NCBI GenBank assembly: GCA_902634185.1
Contig: CACPJC010000001.1
Location: 64,001-128,000 of the forward strand
Direction of reading: 5' to 3'
Source: an uncultured Candidatus Actinomarina sp.
GTDB lineage: Bacteria > Actinomycetota > Acidimicrobiia > Actinomarinales > Actinomarinaceae
DNA length: 64,000 nucleotides
Shown: positions 1-64,000 of the stretch, piece by piece
Layout: every line of letters begins with the position of its first letter
Position numbering within the stretch: position 1 is the stretch's first letter
Program-made: the position numbers and the translations under genes
The notes under the pieces: model-generated
The model's database searches: none
Told to the model about the DNA's origin: nothing
The model's input: only the letters and a program-made list of their open reading frames with translations

Positions 1-1
1 T

Positions 2-253
2 AAAGTTGGTACAGGTTATTTGAGAAGGCTTGTAGGTCCAAATGGACCATTTTGGGGTTGCACTGATAATAGAGAAACTGATTGTAGTTCTATGAAACCA
101 TACACTGATGAAAATGCAGAAACATGTCATCAATGCTCTGAAGGAAAAATTATAAAAAGTTGGAACAGAAGACAAAATAGACCTTTTTGGTCATGCAGTG
201 AGTACTCAAATGGATGTAGATGGACTGAACCGTATGGAAACTCTTCTTCATAG
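2..253 (+). CDS. C-terminal fragment of a protein with tandem topoisomerase-type C4 zinc ribbons (5'-truncated by the window edge)
   Basis: Frame is open from base 2 (KVGTGYLRRLVGPNGPFWGC...). Two ribbon repeats: GPFWGC..C and CHQC...RPFWSCSEYSNGC. Confidence 0.7.
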   Translation, partial: KVGTGYLRRLVGPNGPFWGCTDNRETDCSSMKPYTDENAETCHQCSEGKIIKSWNRRQNRPFWSCSEYSNGCRWTEPYGNSSS

Positions 254-271
254 CTATTAATATCTAAAATA

Positions 272-1711
272 ATGGCTAATTATTCAAAAGATCAGATAAA
301 CGCAATTGAGAATTTTCAAGCATTCTTAGATCATGTTGCAAACGTCATGATTATTAAAGGAACTGCTGGTTCAGGAAAAACAACCCTTATTAAACAATTT
401 TCCAAAATTTGCAAAGAACAGGGTTGGAGATTTATCCCTTTAGGTGTTTGGGGAAGGAGCTCAAGTGCTATTACCCAAATAACAGGGCTTCCTGCTGTCA
501 CTGTGGCCAAATATATTAATGTTAATAAAAGAATAGAAAGCGGTGAAGAGGTCAAGCCTAATGGTGAGCCTTATGAAGACTTTAATGATTGGTTTAGAGC
601 TCTTCATTTACGTCTTTTTTCAAGAGCAGTAGAAGCAATTCAAAAATTTTTTTCCAACGAAGAGGAGGAGTTGAAAGGAGATTTGCTAATTATAGATGAG
701 GCTAGTTGCATTAATGATAGGGAGCTAGCAAATCTAACTGATCTCGCAATCAATAACTCAATGGATGACATAAAAATAGTATTTATAGGGGACGATTGTC
801 AATTACCTCCTGTGGCACAGAGTGGAAACAAGAGCAATGGACTTGTCAAAGATTATATGGAGTCTGAGTTGGGACTTGTGTGTTATCCCGAAGTTGAATT
901 AATTGAATCTCACAGAGCAGCCGAAGGTCCATTGTTTGAGTTAGGTCAAAAACTGAGACCTATGGCAAAATCAAATGGATCTGGTGAAGAGGCCAGAAGA
1001 AGTATTACAGGCAGCATAAATAATGAAGAAATCCTGGGTTATGGCGAAGATGCAATTAGAAAAGTTTGCAAAGAAGTATTTCAGGGCAGTCCAGATGATG
1101 TCATATTTATTACTGATAGCAATATGAGTTGTTTGGAGTGGGGAAGAAGACTCCGAAAAGAATATTTTTCTGATTCCTTTAGTGCCGTTGTTGTTGGAGA
1201 AAGGCTTCGATCTGATTCAAACGGATTAAAAGATGTGATATTAAAGGGTGACGAATTTGAAGTTTTAGAGATTTTAAATTCTGATGTTGGTGATTTTTAT
1301 ATCCTTAAAGTAAGAGAGGTGTCTAGAAGGCAAGAGTACTCAGGATGGAACATATTACAAAGATTAGATCAATTGTTTGATGTCTTTACACCCAATAGAG
1401 AATTTAATATTGCCGTTTATAAGCCAGTCTTTAAAGATGATGATGAAATGCTATCTAGGGGTTTGTGGAGAAAAGTTGAGGAAAAATGGGATGAGCTTGG
1501 TTGGGAGAATGAAGATGAAGGAAGAGTTGTTCAAGATATAACATGGTGCCGGTATTCATACACTTCAACTGTTTACTCTGCTCAGGGAGGCGAGTGGGAT
1601 ACAGTTGTTCTTAATGTTTCTCCACCAAGTCGTTCAACAAGTGATATTGCTCGATACTGGTATACAGCAGCTACTAGAGCAAAAAAACAATTACTAGTTA
1701 TGTTAGGTTAA
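272..1711 (+). CDS. RecD/Dda-like superfamily 1B helicase
   Basis: Walker A GTAGSGKTT, Walker B LIIDEAS, motif III FIGDDCQLPPV, motif V TVYSAQGGEW, motif VI YTAATRAK. Confidence 0.85.
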   Translation: MANYSKDQINAIENFQAFLDHVANVMIIKGTAGSGKTTLIKQFSKICKEQGWRFIPLGVWGRSSSAITQITGLPAVTVAKYINVNKRIESGEEVKPNGEPYEDFNDWFRALHLRLFSRAVEAIQKFFSNEEEELKGDLLIIDEASCINDRELANLTDLAINNSMDDIKIVFIGDDCQLPPVAQSGNKSNGLVKDYMESELGLVCYPEVELIESHRAAEGPLFELGQKLRPMAKSNGSGEEARRSITGSINNEEILGYGEDAIRKVCKEVFQGSPDDVIFITDSNMSCLEWGRRLRKEYFSDSFSAVVVGERLRSDSNGLKDVILKGDEFEVLEILNSDVGDFYILKVREVSRRQEYSGWNILQRLDQLFDVFTPNREFNIAVYKPVFKDDDEMLSRGLWRKVEEKWDELGWENEDEGRVVQDITWCRYSYTSTVYSAQGGEWDTVVLNVSPPSRSTSDIARYWYTAATRAKKQLLVMLG

Positions 1712-1793
1712 ACAGTTTCTCCAATCTTGAAGTTAAATGATAAAGGTTCAAGTTCAACATGCATACAGAAACCTACCTATTTAAAATAAGTTT

Positions 1794-3353
1794 ATGCCTA
1801 GAGAATCAAGTACAGACTTCAAACAGACTCTTTGGAAAACAGCAGACTCACTTCGTGCGCAAATGGATGCAGCCGAATACAAACACATTGTTCTAGGGCT
1901 TATATTCCTTAAATATATTTCAGACTCCTTTACAGAACAAAAAGAGAGAATTAAAGCATTAGTTACTGATCCAAAATCTGATTTCTTTATTTCAGAAAAT
2001 CTCTCAGATATCAATGAAAAAGACTTAGAAGACAGAGACTACTACACACAAGATAATGTATTTTGGGTACCAGAATCTGCAAGATGGGAGACACTAAGAG
2101 CACAGGGGAAACAATCAGATATTGGCGCGATTATTGATCGTGCAATGAGCGATATTGAGACAGAGAACAAATCACTGAAAGGAAAATTAGACAAACGTTT
2201 CGGAAGAACAGAGCTTGGTGCTGGTAAATTAGGAGAACTTATAGACCTTATCTCCACTATTGGATTTACAGAAGAACAAAATGCTGGAGATATGTTAGGT
2301 GAAGTCTATGAATACTTCCTAGGGCAGTTTGCTTCAGCTGAAGGTAAAAAAGGTGGACAGTTCTATACCCCACGTCATGTAGTAAAAACCTTAGTTGCTG
2401 TGCTCTCTCCACATAAAGGCAGAGTTTATGATCCATGTTGTGGATCAGGTGGAATGTTTATACAAAGCGAAGACTTTGTTACATCCCATGGTGGTAAACG
2501 AGATGATATCTCAATTTATGGACAAGAAAGCAATCCTACTACATGGAGACTTGCTGCAATGAACCTAGCTATAAGAGGTCTAGCTGCAGATTTAGGTAAA
2601 GAGCCAGGTGATACCTTTGGAAATGATCAACATCCAGATACAAAGTTTGATTATGTAATTGCAAACCCACCATTCAATATTTCTGACTGGGGTGGTGAAA
2701 AGTATGACGATGATCCTCGCTGGGTATATGGTAGACCTCCAGTTGGTAATGCGAACTATGCATGGCTACAACATATGTTATCGAAACTTGGTCCTGGTGG
2801 CCAAGCAGGAGTAGTGCTTGCTAATGGTTCTATGAGCTCAAATACTTCTGGAGAGGGTGAGATTAGAAAAGCTATGATTGAAGATGATGTTGTCGAAGTC
2901 ATGATTGCGCTTCCAGGACAATTATTCTTAAATACACAAATTCCAGTTTGTTTATGGTTTTTAACAAATGATAAAACTAAAAATGGAAGAAACAGAAAAA
3001 ACGAGACGCTTTTTATTGATGCTAGGAATCTTGGAACTATGGAAACAAGGGTACTCAAAGTTTTAACTGATGAAGATATAAGAAAAGTTCAAGATACCGT
3101 TTCTTCATGGAGAAGTGGAAAAGAATATAATGATGTTGAAGGGTATTGCATCAGTTCTACCACTGAAGAAATTAAAAATAAAGATTATATTTTAACTCCT
3201 GGAAGGTATGTTGGTTTTGCAAACAAAGAAGAAGATGGTGCTTCTTTTGATAATAAAATTAAATATTTATTGAATACTTTAAAAGAACAACAGGAAGAAT
3301 CGAAAAATTTAGACAAAAAAATAAATTTAATTAACAATCTGTTTGATGAGTAA
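1794..3353 (+). CDS. hsdM: Type I restriction-modification N6-adenine methyltransferase subunit
   Basis: LWKTADSLR N-terminus, GQFYTP, SAM motif YDPCCGSGG, catalytic NPPF. Confidence 0.97.
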   Translation: MPRESSTDFKQTLWKTADSLRAQMDAAEYKHIVLGLIFLKYISDSFTEQKERIKALVTDPKSDFFISENLSDINEKDLEDRDYYTQDNVFWVPESARWETLRAQGKQSDIGAIIDRAMSDIETENKSLKGKLDKRFGRTELGAGKLGELIDLISTIGFTEEQNAGDMLGEVYEYFLGQFASAEGKKGGQFYTPRHVVKTLVAVLSPHKGRVYDPCCGSGGMFIQSEDFVTSHGGKRDDISIYGQESNPTTWRLAAMNLAIRGLAADLGKEPGDTFGNDQHPDTKFDYVIANPPFNISDWGGEKYDDDPRWVYGRPPVGNANYAWLQHMLSKLGPGGQAGVVLANGSMSSNTSGEGEIRKAMIEDDVVEVMIALPGQLFLNTQIPVCLWFLTNDKTKNGRNRKNETLFIDARNLGTMETRVLKVLTDEDIRKVQDTVSSWRSGKEYNDVEGYCISSTTEEIKNKDYILTPGRYVGFANKEEDGASFDNKIKYLLNTLKEQQEESKNLDKKINLINNLFDE

Positions 3354-4575
3354 AAAAAATTTCAGGCTTTCAGAGATTATCAGTCTAATCGGAGGAGGAA
3401 CTCCCAAAAGGTCAATGAAAGAATATTGGAATGGGGATATACCTTGGTTAGTAGTTAGTGACTTTAATAATGACTCGAGATATGTTGAAAAGTCAAGTGA
3501 GAAAATTACACAGCTTGGCCTTGATAACAGTAGTACAAAATTACTCAAACCTGGAATGCTTATTATTTCAGCTAGAGGGACAGTTGGAAAGTTGGCTCAA
3601 TTAAATTCAGAGATGGCATTTAGTCAGTCTTGTTATGGAATCGACGCAAAGACAGAATTTACTAATAATGACTATCTATATTATCTCTTAAAAGTGAAAA
3701 TTAAAGAATTGCAGTCACTTGCTCATGGTTCAATTTTTGACACAATTATAAGATCGACTTTTGATAATATTTTTGTTGATATCCCCTCACATAAAGAACA
3801 AGAGCAGGTCGTAAGTATTTTAAGCAATCTTGATAAAAAAATAAAAAATAATGAAGAACAAAACAAAACTCTTGAACAAATTGCAAAAACACTCTTCAAA
3901 TCTTGGTTTATAGATTTTGATCCAGTAAGAGCAAAAGTAGAAGGAAGGCCTACAGGACTGTCAAAGGAAATAAGTGATCTATTTCCTTCTGAGTTGATTG
4001 ATTCAGAACTTGGGGAGGTTCCAAAAGGGTGGCATGCTACGGATCTGAAATCCGTAGCAAAAATTTCTGGTGGTAAGGTACTTGATAAGACAGAATTTGA
4101 CGAGTTAGGAGAGGTTCCGGTCTATGGAGGAAATGGAATTATGGGATGGACTAACAAATCAAACATCTCTGATTTTGCTATTTTATTCGGTCGTGTAGGA
4201 GCAAACTGTGGAAGCATTCACTGGGTCTATGAAACTGCTTGGGTAGGAAACAATGCCTCGTCTATTGTGCCGTTGAACCATGGTGAGTTTGTTTTACAAA
4301 CGCTTCTTATGAAGGATTTCGAGAATTTGCGATCTGGATCTGCTCAACCATTTATTTCAAATAGCGCTCTAGGTTCAATTCGCATCTTAATGCCGAGTGA
4401 TGATATTTTGGACCATTATTGTCGATTAATTCATAGTATTCGTCTTCGTCAGGTTTTAATTTCGAATGAAAACAAACTGCTATCTAAGTTAAGAGATACT
4501 CTGATGCCTAAACTCATTTCGGGTGAGTTGAAAATCCCAGATGCAGAGAGTCTTATTCAAGAGGCAAATATTTAA
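3346..4575 (+). CDS. hsdS: Type I R-M specificity subunit (two TRDs)
   Basis: GGGTP...YWNGDIPW, central LFKSWFIDFDP...SELGEVPKGW, terminal LRDTLMPKLISGEL. Overlaps hsdM stop; ATG at 3346. Confidence 0.95.
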   Translation: MSKKNFRLSEIISLIGGGTPKRSMKEYWNGDIPWLVVSDFNNDSRYVEKSSEKITQLGLDNSSTKLLKPGMLIISARGTVGKLAQLNSEMAFSQSCYGIDAKTEFTNNDYLYYLLKVKIKELQSLAHGSIFDTIIRSTFDNIFVDIPSHKEQEQVVSILSNLDKKIKNNEEQNKTLEQIAKTLFKSWFIDFDPVRAKVEGRPTGLSKEISDLFPSELIDSELGEVPKGWHATDLKSVAKISGGKVLDKTEFDELGEVPVYGGNGIMGWTNKSNISDFAILFGRVGANCGSIHWVYETAWVGNNASSIVPLNHGEFVLQTLLMKDFENLRSGSAQPFISNSALGSIRILMPSDDILDHYCRLIHSIRLRQVLISNENKLLSKLRDTLMPKLISGELKIPDAESLIQEANI

Positions 4576-7500
4576 TGAATATAATCACTGAAGAGCAACT
4601 TGAACAATTATGCATTGATTGGTTTGTTGAACTTGGATATAAATACAAAGATGGTCATGATATTGCACCAGAAAGTAATAATCCTGAAAGAGATGATTTT
4701 AGAAAAGTTGTTCTTGAAGACAGACTGAAATCTTCTTTAATTAGAATAAATCCCGACATTCCGATAGAGACAATTAATAACGCTTCTTCTGAAATACTTA
4801 ACCCAAACCTACCTGGACTTCTGCAATCTAATCGTGAGATGCATAAATTGATGACAAAAGGATTAAAAATTACTTTTACTGAAGATAATCAAGAAGTTGG
4901 CAAGCAATTAAAACTTATTGATTATGACAATGTAGAAAATAATGATTGGTTAATTGTAAATCAGTTTGAAGTGCAGGGAGATCAGAGACTTCGAATTCCA
5001 GACGTTATAGTTTTTGTAAATGGACTTCCTCTAGGAGTAATTGAACTTAAAAACCCTGCAGATGAAAATACAGATATCTGGGCTGCATACAATCAACTTC
5101 AAACTTATAAAGATAATATTCCTGATCTATTTAATACCAATGGTGTACTGGTAATCTCTGATGGTATTCAAGCAAGAATGGGGTCATTGACAGCAAATCA
5201 AGAACGTTTTATGAGGTGGAGAACTATTGATGGTGAGACAGTTGATCCACTAGGAGAATATCAGGATCTAGAAACTTTAATAAAAGGTCTTTTTAATAAA
5301 GAAATATTTTTAAATTACATAAAATATTTTTGCATTTTTGAAGATGATAAATCAATTATTAAAAAAATTGCAGGATACCACCAGTATCATGCATCACAAA
5401 AAGCACTAGAAAATGTAGTAAAGGCATCAAAAGAAGACGGAGATAAAAAAGGTGGTGTCGTCTGGCATACACAGGGTGCTGGAAAAAGCTTAGAGATGAC
5501 CTGTCTTGCTGGACAACTACTTTCAGATATTCGACTTGGAAACCCAACCATAGTGATGGTTACAGATAGACAAGATTTAGATGGCCAACTCTTTGGTGTG
5601 TTTAATGATGCAGGAGATTTACTAGGTGAATCACCAAAACAAGCAAACTCCATCAAGGAATTAAAAGAACTGCTGTCAGATAGACCATCTGGTGGAATTA
5701 TTTTTACTACTATCCAGAAATTTAGATCAGAAAAAGATGAGGAGAGATTCTCTGTATTGACTGATAGACACAATGTTGTTGTGATGTGTGATGAAGCACA
5801 TAGAACGCAGTATGGTTTCAAAGGTGTAATTGACCAGAAAACAGGACAAATGAAATATGGACTAGCTCGAGCATTGAGAGATGCTTTACCAAACGCAACC
5901 TTTATAGCATTTACAGGAACCCCTATTTCTCAAGAAGACAGAGATACACAAGCAGTATTTGGAGAATATGTAGATGTCTATGATATTCAACAAGCAGTAG
6001 AGGATGGGGCAACTGTTCCAATTTATTATGAATCACGTCTTGCAAAAATTAAGCTTAATGAATCCAAAGCAACACTTATTGACGAAGAAGTAGAAGATAT
6101 TTTCGAAGACGGAATTGAAGATGATGAACAACAAGAGAAAGCAAAATCAAGATGGTCTCAGATAGAGGCTTTAGTTGGAGCTCAACCTAGATTAGAAGAA
6201 GTTTCAAAAGATCTAATTGAACATTATGAAACGCGATCAAAAACCCAACCAGGAAAAGCACTGGTTGTTGGCATGAGTAGAGATATCTGTGCAAGACTTT
6301 ATGATGAAATAATTAAGATAAGACCAGAGTGGCACAATGATGACAACAATAAAGGCTCTATAAAAGTAGTAATGACAGCATCAGCTGCAGATGAAAAACA
6401 TTTACAACCACACCATACTTCAAAACAGCAAAAAAAAGATTTAGAGAAAAGATTTAAAGACCCATCAGATGAATTAAAAATTGTAATTGTTAGAGATATG
6501 TGGTTAACAGGTTTTGATGCACCATGTTTAACAACCATGTATGTTGATAAGCCTATGAAGGGAGCTAACTTAGCCCAAGCTATAGCAAGAGTGAACAGAG
6601 TTTTTGCTGATAAACCAGGGGGCTTGATTGTTGATTATATAGGTATTGCACCTCAATTAAAAGAAGCTTTGGCAACATACAGTGCTGCAAAAGGTAAAGG
6701 TAGACCAACTGTAGATACAAGCGAAGCATTGAGAATATTAGAAGAAAAACTCATGGTGGCTAGAGACTTACTTCATCCAGTTGATTGGTCAGATTTTAAA
6801 AATAATGCTTTAAAACTTCTGCCAGAATGTATTGATCATGTTTTAGAACAAGAGGATGGAAGAAAAAGATACTGTGATACAGTACTAACCATTACAAAAT
6901 CATTTGCACTTTGTGGTGCTACTGATGAGGCAATGAAATTTTCAGAAGAAGTAGCATTTCATCAAGCTATTACGGCTCCCCTTATCAAGACTGAAAAGAA
7001 AGGTGGAAGAGGAGAATACAAGGATATAGATTTTGAGTTAAAACAATTAATTTCAGAATCCCTTGTTGTAGAAGATGTTGCAGATATTTTTAAAATTGCT
7101 GGTCTAGAAAAACTTGATATATCAATTCTTTCTGAGGAGTTTTTGAAAGAGGTACAAAAAATGCCTTATAAAGATTTAGCGGTAGAACTTTTACAAAGAC
7201 TTATTAATGATGAAGTTAAATCAAAGTTTAGAACCAACTTAGTTAAGCAAAGGAAATTTAGCGATCTGCTGACAAACTCATTAATTAAATATAACAATCG
7301 GTCTATTGAAGCTGCTCAGGTAATAGAAGAGCTAGTAGCTATGGCAAACGAATTTAAAAAAGACTTAGAGAAATCAAAAGAGCTAAATCTAAGTTCAGCG
7401 GAAAATGCTTTCTACGATGCACTCTCTAATAACAAATCTGCAGAGGAACTCATGGGAGAAGAAGTGCTTGTAAAAATTGCAGTAGAGATTGCAGAGAAGC

Positions 7501-7673
7501 TAAGAAATAATGTAACCGTAGATTGGTCAGTAAGGGAATCTGTCCGTGCAAGATTAAGACTTTTAGTAAAAAATCTATTGAGAAAATATAAATACCCGCC
7601 AGATAGCCAAGATGAAGCGGTTGAATTAGTTTTATCTCAAGCAGAAACTATTTCTAAAGAACTAGTTTCTTAA
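4575..7673 (+). CDS. hsdR: Type I R-M restriction/translocase subunit
   Basis: Nuclease motif PD...NGLPLGVIELK, Walker A WHTQGAGKS, DEAHR, FTGTP, MWLTGFD, QAIARVNR. Confidence 0.97.
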   Translation: MNIITEEQLEQLCIDWFVELGYKYKDGHDIAPESNNPERDDFRKVVLEDRLKSSLIRINPDIPIETINNASSEILNPNLPGLLQSNREMHKLMTKGLKITFTEDNQEVGKQLKLIDYDNVENNDWLIVNQFEVQGDQRLRIPDVIVFVNGLPLGVIELKNPADENTDIWAAYNQLQTYKDNIPDLFNTNGVLVISDGIQARMGSLTANQERFMRWRTIDGETVDPLGEYQDLETLIKGLFNKEIFLNYIKYFCIFEDDKSIIKKIAGYHQYHASQKALENVVKASKEDGDKKGGVVWHTQGAGKSLEMTCLAGQLLSDIRLGNPTIVMVTDRQDLDGQLFGVFNDAGDLLGESPKQANSIKELKELLSDRPSGGIIFTTIQKFRSEKDEERFSVLTDRHNVVVMCDEAHRTQYGFKGVIDQKTGQMKYGLARALRDALPNATFIAFTGTPISQEDRDTQAVFGEYVDVYDIQQAVEDGATVPIYYESRLAKIKLNESKATLIDEEVEDIFEDGIEDDEQQEKAKSRWSQIEALVGAQPRLEEVSKDLIEHYETRSKTQPGKALVVGMSRDICARLYDEIIKIRPEWHNDDNNKGSIKVVMTASAADEKHLQPHHTSKQQKKDLEKRFKDPSDELKIVIVRDMWLTGFDAPCLTTMYVDKPMKGANLAQAIARVNRVFADKPGGLIVDYIGIAPQLKEALATYSAAKGKGRPTVDTSEALRILEEKLMVARDLLHPVDWSDFKNNALKLLPECIDHVLEQEDGRKRYCDTVLTITKSFALCGATDEAMKFSEEVAFHQAITAPLIKTEKKGGRGEYKDIDFELKQLISESLVVEDVADIFKIAGLEKLDISILSEEFLKEVQKMPYKDLAVELLQRLINDEVKSKFRTNLVKQRKFSDLLTNSLIKYNNRSIEAAQVIEELVAMANEFKKDLEKSKELNLSSAENAFYDALSNNKSAEELMGEEVLVKIAVEIAEKLRNNVTVDWSVRESVRARLRLLVKNLLRKYKYPPDSQDEAVELVLSQAETISKELVS

Positions 7674-7768
7674 TTTTTGCATATCCGCGGTAATAAAATG
7701 TTCTTTATAACTGCCAAAACTGCCAAAAGTAAATTAGGTCGTCTGAAAACAACCTGTACAATATATAT

Positions 7769-9610
7769 ATGGATAAAAGAATATCTAAATCATTCAGGGT
7801 CATTTTTTCCAGTTTGTACCCAAATTTCAATGAAGAAGAAGCAAAAAACTCTGAAAAATACTTTAATTTCATCCTTGCAAATTTTCCTGATAGATCAGAA
7901 ATCACATTACTAAAAATTGTCTTTTTTATCTTTTCTTTTGGAATAAGAAAAGTGTTCATAAAAGACAAAAATATTCCTAAATTTGTACAAAATCTACAAA
8001 ACTCGAACCTATCATTAATCAGAAAACTCGGTTCAGGTATGACAGCATTATTTGGATTGAGCACGGCCAGGTCACTTGATGGTGAGGGCTCTGTATATAA
8101 ACATCTTGATTATCCGATCTATAAAAATACAACAATTGAAAAAAAAGATATATCAATTCCAAAAAGTATCGAAGTAGCAGTGATTGGAAGTGGTTCTGGT
8201 GGAGGTGTAGCAGCCAATATTCTCAATGAAAAATATGAAGTAGGTCTCTTCGAAAAAGGAAGTTATGGCAATGGTCAGACAAATAATGAAACATTCGGAT
8301 ATCACAACTTCTATGACACTAACGGAATACAACAAACGAGAGGATATAAAGTCTTACTTTTAGCTGGAATGGGAATTGGTGGAGGTACCAGTGTAAATTG
8401 GACTACTTCTCTTCGAACACCTGACAAGATATTAAGTGAATGGGACTCGCTTACAGGACAAGACAACTATTTCAATTCCAGTGAATTTAAAAACAGTATG
8501 GATTATGTCTGTAAAGAATTAAATGTTGATGTAGAAAATAATCGAATCCCACAAAAAGAAGAGAAATTGGCAGAGGGTTTAGAGCTTAATGATCTAAGTT
8601 ATAAAATTATCCCGAGGAATACCAGTAATGCAGATTGCACAGAATCTGGCTTCAGTACTTTTGGTCGTTACGACGAAAGTATAAACTCCACTAACAAAGT
8701 TTGGTTTTCAGAAGATAAATTTGAACCCAACAATGTGTTCAGTGATACAAATATCAAAAGCCTTGATATATCAAATGGAAAAGCAACACACATTAATGTT
8801 GAAAATAATGGGACATTACATAAAGTTGGCGTTGATAAGGTGATTCTTGCTGCTGGTTCCCTCAATACACCTAAAATATTGCTTGATAGTGGATATAGAA
8901 ATAAACATCTTGGTCATAATTTAAAACTACATCCTGTTTCAGGTGTTGCCGGTAAATTCTCGGATGAACAGAAACCATGGGCAGGGACAATGCAGGGTAT
9001 TTATTCAGATGATAATTTGTTTATGAAAGATAATTATGGATACCTGTTGGAAGGGCTTCCAATGCATCCAAGTCTTTTCTTTCCGTTTTTTCCAAATAAC
9101 ACAGATAAATTTGATGATTTTGTTGAAAGTTACAATCATTGGTCTGGAGGAATAGTTCTAACATCAGACACAAGCTCTGGGTCTATCATCAATAAGAACC
9201 CCCAACATTTATGGGATTATAATTTAAACGATTTTGATCATAAGAATTTGATGCATGGAATTGAAAACCTTGTGCGAGCAAATTATTTAGCCGGTGCAGA
9301 AGAGATCATGGTTGCAGCCTCTCCTACAATGCATTGGAAAAAATCATCAAATATAGATATCGAAGCATTCATTAATGACATCAGAGCAATAAAAAATCAG
9401 CCTTTTAGAATGCTACTTGGTTCAGCGCACCAAATGGGAACTGCAAGAATAAATCCAGATCCAAATCTAGGAGTTACTGATATTGATGGAAAAGTACATG
9501 GATTAGATAATGTTTACATTGTTGACTCATCGGTGTTTCCTAGATGTTCTGGGGTGAATCCAATGGTGACTATACAGTCAACAAGTCATTTTTTAACGTC
9601 GAAAATTTAA
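7769..9610 (+). CDS. GMC-family flavoprotein oxidoreductase, long-chain alcohol oxidase-like
   Basis: FAD motif VIGSGSGGG, GGGTSVNW, C-terminal SAHQMGT and FPRCSGVNP. Confidence 0.85.
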   Translation: MDKRISKSFRVIFSSLYPNFNEEEAKNSEKYFNFILANFPDRSEITLLKIVFFIFSFGIRKVFIKDKNIPKFVQNLQNSNLSLIRKLGSGMTALFGLSTARSLDGEGSVYKHLDYPIYKNTTIEKKDISIPKSIEVAVIGSGSGGGVAANILNEKYEVGLFEKGSYGNGQTNNETFGYHNFYDTNGIQQTRGYKVLLLAGMGIGGGTSVNWTTSLRTPDKILSEWDSLTGQDNYFNSSEFKNSMDYVCKELNVDVENNRIPQKEEKLAEGLELNDLSYKIIPRNTSNADCTESGFSTFGRYDESINSTNKVWFSEDKFEPNNVFSDTNIKSLDISNGKATHINVENNGTLHKVGVDKVILAAGSLNTPKILLDSGYRNKHLGHNLKLHPVSGVAGKFSDEQKPWAGTMQGIYSDDNLFMKDNYGYLLEGLPMHPSLFFPFFPNNTDKFDDFVESYNHWSGGIVLTSDTSSGSIINKNPQHLWDYNLNDFDHKNLMHGIENLVRANYLAGAEEIMVAASPTMHWKKSSNIDIEAFINDIRAIKNQPFRMLLGSAHQMGTARINPDPNLGVTDIDGKVHGLDNVYIVDSSVFPRCSGVNPMVTIQSTSHFLTSKI

Positions 9611-9611
9611 T

Positions 9612-10115
9612 TTACGGATAGTTCTTATCAGGTATAAAAAATGTCTGAGCCCTGGCTTGACCTAAGTTTATAAACAATCCAGAAGATTCAACATGCACTT
9701 CTTCACCAGAGAATATTATTGATTCGGTATAAACTTTTTTTCCATCAATCTCTTTAACCCAAGCACTTAATTCAAACTCTTCTTCAACTGGACATGGTGA
9801 TCTATAGTTCACTTCAAGATTGGCTGTCACACACCAGAGGTTGTGGGTAACGGTTGCATACCCCATCATTTCATCTAATACTGTTGAAAGTATCCCACCA
9901 TGTACCAGACCGGGTCCTCCCTCAAATCTTTTCTCAAATATATATTTAGCATATATTTTTTGATCTTTGATTACAGGAACCATTTTCATGCTCTGGGGGT
10001 TTTCTACGCCACTTACAAATGAAGAGTCTGGATATATATCTTGCAAAACAGTTCCCTCAGACCATCCAGGGCTTGTAATTTCTAAATTGTCTCCAGTTAT
10101 GAATTTATAGTCCAT
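9612..10115 (-). CDS. PaaI/hotdog-fold thioesterase
   Basis: EGGPGLVHGGILSTVLDEMMG and VTANLEVNYRSP motifs. Confidence 0.9.
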   Translation of the reverse strand: MDYKFITGDNLEITSPGWSEGTVLQDIYPDSSFVSGVENPQSMKMVPVIKDQKIYAKYIFEKRFEGGPGLVHGGILSTVLDEMMGYATVTHNLWCVTANLEVNYRSPCPVEEEFELSAWVKEIDGKKVYTESIIFSGEEVHVESSGLFINLGQARAQTFFIPDKNYP

Positions 10116-10729
10116 TATTTGTTTTTAAGTTCTTTTCTTAATGACTCACTAACTATAGCATTTGTTAGATCTGACCTTGTTCTCTCTATGATTGCTCTGG
10201 CGGTATCAGCGTACCTCCTAAGACCACCAGTCAAAGCATCCGGGTAATCTAGCTCGTTAAAGATTTCCATAGAGGCCTCCATAATAGCCAAATACTTCTC
10301 ACCTTCTTCAATCTCTAGTTTTCTGAGACTATCCAAGACTTTTCTTCTCCACTCTCCGATTGCATCACCAAGTCCCTGTATGTAGTTTGAGGCAGAGACA
10401 TTCATCCCCTCAAATTCGAGAAGTGCATTGGTTTTCTCGAATTCGAAAACTAAAAATGCCTCGATTAACTCCCTTTCCGAGTCATTAACATAACCTGCAA
10501 ATCGCAATTCTGGAATATCTTTCAAAGAAGAGCGTAAATCTTGATAATTTTTATTTGCCTCGTCTAAATGTTGTTTAGCCTCGTCTAGATTGTTACGATG
10601 GACGTTCCTTATCGACTTAGAACAAGATTTTATGATCTCTCTGGAGAGTTTTAGGGACTGTTCTCTAATATCGTTTAATTTATCAAACTCTTTAACGAGA
10701 CTATTGGTAATCTGCTCAGGTGTTTTCAA
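10115..10729 (-). CDS. Translin/TRAX-family protein (prokaryotic C3PO-like RNase homologue)
   Basis: All-helical 204 aa with RE..LKLSREII, ERELIEA, YIQGLGDAIGEWRR and LRRYAD.AR..IERT motifs typical of archaeal-type translin. Confidence 0.85.
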   Translation of the reverse strand: MKTPEQITNSLVKEFDKLNDIREQSLKLSREIIKSCSKSIRNVHRNNLDEAKQHLDEANKNYQDLRSSLKDIPELRFAGYVNDSERELIEAFLVFEFEKTNALLEFEGMNVSASNYIQGLGDAIGEWRRKVLDSLRKLEIEEGEKYLAIMEASMEIFNELDYPDALTGGLRRYADTARAIIERTRSDLTNAIVSESLRKELKNK

Positions 10730-10732
10730 GTT

Positions 10733-11107
10733 TTAAACAGCTTCTTTGAAGTAGCTTTCTTCCTCTACCGTATTTTCTACTTGATTGCCCATGGTTAGAT
10801 TATTTTGTACCTGCATGGATCTTCTTACCTGAAAGGAGAGGAACGCATAAATACCAAATACGCAATCAAGAACAAGATGAAAAATAAATAATGGGACAGA
10901 CATGGTCTGTATAGACACAAAGAAAGTGGAGACTGCAAGTAGTCCTAGTACTAGATACCCTCTTCTTTGCCTATTCACCATGGAGTCATATTCAGGAGAG
11001 ATAATATAGGCATAACTGTTTTGATTTTTGGAAATCTGAATCTCAGGAAGTATCACTGCCATCGATAGTGATAAAAGTAGCCCTATTAAAATTAATGTTG
11101 AACTCAT
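10733..11107 (-). CDS. Small 3-TM membrane protein, GlpR/SepX divisome-protein-like
   Basis: N-terminal TM, basic RQRR patch, two further TMs with HLVLD..F..Y signature. Confidence 0.45.
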   Translation of the reverse strand: MSSTLILIGLLLSLSMAVILPEIQISKNQNSYAYIISPEYDSMVNRQRRGYLVLGLLAVSTFFVSIQTMSVPLFIFHLVLDCVFGIYAFLSFQVRRSMQVQNNLTMGNQVENTVEEESYFKEAV

Positions 11108-11168
11108 TGCCCTGCCTCAACTCTTCTTAGAAATATATTACAACAAATCTAATTTATATTCTTAAGTT

Positions 11169-11768
11169 TCAGAATTTATTCTCGTCGCCTTTTGATAGTC
11201 GGGATAGATTTTCTCGATGCTGATAGAAAATTAGTAACAAAATAAATACTTGAAACCCAACGATGTAAATTTCTGGTGATTGAAAAATGACATAAAGTGC
11301 ACCAACTGAGCATGTAAACAGACTTGATATTGCTGAAATTCTAAAAATGAAGAATATTCCAAAATAAAGTGCGATAAATCCAAAAATTAGGGCAATTTCC
11401 CAAAATAAAAACCCTAAATCTGGTGCAAGAAAGACAATATATCCTATTACTGTCCCTAAATACGTTGCTACGCCCTTTCCTCCTTTAAATCCATAAAATA
11501 TTGGAAAACAATGCCCTATTACGGCGAGAGATGCATAGATTAATGTCTCTAATTCACCTCCAAAAATCATAAATGGAGCAATTCCCTTAAATAAATCTCC
11601 GACGAGTACGATTATCGCGTATTTTTTTCCGAGTGCTCGCAAAACGTTTGAGGAACCTGGATTTCCACTTCCAATTTCTTGAATATTGATATTTTTGAAT
11701 TTTGCAACAATATAAGCAAAATTGATTGAACCTATTAGATAGCTTGCAATTACGGGAACAATGCTCAT
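11169..11768 (-). CDS. plsY: Glycerol-3-phosphate acyltransferase PlsY
   Basis: GSGNPGSSN.LR, GHCFP..FKGGKGVAT, HRENL.RL motifs. Confidence 0.95.
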   Translation of the reverse strand: MSIVPVIASYLIGSINFAYIVAKFKNINIQEIGSGNPGSSNVLRALGKKYAIIVLVGDLFKGIAPFMIFGGELETLIYASLAVIGHCFPIFYGFKGGKGVATYLGTVIGYIVFLAPDLGFLFWEIALIFGFIALYFGIFFIFRISAISSLFTCSVGALYVIFQSPEIYIVGFQVFILLLIFYQHRENLSRLSKGDENKF

Positions 11769-11848
11769 GATTAGATTCTACTTACTTAAATTTAAATAAG
11801 TTTTTATTCCATTGATGTATTTTTAATTTATTGTAGATATTGGTAAAG

Positions 11849-11998
11849 ATGAATATAGAGAGCTGTTCAAAAAGAAGATTTAAATCTGAAAATGAGGCAC
11901 GAAAAGAAAGAGGATGGGCTGAGTCAGAGTACAATCAGAAATTCAATATTTATAGATGTGGTGATTGCAACGACTGGCATTTAGCTAGTATAAAATAG
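11849..11998 (+). CDS. 49-aa putative zinc-finger protein (not in ORF track)
   Basis: MNIESCSKRRFKSENEARKERGWAESEYNQKFNIYRCGDCNDWHLASIK*. C...YxCxxCxxWHL pattern; stop directly abuts uppP ATG. Confidence 0.75.
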   Translation: MNIESCSKRRFKSENEARKERGWAESEYNQKFNIYRCGDCNDWHLASIK

Positions 11999-12754
11999 AT
12001 GCTTGAAATTTTAACTGGTGTTTTACAGGGACTAACAGAATTTTTACCGATATCATCAAGTGGTCACCTCGTCATTATTTCGTCATTAAGTTCTGAACTC
12101 GACTTAAACACAAATGACATTGCCTTCTTACACATTGGTACATTATTCTCAATAGTATTTTTCTACCGAAAGAGAATTTTCGAGATATTTGAAGATTTAG
12201 ATACTTTTGTCTTTTATTTCAAAATAATTCTTGCTGGTATTATTCCAGCGGTTCTCATCGGTTTACTGACACCTATACAAAATATCATCGATGATAGTCC
12301 CGACCTTATTCTTATCACAGGAGCTTCATACTTGATTTTTTCATTACTCCTAATTTTTTCAGGAAAAATAAATAATAGTGAGGCATTAAGCATCAGAGAT
12401 ATAACCGTCAGCCAAGCATTTGTTATTGGGATCGCTCAATCTATTGCATTACTTCCAGGAGTTTCACGATCTGGTGTAACTTTATTGACAGCTATTTATC
12501 TCGGGGTAAAAAAAGCCGATGCAATTTATTATTCACTCTTGCTAGGTATTCCAACAATATTTGGAGCATGGAGCTTAACCTTTATTAATGGTTCCTTTCA
12601 AGTAAACACAAATATTGTTCTTCCAACAATTGTTGCTATGTTTACTGGACTACTTGCGATAAGAGTTTTAATTAATTTTACAACCAGTTCAAAACTGCAA
12701 TATTTTGGTTATTACTGTCTATTACTTTCCGTGTTCTGTTTTATAGCTAATTAA
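11999..12754 (+). CDS. uppP: Undecaprenyl-diphosphatase
   Basis: QGLTEFLPISSSGHL and PGVSRSG motifs; polytopic membrane protein. Confidence 0.95.
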   Translation: MLEILTGVLQGLTEFLPISSSGHLVIISSLSSELDLNTNDIAFLHIGTLFSIVFFYRKRIFEIFEDLDTFVFYFKIILAGIIPAVLIGLLTPIQNIIDDSPDLILITGASYLIFSLLLIFSGKINNSEALSIRDITVSQAFVIGIAQSIALLPGVSRSGVTLLTAIYLGVKKADAIYYSLLLGIPTIFGAWSLTFINGSFQVNTNIVLPTIVAMFTGLLAIRVLINFTTSSKLQYFGYYCLLLSVFCFIAN

Positions 12755-13775
12755 TTTTTAGGTCAATTGGTTTTTTCTTAGGAGCAATGGCATTAATTGC
12801 ATTGACCATTTCCTCGACAACTTTGAAATCATTATCTGCACCAAATTCGAGAAGTTTTCCATCCTCTGAATATTTTGATACAGAATCATATAACGGAAGA
12901 CTACCAATAAATTCGACACCTAGGTTCTTTGAGAGTTCCTCTCCCCCGCCTTTACCAAACGGATATAGTTTCTCACTCCCATTCTCTAAATAAGACATAT
13001 TTTCAATAACACCAATGATGCTTGAGTTCACTTTCTTCGACATAATTCCTGCTCTCTCTGCAACGGTTGTTGCATTACTTTGAGGTGTCGTAACAATGAT
13101 CGTTTCATAAAAGTTAAGAAATTGAGAAAGGGATATCGAGACATCACCTGTTCCGGGTGGCATATCGATAAGTAAGATATCTATATCCTGCCATAAAACT
13201 TCATACAGGAATTGTTCAATAGCCTTATGAAGCATTGGCCCTCTCCAAATTACTGCCTCATCTTGTTTTACGAAGTACTCCATTGAGATAACGCTGAGAT
13301 CATTTATTTTTGATGGGAAAATTCTGTTATTGAATGGGATTGGAGGAAATTTTGCTCCCAACATTTTTGGTATTGAATATCCCCAGATATCAGCATCAAG
13401 AATTCCAACTTTTTTTCCTTGTTTTGCAAAAGCCATTCCAAGAAGAGATGAAATAGTTGATTTTCCAACGCCACCTTTTCCAGAAGAGATACCAATAATT
13501 CTCTTACCTTTGCTAAAGTCTTTTTTTGCATCCTCTACAGATAGATCTGCTTTCACTAATTTTGATGCAGATTCAATATCTATTGTGGTTGGCTCAATAA
13601 ACTTAATTTTTATCTTTTCATCAACAGTTTTTACAAGCTCTTCAACAGCTGAACGAACCCAATCTATATTGAAGTAATCAATAACCTCTAATTGATTACT
13701 TTTGTTTAATGTAAAGCACTCAAGCTCTCCAAATGTCTTATTGAATCCAGGATAAATAAGTTTTTCAAATTCCAT
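12747..13775 (-). CDS. mrp: Mrp/ApbC Fe-S cluster carrier ATPase (start uncertain, 13775 or 13796)
   Basis: SGKGGVGKST, DADIWG, IWRGPM, IDMPPGTGD, GVIENMS. Confidence 0.92.
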   Translation of the reverse strand: MEFEKLIYPGFNKTFGELECFTLNKSNQLEVIDYFNIDWVRSAVEELVKTVDEKIKIKFIEPTTIDIESASKLVKADLSVEDAKKDFSKGKRIIGISSGKGGVGKSTISSLLGMAFAKQGKKVGILDADIWGYSIPKMLGAKFPPIPFNNRIFPSKINDLSVISMEYFVKQDEAVIWRGPMLHKAIEQFLYEVLWQDIDILLIDMPPGTGDVSISLSQFLNFYETIIVTTPQSNATTVAERAGIMSKKVNSSIIGVIENMSYLENGSEKLYPFGKGGGEELSKNLGVEFIGSLPLYDSVSKYSEDGKLLEFGADNDFKVVEEMVNAINAIAPKKKPIDLKIN

Positions 13776-13816
13776 ACTTATGTATTGTATGTTCAATACT
13801 TTATTAAATTAAACTT

Positions 13817-14308
13817 ATGTTGAAAAGAAATTTTATCCTATTGTCCTTAGTCGGACTAGTTCTTGTAATCTCAACAACATTTGAAGAAGAAAATACTGAT
13901 GTCGAAGTGCTACCAAACAATGAAAATTTAGACCTATCTATTCCTTTTGAAAATCTAAATGCGAATATTGTGCTTACAAGCGAGGAATATATTGTTATAA
14001 ACCTCTGGGCGACTTGGTGCACGCCATGTATCGAAGAAGTGGGATATCTTCAAAAATTAAATGAACTGGGTGAATTTGTTGTAGTTGGATTGTTGGTCGA
14101 TGATTCTGAGACAAATGCAATTGAATTTATAAAAGAATATAACTTAACGTATGAAAATATTTTGTCGGAAGAAAAAGTTGAATTATTCATTGCTCAATTT
14201 TTCTGGAGTGGACTTCCTACAACTCTATTATTAAACAAAGACTTTGTTGTAATCAATACATTTAATGGTCCTATAACGGATGAGATGATTATTGATTATG
14301 TCAATTAG
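13817..14308 (+). CDS. TlpA/ResA-like thiol-disulfide oxidoreductase with N-terminal anchor
   Basis: NLWATWCTPC and GLPTT cis-Pro loop. Confidence 0.9.
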   Translation: MLKRNFILLSLVGLVLVISTTFEEENTDVEVLPNNENLDLSIPFENLNANIVLTSEEYIVINLWATWCTPCIEEVGYLQKLNELGEFVVVGLLVDDSETNAIEFIKEYNLTYENILSEEKVELFIAQFFWSGLPTTLLLNKDFVVINTFNGPITDEMIIDYVN

Positions 14309-14339
14309 AACTAATACAGTTTCTGCTTATAATTAAATA

Positions 14340-14477
14340 ATGGATGCAATAATCATTTGGCGAATTGTCCTCGTTCTTGGGACACTTGGATTTTTAGGCG
14401 CAATGGGTATATTCACTTTAAAACTTATTGCTGCATCTACTGGAAGAAAACGACTTATAGATTTATTTATAAGATGA
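14340..14477 (+). CDS. 45-aa single-pass membrane protein (not in ORF track)
   Basis: MDAIIIWRIVLVLGTLGFLGAMGIFTLKLIAASTGRKRLIDLFIR*. Fills the gap before the tRNA; TATAAT 6 nt upstream of ATG. Confidence 0.65.
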   Translation: MDAIIIWRIVLVLGTLGFLGAMGIFTLKLIAASTGRKRLIDLFIR

Positions 14478-14479
14478 TT

Positions 14480-14556
14480 TGGTAGCGGGGGTAGGATTTG
14501 AACCTACGACCTCTGGGTTATGAGCCCAGCGAGCTACCAGACTGCTCCACCCCGCG
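14480..14556 (-). tRNA. tRNA-fMet (CAT), initiator
   Basis: CGCGGGGTGGAGCAG...CTGGGCTCATAACCCAG...GGTTCAAATCC...GCTACCA. C1:A72 mismatch, three G:C pairs in anticodon stem, encoded CCA. Confidence 0.97.
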
Positions 14557-14600
14557 CTGAATACCAATAGTAATTAAGAATTTATTTAACTCAAGTTTTT

Positions 14601-17420
14601 TTATTGTTGATTGAGAATTTCCAGAGCTTTGTTTACAAGTTCCTCAACTTGAATAATTAGATCTTGATATTTTCCAAGATTTCCATCTGTTAACGCATTT
14701 TGAGCTTGATCAAATAAATCGCTAGCTTTATTTAATAAATCGATCGCACTTATATCTTCGGTATCGTCAACATCTAAATCGAGATCAATTTCTAGGTCAC
14801 CAAATACACCCTCAAGAGCAAGGCTAAGTGATTCGGCCATAATTATTCTGTCTTGGAAAACTACAACAACAAATTTAAATTCAGGCAATGGGTTTTGCTC
14901 ACCCTGTAGATATATCGGTTGATAATAAAGTACAGACTGATTGATTGGAACAACAAAAAGATTACCTTTAATAACACTTGATCCTTGTTGGTCTAACAAT
15001 GTAAATATTTGAGATATATCTGGATCCTGGTTAATCCTTGTAGCAACCTGAGTTGGTCCATCTACGAATTCACCTTTAGGTAATTTAAAGTCGATTATTT
15101 GTCCATAGTTTTCTGGATCTGCATCCGCAACAAGGAAGGACTGCATATTCGGTCTATTTTCCGGATTAAATGGCTGGAAGATAAGATAACTCAAATCACT
15201 CTCTCCTGGTAATGACATCAAAAGATAGTATGGAAGCATTGGTTTGAAACCAATTTCGCTGAACTCACCTCTCAAAGTTGCAAGTCTTGGTGTAGTGGAT
15301 GAGTCTGTAGGAATTACCCATGGATCCTCGTCAGCATAAAACACTCTTGGATCAGTCATGTGATAATCCCTGTACATGTCAGATTGAATCGTAAAGAGAT
15401 CTTCAGGGTATCTTATGTGATTCAACAAATCTTCAGACATATTTGATTTATCATCAAAAAGAGACGGGAAGATTTCAGCATATGACTTAATCAGTGGGTC
15501 ATTCTCATCAAAGACATAAAAATTCATCGTTCCGTCATAGGCGTTAACAACTGCTTTTACAGAGTTTCGAATGTAATTAAAGTTTATAGGCAGTCCAGAC
15601 CTGTCATTAATTCTTGTTGTGTCAGCTGGTTGAGCATAAGGATATCTATCACTCAAGGTATAAAGATCAATAATCCAGAATAGGTTGCCATCAATAAGTG
15701 CCAAATAAGGATCATTGTCAGTGTATAAGAAAGGAGCAGCTTTTTTAACCCTACTGATTATGTTTCTTTCCATAATTAGCTTTGAGCCATCACTCAACTG
15801 ATTTGATATAAGTAGGTTTAATTCGCTATAACGTAGTGCGAATCCAAGTCTTTTAAAGAACGAACCTATGCTTACTCCACCTTCACCTGAATAATTTGTG
15901 TATGCAACAGATTGGCCCTCTGTTGATAATGGGTAATCTACTTCATCTTGAAGTGAATTAACAACAACATATTCATCTGACTCTGCTGATTCTCCAAAAT
16001 ATATTCTCGGTTGGTCTACCTCAAGTTCAGCAACACTTGTATTTGCTGGCACACCCTTAACGTAAAAGTCTGGTTGTCCCTGACTAGCAACATTATTTGC
16101 AGGGCTGAATACAACACCAAAACCATGGGTGTACTGTAATTTTTGATTGACCCAACCTTGAGCAGGTAAGTTTGTTTGGTCTAATTCTCTTGCAGATACC
16201 ATAACCTGAGTCAATTGACCATCAATAATATATCTGTCTACATCAACTTCATCAAGGGCGTAATAGGCCCTAATTTCTTGAAGCTGGCTGTAAGTCTCGG
16301 CTAATACTGTCGGATCCCATAATCTAATATTGTCGACCGTTTGAGAGTTGTCATTTATGTCATTTTGAGAAAGATTGGGTGAAGCTTCGAACTGTTTTTC
16401 TTCTATGGAGTCAAGTCCATATGCCAATCTTGTGTAGTTAATATGATCTTCAACATAAGGCAATTCTTTATTCAACTCATCTGGTACAACTCTAAATCTC
16501 TGAATTGCTGCTGGAACAATTCCTCCAACTATGATGGAAACTGCTAACCATAAACCTATTGCCGTTGTAGGAAGTAGCCATCCTCTTCTTCTAATGTTTA
16601 CTAGTAAAAGAATTGCTCCAAATAATGAAATTAGAATCAAGAGATTTAAAGCGGGAAGATGAGCTACAACATCTGTATAGCTAGCTCCAAAAACTTTACC
16701 ACGTGGTGAATAAAGTAGTTCCAAAGCATCAAGCCTGTAGGCAACTGCTTTAAGTAAGGCTATGAATGCGAGTAAAACGGATAAGTGTGCTTTCGCTCCA
16801 CTACTAACCTCTGGTAAACGTCCAGGTCTTAATTGAAGAGCTCCAGTCGCAATAAAGTATAGAATTACAACAAGTGAAGTGAGCGTAACGAGTTGGAAAC
16901 CCCAAGAAACAAAAAGTCTGTAAAGTGGCAATCCATAAACATAACTTGCAACATCATAATTGAATACCGGATCACTTACACCGAATCCTTGTCGGTTAAG
17001 AAATAATAAAACCTGTTCCCATAGTGTTGAAGCGCCTGCACCTAAAAATAAAGAAAGAGCAACGGCACCAGTTAATCTAAATCGAGCAAATCGTTCACTT
17101 ACAAAGCTTCTGAACCTAGCAAGAGGGTCTTCAGAGTCAAATGCTTCAAAGATATCCATCACTGGAGTTGCTCTTGTTGCCAATCTTAGGTTTGTAAATA
17201 TAAATATAAATGCAATCAATGAAGTAGCACCGACAAGTGCAGTCCTAGTTATTAAGATTTTTATCCAAACACTTTCTAATGAAACAGAGTCAAACCAAAG
17301 GTAATTTGTATAAAAGTTAGCAATACCTCTGGCAAGAGAAAAACCAATAATTGCAATAAAAACAATAAAAGAGAATCCTCTTCTCTCTGAATTTGTATTT
17401 AAATTTCCGATATTAACCAT
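14601..17420 (-). CDS. UPF0182 family membrane protein
   Basis: Multi-TM N-terminus, NIRLWDP, DVDRY, YTHGFG, PRIYFGE, NYIRNSVKA. Confidence 0.95.
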   Translation of the reverse strand: MVNIGNLNTNSERRGFSFIVFIAIIGFSLARGIANFYTNYLWFDSVSLESVWIKILITRTALVGATSLIAFIFIFTNLRLATRATPVMDIFEAFDSEDPLARFRSFVSERFARFRLTGAVALSLFLGAGASTLWEQVLLFLNRQGFGVSDPVFNYDVASYVYGLPLYRLFVSWGFQLVTLTSLVVILYFIATGALQLRPGRLPEVSSGAKAHLSVLLAFIALLKAVAYRLDALELLYSPRGKVFGASYTDVVAHLPALNLLILISLFGAILLLVNIRRRGWLLPTTAIGLWLAVSIIVGGIVPAAIQRFRVVPDELNKELPYVEDHINYTRLAYGLDSIEEKQFEASPNLSQNDINDNSQTVDNIRLWDPTVLAETYSQLQEIRAYYALDEVDVDRYIIDGQLTQVMVSARELDQTNLPAQGWVNQKLQYTHGFGVVFSPANNVASQGQPDFYVKGVPANTSVAELEVDQPRIYFGESAESDEYVVVNSLQDEVDYPLSTEGQSVAYTNYSGEGGVSIGSFFKRLGFALRYSELNLLISNQLSDGSKLIMERNIISRVKKAAPFLYTDNDPYLALIDGNLFWIIDLYTLSDRYPYAQPADTTRINDRSGLPINFNYIRNSVKAVVNAYDGTMNFYVFDENDPLIKSYAEIFPSLFDDKSNMSEDLLNHIRYPEDLFTIQSDMYRDYHMTDPRVFYADEDPWVIPTDSSTTPRLATLRGEFSEIGFKPMLPYYLLMSLPGESDLSYLIFQPFNPENRPNMQSFLVADADPENYGQIIDFKLPKGEFVDGPTQVATRINQDPDISQIFTLLDQQGSSVIKGNLFVVPINQSVLYYQPIYLQGEQNPLPEFKFVVVVFQDRIIMAESLSLALEGVFGDLEIDLDLDVDDTEDISAIDLLNKASDLFDQAQNALTDGNLGKYQDLIIQVEELVNKALEILNQQ

Positions 17421-17448
17421 GTAGATTTATTGTATTTATGTTTCGTCT

Positions 17449-18459
17449 TTAACGTGAACTAAAGTCAGAAATTACACCAAGCGCCTCTTTAAAAGAATCA
17501 ACTGCAATAATTGACGTATTTTCATCTGAATAAATATTTGCTTCCGAAAAATTAGCAGTTGGAACAAGAATTAAAGAAGCGTTTGCTTTTTTTGCAGCAA
17601 TCACTTTTTGTTTTACACCACCTACTGGTCCAACCGAACCATCGATTTCTATAGTTCCAGTACCGGCAATTTTATTCCCAGCAGTTATATCATTCTCCGT
17701 AAGTAAATTGTAAACATTTAATGCCATCATCATGCCTGCAGAAGGACCACCAACATTCCCCGTGTTAATATCAACTTCAAAAGGATATACAAATTTTTGA
17801 TTTGGGGTCGAAGCAAGAAATCCGACCATTGGCTCATTTTCATATTCTACATGTTCGATAAGTGTTGTTTTAATTTTTATGTCTTCTTCATTTCTAACCA
17901 ATCCGATTTCCACTACGTCGCCAATATCATAAGTTTTAAGTAAAGATATAAATTCAGTTGATGACTTTACGATCTGATCATTTATGGATGTAATGAGATC
18001 GTTTTTATAAAGTTTGTCTTTTACAGGTGAGTCATCGAGTAACCCTACTACTAAAACACCGTCACCTTCTGACTCAACATCATAACCCAAAGTGTCTAGT
18101 GCTACAGCTATTGCAACATTTTCAGAAGTTATCATATTCTGAATACTTATTTCTGAAAGTTCTTGTGGGGTGACACCATCAGGTAAAATAACCTCTCTTG
18201 GATACAAGTCAATTTGACTATTTAAATTTGCCCATGCGTACACAAAATAATTTGCTTCATCACGCCTGACAGTCAATTGATACAAATTACCATCAAAATC
18301 ATAAGTTTTCTGATCTAGTATTTCAATTTCCCACTGATAGGGTGGTCCTGGAGACATAAAATAATAATCAGTTTTTACAAATCCAAATGGGAAAATTGCA
18401 ACTAAATAAGCAACTAAGGCAATCTTTAAAACCCTGTTTTTTTCAAAAAAACCTTTCAT
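17449..18459 (-). CDS. PDZ + Lon-like (S16) protease, YlbL family
   Basis: PDZ region then GGPSAGMM and AGTGTI..DGSVGPVGGVKQK Ser-Lys dyad. Confidence 0.92.
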   Translation of the reverse strand: MKGFFEKNRVLKIALVAYLVAIFPFGFVKTDYYFMSPGPPYQWEIEILDQKTYDFDGNLYQLTVRRDEANYFVYAWANLNSQIDLYPREVILPDGVTPQELSEISIQNMITSENVAIAVALDTLGYDVESEGDGVLVVGLLDDSPVKDKLYKNDLITSINDQIVKSSTEFISLLKTYDIGDVVEIGLVRNEEDIKIKTTLIEHVEYENEPMVGFLASTPNQKFVYPFEVDINTGNVGGPSAGMMMALNVYNLLTENDITAGNKIAGTGTIEIDGSVGPVGGVKQKVIAAKKANASLILVPTANFSEANIYSDENTSIIAVDSFKEALGVISDFSSR

Positions 18460-18487
18460 AGGTAAATATTAATTTATTTAAATAAAT

Positions 18488-18515
18488 AAAAAAGAGCCGG
18501 CATTGCCGGCTCTTT
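18488..18515 (-). terminator. Rho-independent terminator of the ABC operon
   Basis: AAAGAGCCGGC-ATT-GCCGGCTCTTT hairpin with T-run on the minus strand, just after the SBP stop. Confidence 0.85.
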
Positions 18516-18537
18516 AATAATCTATATATTTTTTATA

Positions 18538-19917
18538 TTAATAACAAGATCCTGTAGTCCAATCATAAGCCTTAGCTGTAGGGCCTACATACTGTGATGC
18601 AAGGACTCTCTGACCACTACCAATTGATCCATCAGGTATGCCGATATAAGCTTGTGCGTCAGCTCTATCTTGACCCAATGTTCTTGATGGAAACATTCCA
18701 TCTGATTCTACTGTTACATTTGCAGCAGCTCTTCTAATTCCTGCTCTTGTAAGGTCTCCACCTTTAACAGCTGCTTCTAGAACACCTTTAAGGTGATACT
18801 GAGATGACCATCCTGCTACAAGGAATGAGTTTGCACTATCTACGATTTGACTCATAGTAGCTCTCATAACTGCATGACCTGGTGTATCTGCTTCATAAGG
18901 AGCAACACCAAGACCCATTGCATAAATGAGACCTGATTCAAATAATCCCTTAAGAGCAAATCCTTCTTGAACAAATGCATCATTGAATGATGGTCCAGCA
19001 AGTATGGCAAATGGAGTTATGCCTTGTTGAGCTGCTCCACCAGCGACTTGTGCCATAAATCCTGCATTTATAGCTGGAAAATATGCATCAACTGGTTGAG
19101 TTACCATCAAACCAACAGCTTGAGCAACATCAAATTCTGTTGATGGAGGTGTATATGTCCATGCAACTGTTAATCCGTTTGCTTCTGCTGCTTTTGCAAC
19201 GCCTGCAGCCCAGTCTGAGCCATAGTCACCGGCGAATCCCATAATTCCTACAGTCTTGATATCACCAAGATTTGCAAGAGACCAGTCAACAGCATTCATA
19301 CCATCAGCACAGTACTGACTTCCAAATTCAATAACTAATCCTCTGTCAACGTCTTTATAAGACCAACCTGAATACCAGCTCATTGGAACTGCAACCATGT
19401 TGTCTTTATCCATTTCATCCAAAATAAATAATGTCTGAACTGTTCCTAATGACATTGATAATGCCGCAACATTTTCTTTGAGTTGTGTATATCCTTCAAG
19501 ATGTTTTTGTGGGTTAAACCCAGCATCAAAACTTTCTCTAATGGCAACACTATAATCTCCAATTCCTCCAGCTGAGTTAGCCCATAGCCAAAAAGCTCTT
19601 TGAGCAACCTCTAGTCCTGGACCAGCTGGTGCAAATGGACCTGTAAAGTCGTTAATCATACCTAAATAGATACAACCTTTGCTTTGATCAGCGCCTGTAG
19701 GCACTCCACCAATTTCTGCTGGACATGGTTCTGCTGTAACACCGGTTCCGGTTTTTACAGCTGTTGCTGTTGTGACTGCTGGAGAATCTAGTGATTCAAC
19801 TACTGCTTCTTCTACGGTTTCTTCAACTACTTCTTCTTCAGCTGCTCCACCACATGCAACAATAACCAAGGAAAGAATTGAAAATATGATAATTCCTCGC
19901 TTACGCAATGAATTCAT
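18538..19917 (-). CDS. Liv-type ABC transporter substrate-binding lipoprotein
   Basis: Lipobox IVAC, acidic linker, periplasmic binding protein type 1 features; operon context. Confidence 0.85.
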   Translation of the reverse strand: MNSLRKRGIIIFSILSLVIVACGGAAEEEVVEETVEEAVVESLDSPAVTTATAVKTGTGVTAEPCPAEIGGVPTGADQSKGCIYLGMINDFTGPFAPAGPGLEVAQRAFWLWANSAGGIGDYSVAIRESFDAGFNPQKHLEGYTQLKENVAALSMSLGTVQTLFILDEMDKDNMVAVPMSWYSGWSYKDVDRGLVIEFGSQYCADGMNAVDWSLANLGDIKTVGIMGFAGDYGSDWAAGVAKAAEANGLTVAWTYTPPSTEFDVAQAVGLMVTQPVDAYFPAINAGFMAQVAGGAAQQGITPFAILAGPSFNDAFVQEGFALKGLFESGLIYAMGLGVAPYEADTPGHAVMRATMSQIVDSANSFLVAGWSSQYHLKGVLEAAVKGGDLTRAGIRRAAANVTVESDGMFPSRTLGQDRADAQAYIGIPDGSIGSGQRVLASQYVGPTAKAYDWTTGSCY

Positions 19918-19974
19918 TTTCTCCCCCTTAAATTATTAGTACTAATGTACTTAGATTACTAGAAAAATTTCAAG

Positions 19975-21078
19975 TTAGTAGGAAAAAGGCCAAGCTTTAA
20001 AATAATTACGTAACCTGAACCAAATACCCCATATTCCTCTTGGTTCAAATACGAGAAAAAAGATGATGAAAAAGCCAAAAACTATTCTTTCAATCTCACC
20101 AGCATTAAGAAAAAACCCAGTATCTGCAACCCCTACAGCATGTAATATAGTTTGGATAATACCAGGTAGCATTGTGAAGAAAAATGCACCATAAAAGGGT
20201 CCCATTACTGTTCCGACTCCACCAATAATCACAATTGCAATAAATGTAATAGAATATAATAAGCTGAAAGTCCCTGGTTCAATCCCTCCAGAAATAATAA
20301 ATAGAAGAGAGCCTGCTATACCTGCATAGAAACTAGAAAGTGCAAATGCATACATCTTGTATCTATATAAATTAATTCCTAAAGCTTCAGCGGCTATGTC
20401 TCTATCCCTAATTGCCGAAAATGCTCTACCAATTTTTGTCCTTGTTAAATTTTTGGCACCTAAACCAAGAAAGATACAAAGAATGAGTGAAAAATAATAA
20501 ATGACATCATTTTTTTCCAAAATCATACTTCCAATTGATAGTCCAGAGTCTAAATCAATCCCTAAGAATTTTAACTTTGCAGCTTTACGACCTAAACCCG
20601 CTCCGCCTGTGATGAATTTTAGATTTGAAAAAAAATGTGAACCAATAAATACAATCGCAAGAGTTACTAATCCTAGGTTTAATCCTTTTAGTCTTGCTGA
20701 TACTGGAGATATAATAATTCCAACTAAAGCTGCAATAATTCCTGATAGGGGAAGCCAAATGATCATATCTAGCTCAAATCCTATAACACTTGAAGTTGCA
20801 ACACCACCTATAACAGCAGAAGTATATGTTCCTATGCCGACAAAGACTCCGTGAGCAAGATTAATTTGACCAGCCATTCCTGATACAATATTTAATCCCC
20901 ATGACGCAATTGCAATTAATAATGAGGTTGTTACCAGTAACATCCAATAGGGTGAAAAATAAAATGGAACGATAAGAGACAGCAAAATTAGAAGTACAAA
21001 CCATACTTTTTGGGTTGATGTAGAAAATATTGCACTTTCACTCTTATAGTTTGTATAAAGGTCAGGTCTTTTTTTCAT
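19975..21078 (-). CDS. LivM-like ABC permease
   Basis: GQINLAHG, GRAFSAIRDRDIAAEALGI, IIGGVG. Confidence 0.9.
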   Translation of the reverse strand: MKKRPDLYTNYKSESAIFSTSTQKVWFVLLILLSLIVPFYFSPYWMLLVTTSLLIAIASWGLNIVSGMAGQINLAHGVFVGIGTYTSAVIGGVATSSVIGFELDMIIWLPLSGIIAALVGIIISPVSARLKGLNLGLVTLAIVFIGSHFFSNLKFITGGAGLGRKAAKLKFLGIDLDSGLSIGSMILEKNDVIYYFSLILCIFLGLGAKNLTRTKIGRAFSAIRDRDIAAEALGINLYRYKMYAFALSSFYAGIAGSLLFIISGGIEPGTFSLLYSITFIAIVIIGGVGTVMGPFYGAFFFTMLPGIIQTILHAVGVADTGFFLNAGEIERIVFGFFIIFFLVFEPRGIWGIWFRLRNYFKAWPFSY

Positions 21079-21995
21079 ACACGCTCAACTTCTTCACGTC
21101 CAAAAAGACCATCTGGCCTAATAAGCAAAATAAAGAACATAATCAAATATGGGGCAATTAGAGAGAAACCGCTTCCTAACGGTATTCCTAGAAAATTTTC
21201 AATATTTATTTGATAGTAAGCAACGTAGCCTTGGGTAAGCCCAATAATTAGGGATCCAACAACTGCTCCAGGAATAGAGTCAAGACCTCCGATTACTACC
21301 GCGGGTAAGGCTCTAAGTGCAGAGACAAAACTTGCTTGAGTAAGGGTATTAAATCCTCCAGTAATAAAGAAGCCAGCAAACCCTGCCAATATTCCAGCTA
21401 TTAACCATACAAGACCAAAAATTCTTCCAACATTTATTCCTTGTGCCAGTGCAGCTTCCTGATCGTATGAGGTTGCCATCATTGCTACACCATATTTTGA
21501 TTTTTTAAAGAAAACAGTTAGTAATGAGATCATGATTATCGCAGTAAATAATGCAGCTAATTCAAGATATTTTAGAGTTACACCATTTAGCTCTAAAGAT
21601 CCAAAATTTCCAAAGCTTGGAAATGGGTCACCTAAATATCTTGGATTTAAACCTATCCAATTATTGAGAATCGTTCTTAGAAGAATATCAATACCAATTG
21701 TAAGAATAGCAACAGAAAATACTGGCTCCCCAACCATTGGACGTAAAAAGGTTCTCTCTACAATTAATCCGATTAAACCTGTAGCAATAATCCCTATAAT
21801 AAATGCAAGCCAAAAAGGTACACCTCGGTCTACAGCGAGTGCACTAATTAACCCAGCTCCAACAACAACAAGTGCTGGATGTGCAAAACTTAAAACATCA
21901 GTTGCTTTGTAAACTAAGACCAAGCCAATTGCAACTAATGAATATACAGAGCCCAGTGACAAGCCCTCAAATGTCGCTTGTAAAAAAATTGTCAT
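21075..21995 (-). CDS. LivH-like ABC permease
   Basis: GSVYSLVAIGLVLVYKATDVLSFAH, VIGGLDSIPGA. Confidence 0.9.
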   Translation of the reverse strand: MTIFLQATFEGLSLGSVYSLVAIGLVLVYKATDVLSFAHPALVVVGAGLISALAVDRGVPFWLAFIIGIIATGLIGLIVERTFLRPMVGEPVFSVAILTIGIDILLRTILNNWIGLNPRYLGDPFPSFGNFGSLELNGVTLKYLELAALFTAIIMISLLTVFFKKSKYGVAMMATSYDQEAALAQGINVGRIFGLVWLIAGILAGFAGFFITGGFNTLTQASFVSALRALPAVVIGGLDSIPGAVVGSLIIGLTQGYVAYYQINIENFLGIPLGSGFSLIAPYLIMFFILLIRPDGLFGREEVERV

Positions 21996-23836
21996 TTATA
22001 CATATCTTCAATTAAGTCAGAAAATTTATCCATTATTACATTACGTTTCGCTTTTTGAGTTGCAGTAAGATCTCCATCTTCATGATCCAATTCTTTTGTC
22101 AACATTCGAAATTTTCTTATTGGTAACGAAGATGTATATTCATTTGATTTTTTTATCTCTTCCCAAATCAGATTTTGAACTTCTTCATTCTCTGAAAGAT
22201 TTCTATACGTAGTGTGCGCAATATTTTTTCTAAGTGCCCAGTTTGATACTATATCAAACTCAATACCGATTAAGGCAGATAGAAACTTTCTATCATCTCC
22301 AATAACAATTGCCTCTTTTATAAATGGAGAAGTTTTGATGTTATTTTCTAATTCAGACGGGGATACATTCTTACCTCCGCTAGTAATTATGATGTCCTTT
22401 TTTCTATCAACAATTTTCAGGAACTCACCATCGTACTCTCCTACATCTCCTGTATATAACCAACCATCATCGGTAAGAACTTCTTTAGTGGCTTCTTCGT
22501 TTTTATAATATCCAACAAATACACCGGGATGTCTGACCATAATTTCACCATCATCAGCTAATTTAACCTCTACCCCAGGCTGTGGAACTCCGACTGTTCC
22601 AAGCTTTACCTTATCCGGAGTATTACCTGTGGCAACAGCTGAGTTCTCTGTCATTCCATAACCTTCATAGATCGGTACTCCGAGAGACATAAAAAATCTT
22701 AAGATCTCTGGTGCTATAGGTGCTGCTCCTGATACAGCATTATCAACATTTAACAAACCTAATTTTTTTCTTAAAGATCGGAATGCTAGCCCTTGTGCAA
22801 TAAAATTTGTAACCTTTGCGATAAAATCATTCGAATTTTCCAGCCTTCTTTTCGCAGTTATATCTCCAAAAAAAGTAGCAACTGAAAAGAGTATTTTTTT
22901 AAGCCTTGAAGCATCTTTCATCCTGACTAATGTGCCTGCGTGCATTCGCTCTAAAATTCTTGGTACAGCTGGAAATATAGATGGCTGAATTTCTGCTAGG
23001 TCTCTTTGAACAGTGTCAATTGATTCAGCAAAATTAATAGTACCTATAGAGTTAATAGCTATGATTTCATCAACTAGCCTTCCAAATACATGACACAGTG
23101 GAAGATAAGATAAGTATTCTGGATTACTTATATTTGGAGTAAATGATAAATCAGGAATTATAGATGCAGTCCATTCCATATTTCCGTGAGAAAGCATTGA
23201 TGCTTTTGGAGGACCAGTAGTTCCAGAAGTATAAATCATGAGCGCTACATCTTCACTTTTTATTTCATCTATACAGAAATTTACAAAATCCTTGTTTTTT
23301 TCATACTCTTCTTTACCAATTTCAAGGAACTCATCCCACCTCATTAATTTTTCACTATCGTAACGAAATAAACCCTTTTCTTCAAAATAAATTATTTTTG
23401 ATAGGTTAGGAACTTCATCAAGAACCTCTAAAGCTTTATCTACTTGTTCTTGATCTTCTGCGAAGAGTATTTTTGATTCAGAGTGACTTAAAAGATACTG
23501 TACTTCTGCTGGTGGATTAGTTGGATATAGTCCAACAGTTATTCCCCCAATAGCTTGTACGCCTATATCAGCAATTAGCCATTCAGGTCTGTTTTCCGAA
23601 TGGATTGCAACTTTTTCAGTTTTCTGAATACCAAAATAATTTAAAGCGCAACCAACATATTGAACTTCCATCCAAAATTCTTTATAAGACATCTCATTCC
23701 AGATACCATACCTTTTATCCCTAAAAGCAATTTGCTCGGGAAATCTATTTGCAATATCTCTTAATCTTCGAGATGGTGTCATACCACCATTAGTTTCTAT
23801 TTCTTCAAATATTTCTTTCATTGTTTGCATAATCAT
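21992..23836 (-). CDS. Long-chain fatty acid-CoA ligase (FadD15-like AMP-binding protein)
   Basis: YTSGTTGPPK, YLPLCH, EGYGMTE, GWLYTGD, DRKKDIIITSGGKNVSP. Confidence 0.92.
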   Translation of the reverse strand: MIMQTMKEIFEEIETNGGMTPSRRLRDIANRFPEQIAFRDKRYGIWNEMSYKEFWMEVQYVGCALNYFGIQKTEKVAIHSENRPEWLIADIGVQAIGGITVGLYPTNPPAEVQYLLSHSESKILFAEDQEQVDKALEVLDEVPNLSKIIYFEEKGLFRYDSEKLMRWDEFLEIGKEEYEKNKDFVNFCIDEIKSEDVALMIYTSGTTGPPKASMLSHGNMEWTASIIPDLSFTPNISNPEYLSYLPLCHVFGRLVDEIIAINSIGTINFAESIDTVQRDLAEIQPSIFPAVPRILERMHAGTLVRMKDASRLKKILFSVATFFGDITAKRRLENSNDFIAKVTNFIAQGLAFRSLRKKLGLLNVDNAVSGAAPIAPEILRFFMSLGVPIYEGYGMTENSAVATGNTPDKVKLGTVGVPQPGVEVKLADDGEIMVRHPGVFVGYYKNEEATKEVLTDDGWLYTGDVGEYDGEFLKIVDRKKDIIITSGGKNVSPSELENNIKTSPFIKEAIVIGDDRKFLSALIGIEFDIVSNWALRKNIAHTTYRNLSENEEVQNLIWEEIKKSNEYTSSLPIRKFRMLTKELDHEDGDLTATQKAKRNVIMDKFSDLIEDMYK

Positions 23837-24597
23837 CCAACTCCTAAATACGCATCTATTACTTTTTGATCTTTCGCAGCATCTTTCGGATCGCCTTGAA
23901 ATAATTTTTCACCAAAATCCATTGCCACTACCTCTGTGGCTATATCCATTACCATGTTCATGTCGTGGTCTATTAATATAACTGTGATTCCTAGTTCTTC
24001 GTGTATGTCTAAGATGAACCTTGCAATGTCTTCAGTTTCCTCATTATTCATTCCTGCTGCAGGTTCGTCTAACAAGAGCACTTTTGGCTCCATTGCGAGA
24101 GCTCTACCTAGTTCTATTCTTTTTTGAATACCATATGGAAGAGATAATATATATGAATATCTGTATTCCTCGATTTCTAAAAAATCAATTACATCTTCAG
24201 ATATTTTTCTTGCTTTTTCTTCCTCTATCCTTACTTTTTTTGAATAGATAAGACTTCGGATAGGTCCATAATTTACATGCTTATGAGCCCCAATTAAAAT
24301 GTTGTCTAACGTTGTCATATTTTCAAAAAGTTCTATGTTCTGAAATGTTCTTGATACACCTAGGTTTGCTATTTCATCTGGGTTTAAATTTGCGCTATCT
24401 TCACCAAATATGTTTATATTGCCATTCGATGGCTTATATATTCCATTAATGCAATTGAGTATAGAAGTTTTACCAGCACCGTTCGGCCCAATAATGGCAA
24501 ATAATGAACCTTCATCAATGTCGAACGAAATTTCTTTAAGGGCTTGAACACCACCGAATTTTAAACTTACATTGTCAAAAGAAATAATTTTACTCAT
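23833..24597 (-). CDS. LivG-like ABC ATPase
   Basis: GPNGAGKT, RTFQN, LPYG.QKR, LLDEPAAG. ATG at 24597 overlaps the upstream TGA. Confidence 0.92.
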   Translation of the reverse strand: MSKIISFDNVSLKFGGVQALKEISFDIDEGSLFAIIGPNGAGKTSILNCINGIYKPSNGNINIFGEDSANLNPDEIANLGVSRTFQNIELFENMTTLDNILIGAHKHVNYGPIRSLIYSKKVRIEEEKARKISEDVIDFLEIEEYRYSYILSLPYGIQKRIELGRALAMEPKVLLLDEPAAGMNNEETEDIARFILDIHEELGITVILIDHDMNMVMDIATEVVAMDFGEKLFQGDPKDAAKDQKVIDAYLGVG

Positions 24598-25382
24598 GAC
24601 AACCACCTTTTTTTTCTTTTGTAATGTTTTACGTCTTTAAATGATTTTCGATCTGTACCTTCAGTGTTTAGGCCTAAATAAAATTCTTGAACATCTTTAT
24701 CTTTCATAAGTTTTTCACTTGGATTATCCATTACAACATTTCCTGTTTCCATAATATATCCATGGGAAGAAATTTTAAGAGCCATATTTGCATTTTGTTC
24801 AACTAGTAAAACTGTTACACCTTGTGAGTTAATTTCTACTATTAGTTCTGAAATTTGTTCCACTAATTTTGGAGCAAGTCCTAAACTCGGTTCATCCAAA
24901 AGTAAGTATTTGGGATCTGACATCAAGGCTCTTCCTATCGCTAACATTTGTTGTTCACCACCAGACAAGTAGCCTGATATATTTTTTGCTCTTTTCTTTA
25001 ATATTGGAAATAACTCAAAAACCCTTTCAGTATTTTCTGGTACGCTACCGTCATTTGTGAATCCTCCAAGTCTTAAGTTTTCATTAACAGTGAGCTCTGA
25101 GAAAATTCTTCTTCCTTCTAATACTTGGGCAATTCCTAAATTAACAATTTTTGATGGTTCAGCATTTGTAATATCTTGATCCTCTACAGTTATTTGTCCC
25201 TTTGTAATATCTCCATTTTGAGTATCTAATAAACCAGTAATCGCTCGTAAAGCTGTAGTTTTGCCAGAACCATTACTACCAAGTAAGGAAACAATTTCAC
25301 CTTTTGGTATTTCAAAAGATATACCTCTAAGAACCAGAATTACATCTTGATAAACAACTTCTAGATTTTTTACCGCTAACAC
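24594..25382 (-). CDS. LivF-like ABC ATPase
   Basis: GSNGSGKTT, LSGGEQQM, LLDEPSLGLAP. Confidence 0.92.
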   Translation of the reverse strand: MLAVKNLEVVYQDVILVLRGISFEIPKGEIVSLLGSNGSGKTTALRAITGLLDTQNGDITKGQITVEDQDITNAEPSKIVNLGIAQVLEGRRIFSELTVNENLRLGGFTNDGSVPENTERVFELFPILKKRAKNISGYLSGGEQQMLAIGRALMSDPKYLLLDEPSLGLAPKLVEQISELIVEINSQGVTVLLVEQNANMALKISSHGYIMETGNVVMDNPSEKLMKDKDVQEFYLGLNTEGTDRKSFKDVKHYKRKKRWLS

Positions 25383-25479
25383 TTATCTAATTACTTTAAC
25401 TTATAAATATAGATTTTACTAAAAAAACCAGTAGTGATTTTAAAAACATGTACAACAGGAAGCTATTTAAGATATATGT

Positions 25480-26688
25480 ATGGAAGATAACGAATTTCAA
25501 CAACAGGAGCTTTTTGAAACAGAAAAATACATTTCTGATTTAGTTGAAGAAAAAACAAAAATGAAAACCTCTACATTTAATATTATTTTTTTATCATCTT
25601 TTTTTACAAGCACAATAGTTCTATCCTTCTTATTCTTTTTTGGAGTGTTTGATGAAGAAGAAATTGTTTTACCAGATCCGGTAACTATTACAGAAACAAT
25701 TAAAGAGAAGGAATTGGTAATGCCGCGTGTTGATTCCACTGAAGTTGTTTCTATAGCTGAAATTGCCACTAAAACTATTGTTCAGCTACAAGTTGGGGAA
25801 CGTAATCAAGATGATGAATTTATATCGATTGGTGGAGGCTCTGGTGTAGTAATTGATAAAAGAGGATTAATAATTACAAATCATCATGTTATAGAGGACG
25901 CAAGTGACGTTAGAGTAATTTTTGAAGATGGACGAATGTATGAAGCATCAATTGTTGGATCAGACAGACTTACAGATATAGGTGTAGTAAAAATTGAAAA
26001 TGAGAATTTAACACCCATCAATTTCGGAAATAGTGAAGGAGTTTTTGTTGGGGATCTAGCCGTAGCTATCGGTCATCCATTAACACTAGGAGCAGCTCCA
26101 ACTGTTACCACCGGTGTCATATCAGCACTCGATAGGAGATTAGATGTTGGAAGTGAGAGTATGAATAATGCTGTTACTTTATTTGGACTTATCCAGACCG
26201 ATGCTCCAATTACAAGAGGATCAAGCGGTGGTGCATTATTAAATCAAAAGGGTGAACTAATTGGCATCACAACTGCAATCGCAACTGCAGATGTTGGAGC
26301 TGAAGGATTAGGTTTCGCTGTACCTATAAATCTTGCTTTAGGAATCGTTGAAGATATTCTTGATGATGGAAAAGTCCTTCATGCATTTTTAGGAATCCTT
26401 GGTGCTCAGTATTTCGAAGTTGCAGATGATGGAGCAAGAATATTTTCAGGGGTATTAATTGAAGAACTCTATGGGCCTGCAAATGATATATATGCAATTG
26501 GTAAAGCAGGTGCCTTACCAGGAGATGTCATTAAGAAAATTAATGACATAGATATTTCAACACTTGATCAATTAATTACAATTTTAAGAAACAAAAGGGC
26601 TGGGGATGCCATTACAGTTGAAATATTAAGAGGTGAAAATACTATATTTTTAGATTTCACTCTTGATTTAAGACCATCTGATGTTTAA
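25480..26688 (+). CDS. HtrA/DegP-family serine protease with TM anchor and PDZ
   Basis: TNHHV, TDIGV, QTDAPITRGSSGGAL triad motifs. Confidence 0.92.
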   Translation: MEDNEFQQQELFETEKYISDLVEEKTKMKTSTFNIIFLSSFFTSTIVLSFLFFFGVFDEEEIVLPDPVTITETIKEKELVMPRVDSTEVVSIAEIATKTIVQLQVGERNQDDEFISIGGGSGVVIDKRGLIITNHHVIEDASDVRVIFEDGRMYEASIVGSDRLTDIGVVKIENENLTPINFGNSEGVFVGDLAVAIGHPLTLGAAPTVTTGVISALDRRLDVGSESMNNAVTLFGLIQTDAPITRGSSGGALLNQKGELIGITTAIATADVGAEGLGFAVPINLALGIVEDILDDGKVLHAFLGILGAQYFEVADDGARIFSGVLIEELYGPANDIYAIGKAGALPGDVIKKINDIDISTLDQLITILRNKRAGDAITVEILRGENTIFLDFTLDLRPSDV

Positions 26689-27740
26689 TGTCTGAGGATA
26701 TTTTCTCCCAATTCTTTAATCTTTTTAATAATGAAGAATCTGGTGTTAATTGGGAACTGGCAAAACAAATCAATAATCATATAACAAAAGATGAAGAAGT
26801 CTTACCGCTAGAACTATCCAATAATGACATAAATTTTGAGCAAATTTTTAGGGTAATTGAGCTTCAGTCTGAGGAGTTTTTAAGCTACGACTTTAGTCCT
26901 AAAGAAATAAAATTAATGACGCCTAGAGAATATGGACAATGGTTCATTGAATCGATAAAACATTTTGATTTTGAATCTATAGAATCTCCTGAATTATCTA
27001 TGTTTGGGGGGATTGGTGGAAATAATATGAAATCATCTATCTTAGGAATGCAATTTGGAAATCTTGCCGGATTGTTGGGTAAATTTTCTTGGGGATTAAG
27101 TCAATTTGGAATCATTCTTCCAAAGTCAAACACGCTTGCTGTAAATCATAAAACCTTTAATGCTAAAGTTAACAATTTTGAAGCAAACGAAAACGACTTA
27201 AGCCTTGCATACTTTACTGTCGAGTACATGGCTTTATGTCTAGGAGAATATACTCAGCCTTTCGAAAACATCATGAATACAATTTCAAAAAGTTCAGAGG
27301 ATATGATTAATAAACTCAAAGATCTAAATCTTGATATGGGTCCAGAAGCAATCAATAATCCTCAAGAAATGTTTTCAAATATTTCAGGAGTAGAGGGATT
27401 AGACCCAAATCAAATATTTGAGAGCATTGCAGCTCCTCTTAGTTTTTATAGATCAGTTATAAAACAAAAATCAAAAGAGCTTAATCTTTTACATGACAAC
27501 AGTATTTTTGATCTATTAATGGATTTGTCATTTTCAAATTACGAAAGCCCTACAAAAGACATTGAAACAAAAATTTCAGAATTAGATTTTTACTCTGACG
27601 GTTTCTTAGATTATCTTAAAGATTCTCAAGCTACGTTTACATTGGACGATATTCTTGGTTCGACAGAATTGATTCCAACTTTAGATGAATTGCATGATCC
27701 TATTTCATGGGCAGCCCGTACATCTTTACCTCCTATATAA
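26688..27740 (+). CDS. Degenerate homologue of the actinobacterial Rv3195-like zinc-dependent metalloprotease family
   Basis: N-terminal GVNWELAKQ, GMQFG...G.L, C-terminal LIPTLDELHDP.SWAAR resemble this family; no HExxH visible. Confidence 0.6.
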   Translation: MSEDIFSQFFNLFNNEESGVNWELAKQINNHITKDEEVLPLELSNNDINFEQIFRVIELQSEEFLSYDFSPKEIKLMTPREYGQWFIESIKHFDFESIESPELSMFGGIGGNNMKSSILGMQFGNLAGLLGKFSWGLSQFGIILPKSNTLAVNHKTFNAKVNNFEANENDLSLAYFTVEYMALCLGEYTQPFENIMNTISKSSEDMINKLKDLNLDMGPEAINNPQEMFSNISGVEGLDPNQIFESIAAPLSFYRSVIKQKSKELNLLHDNSIFDLLMDLSFSNYESPTKDIETKISELDFYSDGFLDYLKDSQATFTLDDILGSTELIPTLDELHDPISWAARTSLPPI

Positions 27741-27779
27741 TCATTACTGTTAAAGTAAAAAGCAAAAGGAGAAAATAAA

Positions 27780-28238
27780 ATGAGCTTAAACATAGGTGAT
27801 CAAATTCCAGATTTTTCATTAGTAAATTATGACAAAGAGACTTTCAAGTCAGAAGATTTTCTTGGAAAAAAAACTATGTTTGTTTTCATGCCATTTCCTT
27901 TTAGTTCTGTATGTGATGGAGAAATATGTGAACTTAGAGACAATATGGATGCATTTAAATCTGCTGATACTGATACAGTAATGATTACTGTTGCAGCAGG
28001 CCCAACAAACAGAGCTTGGGCAAACCACTACAACATAGATTTCCCAATCTTGGCAGACTTTTGGCCACATGGTGAAGTTTCAAAAGAATTTGGATGTTTT
28101 CATGATGGAGTTGGAATCTCTTTAAGGTATACCTACATCACTAACGAAGAGAATGTAATAACTGAGATAATAAAAAGTGATGAAATTGGAGTTGAAAGAG
28201 ACTTCGAAGCTTATAAAGAAAAATTTAGTATTTCTTAA
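27780..28238 (+). CDS. ahpE: AhpE-type peroxiredoxin
   Basis: PFPFSSVCDGEIC peroxidatic motif, LADFWPHGEVS. RBS AGGAG upstream. Confidence 0.85.
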   Translation: MSLNIGDQIPDFSLVNYDKETFKSEDFLGKKTMFVFMPFPFSSVCDGEICELRDNMDAFKSADTDTVMITVAAGPTNRAWANHYNIDFPILADFWPHGEVSKEFGCFHDGVGISLRYTYITNEENVITEIIKSDEIGVERDFEAYKEKFSIS

Positions 28239-28516
28239 CCAACGTCTCTAATGTCTGTGTCGTGAATTCTCTGACGTTTGATTCTTCTTCTTTCTCGTTC
28301 AGAAAGTCCGCCCCAGATTCCAAATTTTTCTGAGTTTTCAATAGCAAACTCCAAACAGTCTTCTTGTACAGAACAAGCTCTACAAATTGATTTAGCTTTT
28401 CTAGTCGAGGCACCTCTTTCAGGAAAAAAAATATCCGCATCGGCTCCTTTACAGTTTGCTTCTTCGGTCCAGGAGGGCATTCCACCTATAAGTTCTTCTA
28501 TTATTGAATTTTCCAC
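28235..28516 (-). CDS. whiB: WhiB (WhiB2-type) Fe-S transcriptional regulator
   Basis: Four Cys, FFPERGAST..AK.IC..C.V..C, GIWGGLSERERR. Confidence 0.93.
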   Translation of the reverse strand: MENSIIEELIGGMPSWTEEANCKGADADIFFPERGASTRKAKSICRACSVQEDCLEFAIENSEKFGIWGGLSERERRRIKRQRIHDTDIRDVG

Positions 28517-28556
28517 ATCACCCCTTTAACTATTGAAAACTAAATCACATATGTGT

Positions 28557-28585
28557 AATTTATTATTGTTATATCGTTATGTCAA
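28557..28585 (-). promoter_or_regulatory. Sigma70-type promoter of whiB
   Basis: Minus strand TTGACA (28580-28585), 17-nt spacer, TAAATT (28557-28562). Confidence 0.65.
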
Positions 28586-28641
28586 GGGGCTAATCTTCTA
28601 ATTAATTAACAGTAATATACCTTTTGTAGGATAATTAATTA

Positions 28642-29103
28642 ATGGCATATCAACGAATTGTTTCTACAGGTTCGATTTATAAAGGGAAGACTGGAATGTG
28701 GCTCTATATATTTCATAGAGTTACTGGTGTTGGTCTTTTTGGATATCTTCTCTTACACATAATATCAACAGCATTGATTCTTCTTGGACCAGAAATTTAT
28801 GAAGGTGCTGAAGCAATTTACAAAAACTTCTATTTTAGAGTTGCCGAAATTGGACTAATGGCTGCAGTCCTTGGTCATGCTATAAATGGATTAAGAATAA
28901 TTGCTGTAGATTTATGGGCTAAAGGTTCTGATTATCAAAAACAACTAAATTTTGCATCATTGTTTGTATTTTTGATAATTTTTGTACCAACCACCTACAA
29001 AATGACTACTTCATACTTTGACTTATGTCTTGAAAAAAGCTCAGAGGGCACCACCATAGTAGATTGTATGATTAGGCCGATACCAGATTGGAAGACAAAA
29101 TAA
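28642..29103 (+). CDS. sdhC: Succinate dehydrogenase cytochrome b556 subunit
   Basis: YKGKTGMW..FHRVTGV, HAINGLRI. Confidence 0.92.
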   Translation: MAYQRIVSTGSIYKGKTGMWLYIFHRVTGVGLFGYLLLHIISTALILLGPEIYEGAEAIYKNFYFRVAEIGLMAAVLGHAINGLRIIAVDLWAKGSDYQKQLNFASLFVFLIIFVPTTYKMTTSYFDLCLEKSSEGTTIVDCMIRPIPDWKTK

Positions 29104-29498
29104 TGCAGACAACAAGAACTGATTGGGGAAGACGTCAACCACCTGTTGGTGGATCTAGTTTTGAGCTCCAAGCGTGGTTTTTTATGAGGGTAAGCGGACT
29201 TGTACTTGTATTTCTTGCTGTTTGGCATATGTTCATTATGCATGTCTTTAACGACACGTTGAACTTGGATTATGATTTTGTGGCGGCAAGGTGGGAAACT
29301 CCTTACTGGAGAGCATTTGATTGGCTTTTATTAACATTAAGCCTTTTACATGGAACAAATGGATTGAGGGTAGTTATTCATGACAATCTAGCTGATAAAA
29401 CAATTCGAAAACTTGCACACAGTGCTCTTTACAGTACATCTTTAATTTTCTTTATAATAGGAACATATGCAATTGTTGCATTTGTAAGACAAGTATGA
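29103..29498 (+). CDS. sdhD: Succinate dehydrogenase membrane anchor
   Basis: WFFMRVSG, FVAARW, HGTNGLR. ATG overlaps sdhC TAA. Confidence 0.92.
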   Translation: MQTTRTDWGRRQPPVGGSSFELQAWFFMRVSGLVLVFLAVWHMFIMHVFNDTLNLDYDFVAARWETPYWRAFDWLLLTLSLLHGTNGLRVVIHDNLADKTIRKLAHSALYSTSLIFFIIGTYAIVAFVRQV

Positions 29499-31237
29499 AA
29501 ATAGTAAAACATTCATTTGATGGAGTAATCGTTGGTGCTGGTGGGGCCGGTCTTAGGGCTGCAATAGAAGCAGCACCTCACATGAAGCTTGCTGTCATAA
29601 CAAAACTTTATCCTACAAGATCTCACACAGGTGCAGCTCAAGGTGGGATGAGTGCCGCTCTTGCAAATGTTGAAGAAGATAACTGGAACTGGCATGCTTT
29701 TGATACCGTCAAAGGTTCAGATTACCTTGCTGACCAACCTGCAGTAGATATTTTATGTAAAGAGGCAATTGATGCCGTAATTGAATTGGAACACTGGGGA
29801 TTACCATTTAGTCGATTAGATAATGGAAAAATTGCGCAAAGGAGATTTGGTGGTCACACTGTAAAAGAAGGTGAGTCTCCTGCTTTCAGAGCTTGTTATG
29901 CAGCTGACAGAACTGGTCACATGATTCTTCAGACGCTTTATCAAAAATGTGTCTCTATGGGAGTAACTTTTTTTGATGAATTTCAAGTTCTAGATATCAA
30001 GATTGAGGATGGTATCTGCCAAGGTGTTATTGCCTATGAACTTGCAACTGGAGATATACATATTTTTGAAACCAGAGCAGTTACATTTGCAACTGGTGGA
30101 TTTGGTAAAATATTTAAAGTTAGCTCTAATGCTCACTCATTAACTGGTGATGGACCAGGGATTCTCTATCAAAAAGGTATACCTTTGGAAGATATGGAGT
30201 TTTATCAATTTCATCCAACTGGAATATATAGATTAGGTATTTTGCTTTCAGAGGCAGCTAGAGGTGAGGGTGGAATTTTAAGAAATAAAGATGGAGAAAG
30301 ATTTATGGAAAGATATGCTCCGTCAATTAAAGATTTAGCACCTAGGGATATGGTTTCAAGAGCTATAGCTACTGAAATAAGTGAAGGTAATGGTGCGGGT
30401 CCTGATAGCGATTACGTTTATTTAGATTTGACTCACCTCGGTGCAGAGACAATAAAGAAAAAATTACCTGACATAACTGATTTTGTTAGAACATATGTGA
30501 AAATTGAACCGATTGAAGAACCTATACCTGTTCAACCTACAGCACACTACGCTATGGGAGGCATCCCAACAGATGTTTATTCACGTGTACTTAGTGATGA
30601 AAAAGGAACAGTTCTACCAGGAGTTTATGCTGCTGGAGAAGCAGCATGTGTAAGTGTTCACGGTGCAAATAGATTAGGTACTAATTCACTCCTAGATATA
30701 GTTGTTTTTGGTAAAAGAGCAGGTCAAAGTATGGTTGATTACGTAACTCAAACAAAACCAAACAGCATAAGTGACAGTGCCTCTGATGATCTTTCAAAAA
30801 AGATACAAAATCTTATTGATAAAGAACATACTGATGAATTTTCTGTGGCAAATATTAGAAAAGACCTTCAAGAATCCATGGAAGAGAATGCAAAAATATT
30901 TAGAACTAAAGAGACTTTAGAAAAACAAACAGAGATATTGGAAGAATTAAGAGACAGATACGAAAATGTAACAATTTTCGATAAGAGTAAAGTTCACAAT
31001 TCAGAGCTTGTCGAGGCTATTGAGTTAGATTACCTATTAGATATGTCTGAGGCTACTGTTGCAAGCGCACTTGCTCGCAATGAGTCAAGAGGAGCTCACT
31101 CAAGACAAGATTTTCCTGATCGTGATGATACAAACTTTATGAAACATTCCTTTGCGTTTAAAAAAGATAACACAGCAAATCTTAAGTACAAAGATGTAGA
31201 ATTAGGAAAATATGAACCAATGGAACGTAAATACTAA
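29495..31237 (+). CDS. sdhA: Succinate dehydrogenase flavoprotein
   Basis: GAGGAG, RSHTGAAQGG, QFHPTG, HYAMGG, HGANRLG. Confidence 0.97.
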   Translation: MKIVKHSFDGVIVGAGGAGLRAAIEAAPHMKLAVITKLYPTRSHTGAAQGGMSAALANVEEDNWNWHAFDTVKGSDYLADQPAVDILCKEAIDAVIELEHWGLPFSRLDNGKIAQRRFGGHTVKEGESPAFRACYAADRTGHMILQTLYQKCVSMGVTFFDEFQVLDIKIEDGICQGVIAYELATGDIHIFETRAVTFATGGFGKIFKVSSNAHSLTGDGPGILYQKGIPLEDMEFYQFHPTGIYRLGILLSEAARGEGGILRNKDGERFMERYAPSIKDLAPRDMVSRAIATEISEGNGAGPDSDYVYLDLTHLGAETIKKKLPDITDFVRTYVKIEPIEEPIPVQPTAHYAMGGIPTDVYSRVLSDEKGTVLPGVYAAGEAACVSVHGANRLGTNSLLDIVVFGKRAGQSMVDYVTQTKPNSISDSASDDLSKKIQNLIDKEHTDEFSVANIRKDLQESMEENAKIFRTKETLEKQTEILEELRDRYENVTIFDKSKVHNSELVEAIELDYLLDMSEATVASALARNESRGAHSRQDFPDRDDTNFMKHSFAFKKDNTANLKYKDVELGKYEPMERKY

Positions 31238-31932
31238 TGGATATTAATTTAAAAATTCTAAGGTATGACCCAGAATCAGATAGAAAAGGGCACTGGGAAA
31301 ACTATATAGTAGATGCTGAACCTGAAGAAAGAATTCTGGATTTATTACACAAAATTAAATGGTTTGAAGATGGTTCGCTTTCATTTAGAAGATCTTGCGC
31401 TCACGGAGTATGTGGTTCTGATGCAATGGTTATCAACGGTGAAAATATGCTTGCTTGCCAGGTATTAGTTAAAGAAGTTGGAAATCCTATAAAAATTGAA
31501 CCGATACGTGGCCTTCCTGTTGTCAAAGATTTGATTGTTGATATGGAACCATTTTTTGATAGTTATAAAAAGGTGATGCCTTATCTAATAAATGAAAAAG
31601 AACCTGGAGATAGGGAAAGATTACAGTCTCCAGAGGATAGAGATAAGTTTGAAGATACTACAAAATGTATTTTGTGTGCAGCGTGTACAACTAGCTGTCC
31701 TGTATTTTGGACTGCAGACACATATGTTGGACCAGCAGCTATTGTAAATGCACACAGATTTGTTTTCGATTCTAGAGATGAAGGCACAAAGCAAAGGCTT
31801 GAAATTTTGAAAGATGTTAATGGTGCATTTAGATGTAGAACGGCATTCAACTGTACATCAGCGTGTCCACGAGGCATACAAGTAACAAAAGCAATTGAGG
31901 ACATCAAGCGAGAGACACTCCTAAATAGTTAA
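31237..31932 (+). CDS. sdhB: Succinate dehydrogenase iron-sulfur subunit
   Basis: RRSCAHGVCGSD, CILCAACTTSCP, CRTAFNCTSACP. Confidence 0.97.
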   Translation: MDINLKILRYDPESDRKGHWENYIVDAEPEERILDLLHKIKWFEDGSLSFRRSCAHGVCGSDAMVINGENMLACQVLVKEVGNPIKIEPIRGLPVVKDLIVDMEPFFDSYKKVMPYLINEKEPGDRERLQSPEDRDKFEDTTKCILCAACTTSCPVFWTADTYVGPAAIVNAHRFVFDSRDEGTKQRLEILKDVNGAFRCRTAFNCTSACPRGIQVTKAIEDIKRETLLNS

Positions 31933-32222
31933 TGACTGACCTAAATAGTGATATTGAAGAAGTCATAAAGAACTTAAAACTTTCTGAAAAAAAATCGTTA
32001 AACAATATTTATCTTCAATTGATAGATGAAAAAGATGAAAACACTTTTATAAATTTAGATACTGGAGAAATTACAAAAGATCTTTCTCACAATAATTATG
32101 GATTGATAATAAAAATGTCTATTCAAACATTTAACGAATTAAAAAATAATGAAAAACATCCAGAAGATTTAATGTTTGAAGAGAAAATTAAGATTTCTGG
32201 CGATCTCAAGTTATTACAGTAA
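31932..32222 (+). CDS. Small SCP2 (sterol-carrier-like) domain protein
   Basis: C-terminal IKMS..TF..L.....P..LM...KIKISGDL pattern of SCP2 domains. Confidence 0.6.
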   Translation: MTDLNSDIEEVIKNLKLSEKKSLNNIYLQLIDEKDENTFINLDTGEITKDLSHNNYGLIIKMSIQTFNELKNNEKHPEDLMFEEKIKISGDLKLLQ

Positions 32223-32225
32223 AAA

Positions 32226-32250
32226 GAAAAGACGGCTATGCCGTCTTTTC
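32226..32250. terminator. Bidirectional intrinsic terminator between the sdh operon and hup
   Basis: GAAAAGACGGC-TAT-GCCGTCTTTTC between convergent genes. Confidence 0.85.
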
Positions 32251-32269
32251 AAATGATTAAAATCAAGAA

Positions 32270-32542
32270 TTAGTTCAAACTATCTTTTAATCCTTTTGCA
32301 GCTTTAAAAGCTGGTGCATTTTTTGCAGCAATCTGGATTGTTTCTCCAGTTGCTGGATTTCTACCCTGTCTAGCAGCCCTGTATCTTGACTCAAACTGTC
32401 CAAATCCAGCAATACTTACTTTATCGCCATTCTTCATACCGTTTGTTATGCCATCAAAAACTGCGTCAACAGCTGCTTTTGCGTCTGATTGTGACAATCC
32501 TACTTCTGATGCCACTACGCTTGCCAATTGGTCTTTATTCAT
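32270..32542 (-). CDS. hup: DNA-binding protein HU
   Basis: MNK.QL, GFGQF, GRNPATGETIQI, PAFKA. Confidence 0.97.
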   Translation of the reverse strand: MNKDQLASVVASEVGLSQSDAKAAVDAVFDGITNGMKNGDKVSIAGFGQFESRYRAARQGRNPATGETIQIAAKNAPAFKAAKGLKDSLN

Positions 32543-32647
32543 AGCTGTTTTGCCTTTCTTTAATATTCTTAAGGCAATTATAGTTTTTTTATTAAAAATA
32601 TCTTAAAAATACAATAAATATTGGGTTTTTTTTGAAAAAGACTGATT

Positions 32648-33586
32648 TTATTGATTTTTTATGTTATTGAGCTCTTCAACCTTAGCTTTTACAGCGTTTG
32701 ATGCATCAATTAGTGCATTTTTTTCATGTTCGGTAAGTTCAAATTCTACTACTTCCGTGACCCCATCCTTGCCTAGTTTTGCAGGCACTCCTAGATATAC
32801 GTTATCAATACCGTATTGACCTTCAAGCCAAGCACAAACAGGAAATATTTCATCTGAATTGTTTATTATTGATTTAACCATGACTGCCGCTGAAGAAGCA
32901 GGAGCAAAATATGCACTCCCAGTTTTCAGCAATCCAACAATTTCAGCACCTCCATTAGAAGTTTTCTCAACCAGCTCATTTATATCAGATTCACTCAAAA
33001 TATCTATAAGAGGTTCTCCTTTCACCGTACAAAGTGATGGAACAGGGACCATTGTTTCTCCGTGACTTCCTAAGGTTAGTGCGTATACATCAGAGGTATC
33101 AACAGAAAGCTTTTCAGCGATAAAATATGCGAACCTCGATGAATCTAAAATTCCTGCTTGTCCCATGACTTTATTTTTAGGCAAACCAGAAACATCTGAA
33201 GCAAGAGTAGTCATTTGATCAAGTGGATTCGTCACAACAACGATTGAAGGGTTGTCAGAATACTTTAATATTTCCTCAGTCACACCTTCAACAATTTTTG
33301 CATTTACCTCTAACAAATCCATTCGAGACATTCCTGGCTTACGTGGTAAACCAGCAGTTATAACGACTACATCACTTCCTTCTGTGTCCTTATAATCATT
33401 AGTTCCTATTAGTTTTGTGTTGAATTGTTCAACAAATCGTGACTGATTGATATCAAGGGCAAGCCCTTGAGGAAGGCCTTCAACAATATCTGTCATTACA
33501 ACTTCTTGTACAATATCGTACTCAGCTATTCTTAACGCTGTCATCGATCCATACTTTCCAGCTCCAACAACTGTAACCTTATTCAT
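32648..33586 (-). CDS. mdh: Malate dehydrogenase (LDH-like)
   Basis: TAGLPRKPGMSRMDLL, VTNPLD, LGSHGETM; follows icd. Confidence 0.95.
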   Translation of the reverse strand: MNKVTVVGAGKYGSMTALRIAEYDIVQEVVMTDIVEGLPQGLALDINQSRFVEQFNTKLIGTNDYKDTEGSDVVVITAGLPRKPGMSRMDLLEVNAKIVEGVTEEILKYSDNPSIVVVTNPLDQMTTLASDVSGLPKNKVMGQAGILDSSRFAYFIAEKLSVDTSDVYALTLGSHGETMVPVPSLCTVKGEPLIDILSESDINELVEKTSNGGAEIVGLLKTGSAYFAPASSAAVMVKSIINNSDEIFPVCAWLEGQYGIDNVYLGVPAKLGKDGVTEVVEFELTEHEKNALIDASNAVKAKVEELNNIKNQ

Positions 33587-33589
33587 TTA

Positions 33590-34837
33590 CTACTTCTCCT
33601 TTTTTGAAGTTTTCATATTACTGATTAAAGCATTTGCAAATTCTGATGAAGAGAGAATTTTTTTGACACTTCTTCCTCGAGCAAGATCATAAGTTACTTT
33701 TCCTTCGAGAATTGTTTTCTCCATTGAGTTAACAATTAGATCAGCAGCACTATTCCAACCCATATATCGAAACATCATTACTCCTGACAAAATTAATGAT
33801 CCTGGATTTGTTTTATCTTGACCAGCATATTTAGGAGCAGTACCATGTGTTGCTTCAAAAACCGCTTTTCCATTTTCATAGTTTATGTTTCCTCCAGGAC
33901 TGATACCAATGCCTCCTATTTGAGCTGCTAAGGCGTCAGAAGCATAATCTCCATTGAGATTCGTTGTAGCAATTACATCAAACATTTGTGGTTTAATTAG
34001 GATTTGCTGTAAAAATGCATCTGCAATAACATCTTGTACTAATATTTTATCTCCAGGATCACCACCACAATCCTCCCATGAAACTGCAACATCTGAAAAC
34101 TCCGACTTTACAAGGTCGTAACCCCATTTTCTAAATGCACCTTCAGTAAACTTCATAATGTTTCCTTTATGCACTAAAGCAACATTTTTTTTATCATTTT
34201 CTACGGCATAATTAAGTGCTGCTCTTATCAGCCTTTCAGAAGCAGTCTGAGATATTGGTTTTATTCCAATCCCGCTGTCTATTCTTATATCCCATCCAAA
34301 TTCCTGTTTTAAAAAATTATTAAGTTTTTCAACATCTTCTGAGGAATTTTCTAGTTCTTTTCCTGCGTAGACATCTTCGGTATTTTCTCTAAATAATGTT
34401 ATATCTACATCTTGTGGGTTTTTTGTAGGAGTTTGAATGCCTTTGAAATATTTGATAGGCCTCAAGCAAACATATAAATCAAGTTCTTGTCTTATTGCAA
34501 CATTGATAGATCTTATTCCTTCACCTACAGGTGTAGTTAATGGACCTTTTATACCCACACCATATTCATTAAATGTTTCTAAAGTTTTATCTGGAAGCCA
34601 CTCAGAAGTTGTATCATAAGCTTTTTGTCCTGCTAAAACTTCTATCCAATTAATCTTTCTATCATTTTTGTAAGTTTTTTCGACTGCAGCATCAAAAACT
34701 TTTTTTGCAGCTGGCCAAATATCGATACCAATTCCATCCCCCTCAATGAAAGGAACAGTAGGATTGTCAGTATCAAAAGATTTTCTTGTCTCCTCAATAG
34801 CATTAATTAGATCTGTTCTTTTTAAATTTTCAGCCAT
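33590..34837 (-). CDS. icd: Isocitrate dehydrogenase (dimeric type)
   Basis: [42 protein letters not shown]. Confidence 0.96.
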
Positions 34838-35705
34838 TTATAACATCTTTCATTGCTTTTCCTATTTCAGTTGGCGTCTTAACAACTATTGCACCAGCAT
34901 CAGTTAAAGCTTGAATCTTTGCTTCTGCGGTGCCTTTGTTTCCTGAAACAATTGCTCCAGCATGGCCCATTTTTTTACCAGGAGGTGCCGTTACTCCAGC
35001 TATATATGACACAACAGGTTTTGTGACATTTTGTTTAATAAAATCTCCTGCTTCTTCTTCAGCTGTACCACCAATCTCTCCAATCATAACGATACCTTCT
35101 GTTTCACTATCTGCTTGAAATTTCTCAATTACATCTATGAATGACATTCCAGGTACTGGATCTCCACCAATACCTATACACGTTGATTGTCCAATATTAA
35201 GATTTGTTAACTCATGAACAGCTTGATAAGTCAAAGTTCCTGACCTTGAAACTACTCCTATATTTCCCGGTAATGTAATTTCGTGAGGCATAATTCCAAC
35301 ATTTGCCTTACCCGGTGATATTAAACCTGGACAATTTGGACCTAAAAGAGAGGCTTTTGTTTCTTTTTTCAGAATGTCATACATTTCAGCTTCATCTTTT
35401 GCTGGTATTCCTTCAGTTATACATACTATTAATTCACATCCACCAAATGCAGCTTCTAAAACTGCATCTTTTGCAAATGCAGGTGGGACAAAGGTGAGAG
35501 CAACATTAGCATTTGTTTCACTGACAGCTTTTTCAACATCATCAAATATAGGAATGCCTTCAACATTTTCCCCACCTTTTCCTGGTCTTGTTCCAGCTAC
35601 AATTTTGGTTCCATAATCTCTATTTCTCAGAGCATGAAATTGGCCTTCTCTACCGGTCAGACCTTGTACTACAACTTTTGTATTTTCATCTATGAGAATT
35701 GACAT
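34830..35705 (-). CDS. sucD: Succinyl-CoA synthetase alpha subunit
   Basis: [23 protein letters not shown]. Confidence 0.97.
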
Positions 35706-36839
35706 TTAAAGACCTTTCTGAACTGCCAATTTTGCAGCTGAATCCATTGACTCTTCTATGAATATTTTTTCATTAGGGTTTGCTCTTAATATCTCTAGTC
35801 CTTCTAAAGAATTCGTTCCGTCTAGCCTAATGATAATTGGCCATACAAGTTCTTTTCCTTTAGTTGCCTCGATTATTCCTTCAGCAACTAAATCACACCT
35901 TGTTATTCCACCAAATATATTTATCAATACTGACTTTACATTTTGATCAGCCTCTAAAACTTCAAGAGCGGAACTTACAGTCTCAGCTTTTGCTCCGCCA
36001 CCAATATCAAGAAAGTTGGCTGCTTTACCTCCATTTTCAGCAACAACATCAAGTGTAGACATTACTAAACCTGCGCCGTTTCCAATAATTCCAACAGACC
36101 CATCAAGTTTTATAAAATTTAAACCTTTTTCTTTCGCATTTTTCTCGGATTCAGGAATTGGTATTTCTTGTTCAAAATCATCAAAATATGGATGTTTATA
36201 TTTTGCATTCATATCTAATGTTACTTTTGAGTCAAGTGCCATTACACCATTGTCTGTAATTGCAAGAGGATTGACCTCTACAAGATCACAATCTCCTTCT
36301 GTGAACATCAAATACAAGTTTTCTATTATTTCTGAAAGACTTTCTTCATGATCTTTATTCAAATTAGCTTTGTGAATTAATTCGGAAATAGTTGATGACG
36401 TTAATTTTTCTGATGGACTTACATGAAACTTAACTAAGTCATCTGGATTTTCCTCTGCAACTTGTTCAATGTCCATACCTCCTTTAGCACTCAACATAAT
36501 TAGATATTTTTTTTCTGACCTGTCTAAAGTAAACGAGATGTAGTATTCCTCTAAAATATTTGATGCTTCCTCTAAGAGAAGAATTTCTACCTTGTGGCCT
36601 TTTATATTCATACCTAATATTTCTTCAGAATGTTGTGTTAACTCGTTAATGTCTTTAGCTACCTTGATACCCCCCGCTTTTCCTCTTCCCCCAACTTGTA
36701 CCTGGGCTTTCACAACAACGGGAAAATTAAGATTAATTGGGTCATTTAAATCATTTAGGTTTTTAATTAGTTTTGAATTGGGATGATTTATATTAAATTT
36801 TTGATATAAAGATTTTCCTTGATATTCAAATAAGTCCAT
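35706..36839 (-). CDS. sucC: Succinyl-CoA synthetase beta subunit
   Basis: MDLFEYQGK, KAQV..GGRGKAGG, GNGAGL, NIFGGITRCD. Confidence 0.97.
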   Translation of the reverse strand: MDLFEYQGKSLYQKFNINHPNSKLIKNLNDLNDPINLNFPVVVKAQVQVGGRGKAGGIKVAKDINELTQHSEEILGMNIKGHKVEILLLEEASNILEEYYISFTLDRSEKKYLIMLSAKGGMDIEQVAEENPDDLVKFHVSPSEKLTSSTISELIHKANLNKDHEESLSEIIENLYLMFTEGDCDLVEVNPLAITDNGVMALDSKVTLDMNAKYKHPYFDDFEQEIPIPESEKNAKEKGLNFIKLDGSVGIIGNGAGLVMSTLDVVAENGGKAANFLDIGGGAKAETVSSALEVLEADQNVKSVLINIFGGITRCDLVAEGIIEATKGKELVWPIIIRLDGTNSLEGLEILRANPNEKIFIEESMDSAAKLAVQKGL

Positions 36840-36886
36840 TACTCCCCCAAAAGATTATATATTACCAAGTTCAAATATTAAAGATA

Positions 36887-39019
36887 TCATTCAAATATTA
36901 TTGGGGCCCATTCAATATCTAAATGTTTGATTCCATGCTCTCCACCAAAGTTAACTGTGATCTCATTACCATTCACTTCTTCAACAATTCCCGAACCATA
37001 TTTTTCATGTATCACTTTCTTTCCGAGAGAACCTACAGAATTACTTTTGTTATCGGTTGATTCTTGATGAATTTTAATTTCTTTCAAATAGGGTTTAGCT
37101 TCATCGATGAATCTGCTTGGAAGATAATAGTTTGTTCCTCCCCACATAGTTCTGGTATTTGAATATGTTAAATAAAGCTTTTTTTCAGCCCTCGTCATCC
37201 CAACATAACAAAGTCTTCTTTCTTCTTGTATTTCAAAATCAGTTTCAGATCTTTGACTAGGAAATATATTTTCCTCCATTCCAGTCATGAATACTACCGG
37301 GAACTCCAATCCTTTAGCATTATGTAGTGTCATAAGCAGAATTCTATCTTCTTTGTCTACATCGTCTGAATCTGTGAAAAGTGCAATTGATTCTAAATAT
37401 TCTCTAAGAACTGTAAATGGATCTTCTATGTCTTCTTCATATAAATTTTCAAATTCAAATGCTGAAGTAAGTAATTCATCAAGATTTTCTAATCTCATTT
37501 GAGAGTCTAAAGTTCCTTCTTTAACTAATTCATCTTTGTAGCCTGTTAATTCTAAAGTTTTTGAAATTGTTTCTGAAGGGCCCTGCAATGCAAAGGATTT
37601 CAAGTCATTAATTATCTCTTTGAAATTATTTATTTGTTTTTTTACCCTGTCAGATAAATTATTGATTTCATCCAGGTTTTCTATAGATTTTGATAAAGAA
37701 ATCTCATTTTTGTTTGCGTAATCTCTTAATTTCTGAAGTGTTGACTCCCCAATTCCTCTTTTGGGAACATTTAATATTCTCTCAAATGAGACTGTATCTT
37801 CAGGATTTATTAAGTAATTTAAATATGCAAGAATATCTTTAATCTCCTTCCTGTCGTAAAATCTCACATTACCAACAACCTTATAACTTAAACTTAATTT
37901 TCTTAACTCTTCTTCAAAGAGTCTTGATTGATTATTTGTTCTATAAAAAATAGCAATTTCAGTAAACGCTTTATCTTCTAAAAGTTTATTTATTTGTTCA
38001 GCTATCCATCTTGATTCATCTCTTTCAGAGTTGAATTCAACTAAATTTACATCTGATCCTTCGTCATTATCAGTCCATAATTTTTTATCTTTTTTTCTTG
38101 GATTGTTTGATATTACCGCATTTGCAATATCTAAAATTTTTTGGGAAGACCTATAATTTTTTTCTAAAGATATAACTTTTGCATTTTTAAAGTCACTTTC
38201 AAACTCTTCAATATTTCTAATATCCGCACCCCTAAATGCATATATGCTTTGATCAGAATCCCCAACAACACAGATATTCTTATGTTTTGATGCAAGTAGT
38301 TCAACAAGACGATATTGCACCATATTAGTATCTTGATATTCGTCGATCATTATGTATTGAAATTTTGAAGACCAGTAATTTAGTGACTTGTCACTAGTCT
38401 CAAGAAGTTCTACTGCTTTAATTAGTAAGTCATCAAAATCCATTGAGTTAGCTAGCATAAGTTTTTTCTGATACGATGAATAAATCTCTGCGACTTTTAC
38501 ATCAAAAAACGATTGTGCAAATTCAACAGCTTCTCCAGGTAAGATCCTTTGATTTTTTAAAGATGAGATGTGTGCTTGTATTCTTTTTGGAGAATATTGT
38601 TTTGTGTCAATATCTGAATCTCGCATACAATTACGAACTAATTTTGTAGAGTCGCTTTGGTCGTAAATAGTAAAATTATTATTAAAGCCAATCAGATGGC
38701 CATGTATTCTTAACATTTTGACACAAAGACTATGAAACGTAGATATCCATTTCGGAGACAACTCAAGATTTAGTAAATCACTTATTCTATCTTTCATTTC
38801 ATTTGCAGCTTTATTTGTAAATGTAATAGCCAACACATTTTCAAAATTTATCCCATATGTTTTTATTAAATGTGCATATCTGTAAGTTAAGACTCTTGTT
38901 TTACCTGAACCTGCCCCAGCAATAATGAGTAAAGGACCATTAACATTTTCAATCGCTTCTTTTTGTTCATTATTTAGCAATCCTGACCATTCTTCAGGAA
39001 GTGGTTTTAATTTATTCAT
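36887..39019 (-). CDS. pcrA: ATP-dependent DNA helicase PcrA/UvrD
   Basis: AGAGSGKT, DEYQDTN, GDSDQSIY, TLHNAKGLEF, EERRLCYVGMTRA. Confidence 0.95.
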   Translation of the reverse strand: MNKLKPLPEEWSGLLNNEQKEAIENVNGPLLIIAGAGSGKTRVLTYRYAHLIKTYGINFENVLAITFTNKAANEMKDRISDLLNLELSPKWISTFHSLCVKMLRIHGHLIGFNNNFTIYDQSDSTKLVRNCMRDSDIDTKQYSPKRIQAHISSLKNQRILPGEAVEFAQSFFDVKVAEIYSSYQKKLMLANSMDFDDLLIKAVELLETSDKSLNYWSSKFQYIMIDEYQDTNMVQYRLVELLASKHKNICVVGDSDQSIYAFRGADIRNIEEFESDFKNAKVISLEKNYRSSQKILDIANAVISNNPRKKDKKLWTDNDEGSDVNLVEFNSERDESRWIAEQINKLLEDKAFTEIAIFYRTNNQSRLFEEELRKLSLSYKVVGNVRFYDRKEIKDILAYLNYLINPEDTVSFERILNVPKRGIGESTLQKLRDYANKNEISLSKSIENLDEINNLSDRVKKQINNFKEIINDLKSFALQGPSETISKTLELTGYKDELVKEGTLDSQMRLENLDELLTSAFEFENLYEEDIEDPFTVLREYLESIALFTDSDDVDKEDRILLMTLHNAKGLEFPVVFMTGMEENIFPSQRSETDFEIQEERRLCYVGMTRAEKKLYLTYSNTRTMWGGTNYYLPSRFIDEAKPYLKEIKIHQESTDNKSNSVGSLGKKVIHEKYGSGIVEEVNGNEITVNFGGEHGIKHLDIEWAPIIFE

Positions 39020-39029
39020 ACCCTAGGAA

Positions 39030-40001
39030 CTAAACTCCAACAACTGCGCTTACTTCATCCATTGTTTTTTTTGCAGAATTTTTAACATCATCAAGATTAT
39101 CTTTAATCAAAGAGGCAACATCTCCTTCACTTAATGAGTCATATCTTTCTTTAATTGGCTCTAAATAACTTACTACGCTTTCTCCAACCTCAATCTTAAA
39201 TTCACCATATGACGAATTTTTAAATTTATTTTCAACATCTGCATGAGTAAGTTCATGTAGTGTTGAATAAATATCAATTAAGTTGCTAATACCTTTTTTG
39301 GTTTCGTTATCAAATTTTATTTCATTTTCAGAGTCAGTAACTGAAGACTTGAACTTCTTAATAATCTCATCTTTTGAATCATCAAAATATATTGTTCCAT
39401 TTATATCATCTTTGCTTTTTGACATTTTGTTATCTGGGTGGCGTAAAGACATCAATCGAGCTCCTACTTTGCCAGTTGTTCTTTCAGGTAAAGGAAAAAT
39501 TTCACCATAAGAATTATTAAATCTTTCAACAATGTTTCTAGTTAGTTCTAAATGCTGAGTTTGATCGTCTCCAACAGGTACTTCATTAGCTTTGTGGATT
39601 AATATATCAGCAGCCATCAACACAGGATATGTAAGTATTCCAGCGTGGCTACCCAATTGATCTGCTTTTTCTTTAAATTGCGTCATTCGTTGCAGCTCTC
39701 CAATTTGGCAAAAGTTTGATAGGATCCAAGAAAGTTGTACATGCTCAGGAACATTACTTTGGATGTAAATGTTAGAATTTTTTTGATTAATTCCTGAAGA
39801 AATAAGGACTTTTATAGTTTCATTAATATTTTCTTGCATTAATGAAGGGTCTGGATGTGTAGTTAAAGAATGAAGATCGACAACACAAAAATAGTTTTTA
39901 TTTTCCTCATTTGATAAATGTACCCAATTATTTATAGCGCCTAATAAGTTTCCTAAATGCACTTTACCAGTGGGTTGAATTCCTGAAAAAACAGTTTTCA
40001 T
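39030..40001 (-). CDS. trpS: Tryptophanyl-tRNA synthetase
   Basis: SGIQPTG..HLGN, VPVGDDQ.QH, KMSKS. Confidence 0.97.
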   Translation of the reverse strand: MKTVFSGIQPTGKVHLGNLLGAINNWVHLSNEENKNYFCVVDLHSLTTHPDPSLMQENINETIKVLISSGINQKNSNIYIQSNVPEHVQLSWILSNFCQIGELQRMTQFKEKADQLGSHAGILTYPVLMAADILIHKANEVPVGDDQTQHLELTRNIVERFNNSYGEIFPLPERTTGKVGARLMSLRHPDNKMSKSKDDINGTIYFDDSKDEIIKKFKSSVTDSENEIKFDNETKKGISNLIDIYSTLHELTHADVENKFKNSSYGEFKIEVGESVVSYLEPIKERYDSLSEGDVASLIKDNLDDVKNSAKKTMDEVSAVVGV

Positions 40002-40060
40002 ATCTGCTATTCTAATAAACTAAATCGAAATGGAGTAATTTTATAAAATCCAAGTACACA

Positions 40061-40948
40061 ATGTCACCTTATGCAGGTTTAAGAAATATAGTTCTAATTG
40101 GTTTCTTATTTGGGTTTCATGGGTTACTAAATAGAAGTTTACTCATTGATAATGTAAGTGAAATTTTTATTGTAACTGCAAGAATTACAATCGTAACTGT
40201 TTTACTAGGAATATATTGTGGAAAAGAATTTTTAAGAGAAATTAATTTAAATTTTTTTTTGAAAGGTAGTTTAACCGGAACACTTGCTATTTTTATTCCT
40301 GGTTGGACCTTTATTTATGCATTAAAGAATATATCTTCTGGCTTACAAAGTATATTCATTTCTACAATTCCATTGTTTACAGTGTTTTGGGTTCTATTAC
40401 TTTTTAAAGAAGAAAAAATAACAAGATTAAAAATTATTTCAGTTCTAATAGGACTTATTGGATTAATAGTCTTATTCATGTCTGGTGCTACTGGTTTGTC
40501 AGGTGAGGGTGATTTACTTACAGGAGGAATCTTAGCTTTAGTAGGGGTTCAAGGATTAGCACTCAGTAACATAACAAATAAAAAAGACTCACAATATATT
40601 CCAGCTAAAACATACCTTTTTACTCAATGGCTATGTGGAAGCCTGATTTCAATGGTTTTATTTTTTGCTCTTGGTGGAGAAATTGAACCACTTAATTCGT
40701 CGGCAAACCTCAGACTTATGGGTCTCGTATTCATAGATATATTCAATTATTCACTCTTTTTCTACACAATAAAAAGACTCTCAGCAACTTTTACAACAAT
40801 GGTAGATTATGTCGTACCAATCACTGGAATTACCCTTGGTTATATCTTTTTAGATGAAATTGTAAATAATGTTTTTTACCCTACACTGCTGTTAATTTTT
40901 GTGTCTTTATACTTGGCTGTAAAAGATGAGGCAAATAATTTATACTAA
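40061..40948 (+). CDS. DMT/EamA family transporter
   Basis: About 10 TM segments in two repeats, KEEKIT, YVVP..G..LG..FLDE. Confidence 0.8.
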   Translation: MSPYAGLRNIVLIGFLFGFHGLLNRSLLIDNVSEIFIVTARITIVTVLLGIYCGKEFLREINLNFFLKGSLTGTLAIFIPGWTFIYALKNISSGLQSIFISTIPLFTVFWVLLLFKEEKITRLKIISVLIGLIGLIVLFMSGATGLSGEGDLLTGGILALVGVQGLALSNITNKKDSQYIPAKTYLFTQWLCGSLISMVLFFALGGEIEPLNSSANLRLMGLVFIDIFNYSLFFYTIKRLSATFTTMVDYVVPITGITLGYIFLDEIVNNVFYPTLLLIFVSLYLAVKDEANNLY

Positions 40949-41449
40949 ATTAACTCCAAGTAGCGCTCTTGTCATGTAAGCTGTTGCACCCCATAGGATT
41001 TGGTCTTGAAAATTAAAAATCCAATCATTTTCATAATTTCCTCGATAGATCCAATTATCCGAATTCTCTAAGTCTTCAATTTTAAGAAAATAAATGTCTT
41101 GAACTTCGTTCTCATTAAATCTATCTGGTTTGTCAGAGGTTTCACAAATTATTGGAAAGACTTTAAAAGCATACTCTACAGTATCAACATGATTTAAACT
41201 TCCAAGTGGTTTAATTGATGACTGTTTAATAAAAAGTTCTTCTTCTGCCTCTCTCAGTGCTGTTTCAACAATATTTTTATCTGAATTCTCTTTTTTACCA
41301 CCAGGAAAAGCAATATGACCTTTATGAGTCGGCAAATTTTCCGATCTTTTTATAAATAGGATCTCCTTATCGTCAACTATCAGAATTGCAACAGATGCAT
41401 AATCCTCCGAAAAAGAAGGGTATGGTTGAATTAATTTATCAAATTTCAA
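40940..41449 (-). CDS. Nudix hydrolase, CoA pyrophosphatase type
   Basis: HKGHIAFPGG...ETALREAEEE, ILWGATA. Confidence 0.9.
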   Translation of the reverse strand: MKFDKLIQPYPSFSEDYASVAILIVDDKEILFIKRSENLPTHKGHIAFPGGKKENSDKNIVETALREAEEELFIKQSSIKPLGSLNHVDTVEYAFKVFPIICETSDKPDRFNENEVQDIYFLKIEDLENSDNWIYRGNYENDWIFNFQDQILWGATAYMTRALLGVNLV

Positions 41450-41451
41450 TC

Positions 41452-42183
41452 TTAACCAGAAGATTTTTCAGCAACAAAGTCTATTTCTATTCCGATTGGG
41501 TTTAATACCTCCCATGCATTGAATTTAGTTGGGGCGTCGAAACCAAACCAGGTCGTATCAACTTCAGTTATTCCTGAAATAAAAATATTATCGTCTTGCA
41601 TATATGCTGTAATCGAAAACGGTATATTAACTTCAATGTTTCTTATTGTTAAAACACCAACAACTGTTTCATCTATTTTTGAATCGAAATTATTGTTAGG
41701 CAAAACTAGTTCATCAATTTTATATATTGCACTAGGAAATAATTTTGACTCTAACCATTGATTTTTAATTGCACCATCTCTTATAGAGTTACCACTTTTT
41801 AAAGTGGATAAATCAACTGAAATGAGTAAATTTGAGATAAACAAACATGAATCAGCTTGATCACAATCATCTAAAGTCAATTCGAACCCGCCAACAATTT
41901 CATTGGTTGTGCCCCTGACGATCTCTAAATTTGAGTTTAAAAAGTCTTTTGGTGCAAGATAACTAGCTGTACTTTTTTCTTGGTTTATTGTATATAAATT
42001 ATCACTAAATTTTTCAATTTGCTCAACTTCTACTGTACTGGAGGTATAATTGCTCTCTTCATTTTCTACTTGTGTAGTAGTTACTTCTTCAGACGTTTGA
42101 TTTTCTTGATTTACTGGCTCTGCTTGTTGTGAACAGAATGTAACAAAAATCGCTAAGACTAAATATTTTGTTTTTCGAATCAT
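41452..42183 (-). CDS. YceI-like lipid/polyisoprenoid-binding lipoprotein
   Basis: Signal ending TFC, VDLSTLKSGNSIRD...LES..FP, G.LTIR. Confidence 0.75.
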   Translation of the reverse strand: MIRKTKYLVLAIFVTFCSQQAEPVNQENQTSEEVTTTQVENEESNYTSSTVEVEQIEKFSDNLYTINQEKSTASYLAPKDFLNSNLEIVRGTTNEIVGGFELTLDDCDQADSCLFISNLLISVDLSTLKSGNSIRDGAIKNQWLESKLFPSAIYKIDELVLPNNNFDSKIDETVVGVLTIRNIEVNIPFSITAYMQDDNIFISGITEVDTTWFGFDAPTKFNAWEVLNPIGIEIDFVAEKSSG

Positions 42184-42223
42184 ATACTTTTATTTTAACT
42201 TCTACAAAATGTTAGATTAAATT

Positions 42224-42808
42224 ATGTCGTTGGTTGCAAGAAAATATTTACAAGCAATCCTAGGAATTACTCTAATTGGTGTAGGTGTTGCTTGTAACTA
42301 TACAGCTAATTTAGGCCTTGGTCCTTGGGGTGTTTTCCATGATGGTATCTCGAAAACTATCGGTGTAACTTATGGCCAAGCTGGAATCCTAACTTCTTTG
42401 ATAACACTTTTTTTGTGGATTCCATTAAAACAGAAACCAGGAATTGCTACAGTCTTCGATGCTTTTTGGATAGGCTTAACTGCAGATTTTGTAATAAATA
42501 TAATAAGTTTCCCAAATCAAGTATTTATCCAATATTTAACACTTTTTTTTGGTATTACGCTCATTGGATTAGGAACAGCTATATATGTAGGTGGGGACCT
42601 TGGCGCTGGGCCAAGAGATGGTGTAATGGTTGGGTTAGAACAAAAAGGTCTAAAAATAGGTACTGCAAGAACAATAATTGAAGCTGTTGCTTTTTCATGT
42701 GGCTTTTTACTGGGCGGAAAAATAGGAATTGCGTCAATAATTATTGTATTTTCAGTTGGAAGAGTCGTTCAGTATTTTATTCCATTTTTTGATTTGAGAA
42801 AAAAGTAA
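42224..42808 (+). CDS. YczE/YitT family membrane protein
   Basis: LGLGPWGVFHDGIS, LGAGPRDG, LLGGKIG. Confidence 0.85.
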   Translation: MSLVARKYLQAILGITLIGVGVACNYTANLGLGPWGVFHDGISKTIGVTYGQAGILTSLITLFLWIPLKQKPGIATVFDAFWIGLTADFVINIISFPNQVFIQYLTLFFGITLIGLGTAIYVGGDLGAGPRDGVMVGLEQKGLKIGTARTIIEAVAFSCGFLLGGKIGIASIIIVFSVGRVVQYFIPFFDLRKK

Positions 42809-42849
42809 TATAAATTCATTTCTAAATTTCAATATTATAAACTGAGCTT

Positions 42850-43578
42850 ATGAATCCCGTAAGTTTTGGAACAAAATTAAAAACACTTTTTATGTTTCCA
42901 TTATTCCTAATTATATTTAGCTTTTTAATAATTCTTATAATACTTACGGTCTTTATTCCAAATGGAAAGTTATTAGCTACAAAATATTACAAATTTTTTG
43001 GATGGCTAGGATTAAGAATGGTTGGGATTAATTTAACCGTTTCTGGTTTAGAAAATATTGATACCGACAAAAGTTACGTTGTAGTATCTAATCACCCATC
43101 AACTCTTGATATATTTACCCACATTTATGGGTTACCAATATCTGTAAGATTCCTAACTAAAACTGAACTTTTTCGTATTCCTTTCTTTAGTAGAGTATTA
43201 AAGATTCTGGGTCTTCCAAGAATTGATAGAGGTAGTTCATCATTAGATCTTGATAAAATTAATAATTCGATACAAAGTGTTATAGATGATGGTAATTCAA
43301 TAATGATATTTCCAGAAGGTAAAAGAAGTAATCAAAAAAATCTTTTGGAATTTAAAAAAGGAGCTGCACATATTGCTAAAAAATTCAATTTATCTGTTCT
43401 GCCAGTTGTTACACACAATGCCCATAAATTAATGATTAAAGGTAAAGTTTGGTTTTTATCTGGTGATATACATATGGATGTTTTGAAACCTATTGACGAT
43501 ATACATAAGTATGAAGTTGATGAATTAACAAATCTATTTTTTGAAAAAATAAATGAGGTTTTAACTACGAAGAAATGA
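42850..43578 (+). CDS. plsC: 1-acyl-sn-glycerol-3-phosphate acyltransferase
   Basis: NHPSTLD, IDR, FPEGKRS, FKKGA. Confidence 0.9.
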   Translation: MNPVSFGTKLKTLFMFPLFLIIFSFLIILIILTVFIPNGKLLATKYYKFFGWLGLRMVGINLTVSGLENIDTDKSYVVVSNHPSTLDIFTHIYGLPISVRFLTKTELFRIPFFSRVLKILGLPRIDRGSSSLDLDKINNSIQSVIDDGNSIMIFPEGKRSNQKNLLEFKKGAAHIAKKFNLSVLPVVTHNAHKLMIKGKVWFLSGDIHMDVLKPIDDIHKYEVDELTNLFFEKINEVLTTKK

Positions 43579-44100
43579 TTCTATATAGCTGAAGAAGTCT
43601 TTACTTTTGGAATCATCAGTTAGTAAATCATCAACTTTATCTTCTTCATTAAATAAATAAAAATTTTCGTATACGTTTAATCCATAATTGCTAAGTTGAG
43701 CGCCAAGTAAATTAAATGCATTCTTTGCATTGTTGCCCTTACCGTCAACTGAACTAATAATTGCAACATCCTTATCTTTAAACAATTCATTGTAAGAATA
43801 GTTATCGAAACTTATTGAAAGCCAATCGAGTAAATTTTTCAAATGGGAGACATAACCTCCATTGAAAACAGGACTAAATATTATTATTTTAGAAGTTTCA
43901 ATTAAATCATCTCTTACTTTTATGACATATTCAGGTTGTTCATCATTGTAATCTCGGAGAAAAGGAACATTTTCATAAAAATCATCATATAGATTACAAG
44001 ATATCTCTAAATCACTTAGGTAGCTATTTACGATACCTGCGGCTTTATTATTTTTTGATTCTGGTCTTGTTCCAGCCGATAAAAGCAAAATTTTTGACAT
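43561..44100 (-). CDS. NADPH-dependent FMN reductase family flavoprotein
   Basis: GTRPESKN, SPVFNGG...LKNLLDWLS. Confidence 0.85.
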   Translation of the reverse strand: MSKILLLSAGTRPESKNNKAAGIVNSYLSDLEISCNLYDDFYENVPFLRDYNDEQPEYVIKVRDDLIETSKIIIFSPVFNGGYVSHLKNLLDWLSISFDNYSYNELFKDKDVAIISSVDGKGNNAKNAFNLLGAQLSNYGLNVYENFYLFNEEDKVDDLLTDDSKSKDFFSYIESFLRS

Positions 44101-44130
44101 AGGTTAATTATGTTATAAGATACTTTTTAT

Positions 44131-44463
44131 ATGGATAGTAATGTTGAAAATTTTGCAAACCTAGACATAAGAGTTGGTCAAATTTTATCAGCTGAAGTTT
44201 TTGAAGAGGCAAAAAAACCTGCATACATTTTAAAAATAGATTTTGGAAATGATATAGGTGAAAAAAAAACAAGTGCTCAAATTACAAATTATCAGCTAGA
44301 TGAACTGATTGGAGTTAGATGTATTGGAGTAATCAATCTTGGTGACAAACAAATTGGTCCGATAATTAGTCAATGTTTAATTCTTGGATCGATCAACGAT
44401 AATGGGGATGTTTTACTGCTTCAACCCAGTCCAGAAGCTGATTTAGGTGACAAAGTTTCTTAA
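44131..44463 (+). CDS. csaA: CsaA/Trbp111 tRNA-binding chaperone
   Basis: DIRVG, KPAY.LKIDFG, SAQIT.Y, VINLG.KQIG..S.CLILG. Confidence 0.9.
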   Translation: MDSNVENFANLDIRVGQILSAEVFEEAKKPAYILKIDFGNDIGEKKTSAQITNYQLDELIGVRCIGVINLGDKQIGPIISQCLILGSINDNGDVLLLQPSPEADLGDKVS

Positions 44464-44933
44464 CTAACCAAAGAGTCAAACTTCTCAACATTAAAAGTAC
44501 CGACCCTTTTATAAATTTTATCTCCATGTTTGTCTACAAGAACATATGTTGGTGTATATTTAAGATTATATTTTTCAATAGTCTCAAGATAATCTTTTTT
44601 TGAAGCATTTACGGATACAATTGGTATTTCTTCATGCTTTTTTTTGAATTCATTAACTATGAATTTTGAAGCAGTACAACCTAGTCAATAGTCAGAGTAA
44701 AATTCAATTATTGTATATTCAAAGTTTGAAAAATTATGATTATCAACAACTAAACCTCGCTTTGAATTAAATAAATACAATCCAAAAAAAGAACCTATTA
44801 CAAAAAAACTTAATATATATAGAACGATTGAAGGCTCAAATGCGATAAAAAATATCACTAAGCCAAATATCCAGCCCAAAGGTAAGTAAATAAGGCTGTA
44901 TCTATTGATAAACTTTAAAAGAATTTTTTTCAT
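44460..44933 (-). CDS. Membrane-anchored thioredoxin-fold protein with UxxC motif (probable selenoprotein, in-frame TGA at codon 83)
   Basis: The 82-aa ORF ends IIEFYSDY-TGA. The frame continues LGCTASKFIVNEFKKKHEEIPIVSVNASKKDYLETIEKYNLKYTPTYVLVDKHGDKIYKRVGTFNVEKFDSLVS to TAA at 44460-44462, completing a thioredoxin fold (157 aa). Confidence 0.8.
44647..44665 (-). promoter_or_regulatory. Candidate bacterial SECIS element
   Basis: AAUUCAU-AGUUA-AUGAAUU 7-bp hairpin. Loop follows 26 nt after the UGA, with GU at loop positions 2-3. Confidence 0.6.
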
Positions 44934-44968
44934 ATATTTACATTCTTTTCACAAATTATACTTTAATT

Positions 44969-45379
44969 ATGGATCTGATTAATAAACTCAGAGATAATGG
45001 TAATCGTATTACTGAGTCTAGAAGTACAATTTGTAAAATTCTTGAGGAAGCAGGTCATGAGCATTTTACAGCAGATGAACTATACAAACTAGCCTTAAAC
45101 AGGGTTCAAGACATTGATTTAGCAACCGTATATAGAACACTAGAAATTCTTGAGTCATTAGATCTCGTAGAACATTCACACCAGCAACATGGTTCAGGAA
45201 TTTATTATCTTAAAAACCAAGAAAGAACTGCTCATATAGTTTGTAACAGTTGTAAAAAGATTAAAGACATTTCAAAAAACGTCATCAACGCTGTCGAAAA
45301 AATTATTGCAAAAGAATCAAATTTTAATTTAATTGACAATCATTTCGTGTATGCGGGAGTTTGTAATAAATGTAAATAA
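44969..45379 (+). CDS. Fur-family metal-responsive regulator (Zur/Nur-like)
   Basis: RITESR, HFTADEL, DLATVYRTL, HIVCNSC, C-terminal CNKC. Confidence 0.92.
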   Translation: MDLINKLRDNGNRITESRSTICKILEEAGHEHFTADELYKLALNRVQDIDLATVYRTLEILESLDLVEHSHQQHGSGIYYLKNQERTAHIVCNSCKKIKDISKNVINAVEKIIAKESNFNLIDNHFVYAGVCNKCK

Positions 45380-45386
45380 CTATTTT

Positions 45387-45407
45387 TATTGCAAATTGAT
45401 TGCATTA
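45387..45407. promoter_or_regulatory. Candidate Fur/Zur-type operator
   Basis: Imperfect palindrome TATTGCAAATTGATTGCATTA abutting the -10 box TAAAAT (45406-45411) of the ECF genes. Confidence 0.55.
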
Positions 45408-45417
45408 AAATATTGTC

Positions 45418-46182
45418 ATGTATCCTACAAGCCACCAACATCATTTATCAATTCATGAAAATTCTGAATTAAAGAATATTAAACCCCAGCAAAAAGTATT
45501 AGGTTGCTTTTTAATTGTTTTGTCTATTGCATTTTCTGATGTAAGAGATCTATTTCAAATATTCATGCATATATTTTTAGTTTTTTATATTTTATCACTG
45601 ACAAAAATTCCAACTAAAACTTATTTAAAGAGATTAACTTTAGATATACCTTTTATTTTATTTGCATTATTCCTTCCATTCCTTAGCAGTGAGAATAATG
45701 ACAAAATATTTGAAATTTTTTCATTTAATGTTTATCAAACAGGTGTAAATGATATGTTTACAATTTTATTCAAAGCAACTTTAGGTTTGACCGTTGGAAT
45801 AATTCTTACGGGAGTAACTTCAAGCATGGAAATAATTTATGGTCTCCAAAAATTAAAAATTCCAAATATCATTATTGCGATCATGTCCTTCACGATACGA
45901 TATATTGATGTATTCATTGATGAGTTCAAACGAGTTAAAATTTCAATGGCATCAAGAGGTTATGTTGAAAAAGGTTTAAAAACCTTAATACCTATTGCGT
46001 TTGCATCTGGAGCCCTATTAATTCGAGGATATGAAAGAGGTGAAAGAGTTTATTTATCCATGATATCAAGAGGGTTCAATGGAAATATAGATTTCAAATC
46101 TCGAAATTACGAAATTTCTAACAAATTTAACTTTTGTGTTATTTTATCAATCATAACTTTATTGTTGGACAAGATACTATGA
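45418..46182 (+). CDS. cbiQ: ECF transporter T component, CbiQ/NikQ-like
   Basis: His-rich N-terminus, RYI, SRG x2, RGYERGERVY.SM.SRGF. Confidence 0.85.
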   Translation: MYPTSHQHHLSIHENSELKNIKPQQKVLGCFLIVLSIAFSDVRDLFQIFMHIFLVFYILSLTKIPTKTYLKRLTLDIPFILFALFLPFLSSENNDKIFEIFSFNVYQTGVNDMFTILFKATLGLTVGIILTGVTSSMEIIYGLQKLKIPNIIIAIMSFTIRYIDVFIDEFKRVKISMASRGYVEKGLKTLIPIAFASGALLIRGYERGERVYLSMISRGFNGNIDFKSRNYEISNKFNFCVILSIITLLLDKIL

Positions 46183-46925
46183 CTAAATATTTAGAAGTTA
46201 ATAATTTAAGTTATTCCTATCCAGACGGTCATGAAGCATTAAAAGATATAAGCTTTGATCTTGACAACAAAGAGTCATTGGCAATATTAGGGCCTAATGG
46301 TGCAGGAAAAACTACTTTGATTCTTCACTTAAATGGGATTTTAGGAAATCTAGACAAAGATATAAAAGTAAGTAATTTTGAATACACAGATGAAAATATC
46401 GCAGATATTAGAAAGACTGTAGGTGTGGTTTTTCAAGATCCTGATGATCAATTATTTATGCCAACAGTAATAGAAGATGTTATGTTTGGACCAAAAAATT
46501 TTGGATACAATGATACAGAATCTGAAGAACTTGCAATCGATGCACTAAAACAAGTTAATATGATTGATTTCTTAGATAGACCACCACACCACTTAAGTTA
46601 TGGACAAAAACGTAAAGTTGCTATTGCAAGCGTTTTAGCATCAAAACCAAAATTATTAGTTCTTGATGAGCCAGGATCAAATCTCGATCCATCATCTCGT
46701 AGGGATTTAATTGAAATACTCAATGATCTAGAAGTTTCAAAAATTCTTGTGACCCATGACTTGCCTATGGCATTAGAAATCTGTGAAAGAAGTATTGTTT
46801 TAAATGATGGAAAAATAACTCGTGATGACAATACATTAAATATTTTAAAAGATGAAACTTTTATGAAAAATAATAGACTAGAGCTTCCATATGGATTTGC
46901 ATTTCATCATTTAGGTGAAGAATAA
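46179..46925 (+). CDS. cbiO: ECF transporter ATPase, CbiO/NikO-like
   Basis: GPNGAGKTTL.LHLNG, FQDPDDQLF, LSYGQKRK. ATG at 46179 overlaps cbiQ stop. Confidence 0.88.
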   Translation: MTKYLEVNNLSYSYPDGHEALKDISFDLDNKESLAILGPNGAGKTTLILHLNGILGNLDKDIKVSNFEYTDENIADIRKTVGVVFQDPDDQLFMPTVIEDVMFGPKNFGYNDTESEELAIDALKQVNMIDFLDRPPHHLSYGQKRKVAIASVLASKPKLLVLDEPGSNLDPSSRRDLIEILNDLEVSKILVTHDLPMALEICERSIVLNDGKITRDDNTLNILKDETFMKNNRLELPYGFAFHHLGEE

Positions 46926-47905
46926 GAATTATCCTTTACAAATGAAACAATCTTCTCTCTAGCCTCTTGGGATTCTTGAATTGGAAAAAATTGCCATCCA
47001 TGCCATAAATTTTCCCATGTTTGCAGCTCATAAGGAATATTATTTTTTTCTAACTTTTTACAAAACTCAATTGCGTCATTGTATAGAAGTTCATCAGAAC
47101 AAACTTGGATAAGAGTATTTGGAAATGTTTCAATCTCTGCAAAAACTGGAGACAAAATCGGATTTGTAACTCCATATTCTCCAGCATAATATTCGCCAAT
47201 ATTTTTAACACCATCTATTGCCAATAAGATATCTTTGTTTTTAAGATATTTTCTATCTTTATTCTCATCTGATAAATCTAACCAGGGTGACATTAGAATT
47301 AATTTATCAGGGCTTATATCAAATGTTTTATCAACCAATATACCGGTAGCTAGTCCACCTCCTGCTGAGTCTCCCATCCAAATTGTTTGTTTACTAGTTT
47401 CAAGTTTACTTATGATTTCAACAGCTTTTTTTGCATCTTCGTGTGCTGCAGGAAATAAAAATTCTGGAGTTAATGAGTATTCAAAGTAATACATTGGAAT
47501 CTGAAGCTCATAAGTAAATTGAGAAACAATATTTTTGTATGCTGTAATGCTTCCGTTGTAATATCCACCTCCATGAAAATAAATCCCGAAAGTATCCTCC
47601 TGAGAATTGTTAGGAGTAAATTTATAAATATCCATCTCACTGGTAGCAATTTTCTCAAAATGAACATTGTCATTAAATTTATTTAATCTTGAACCTGTAT
47701 AGTCATAACCTATTCTGGCAGTCCTGGCGAAATCAATTCTATCCTGAAACGACTGTTGACTTTTTGGTTTATTTAGTAGAACTTTATCTTTTAACTTTCT
47801 GATTGGAAGAATATTTTTATAAAGTTGTGTTCTTAATCCAATAGGAAGACTTGGAATATAATCAAGCGTAAACTTTTCCAAAATTTTTAATAATATATTT
47901 ATCAC
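46907..47905 (-). CDS. Alpha/beta hydrolase, HSL-family esterase
   Basis: YFHGGGY, MGDSAGGGL, SPWLD, C-terminal WH.WQ. Confidence 0.9.
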   Translation of the reverse strand: MINILLKILEKFTLDYIPSLPIGLRTQLYKNILPIRKLKDKVLLNKPKSQQSFQDRIDFARTARIGYDYTGSRLNKFNDNVHFEKIATSEMDIYKFTPNNSQEDTFGIYFHGGGYYNGSITAYKNIVSQFTYELQIPMYYFEYSLTPEFLFPAAHEDAKKAVEIISKLETSKQTIWMGDSAGGGLATGILVDKTFDISPDKLILMSPWLDLSDENKDRKYLKNKDILLAIDGVKNIGEYYAGEYGVTNPILSPVFAEIETFPNTLIQVCSDELLYNDAIEFCKKLEKNNIPYELQTWENLWHGWQFFPIQESQEAREKIVSFVKDNSYSSPK

Positions 47906-47956
47906 ATATCAATTATACAATTTTTCAAGAATGAATAAATACCTATAATAGTTTCT

Positions 47957-49042
47957 ATGCAAGAAGTAAATGGTTCAATTGCAATACTTGGTTCTGGAGA
48001 AACAAGTCCTAATTTAGTTTCTGTGCATAGAAATTTGATAAATAAAATTGATGGTGAAGTAATTGCTTCCTTAATAGATACGCCTTTTGGATTTCAAGAA
48101 AATGCTGATCAGTTAGTTGATAAATTGATTGAATTTTATGATGTAAGTCTAAATTTAGAAATAAACTTGGCTAGCTTTAGAAATAAAAAGTATTTTAAAT
48201 CGGTTGAATACTTTGAGTTTTTAAAAAAAATTCAAAGTTCAAATTTTATATTTTCAGGACCAGGTAGTCCAAGCTACGCAACAAAAAATTGGATAGATAC
48301 AGATGTACCAGAAATTTTTAAGGAGAGACTTTGCTCTGGAAGTAGCTTAATATTTGCCAGTGCAGCAGCATCGACTTTAGGTATTAGAACAATTCCAGTC
48401 TATGAAATATACAAGGTTGGGATTGACCCCTACTGGGAGAAAGGTATAAATCTTCTTGAAGTTTTTGATATTGATTGTGTAGTTGTTCCACACTTTAATA
48501 ATAAAGAAGGTGGAAACCATGACACAAGCATAAGTTATCTTGGTGCTAAAAGAATGGAGATTCTACAAGAGATTCAACCAACTAATATATTAGGTATTGA
48601 TGAGCATACGGCTCTAATAATTGATGCAAAAGAAAACCTTTTTGAAGTTGAAGGGTTAGGACAAGTCACTGTCATTAATCAAAATGAAACTCAAAACTTT
48701 AAGAATGGAGAAAAATATAGTTTAGATTATCTCAGAAAGTTATTAGAAAATACTGAAACAAAATCAATTAAAGAAAGTGCTGACAATGATCAAAATTCTC
48801 AAGATGAACAAATTGAAGATGTTTTAAGAAAAGAAATAGCTGAGTTAAGACTGGAAATTGAAAAGAATAATAAAAATTCAGAAAATATAAATAATTTAAT
48901 CAATAAATTAATTTCTTATCGGATAGAACTTAGATCATCTCAAAAATATGAAGAATCAGATATCGTCAGAGATTTTCTCACAGAATCAAATATAGAAATT
49001 GAGGATGATAAGAATTCATCTAGCTGGAAGTTTAAAGATTAA
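47957..49042 (+). CDS. Peptidase S51/cyanophycinase-like domain fused to a CysS-type C-terminal domain
   Basis: GSGET, FSGPGSP, ASAAA, VPHFNN, GIDEHTA; coiled coil; C-terminal R..LR....YEESDIVRD.L....IEIED.....WK. Confidence 0.7.
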   Translation: MQEVNGSIAILGSGETSPNLVSVHRNLINKIDGEVIASLIDTPFGFQENADQLVDKLIEFYDVSLNLEINLASFRNKKYFKSVEYFEFLKKIQSSNFIFSGPGSPSYATKNWIDTDVPEIFKERLCSGSSLIFASAAASTLGIRTIPVYEIYKVGIDPYWEKGINLLEVFDIDCVVVPHFNNKEGGNHDTSISYLGAKRMEILQEIQPTNILGIDEHTALIIDAKENLFEVEGLGQVTVINQNETQNFKNGEKYSLDYLRKLLENTETKSIKESADNDQNSQDEQIEDVLRKEIAELRLEIEKNNKNSENINNLINKLISYRIELRSSQKYEESDIVRDFLTESNIEIEDDKNSSSWKFKD

Positions 49043-49847
49043 TTGATCCGTATTCACCCAAAATTTTAAATTCTTTGGCTACTTGGCTAAGATTATCCAT
49101 TAAAAGTTGGTCAATTTTTTTGTCAGTATTCTGATAATCTACGTAAAACTTGTATTCCCAAGGAGACCCCAGAATTGGTCTTGATTCTAATTTTATAAGA
49201 TTTAATTTTAGAACATCGAAGACAGTTAAAGCCTTAAGTAAGGAACCAGGCTCATCCGCTGCTACAAGAATTGCAGAGCGAATATTTTTTTCTTCAGAAA
49301 TTTCAAATGGTTTTATTCCTGTTAAAAAAAATCTTGTGTAATTTTCTTCGTGATTAGATATATTTTTCTCAATTATTGTAAACCTTTCATCATTAGCAAA
49401 ATGATCACCTGCTATAGCCCCAATATCAATTGATTTAGTCTCTAATAAGCTAATTACACTTCCTGCAGTATCAAACACTGGTTGTAGTTCAACATCTAAA
49501 TCATTTAAATATTTACTACATTGTTGGAGTGCTTGTGGATGAGATATAACTTTTTTTATATCTTCTTTTTTTGTTCCTTTAATACCAATTAGGGCATGGT
49601 TTATCTTCTTTTTTATCTCTAAATATATTTCTAAATTGTGTTCAATTAAACTTTCATAAGCTTCTATTACTGTTCCAACAAGAGAATTTTCAACTGGTAA
49701 AAGCCCAAATCCTTCTTGAGTCGTATTTTTAGAAACCTCTTGAAAGGTTTTGCAAGAGACTAATTCGTAATCTGGAAATAATTCTAATAATACAGATTCA
49801 GAGTATGAGCCTTTTGATCCCTGGTAAAAAATTTTTTCATTTTTCAT
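49032..49847 (-). CDS. pheA: Prephenate dehydratase with ACT domain
   Basis: QGSKGSYSE, LPVENS, SHPQAL.QC, NYTRF, ESRP. Confidence 0.95.
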   Translation of the reverse strand: MKNEKIFYQGSKGSYSESVLLELFPDYELVSCKTFQEVSKNTTQEGFGLLPVENSLVGTVIEAYESLIEHNLEIYLEIKKKINHALIGIKGTKKEDIKKVISHPQALQQCSKYLNDLDVELQPVFDTAGSVISLLETKSIDIGAIAGDHFANDERFTIIEKNISNHEENYTRFFLTGIKPFEISEEKNIRSAILVAADEPGSLLKALTVFDVLKLNLIKLESRPILGSPWEYKFYVDYQNTDKKIDQLLMDNLSQVAKEFKILGEYGSINL

Positions 49848-50268
49848 TTATATAATCAATTCCTTTTTTGTAACCCTCAATACCCAAACCTACAAATGAC
49901 TCTTCACATACATCATAAATTAAATTTGTTTTTCTAAAGTTTTCCCTTTTTCTAATATCTGTCATATGTACTTCCACGATAGGTAAATTTAGAAGTAGTA
50001 ATGAATCTCTTATTGCCACACTTGTGTGTGTATATCCCCCAGGATTAATTATCAAACCGTCAATCGTTTCATTATTAAAAATGTTTTGGATAAATTCACA
50101 AATTTCTCCCTCATGATTGGATTGATAAAAAATTAATTCATCCTTATTGTTCGTGTAGTCTTCAAGTTCAGAAATTAATTCCTTATAAGTAGTTGTTCCA
50201 TATTTATCAATTTCTCTTTGCCCAAGAAAATTTAAATTTGGACCATTGATGATTACAATTTTACCCAT
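49837..50268 (-). CDS. aroQ: Type II 3-dehydroquinate dehydratase
   Basis: NGPNLN.LG.RE...YG, QSNHEG, NPGGYTHTS, EVH. Confidence 0.95.
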   Translation of the reverse strand: MGKIVIINGPNLNFLGQREIDKYGTTTYKELISELEDYTNNKDELIFYQSNHEGEICEFIQNIFNNETIDGLIINPGGYTHTSVAIRDSLLLLNLPIVEVHMTDIRKRENFRKTNLIYDVCEESFVGLGIEGYKKGIDYINEK

Positions 50269-51262
50269 TAATTAAAACCTCCAATAGATCGTTTATGTGT
50301 AAATCAATCAGAATAGGTTTTTCAATATCTTCTATTAATACGAATTTAATTATGTCATTTGATACTTTTTTATCATTTGAAATTATCTCTTTGAGATAAT
50401 TGTTGTCATTTGAAAATTTATAATCTGTTTTTAGTGATTTTTTATTCAAAAAATCTTCAAACTGATGTTTCACACTACTATCAAGATGGTACTTTTTCTC
50501 AGCTATTTCAAGGCCTTTAAGAATTCCAATAGCTACAGCCTGTCCGTGGGAAACACTGTAATCCGAATCTTTTTCAATTAGATGTCCTATTGTATGTCCT
50601 AAGTTTAGAAACATTCTTTCATTACTTTCTTCAATATCATCGTGTAATATGCTATTTTTCACTTTTACACTTTTTTTTATTATTTCGTCGATATTTTTCA
50701 TAAAATTATCAACATATATCAAATCAAGTATTGTTCTATCCCCTAAAAGGCCAGCCTTAATCGATTCAATTATTCCATTATTAAGTTCATTTTCAGAAAG
50801 GGAATCTAAAAATTCTGAGCAAATCAATATTTTTTCTGGAATAAAAAAGGTTCCAATCTGATTTTTACCATAGTCGTTGTTAAAACCATTCTTACCTCCA
50901 TGAGCGGCATCTACCATCCCCAGCAACGTCGACGGTATTAAACATAGTTTTGCCCCACGTTTGAATGTACTAGTTGCAAAACCCACTAAATCACTGAGTA
51001 CACCTCCACCAATCCCAATAACTTTAGAATTTCTATCTAAAGATTGATCAAACATAATTGACCAGAGCTTTTGTATAGTCTCTAAGCCCTTGGTTGATTC
51101 ATTTATATCAATTTCAAAAATATTTAAATTCTCATCTAGGTTGAGAATTGATGAAAGATTAGAGTCAAGAAATACCACATGATTATCAGTATTTATATAA
51201 TTTTTTAGATCTATATCTAGATCATTAAAGTTATTTGAGTAATCTATTTCAGATAACTTCAT
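50261..51262 (-). CDS. aroB: 3-dehydroquinate synthase
   Basis: GGGVLSDL.GF, DAAHGGKNG, KNQIG.F, LNLGHT.GH, HGQAVA. Confidence 0.95.
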   Translation of the reverse strand: MKLSEIDYSNNFNDLDIDLKNYINTDNHVVFLDSNLSSILNLDENLNIFEIDINESTKGLETIQKLWSIMFDQSLDRNSKVIGIGGGVLSDLVGFATSTFKRGAKLCLIPSTLLGMVDAAHGGKNGFNNDYGKNQIGTFFIPEKILICSEFLDSLSENELNNGIIESIKAGLLGDRTILDLIYVDNFMKNIDEIIKKSVKVKNSILHDDIEESNERMFLNLGHTIGHLIEKDSDYSVSHGQAVAIGILKGLEIAEKKYHLDSSVKHQFEDFLNKKSLKTDYKFSNDNNYLKEIISNDKKVSNDIIKFVLIEDIEKPILIDLHINDLLEVLING

Positions 51263-51758
51263 TTTTTAACCACGTATTTTGAATAATTGTTTCCGCTATT
51301 ATTTTCTCTTTTTTATTTTTGATATCGATAATATGTTTTGACTGATTATATAAATTTTCGCGCAATTTATAAAGTTCTGATATCTCTTCTTTACCTTTTT
51401 TTACAAGTGGGCGCTCTGAATTTGAAATTCTTTTCCATAAATTTTCAAATGTATCTTTTAGATAAAAACTAAGTTCTGAATTTTTGACCTCATCTAGAAT
51501 ATGTGAGACTTCAAGAGAGCCTCCTCCAAGAGCAATTACGGTATCGTTATCTGGCAATGCTTGAAAAGTTTCAAGTTCAATATTACGAAAATATTTTTCA
51601 CCTTTTGTTTGAAAGATTTTATTTATACTTCCATATTTTTTTTCAATATTTTCATCTAGGTCAATTGTATTTGCATTTACTATCTGTTTTATTTTTTTGA
51701 GAATCGATGTTTTACCAGAACCCATGAATCCAACTAAATAGATATTATTCTGTTTCAT
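51249..51758 (-). CDS. aroK: Shikimate kinase
   Basis: GFMGSGKT, D.D, GE.YFR..E, ALGGG, RPL. Confidence 0.93.
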   Translation of the reverse strand: MKQNNIYLVGFMGSGKTSILKKIKQIVNANTIDLDENIEKKYGSINKIFQTKGEKYFRNIELETFQALPDNDTVIALGGGSLEVSHILDEVKNSELSFYLKDTFENLWKRISNSERPLVKKGKEEISELYKLRENLYNQSKHIIDIKNKKEKIIAETIIQNTWLKNEVI

Positions 51759-52923
51759 AGTTCATTTTCCAAGTCTGATTGTCCATGTCAAAATCATCAA
51801 CATTCAATTTTGAAATACTATTAAAGTTTTTTACAATTTCTTTTTTGCTGTCCCCTCCAGTTTTAAGTAATAAATTTCGTAAAATTTCAAATGCCATTGC
51901 GCTTTCGAAAATTGGGACAGCCCTTGGTACCGCACATGTATCAGAACGTTCGTAAACTGTCTTTGTTTCCTCCTTTGACGATAAATTTACGCTCTTTATC
52001 GGAGTTAATGTCGTACTAATTGGTTTTAAATATGCTTTAACTATAATTTCTTCTCCGTTAGTCATTCCACCTTCAAAACCTCCAAGATTATTGGATTCTT
52101 TTTTGATAGATCCATCTTGTAAAACATATTGATCTTGAACATCTGTTCCAAAGTTTTTTGAAGCTTCTATTCCATTACCTATTTCAACAGCTTTTACACT
52201 TTGTATTGACATAAATATTCTGGCAAGATTCGCATCTAACTTTCTATCCCAATGTACAAAACTTCCTAATGTAGGAGGTACTCCTGATGCTATTGTTGTG
52301 ATTGATCCACCAAGTGTATCTTTCCTTTTTCTTGCTTCAAGTATCTCATTCTCCATATCTTTCCCAGCTTTTTCATCGGGACAAGATACTGGTGAGTCGG
52401 TGACTTTTGATTGTAGATCTTGTAAATCAATTATTTTTTCTTGCACATAATCAACTTTTCCAATTCCAGAAACATATCCACAAATATTGATTTCAAAACT
52501 TTCTAAAATTTGAGCCGCTATTGCTCCTAGAGCACATCTCATAGCTGTTTCCCTTGCGCTTGATCTTTCGAGTACTAATCTGATGTCCGAACTATTATAT
52601 TTCGCAGTTCCTATCAAGTCAGCATGTCCGGGCCTTGGTACTACATAAGGTTCAATATCTTTATCTTTCCAATTTTTCCAATCATTATTTTTTATTTTTA
52701 ATGTGATTGGCCCGCCAGTAGTTAAATTGTTTATTATTCCCGAGGTTATCTCAACTTCATCACTCTCAATATTCATTCTTCCACCTGAACCTTGGCTTTT
52801 TTGTCTTCTTTTAAGAAAACTATCAATATAGTCTTTTGTTACGTTAAATCCGGCAGGTAGGCCTTCAATGATACCTGTTAACTCAGGCCCATGGCTTTCA
52901 CCGGCAGTTAAGAATCTAATCAT
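51745..52923 (-). CDS. aroC: Chorismate synthase
   Basis: TAGESHG, PRPGHAD, ERSSARETA, GGFEGGMTNG, ERSD.C. Confidence 0.97.
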   Translation of the reverse strand: MIRFLTAGESHGPELTGIIEGLPAGFNVTKDYIDSFLKRRQKSQGSGGRMNIESDEVEITSGIINNLTTGGPITLKIKNNDWKNWKDKDIEPYVVPRPGHADLIGTAKYNSSDIRLVLERSSARETAMRCALGAIAAQILESFEINICGYVSGIGKVDYVQEKIIDLQDLQSKVTDSPVSCPDEKAGKDMENEILEARKRKDTLGGSITTIASGVPPTLGSFVHWDRKLDANLARIFMSIQSVKAVEIGNGIEASKNFGTDVQDQYVLQDGSIKKESNNLGGFEGGMTNGEEIIVKAYLKPISTTLTPIKSVNLSSKEETKTVYERSDTCAVPRAVPIFESAMAFEILRNLLLKTGGDSKKEIVKNFNSISKLNVDDFDMDNQTWKMNYETE

Positions 52924-53704
52924 TTTGACTTTCTAGTAATTTGTATAACTCATCATATATATCTAAAACTTGTAAGTTAAGACTTGTCCAAATGTTAAAA
53001 GACAATACTGCTTGGCAAATAAGCATCCCTATACCATCGTAGGACTCAAATTCTGAAATAAATTTTTCAAAAAAAGAATTTTTATAACCATATCCAATAT
53101 TTAAAAATAATTCTAGATTTGTAAATTGATTTGTATCTAAATCAAGTAATTCCGAAGATAAATGAGACATCCCAACTGGTGTAGTATTAATCACTAAATC
53201 AATTTCAGGAGCAAGTTCTTTTGCATTTACATATGAAATTGTCTCATCCGTTTGATTTCTACTTACAACATGAGTTTTTGTTTTATGAGTTGATAAAGCA
53301 TATTTAATTGCTTTGGAACTTCCACCACTTCCCAAGATTAATATATTTTTTTTGTTCAAATCATATCCAATTTTTTTCAAAAATAGTGTAAAACCTTCAA
53401 AGTCAGTATTGAAAAGTTCAATTTTATCGTCTGTTCTTTTTACAGTATTCGTAGATCCTATTTTTTGGACATGTTCATCAATAGTAAAATCTATATCTAA
53501 ATTTAGTATTTTTTCTTTGTGTGGAATAGTTATATTGAATCCATTAAGATCAGCAATTAATGTATCAACCGATTCTGTTGTTAAATTCTCAATTTTAAAT
53601 GGTTGATATTTACTATCCAGATTGTTCATATTAAACAAATAGTTCTGAATAATTGGAGAATAAGTTTTTTCAAGTGGCCATCCAATAATTCCATAATTAC
53701 TCAT
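52916..53704 (-). CDS. aroE: Shikimate dehydrogenase
   Basis: SP, GFNITIPHK, NT, NTD, LGSGG, INTTPVGM, G.GML..QA. Confidence 0.93.
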   Translation of the reverse strand: MSNYGIIGWPLEKTYSPIIQNYLFNMNNLDSKYQPFKIENLTTESVDTLIADLNGFNITIPHKEKILNLDIDFTIDEHVQKIGSTNTVKRTDDKIELFNTDFEGFTLFLKKIGYDLNKKNILILGSGGSSKAIKYALSTHKTKTHVVSRNQTDETISYVNAKELAPEIDLVINTTPVGMSHLSSELLDLDTNQFTNLELFLNIGYGYKNSFFEKFISEFESYDGIGMLICQAVLSFNIWTSLNLQVLDIYDELYKLLESQND

Positions 53705-54971
53705 TTATTTCACCTCCTAATAGCTTTATATCTTCAAAAAAAGAAGGATAAGAATCATTTATACACTCAAAATTATCTGGAATTATTTTTTTATTTAGTC
53801 CTATGTTTGCAACTATCGCCGTCATAGCGATTCTATGATCATCAAGTGTTTCAATTTTTCCTTTTTTTAATTTTTGGATACCTTGAATCTCAAACCCATC
53901 ATCAAGCAACTTAATTTCACCACCTAAATTAAGAATAAAATTTTTCATCGCATCTAATCTATTTGATTCTTTAACTTTTAGCTCTTCCGCGCCAACTACT
54001 TTTGTCAATCCTTTGGCTTGTGAGGCAAGTAAAGTAAAAATTGGAATTTCGTCTATTAAATCCGGAATTTCGTCTTTACTAACTGTTGTTCCATTAAGTA
54101 TTGACTTATTTATTTTTATATCACCTATTACTTCATTGTTTTCTTCTCTAATATTTAACATCTCAATTTTTGCTTCCATTCTTTTTAAGACTTTTATAAA
54201 TCCCAGTCTTCTTTCATTAATTAGCATGTTGGAAAGAATTATTTCTTTACCTCTTAATAAACCGAGAGCAATTAAAAAAGCACCTGATGATATATCACCA
54301 GGAATAGTAATGGTCAATGGTTCTAACTTAGTTGTTGGTGGAATAGTTAATGTATTTCCAAGCCTCAATATATCCACACCCATAGCTACAAGCATTCTCT
54401 CAGTATGGTCTCTAGTAGGAACGGTTTCTTCAATAAGGGTTGGTTCATTATGATATAGAGAAGCAAGAATTAATGCGCTTTTGACTTGGGCACTTGGTAC
54501 TTTGGTATTTTGATAACTGAATGAGTATTCTTTTGGGTTAAAATTTATTGGTAAAAAATTATTTTTTATTTTCATATCAGCTCCATGATCAACCAGCAAA
54601 TTAGCAATTCTATTCATTGGTCTTTTATTTAATTGAGTGCTGCCAATTAATGTTGACGAAAATTTTTGTTTAGATAATAATCCTATGAGCAATCTAGCAG
54701 TTGTTCCAGAATTCTTGGCATTAAGCTCATTTTTTGGTTTTTTTAATCCATTTATTCCCTGACCAGTTATTGAAACTTTATCCTGGATTTTTACATCAGC
54801 CCCCATTTGTTCAACGATTTCTAAAGAGGCTTTTGTATCTTCGCTAATTAATAAATTCTTAATTACAGATGTGCCCTCAGCTAAAGCAGAAAACAAAATT
54901 GCTCTATGGGATATAGATTTATCTCCAATCACTTGAACTGTTCCGGATAACCCTCGATTAATTAATTTCAA
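53697..54971 (-). CDS. aroA: EPSP synthase (likely TTG start at 54971 overlapping tyrA stop)
   Basis: GDKSISHRA, NSGTTARL, SAQVKSA, RDHTERML, KESNR, DHRIAM. Confidence 0.95.
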   Translation of the reverse strand: MKLINRGLSGTVQVIGDKSISHRAILFSALAEGTSVIKNLLISEDTKASLEIVEQMGADVKIQDKVSITGQGINGLKKPKNELNAKNSGTTARLLIGLLSKQKFSSTLIGSTQLNKRPMNRIANLLVDHGADMKIKNNFLPINFNPKEYSFSYQNTKVPSAQVKSALILASLYHNEPTLIEETVPTRDHTERMLVAMGVDILRLGNTLTIPPTTKLEPLTITIPGDISSGAFLIALGLLRGKEIILSNMLINERRLGFIKVLKRMEAKIEMLNIREENNEVIGDIKINKSILNGTTVSKDEIPDLIDEIPIFTLLASQAKGLTKVVGAEELKVKESNRLDAMKNFILNLGGEIKLLDDGFEIQGIQKLKKGKIETLDDHRIAMTAIVANIGLNKKIIPDNFECINDSYPSFFEDIKLLGGEINE

Positions 54972-55801
54972 CTTAATGGTCTCTCTCCAAACTTTTCTGA
55001 TAAAGCTCTTCTCCACTCAACTGACGAGGTAAGGTATTCTATTAACTGATTTTTCTCCTGAAGTGACATTAATGAGGATATTTCATCAATTAGTGAAATA
55101 AGAAATTTATTTATATTTTCAGAGTTTGTGTTGTACATGTCTATTATCATTTCTGGATTTGTTCTTGTTAGCCTTGTTGCTCCATCGAATCCACCAGCTG
55201 CTAAACCCATAATTTCATCTATTTCATAATCTTTTTTAGCTATCCCGACCAATGCTGAGCTTATTAAATGTGGCAAATGACTGGTAATAGATAATATTTC
55301 ATCATGTTTTTTTCGATCTATCCACACTTCTTTGCAGTTCAATATGTTCACTAAATCTCTGGCAATTTTTTTTGAATTGTCATTCATAGATTCTGTTTCA
55401 CAGAGTAAAAATGTTGCATCATCGTACATTTCAGGTGTAGGTTCCCAGATTCTATTATCAGCTAAACCACACAAAGGATGGCCACCTATAGAAGGTATCT
55501 TGGAGCTATCCATAAGATTGCAAATTGATTCTTTAGTACCACCAATATCAATTAATAATTTGGAATCATCAATTTCATTACCCTCTGATAGAAATGACAC
55601 TATATTATTTATCGGCATAGATAGAACTGTCACATCATAACTTTCCTCTTTAGATTTTGTATCAATACCAAATTTTTCAGCCCTATTTTCAGCTTCCTTA
55701 TCAACGTCCTGACCAAAAACATCTATACCTTTACTTTTTAAATTGATTCCAAGATTCGCACCCATCAATCCAAGGCCAATTATTTTTACTTTGTTAATCA
55801 T
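54968..55801 (-). CDS. tyrA: Prephenate/arogenate dehydrogenase
   Basis: IIGLGLMG, D.GGTK, GGHPL.G, HD....TSHLPH, AGGF...TRL. Confidence 0.92.
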   Translation of the reverse strand: MINKVKIIGLGLMGANLGINLKSKGIDVFGQDVDKEAENRAEKFGIDTKSKEESYDVTVLSMPINNIVSFLSEGNEIDDSKLLIDIGGTKESICNLMDSSKIPSIGGHPLCGLADNRIWEPTPEMYDDATFLLCETESMNDNSKKIARDLVNILNCKEVWIDRKKHDEILSITSHLPHLISSALVGIAKKDYEIDEIMGLAAGGFDGATRLTRTNPEMIIDMYNTNSENINKFLISLIDEISSLMSLQEKNQLIEYLTSSVEWRRALSEKFGERPLS

Positions 55802-56817
55802 ATTTTTAATGACCTACCAACTACTTCAGCCATTGAACTTACTTTTTTCCCTAAGTCAGTAAGTTCTGGTGGAGTTAAAGCTTGTGGCCCATCACATAAT
55901 GCTTCATCTGGCCTTGGATGTATCTCGATAAGAAGACCGTCTGCTCCTGCAGCAATAGCTGCTAAAGCAATTGGAGCAACTAAATTATTTGCCCCAGTCC
56001 CATGGCTTGGATCAGCAATAACTGGTAAATGTGTATTCATTTTCAAATAAGGAATAGCATTTATATCAAAAGTATTTCTTGTGGCTGTCTCAAAGGTTCT
56101 GATACCTCTCTCACATAAAATAACATCTTCATTACCTCTCATAAGGATATATTCGGAAGCTAAAAGTAGCTCTTCAAGGGTTGCGCTCATTCCTCTTTTT
56201 AATAAAACTGGAAGTTTTGATTCTCCAACAGCTTCCAAGAGTTTAAAGTTTTGCATATTTCTTGCTCCGATTTGAAGTACATCAACATATTTTTCCATCA
56301 TTTCAAGATGCTGAACATCCATAATTTCACTGAATAATGGTAAATTATGTAAATCTGCAGCTTCTTTAAGCAACACTAGACCTTCTTCACCAAGACCTTG
56401 AAAACTGTATGGAGAGGTTCTTGGTTTGAACGCACCGCCTCTTAATCCATTTCCTCCAGCTTGAACAACAGCTTCAGCTGTTTCTAACGTTTGTTCTTGA
56501 TATTCTGCGCTATCTGGCCCAGCTATAAATGCAAGTTCTTTACCTCCCACAACTAAATCTTTGATTTTTACTTCTGTGTTTGACTCTTTATAGGTTTTAC
56601 TTGCAAGCTTGTAAGATCTTCCGATTGGAATAACCTGATGAACGTTATCTAACAATCGCATAACTCCACGATTATCTTCAATTACCTTTCCATGGACAGC
56701 AACTACAGTCCTTTCAACTCCATAAAGAACTTTTGGCTCATGACCTTGTTCAATTGCCTTTGCCTTTACCTTTTCAATGTCTTCCTCAGAAGCAGCTTGC
56801 TTCATTACTACGATCAA
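55798..56817 (-). CDS. aroF: DAHP synthase type I-beta with N-terminal ACT-like domain (TTG start at 56817)
   Basis: IAGP, RGGAFKPRTSPYSFQG, QIGARNMQN, CERGIRTFE, DPSHG. RBS AGGAGG upstream of TTG ATC GTA GTA ATG. Confidence 0.95.
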   Translation of the reverse strand: MIVVMKQAASEEDIEKVKAKAIEQGHEPKVLYGVERTVVAVHGKVIEDNRGVMRLLDNVHQVIPIGRSYKLASKTYKESNTEVKIKDLVVGGKELAFIAGPDSAEYQEQTLETAEAVVQAGGNGLRGGAFKPRTSPYSFQGLGEEGLVLLKEAADLHNLPLFSEIMDVQHLEMMEKYVDVLQIGARNMQNFKLLEAVGESKLPVLLKRGMSATLEELLLASEYILMRGNEDVILCERGIRTFETATRNTFDINAIPYLKMNTHLPVIADPSHGTGANNLVAPIALAAIAAGADGLLIEIHPRPDEALCDGPQALTPPELTDLGKKVSSMAEVVGRSLKI

Positions 56818-56829
56818 TTTGTTCCTCCT

Positions 56830-56857
56830 AAAAAAAAATCGGGCTTTTGCCCGATTT
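56830..56857 (-). terminator. Attenuator terminator upstream of aroF
   Basis: Minus strand ATCGGGC-AAAA-GCCCGAT followed by a long T-run directly before the aroF RBS. Confidence 0.85.
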
Positions 56858-56881
56858 GACACAACGTTACTTTAGGGCAGC

Positions 56882-56923
56882 TTATATGTGCGCTCTAAAG
56901 TAAAAGTATGTGTTAATTTTCAT
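56882..56923 (-). CDS. Phe/Tyr leader peptide MKINTYFYFRAHI of the aromatic operon attenuator
   Basis: ATG AAA ATT AAC ACA TAC TTT TAC TTT AGA GCG CAC ATA TAA. Tandem Tyr/Phe codons overlap the first stem arm. Confidence 0.85.
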   Translation of the reverse strand: MKINTYFYFRAHI

Positions 56924-56964
56924 TGTGGTAATAATACCATGTATTACAGATTTGCAAATAGTTT

Positions 56965-57306
56965 TTATCTATCTGGTCTTAAATTCTTAGCTTCACCTAA
57001 ATAGGTATGAGTTACTTCAATTTCATCCTTGTAAGTTACTAAAACTCTTATACAACCTTCAAGGTCATTAACTACGTTTGGTGCCTTTGTATCAATTGCA
57101 GATAATTGATGGTGACCAAGTTCTCTGAGAGCCTTTGCTGGGAAAGCGGCATCAAGATCATTAGTAACAGTAAAAATTACAGAAACTATTTTTGAAATAT
57201 CAAGGTTGTTATTTTCTACAATCGTATTAAATAATTCTTTTGTAGATTTTAATATATCGTTTTCTGTGTTTTCTACAGTAGCAATTGCTCCTCTTATTCC
57301 ATTCAT
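56965..57306 (-). CDS. aroH: AroH-type chorismate mutase (start ATG 57306)
   Basis: MNGIRGA, FTVT.DL.A.FPA, CIRVL, YLGEA..LRPD. Confidence 0.92.
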   Translation of the reverse strand: MNGIRGAIATVENTENDILKSTKELFNTIVENNNLDISKIVSVIFTVTNDLDAAFPAKALRELGHHQLSAIDTKAPNVVNDLEGCIRVLVTYKDEIEVTHTYLGEAKNLRPDR

Positions 57307-57320
57307 GACAACTAATGATA

Positions 57321-57355
57321 AAAAAAAAGAGTGGACATTGTCCACTCTTTTTTTT
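57321..57355 (-). terminator. Intrinsic terminator after groEL
   Basis: A8-GAGTGGAC-ATT-GTCCACTC-T8 perfect hairpin. Confidence 0.9.
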
Positions 57356-57369
57356 AAAAAATGTATGTT

Positions 57370-59007
<1,638 letters not shown>

Positions 59008-59010
59008 CTA

Positions 59011-59304
59011 TTATTTTCCGACTACTGCGAGTATATCTCTACTTGATAAAATCAAATACTCTTCGCCGTCAACTTTAATTTCTGTTCCACCATATTTTGA
59101 ATAAACAACTTTGTCACCCTTTTTAACGTCAGGTTTAATTTTTTCTCCATTGTCATTAGTTTCTCCAGGTCCTACAGCAACAACCTCTCCTTCTTGGGGT
59201 TTCTCCTTCGCCGTATCAGGTATATAAATTCCCGATGGAGTTTTCATATCTTCTTCAGACAGTGGCTTTACAACAACTCTATCTCCCAGTGGTTGAAGAT
59301 TCAT
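59011..59304 (-). CDS. groS: Co-chaperonin GroES
   Basis: [30 protein letters not shown]. Confidence 0.99.
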
Positions 59305-59383
59305 GTTTAATTCCTTTCTAAAATTTTCTACGTTTTGAATTTAATATAGTTATGTTTATAAAGGTATTTATTTTCTTAAATTG

Positions 59384-60385
59384 TTAGGAAATTATTGAAG
59401 ATAACCTTATATCGTCAATATTCATTTTATTTGTAATAAGCTCATTTTTTGCAGCAACGCAAATCATTGCTGCATTATCAGTTGATAATCTTGGTGATGG
59501 TAAATAAAGGTTTTTATTATTATTTTCGGAAAAAAATACAATTTTTTCACGTAACCTAGAATTTGCCATGACTCCACCTCCACCTGATATATTGTTAACA
59601 CCGGTTTCTTTAATCGCATTGACAAAAATTTCCATTAAGGAATCGACTATTGCCTCTTGGTATGAGGCAGCAAAATCCTTTTTTAATAGTTGATCCTCTT
59701 CTGAAAGTTTCTGTAGAAAATAAACTGCTGCTGTCTTCAATCCAGAAAAAGAATAGTCAAATTTGTTTGAGGTTTTAGGTCGAGGAAGATCTACTTTTTT
59801 TGGATCACCACCCTCTGATATTTTTTGTATTGCTGGACCCCCAGGAAAACCAAATCCACAAAATCTTGATAATTTGTCAAAAGCTTCACCTGCAGCATCA
59901 TCAATGGTTGAACCTAAGAGATTATATTTACCCCATTCTTCAACTAAAACAATTTGTGTATGTCCTCCAGAGACAAGTAATGATAAAAATGGAGGCTCCA
60001 TATTTGGATGCTCAATAAGAGGTGCGCTTAAATGTCCGACCATATGATCTACTGCATAAAATGGCTTTTCAAGAGCCCATGCCACAGATTTTGCAAAATT
60101 GTAGCCTACAACAAGACTACCTGCCAGACCAGGACCATCAGTACTGGCAACAATATCAATTTCACTTAAATCTATACCACATTCATTGATAGAGGAATGA
60201 AAAAGATTTCTTATCATTTCAGCGTGTGCTCTGGATGCTACTTCAGGTACTACTCCACCAAATTTCTCATGAATTTCAACTTGTGATGAAATTTTGTTAA
60301 TTAAGAGGTTGTCACCTTTCATTAAAGCTATCGCTGTCTCATCACAACTTGTTTCAAAACCTAAAATGATTTTTTCACTCTGCAT
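59384..60385 (-). CDS. tsaD: tRNA t6A synthase TsaD
   Basis: ETSCDET, GGVVPEVASRAH, HMVGH, SGGHT, DDAAGEAFDK, TDNAAMI. Confidence 0.97.
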   Translation of the reverse strand: MQSEKIILGFETSCDETAIALMKGDNLLINKISSQVEIHEKFGGVVPEVASRAHAEMIRNLFHSSINECGIDLSEIDIVASTDGPGLAGSLVVGYNFAKSVAWALEKPFYAVDHMVGHLSAPLIEHPNMEPPFLSLLVSGGHTQIVLVEEWGKYNLLGSTIDDAAGEAFDKLSRFCGFGFPGGPAIQKISEGGDPKKVDLPRPKTSNKFDYSFSGLKTAAVYFLQKLSEEDQLLKKDFAASYQEAIVDSLMEIFVNAIKETGVNNISGGGGVMANSRLREKIVFFSENNNKNLYLPSPRLSTDNAAMICVAAKNELITNKMNIDDIRLSSIIS

Positions 60386-60821
60386 ATGCTTTTTCCTTTA
60401 TAAAAATATCTGCATCTTCAGTGACATAATATTTTTTTCTTTTACCAAAATGTTTAAAGTTGTATTTTTTATACAAACTCTGAGCAGATTTATTAGATTC
60501 ACGAACTTCCAAGATAATTTTTTCATATTTTGAAACTTCAAAATAACTTATTAATTCGTCCATAAGTTCGGTTGCTACACCTTTTTTTCTGTATTCTTCC
60601 AATACACCAATTCCTAGAATCTCAATATCGTGATGTATAAATTGGATACCCAAATAACCTATAATTTCATCTTCATTTTGGTAAATCCAATATTTAAAAC
60701 TTTTATTATTAATTTTTTGCTCAATAATACTGGCATCCCATGACATAGAAAATAAATTCTGCTCTAAGTTAGACAACTTAAGTGCTGTCTCAGAAGAACA
60801 AGATTTTAAACTTTTAATCAT
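60375..60821 (-). CDS. rimI: Ribosomal-protein N-acetyltransferase RimI
   Basis: GNAT motifs R.KG.A, LEVRESN..AQ.LY, RK.YY..EDA; lies between tsaB and tsaD. Confidence 0.88.
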   Translation of the reverse strand: MIKSLKSCSSETALKLSNLEQNLFSMSWDASIIEQKINNKSFKYWIYQNEDEIIGYLGIQFIHHDIEILGIGVLEEYRKKGVATELMDELISYFEVSKYEKIILEVRESNKSAQSLYKKYNFKHFGKRKKYYVTEDADIFIKEKAYAE

Positions 60822-61509
60822 AAAACTTCACATTCCCACTCAAAGTATCTTTTGATAATGTCACGTCAGGTTCTCTCATATATTCAAGATTTATTTCATT
60901 GAAGTTGGGATAGTCTTTTATTTTTTCACCAACGTTATAAATATTTTCAGCTGTCACAAATCTTGGCTCAGCTAATTTAGTATTACTATCAGTAAGAATT
61001 TTTTTATTTTCTATAAGATCCCAATTACCTACTAATAATTTTTTATCGGCATCATCAGAAAGTTTAATTTCTAAGTTTTCAACTGAAATTACTTGAGGAT
61101 CTGACTTTCGTGTTACTCCACCAGGAACAGGCATATATTCGCAATAAGCAAACTCATTTCGTTTGATATCGATTAACGAACATATTTTTCTGTGACTTGT
61201 ATGTGCTGCAAACGCAAGAGCGTCGAGACCATTTACTGGAATTATAGGTATGCCTAAAACTGCACCAAGTCCTTGGGAAACTGATAGACCGATTCTAAGT
61301 CCAGTGTAATATCCCGGTCCAACATCGAGATAAAGTGCATTAAGATCATTTCTACTTGCCTTTGTTTTATCAAATAATTCATTTATTTGATTTAGCAATA
61401 TTCCAGTTGAGCCTTTATTAGTTTTTGAAACAAAACTAGCAAGTAATTTTTCCTCAAAAATTGCAGCAGAAACATATTCACCTGATGTAGAAATTGCTAA
61501 TTTATACAA
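60814..61509 (-). CDS. tsaB: t6A biosynthesis protein TsaB
   Basis: LAISTS, GPGYYTGLRIG, YMREPD. Confidence 0.9.
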   Translation of the reverse strand: MYKLAISTSGEYVSAAIFEEKLLASFVSKTNKGSTGILLNQINELFDKTKASRNDLNALYLDVGPGYYTGLRIGLSVSQGLGAVLGIPIIPVNGLDALAFAAHTSHRKICSLIDIKRNEFAYCEYMPVPGGVTRKSDPQVISVENLEIKLSDDADKKLLVGNWDLIENKKILTDSNTKLAEPRFVTAENIYNVGEKIKDYPNFNEINLEYMREPDVTLSKDTLSGNVKFYD

Positions 61510-61510
61510 T

Positions 61511-61939
61511 TTAAAACCTTATCTTTCTTGTTGAATTATCAATTATATCAATATCAATAATTGTCCAATTGCTTAGGTTTGTATTAGGAAGTTGGTTTGA
61601 CCATTCAACAAAAAATAAAGTATTTTCTTCAAACAAAGGAAGATCTAGGTCAATAAATTCTTGGAATGATGAAAGTCTATAGAGATCAACATGGTAAATA
61701 CTTAAATCTTCTTTGAGATAATTTTTTACAATATTAAATGTTGGAGAAGTTACATTATCTTCGATACCAAGGTGATAAATTATCTTTTTAATTATTGAAG
61801 TTTTACCAGCTCCCAAACTTCCGTTGAATCCAATTACTGAAGGAATTGATAATTTTGTTACGAAATCTTTTGCGAATTCATCTAAATCTGATTCTTTAAT
61901 CTCGATCTCATTCAATTTCAACCCTTTCAAGTCGTTCAT
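61511..61939 (-). CDS. tsaE: t6A biosynthesis ATPase TsaE (start may be a few codons downstream)
   Basis: G.LGAGKT, VTSPTF, YHVDLYRL, VEW. Confidence 0.92.
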   Translation of the reverse strand: MNDLKGLKLNEIEIKESDLDEFAKDFVTKLSIPSVIGFNGSLGAGKTSIIKKIIYHLGIEDNVTSPTFNIVKNYLKEDLSIYHVDLYRLSSFQEFIDLDLPLFEENTLFFVEWSNQLPNTNLSNWTIIDIDIIDNSTRKIRF

Positions 61940-62990
61940 TTATATTTGTAAGGATCTCCCATTCAATAGTCTTATTCCATTTTGCAATATCGAAAACTGT
62001 AATTTTAAGTTCATTGTTCTCAGAATTTCCCAAAAGAACAACTTCATCATTAATATTTGCCTCCACATCTGTGATGTCATATAAAATTTGATCCATAGTT
62101 ACTCTTCCTATCAAATTGCAATATGTATTGTTAACTATGACTTTTCCATCAGGAAATGTACTCCATGGATATCCATCGCCATATCCAACAGGTGATACAC
62201 CAACAGTTGTATCTCTTTCTAAAGTTAGTGCTTTTCCATAAGAAACGGCTTCACCCTTTTTTCTATGGTGAATATTTGATATTCTTGTTTTTATTGCCAT
62301 CGTAGGTTTCAGATCTTGAACAACTTCTGCGGGTGTTATATTGCACCCATATACTGCGAGACCAACTCTTGACAGGTTAAACGTAGGATCAAAATTATAA
62401 AATGACGATCCAGAATTATCAGCATGTAATAGTAAATTATCTGTATCTACATCCTTGATTGTTTGTTTGAACAATTCGATGGATTCTTCTGTAGGCTCTA
62501 TCTCTTCGTCAGCTAATGGAAAATGGGTGCATATACCAGCAAGATTTATGGTTTTAGAGCTTGTTATTTTTTCATAAAGGTTTTTAAAATCTTCTGGTTC
62601 ACAACCAACTCTGTGCATACCAGTATCTATTTTTATATGGGTATTGAATGCTTTACCGGATTTTGCTAGACCATCAATAAAAAAATCATTATAAACTGTT
62701 AAGTCGATATTATATTTTTCTATATTGTCTATCTCACCAAGTGATGGCTCGGTAAGCAACAATACCCTTAGTTCATCAGATTGTGCTCGAACTTTTTTTG
62801 CTTCACTAATAGCTGCTACTGCAAACCATTTGATTCCAGCTTCCATAGCTGTTTTAACAGTCCATTCAATGCCGTGACCATAACCATTGGCTTTGACAAC
62901 CAAGCAAAGTTCTTTGTCTGATAGTTGTTTTAATACTTCTATATTGTGTAAATAATTTGTCTTATTTACATATACGTAACCTCTATCCAT
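61908..62990 (-). CDS. alr: Alanine racemase
   Basis: VVKANGYGHG, KIDTGMHRVG, GYGDG, GRVTMDQ. Confidence 0.96.
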   Translation of the reverse strand: MDRGYVYVNKTNYLHNIEVLKQLSDKELCLVVKANGYGHGIEWTVKTAMEAGIKWFAVAAISEAKKVRAQSDELRVLLLTEPSLGEIDNIEKYNIDLTVYNDFFIDGLAKSGKAFNTHIKIDTGMHRVGCEPEDFKNLYEKITSSKTINLAGICTHFPLADEEIEPTEESIELFKQTIKDVDTDNLLLHADNSGSSFYNFDPTFNLSRVGLAVYGCNITPAEVVQDLKPTMAIKTRISNIHHRKKGEAVSYGKALTLERDTTVGVSPVGYGDGYPWSTFPDGKVIVNNTYCNLIGRVTMDQILYDITDVEANINDEVVLLGNSENNELKITVFDIAKWNKTIEWEILTNINERLERVEIE

Positions 62991-62995
62991 ATTAT

Positions 62996-64000
62996 TTATT
63001 CTACAGTAACTGACTTTGCAAGGTTTCTTGGTTGATCAATCGATTGGCCATTCTTGTTAGCTACGTGATAGGCAATAAATTGTAGAGGTATAATCGAGAT
63101 CACAGTAGTTAGTATTTCATTACTATCTGGTAGTGTGACATAATCATTTGATATATTTTCAAGCTTTTCTGACTCACTATCTCCAATAGCAATTACATAT
63201 GCTCCCCTGGCAATAACCTCTTGTACATTACTGGTCGTCTTATCAAGTAGATGATTTTGACTGGCAGTAACTATTACAGGGGTTCCTTTTTCTATTAAAG
63301 CTAGCGTACCGTGTTTAAGCTCTCCTGCTGCTAATGCCTCAGCATGCAGATAGGAAATTTCCTTTAATTTTAAGGCACCTTCAGCTGCCAAAGCATAATC
63401 CAATCCTCGACCAATAAAATAGATATCATTCTTTTTATAGATTTTTTCAGATATTTCTTTTATTTGCCCTTCACAAGCCATAGTGTGGTCTATTAGCTTT
63501 GGGAGTTCTGCAATTTCATCAAATGAGACATCTAACTTATTTTCAGCGTCCCAGTGTTTTGCTATGACAAGCTGAGAAACAAGCATGCCTAAATAAGCTT
63601 TGGTAGAAGCTACCCCTATCTCTGGCCCTACATGTAGATAAAATACACTATCAGCCATTCTTGCTAATGAACTACCAACCACATTTACTAAAGCAAGAAC
63701 ATGTGAACCATTTTCCTTTAATAATTCTGTAGCAGCAATAGTGTCCATGGTTTCTCCGGACTGGGAAATTACAATACCTAAATCGTTTTTTCCCACGATT
63801 GGTTCTCTATATCTGAACTCTGAAGCAAGCTCAACACTTACCGGAACTCCAAGAACTTTCTCAAATAGATCTTTCCCAAACAAACCAGCATGATAGGCTG
63901 TTCCGCATGCAACAATCCAAATTTTTTCAAATTTTGAAGCCTCGTCTAACTTAATTGGGATTTCATCTGAAGATGCTTCAAGCCTTCCAGATAAAGTTCT
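62996..64000 (-). CDS. glmS: Glutamine-fructose-6-phosphate aminotransferase, C-terminal SIS domains (5'-truncated by the window edge)
   Basis: Frame open to base 64000. ACGTAYHAG, SQSGET.DT, EIGVASTK, EGALKLKEISY, PRNLAKSVTVE. Confidence 0.97.
   Translation of the reverse strand, partial: RTLSGRLEASSDEIPIKLDEASKFEKIWIVACGTAYHAGLFGKDLFEKVLGVPVSVELASEFRYREPIVGKNDLGIVISQSGETMDTIAATELLKENGSHVLALVNVVGSSLARMADSVFYLHVGPEIGVASTKAYLGMLVSQLVIAKHWDAENKLDVSFDEIAELPKLIDHTMACEGQIKEISEKIYKKNDIYFIGRGLDYALAAEGALKLKEISYLHAEALAAGELKHGTLALIEKGTPVIVTASQNHLLDKTTSNVQEVIARGAYVIAIGDSESEKLENISNDYVTLPDSNEILTTVISIIPLQFIAYHVANKNGQSIDQPRNLAKSVTVE

Follow-up and report, generated by a model that had tools for sequence, protein, structure and literature searches.

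Candidatus Actinomarina very probably makes a 157-residue selenoprotein in which UGA codon 83 is read as selenocysteine (Sec) through a SelB recruited by a hairpin, and which serves as a membrane-tethered thioredoxin-like oxidoreductase. Its gene lies on the minus strand of the window, the whole 64,000-nt stretch of an uncultured Actinomarina sp. contig analyzed here. The recoded UGA is conserved, coding selection acts on the part of the gene 3' of it, the genome contains the Sec machinery, the encoded fold is thioredoxin-like, and a hairpin with a loop shared between genes is conserved behind the UGA. Actual insertion of Sec at codon 83, together with the redox chemistry and the substrate of the membrane thioredoxin, we infer. 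Under the proposed mechanism, Sec-tRNA(UCA) would be brought to the UGA by SelB, itself recruited by an in-CDS hairpin with a 7-bp stem and an AGUUR pentaloop that starts 26 nt past the UGA. In the product, a K/R-rich N-terminal tail would lead into a membrane hairpin of two helices, followed by a minimal thioredoxin fold with Sec83 at the N-terminus of helix alpha-1, Cys86 in the resolving role and, opposite, an invariant Thr-Pro loop. Its role would most likely be that of a membrane-tethered selenol/thiol-disulfide oxidoreductase, whose selenolate would attack a disulfide or oxidized sulfur, form a selenenylsulfide with Cys86 and then be re-reduced.

The frame opens with an ATG at 44931-44933 (minus strand) and, under translation table 11, halts after 82 codons (...IIEFYSDY) at a TGA at 44685-44687. 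A first-pass annotation, made from the letters and a list of open reading frames, had placed this TGA at the first Cys of a thioredoxin motif, and its account of the gene holds. Reading through the TGA gives U-L-G-C, with the Sec codon (U83, 44685..44687, minus strand) at position 1 of the redox motif and the resolving Cys86 codon, TGT, at 44676..44678 (minus strand), followed by 74 more open codons to a TAA at 44460-44462. The selenoprotein CDS thus occupies 44463..44933 (minus strand; 157 codons, Sec being codon 83). Its TAA shares 2 nt with the stop (44461-44463) of the convergent csaA-like gene, so the gap between that gene and the 82-codon ORF is fully explained. In this genome, of 32.6% GC, 254 greedy ORFs end with TGA; the read-through extension is by far the longest among theirs that is free of other genes, which puts the frame beyond chance. 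Scanning for in-frame TGAs by codon score gave excessive noise, with 606 candidates that lay mostly in antisense frames, and was replaced by gene-level scans; one candidate, C12:3500-5700 (227 aa + 402 aa in frame), turned out to combine a gene for a membrane protein with one for an MscS-like channel and is no selenoprotein.

The domain that carries the motif occupies residues 72-157 (44463..44720, minus strand). The Pfam Thioredoxin profile PF00085 matches residues 72-152 at 28.2 bits (cut-off 23.5), straddling the TGA, and the AF2 model (pLDDT 84.3) contains a strand at 73-79, a helix at 84-99, a strand at 105-109, a helix at 113-121, strands at 129-134 and 139-144, and a helix at 149-156. 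In this model U83 sits immediately before helix 84-99, and the invariant T127-P128 loop just before strand 129-134. The best Foldseek matches are thioredoxins, with TM-scores of 0.65-0.75 normalized to the target. The profile score above threshold and the modeled beta-alpha-beta-alpha-beta-beta-alpha fold, whose helix 1 has the redox motif at its N-terminus and which includes the Pro loop, make the domain a member of the thioredoxin superfamily. Two transmembrane helices precede it, as had also been noted (44763..44897, minus strand; residues 13-31 and 36-57), with a short acidic loop between them and a K/R-rich N-tail at residues 1-12. An N-in/C-in charge pattern, derived from a crude hydropathy window and charge counts, is found in 29/29 orthologues, so that by the positive-inside rule the redox domain is predicted to be cytoplasmic, unlike in most Cys homologues. 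A search for the CcdA-type DsbD_TM domain came up empty in this genome (83% complete); 26/33 genomes of the genus have it, so it is no help in deciding the topology.

No NCBIfam model scores above its cut-off for either the selenoprotein or its Cys homologues. Canonical TrxA carries the motif W-C-G-P-C, whereas the Actinomarina motif is U-L-G-C and an N-terminal two-helix membrane anchor is added; with 28.8 bits on TIGR01068, against a cut-off of 96.8, the protein is not a canonical TrxA. TlpA, ResA and DsbE are likewise thioredoxin-fold redox proteins attached to the membrane, and their site is of the CxxC type, but they face outward and are fastened by a single anchor or a lipoprotein signal, whereas the Actinomarina protein has two helices and a charge pattern that predicts N-in/C-in; its 16.6 bits on TIGR00385 (cut-off 123.15) make it no member of that group.

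The protein also resembles an uncharacterized Cys-form family of ~160 aa (two helices plus a thioredoxin domain) that is commonest in Chloroflexota, as exemplified by the Anaerolineales loci L103-L106 and by P0094 and P0156. This family shares the length, the architecture, the N-terminal (F/L)(I/L)N(Q/H/R)YS motif before helix 1 and the active-site context EF(Y/Q)S(D/P)Y-C-x-x-C-(L/M)AAK, in which Cys stands in place of Sec. In most of its members the N-tail is uncharged and the inter-helix loop is rich in K/R, which reverses the Actinomarina charge pattern, and its gene neighborhood is unlike that of Actinomarina. Consistent with the expectation of the first-pass annotation that distant homologues should carry Cys, four Anaerolineales loci of the same architecture have Cys at the Sec column (...EFYSDYC(A/I)(G/A)C), and 120/147 further profile matches have CxxC at the active site. 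A protein-atlas query with a natural Cys homologue returned generic thioredoxin-like clusters only, again commonest in Chloroflexota.

We next turn to the candidate bacterial SECIS (bSECIS) hairpin, which lies at 44647..44665 (minus strand) and pairs AAUUCAU with AUGAAUU in a 7-bp stem around the pentaloop AGUUA (44654-44658). All 315 of 315 stem-pair cells (100%) can pair in 45 distinct sequences, compared with 14-56% for slid controls. One of the stem pairs is U-A in 38, U-G in 4 and C-G in 3 of these sequences. The covariation is thin, with 5/7 pairs invariant and only 3 cells changed on both sides, and the count of covarying pairs was equalled or exceeded in 189/500 shuffles. The third-position entropy of the hairpin, 0.17, is the lowest of 149 windows (median 1.17), and the Phe codon at +8 is TTC in 27/27 sequences, while elsewhere in the same genes TTT outnumbers TTC by 323 to 52.

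The loop recurs in two unrelated selenoprotein genes of this genome. AGUUR caps a covarying stem 3' of the UGA in 24/24 distinct sequences of a TlpA-like gene and in 20/20 of a SelW-like gene, at a spacing of 16-17 nt after the UGA as against 26 nt in the membrane thioredoxin gene; the loops of the selD and AhpD-like genes differ from AGUUR, which is thus common to 3/5 selenoprotein genes of the genus. A genome-wide structured scan, which required a TGA 14-37 nt 5' of an AGUUR hairpin and long open frames on either side, returned only three fitting hairpins, namely those of the membrane thioredoxin, TlpA-like and SelW-like genes. The genome shows no general excess of AGUUR hairpins (20, versus 23-47 for control loops), and the raw pattern TGA-N(6-30)-AGTTR was uninformative (1590+1385 matches versus 1349+1608 for the reversed control). 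The loop of the E. coli fdhF SECIS has a different sequence. The genus may use a bSECIS whose candidate consensus places an AGUUR pentaloop, carried by a stem of 6-7 bp, 16-26 nt behind the UGA, and SelB would be expected to bind this loop.

The consensus bSECIS model (bSECISearch), as quoted in PMC13188914, includes criteria for loop size, stem length, a loop G followed by U, a spacing of 16-37 nt, and energy. The candidate resembles that consensus as an in-CDS hairpin after the UGA with a 5-nt loop, G then U at loop positions 2-3, a 7-bp stem and a spacing of 26 nt, and so agrees with it in four of the five points; in energy it falls short, its AU-rich stem folding at -4.8 (45 nt) to -7.1 kcal/mol (75 nt) against the -7.5 kcal/mol of the model. 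In some orthologues a shorter stretch, of 66 nt, reaches -12.2 kcal/mol at the lowest. No Rfam family matched within 44400-45000 (0 hits with E values of up to 10), and single-sequence folding found the structure not significant (z-score 0.49), so that the case for the hairpin is a comparative and not an energetic one.

In bacteria, release factor 2 is a competitor of Sec insertion, and the N-terminal part of the gene is well conserved (dN/dS 0.04-0.08 5' of the TGA in close pairs). Both points, as well as the weak hairpin, would suit a gene that exploits both outcomes, with a functional 82-residue two-helix peptide made alongside the Sec-containing full-length enzyme in a ratio set by selenium supply. 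We consider this arrangement very unlikely, given that the membrane-hairpin peptide alone shows no sign of function and that the full domain is always present in the Cys homologues.

The first-pass annotation had proposed that the lineage decodes Sec, and a search of the genome for the machinery bears this out: selA, selB, selC and selD were all found. The selA profile scores 373.9 bits and the selD profile 371.4 bits, the latter gene being of the Sec type, with an in-frame TGA of its own (GAG-U-ACK). The selB gene lies 27 nt 3' of selA, matches model positions 2-572 of 581 and carries the SelB winged-helix domain PF09107 (46.4 bits), although its score of 208.3 falls below the NCBIfam cut-off of 242.25. 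The tRNA-Sec scores 74.6 bits and, among 39 tRNAs, is the sole one with the anticodon tca; the anticodon of tRNA-Trp is cca. TGA also serves as an ordinary stop, as had been claimed: it ends 254/1069 greedy ORFs and 162/675 ORFs of 200 aa or more, including an acyltransferase gene within the window (TGA at 43576-43578). Five selenoproteins were counted in the genome, namely SelD, a SelW-like protein of 78 aa, an AhpD-like protein, a TlpA-like protein and the membrane thioredoxin.

These data also speak to the possibility that the UGA is decoded without selenium, either because TGA is reassigned to Trp or Gly or because near-cognate read-through inserts Trp or Cys. Such decoding could draw on the energetically weak hairpin and on the W that stands at the Sec column in 58/65 database homologues. 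However, the full-length W forms come from short contigs, and their clusters also include forms cut at the TGA; the truncated forms in the databases measure 82-92 aa. They would fit table-4 gene calling on AT-rich contigs, and P0091, P0105, P0106, P0109, P0117, P0148 and P0164 are probably further Sec forms. Moreover, a CxxC fold with Trp in its catalytic position, where homologues have Cys, would be inactive. Together with the ordinary use of TGA as a stop, the tca anticodon confined to tRNA-Sec, the complete Sec machinery and the shared SECIS-like loop, this makes selenium-free decoding highly improbable. That databases hold both truncated forms and W-at-site forms indicates that gene callers mishandle the selenoprotein, the truncation having been foreseen in the first-pass annotation.

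The reading of UGA83 as Sec is also supported by the comparison of relatives, which upheld the expectations that the TGA should be conserved, that the codons behind it should be under purifying selection and that it should be no sequencing error. An orthologue is present in 29/33 same-genus genomes. At the Sec column, TGA is found in 30/30 genus sequences, at 50-99% protein identity, and in 51/51 Actinomarinales loci, two sets that overlap; TGT or TGC occurs in none of them. Synonymous sites flanking the TGA are near saturation among the orthologues, and dN/dS 3' of the TGA, from orthologue comparison, is 0.07-0.15 at dS above 1, indicative of purifying selection. The Cys86 codon in the 30 genus sequences is TGT in 18, TGC in 11 and TTT in 1, and residue 86 in the 51 Actinomarinales loci is C in 50 and F in 1. 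Since Phe replaces the resolving Cys in one species (U-L-G-F), the two-residue mechanism is not universal. Additionally, independent DNA and RNA-library assemblies, covering 4 runs of 4 studies, have contigs in which the TGA stands unaltered; the RNA-library contigs that span it, which bear on expression, come from 3 studies, can include DNA and give neither strand nor level, and gaps in their cover over parts of the stretch in single runs are no evidence of anything. A nonsense mutation or assembly error, leaving a pseudogene, an 82-residue membrane peptide or no product at all, would agree with the table 11 stop at 82 codons and with the 82-92 aa database forms, but we regard it as refuted, because the TGA is kept throughout these independent assemblies amid near-saturated synonymous sites, the codons behind it evolve under constraint, and no relative with TGT or TGC was found.

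Viewed against earlier work, the gene is a real Sec-containing, membrane-anchored thioredoxin-like gene and a further member of a well-known class, and its novelty is limited. A Sec-containing thioredoxin (Trx, PF00085, UxxC) is among the experimentally verified prokaryotic selenoproteins tabulated in PMC9312934; the protein described here shares with it the thioredoxin fold, a UxxC motif that begins with Sec at the N-terminal end of helix alpha-1, and widespread Cys homologues. Marine metagenomes had yielded UxxC thioredoxin-like selenoproteins by 2005-2008, and in those of the surface ocean such proteins are abundant. The GOS 'Trx-like 1/3' selenoprotein families are likewise UxxC thioredoxin-like and from the surface ocean, and the Actinomarina gene may well be among the published sequences. 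In their accessible portions, the 2005-2008 marine selenoproteome papers link the Trx-like families to no organism, membrane anchor or SECIS; the words 'transmembrane' and 'Actinobacteria' occur in neither paper.

Sec use in the genus has already been reported in the 2026 preprint 'Actinomarina, resolved' (bioRxiv 10.64898/2026.04.03.716425), according to whose accessible text all genomes have selA, selC, selD, the last in Sec form, and a divergent selB. The same text predicts ~5 selenoproteins per genome, with a top family of 78 aa, in agreement with the five found here and the 78-aa SelW-like protein among them. Most families are called uncharacterized there and are grouped solely by their first 20 residues, Rfam models gave no SECIS, and the word thioredoxin has 0 occurrences in the main text. 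New in the present analysis are the genus bSECIS consensus, the membrane-hairpin architecture, the charge pattern that would place the redox domain in the cytoplasm, and the conserved divergent Fur-family neighbor.

This neighbor (44969..45379, plus strand) and the convergent gene for a CsaA-type tRNA-binding protein (44131..44463, plus strand) are both conserved. Between the selenoprotein and Fur-family genes lies a 35-nt divergent control region (44934..44968) that holds a conserved -10-like TATAAT at 44955-44960 (minus strand), picked out by its sequence conservation alone; the region is a putative promoter from which the selenoprotein gene may be regulated together with the Fur-family gene. 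Against the Fur, PerR and Zur models, every score of the Fur-family protein is below cut-off. A fuller account, which we offer tentatively and hold to be possible but doubtful as a whole, is that an ancestral outward-facing, membrane-anchored Cys thioredoxin of the Chloroflexota type was charge-inverted to the cytoplasmic face, exchanged Cys for Sec and came under a bidirectional promoter with the Fur-family gene, its UGA being decoded, like those of the SelW-like and TlpA-like genes, through a lineage-specific SECIS in which the divergent SelB reads the AGUUR pentaloop. If so, the protein would provide a sunlit, rhodopsin-bearing cell with a selenol reductant close to the membrane, and AGUUR would be a simple rule for finding selenoproteins in the genus.

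The finding leaves the known range of selenoprotein kinds unchanged. It does correct a misleading annotation, since public databases show the protein truncated or with Trp at its catalytic site, it supplies a SECIS consensus where the Rfam models of the 2026 preprint gave none, and all five selenoproteins of the genome are now named. One Sec target thus has a fold, an architecture and a likely location. In the surface ocean few free-living bacteria are as abundant or as small as Actinomarina, whose genome measures ~1 Mb. Such a cell pays a real price for maintaining four Sec genes and a tRNA that serve about five selenoproteins, so that each target tells something of what limits life there.

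The frame begins at ATG 44931-44933 on the minus strand, and standard translation halts after 82 codons (...FEYTIIEFYSDY) at a TGA (44685-44687). Past this codon the frame reads U-L-G-C-T-A-S-K... and stays open for 74 further codons until a TAA (44460-44462); two bases of this codon also belong to the stop of a convergent gene of CsaA type (44131-44463). Translation of the minus strand of the window reproduced the coordinates and frame described by the first-pass annotation, which had proposed a hidden membrane-anchored UxxC thioredoxin here and held that TGA is not reassigned. The latter point was borne out genome-wide. In this assembly (974 kb, 16 contigs, 32.6% GC, 83% complete), TGA is the stop codon for 254 of 1069 greedy ORFs, for 162 of the 675 ORFs of at least 200 aa and, two genes from the selenoprotein gene in the window, for the acyltransferase gene. 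Among the 39 tRNAs listed by ARAGORN, the sole tca anticodon belongs to tRNA-Sec and tRNA-Trp carries cca. Code reassignment is ruled out.

The Sec machinery, also named by the first-pass annotation as the thing to look for, is all present. Profile searches of this genome identified selD (371.4 bits against a cut-off of 125) and selA (373.9 against 267.9). A 547-residue GTPase lies 27 nt 3' of selA and aligns to positions 2-572 of the 581-position selB model; it scores 208.3 bits, under the 242.25 cut-off, and bears the SelB winged-helix domain PF09107 (46.4 bits against 23.2). The tRNA-Sec (selC) scores 74.6 bits against Rfam RF01852, with a gathering score of 47, and is named tRNA-SeC(tca) by ARAGORN.

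We then compared the gene across relatives, using the read-through protein as query. Of the 33 species genomes from the same genus, 29 contain a match, and the 24 genomes from other genera of the class contain none; the four genus genomes with no match are 60-80% complete. Each of the 30 matches, own genome counted, contains exactly one TGA, and after extraction and alignment the TGA column was identical in 30/30, at protein identities as low as 50%. The resolving Cys codon is TGT in 18, TGC in 11 and TTT in one. Scanning a species-representative genome collection yielded 55 loci, 51 of them Actinomarina or Actinomarinales-type; in this set, which overlaps the 30 sequences, TGA occupies the column in 51/51 and the resolving residue is C in 50 and F in one. 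By the Nei-Gojobori method on close pairs, where dS already exceeds 1, dN/dS was 0.07-0.15 after the TGA and 0.04-0.06 before it. Such low values downstream indicate that this part is translated in the same frame, and both the retention of TGA in relatives and the purifying selection beyond it are outcomes that the first-pass annotation had named as support.

Two loci deserve separate mention. In one species (locus L043, genome G030) the motif reads U-L-G-F, codon 86 being TTT, with Phe in place of the resolving Cys, in an otherwise intact gene that keeps the Sec codon; either one residue is enough for the mechanism or the function of this copy is changing. Locus L054 is a 4.7-kb contig carrying a 99% identical copy of the entire Actinomarina neighbourhood in a MAG labelled Saprospiraceae, and is probably a binning contaminant.

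Cysteine forms were found outside the genus, as had been anticipated for distant homologues. The four remaining loci of the 55 are Anaerolineales; the proteins they encode, ~160 residues long, share the N-terminal motif and contain a pair of hydrophobic helices as well as ...(I/L)EFYSDY-C-(A/I)-(G/A)-C. When a profile built from 18 orthologues was searched against 1.84 billion representatives, 793 hits reached E <=0.001; among the 147 matches listed outside the close family, 120 have C-x-x-C, 8 W-x-x-C and 2 other residues, and 17 leave the site uncovered. In a word-indexed search, Trp stood at the Sec column in 58 of 65 hits (P0002-P0057 and others) and Cys in none, the other 7 leaving the site uncovered or ending at ...YSDY; further database homologues are shortened to 82-92 aa. 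Clusters with W forms also include members of 81-83 aa ending at the TGA. Judging from the protein records rather than their DNA, the Trp probably arises where gene callers, applying table 4 to short AT-rich contigs, translate the TGA, an annotation artefact that places Trp at the catalytic site. Seven W-x-x-C family members below 50% identity (P0091, P0105, P0106, P0109, P0117, P0148 and P0164), in clusters that include shortened members of 73-83 aa, are probably Sec forms from other marine lineages.

A candidate bSECIS follows the TGA on the minus strand (window 44647-44665), with a 7-bp stem AAUUCAU/AUGAAUU that begins nineteen bases past the UGA and a loop AGUUA that starts 26 nt past it. 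Pairing was observed in 315/315 cells from 45 distinct orthologous sequences, compared with 14-56% of cells when the partners were shifted by 1-3 columns. One pair varies as U-A (38), U-G (4) and C-G (3) and another as A-U (42) and G-U (3), the other five being invariant. Third-position entropy reaches its minimum among 149 windows in the 7-codon window from codon +6 (0.17 bits against a median of 1.17): Phe+8 is TTC in 27/27, against TTT 323 to TTC 52 elsewhere in these genes, and ATA at +9 and GTT at +10 are both invariant. According to PMC13188914, the bacterial SECIS model comprises a loop of 3-9 nt, G then G or U in the first loop positions, a stem of 4-16 bp, a spacing of 16-37 nt and -7.5 kcal/mol; the hairpin agrees in loop size, loop G+G/U, stem and spacing, four of the five, while its energy of -4.8 to -7.1 kcal/mol falls short. 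An Rfam search at the locus returned no family matching the hairpin.

The within-genome comparison of hairpins is the decisive point for the recoding signal. A structured scan of the genome (stem at least 6 bp, AGUUR cap) gave 20 hairpins compared with 23-47 for control loops, and AGUUR hairpins are thus not enriched overall. Only three of the 20 have a TGA 14-37 nt upstream and long open frames on both sides, and these are in the target, TlpA-like and SelW-like genes. The TlpA-like hairpin (AGGGAGG-AGUUG-CCUCUCU, 16 nt past the UGA) keeps an AGUUR loop in 24/24 distinct orthologous sequences over a richly covarying GC stem. Among 20 distinct sequences of the SelW-like hairpin (CCGUGC-AGUUA-GUACGG, 17 nt past the UGA), 16 carry the loop AGUUA and 4 carry AGUUG, and the outermost base pair of the stem occurs as C-G, U-A and G-C. 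The loops of the selD and AhpD-like genes differ from AGUUR. We conclude that the selenoprotein gene is genuine and that its first-pass interpretation is supported.

The membrane thioredoxin (window 44463-44933, minus strand) is the fifth selenoprotein of this genome. SelD itself has an in-frame TGA, in GAG-U-ACK. The SelW-like Rdx protein (C12:1189-1422, plus strand; locus L145:190-423, outside the window) has 78 codons, matches PF10262 (E 5.9e-19) and carries C-I-V-U (CxxU) at codons 8-11, with its TGA retained in 31/33 genus genomes. Its own stop is also TGA, so one codon is read two ways inside a single gene. This gene went unnoticed until the hairpin scan and is probably the uncharacterised '78 aa' top family of a recent preprint, 'Actinomarina, resolved' (April 2026, bioRxiv 10.64898/2026.04.03.716425). 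The AhpD-like, peroxidase-related protein (C3:98495-99055, plus strand; locus L047:196-756; TIGR01926, 135.6 bits against 81.8) contains NEC-E-Y-U (CxxU), and its post-UGA hairpin has the loop GGUC. The TlpA/Redoxin-like lipoprotein (C5:13575-14033, plus strand; locus L048:176-634), with a signal containing L-S-F-C, has the UxxC motif FWADY-U-G-I-C, its TGA being retained in 28/33 genus genomes.

Pfam Thioredoxin PF00085 matches residues 72-152 of the membrane thioredoxin, spanning the TGA (28.2 bits against a 23.5 cut-off). An AlphaFold2 model from an 18-sequence alignment is confident (pLDDT 84.3, pTM 0.76), with helices 2-11, 13-31 and 36-57 followed by a domain of strand 73-79, helix 84-99, strand 105-109, helix 113-121, strands 129-134 and 139-144, and helix 149-156. 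U83 sits just before helix alpha-1, and T127-P128, ahead of strand 3, is invariant among orthologues. The best Foldseek matches in the PDB are the classical thioredoxins 9ncl, 1v98 and 2yzu (target-normalised TM-score 0.65-0.75), and no NCBIfam equivalog was reached (TrxA 28.8 against 96.8, DsbE 16.6 against 123.15). The protein thus belongs to the thioredoxin superfamily without being a canonical TrxA or a TlpA/ResA/DsbE protein; its biochemical role is one that we infer.

In all 29 full-length Actinomarina orthologues, the N-tail holds 3-5 Lys/Arg and zero acidic residues; Lys/Arg number 0-1 in the 4-6-residue inter-helix loop and 1-3 in the flank that follows helix 2. The loop of these Sec forms is acidic. 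Under the positive-inside rule of membrane-protein topology, this pattern predicts both ends, and hence the redox domain, to be cytoplasmic, and the domain probably lies on that side of the membrane. Most ~160-aa Cys homologues and four other W forms show the reverse: the N-tail is uncharged, the loop holds 2-4 Lys/Arg and the C-flank is acidic. By these counts, whose helix calls are crude, the opposite biases may mean that topology has flipped within one family. CcdA-type genes are present in 26/33 genus genomes and do not discriminate between orientations.

Six metatranscriptome runs from five studies contain 60-68% of the stretch's sampled words, and contigs from three bridge the TGA (X14, 44395-44735; X15, 44554-44772; X18, 44629-44808). 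None differs at 44685-44687. Variation does occur at the synonymous sites on either side, 44682 and 44688. The TGA is equally unchanged in an independent DNA run. Because RNA-library contigs can include DNA and are strandless, they weakly suggest expression of the gene across the TGA.

The order acyltransferase, FMN reductase, csaA, selenoprotein gene, Fur-family gene and cbiQ (window 42850-46925) recurs in every Actinomarinales locus with flanks, as compared over 80 related loci. Across 81 loci in overlapping sets, csaA neighbours the gene in 80, Fur in 79 and cbiQ in 79, contig ends accounting for the few absences; none of these neighbours lies beside the four Anaerolineales genes. The block is notable given that the preprint reports no universal same-orientation gene adjacency in the genus. 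The Fur-family gene diverges from the selenoprotein gene, with 35 nt between their start codons (window 44934-44968). Here and in orthologous regions, overlapping -10-like elements on both strands are kept across species; a conserved AAGTATAAT or GTATATTATA lies 21-24 nt 5' of where the selenoprotein gene starts and 5-8 nt from the start of the Fur-family gene. The latter, whose product scored below the cut-offs for Fur, PerR and Zur, may be leaderless, and we would guess that the two genes are co-regulated.

Sec use by this lineage has recently been reported, and the UxxC thioredoxin-like class is already known. Studies of the Sargasso Sea (2005) and GOS (2008) place thioredoxin, Trx-like and thiol-disulfide isomerase-like UxxC families among the commonest marine selenoproteins, and reviews of 2022 and 2026 count >80 prokaryotic selenoprotein families, mostly of thioredoxin-like fold. 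In 84/84 complete genomes of Actinomarina the preprint describes selA, selC, selD and a divergent selB; it also reports that selD exists in a Sec form, that deep-Sep predicts ~5 selenoproteins per genome and that Rfam SECIS models fail. The word thioredoxin is absent from its main text, and its supplementary tables may list the protein. What our analysis adds is a SECIS consensus for the genus, the architecture and probable cytoplasmic-face location of the membrane thioredoxin, a named five-member selenoproteome and the database artefact.
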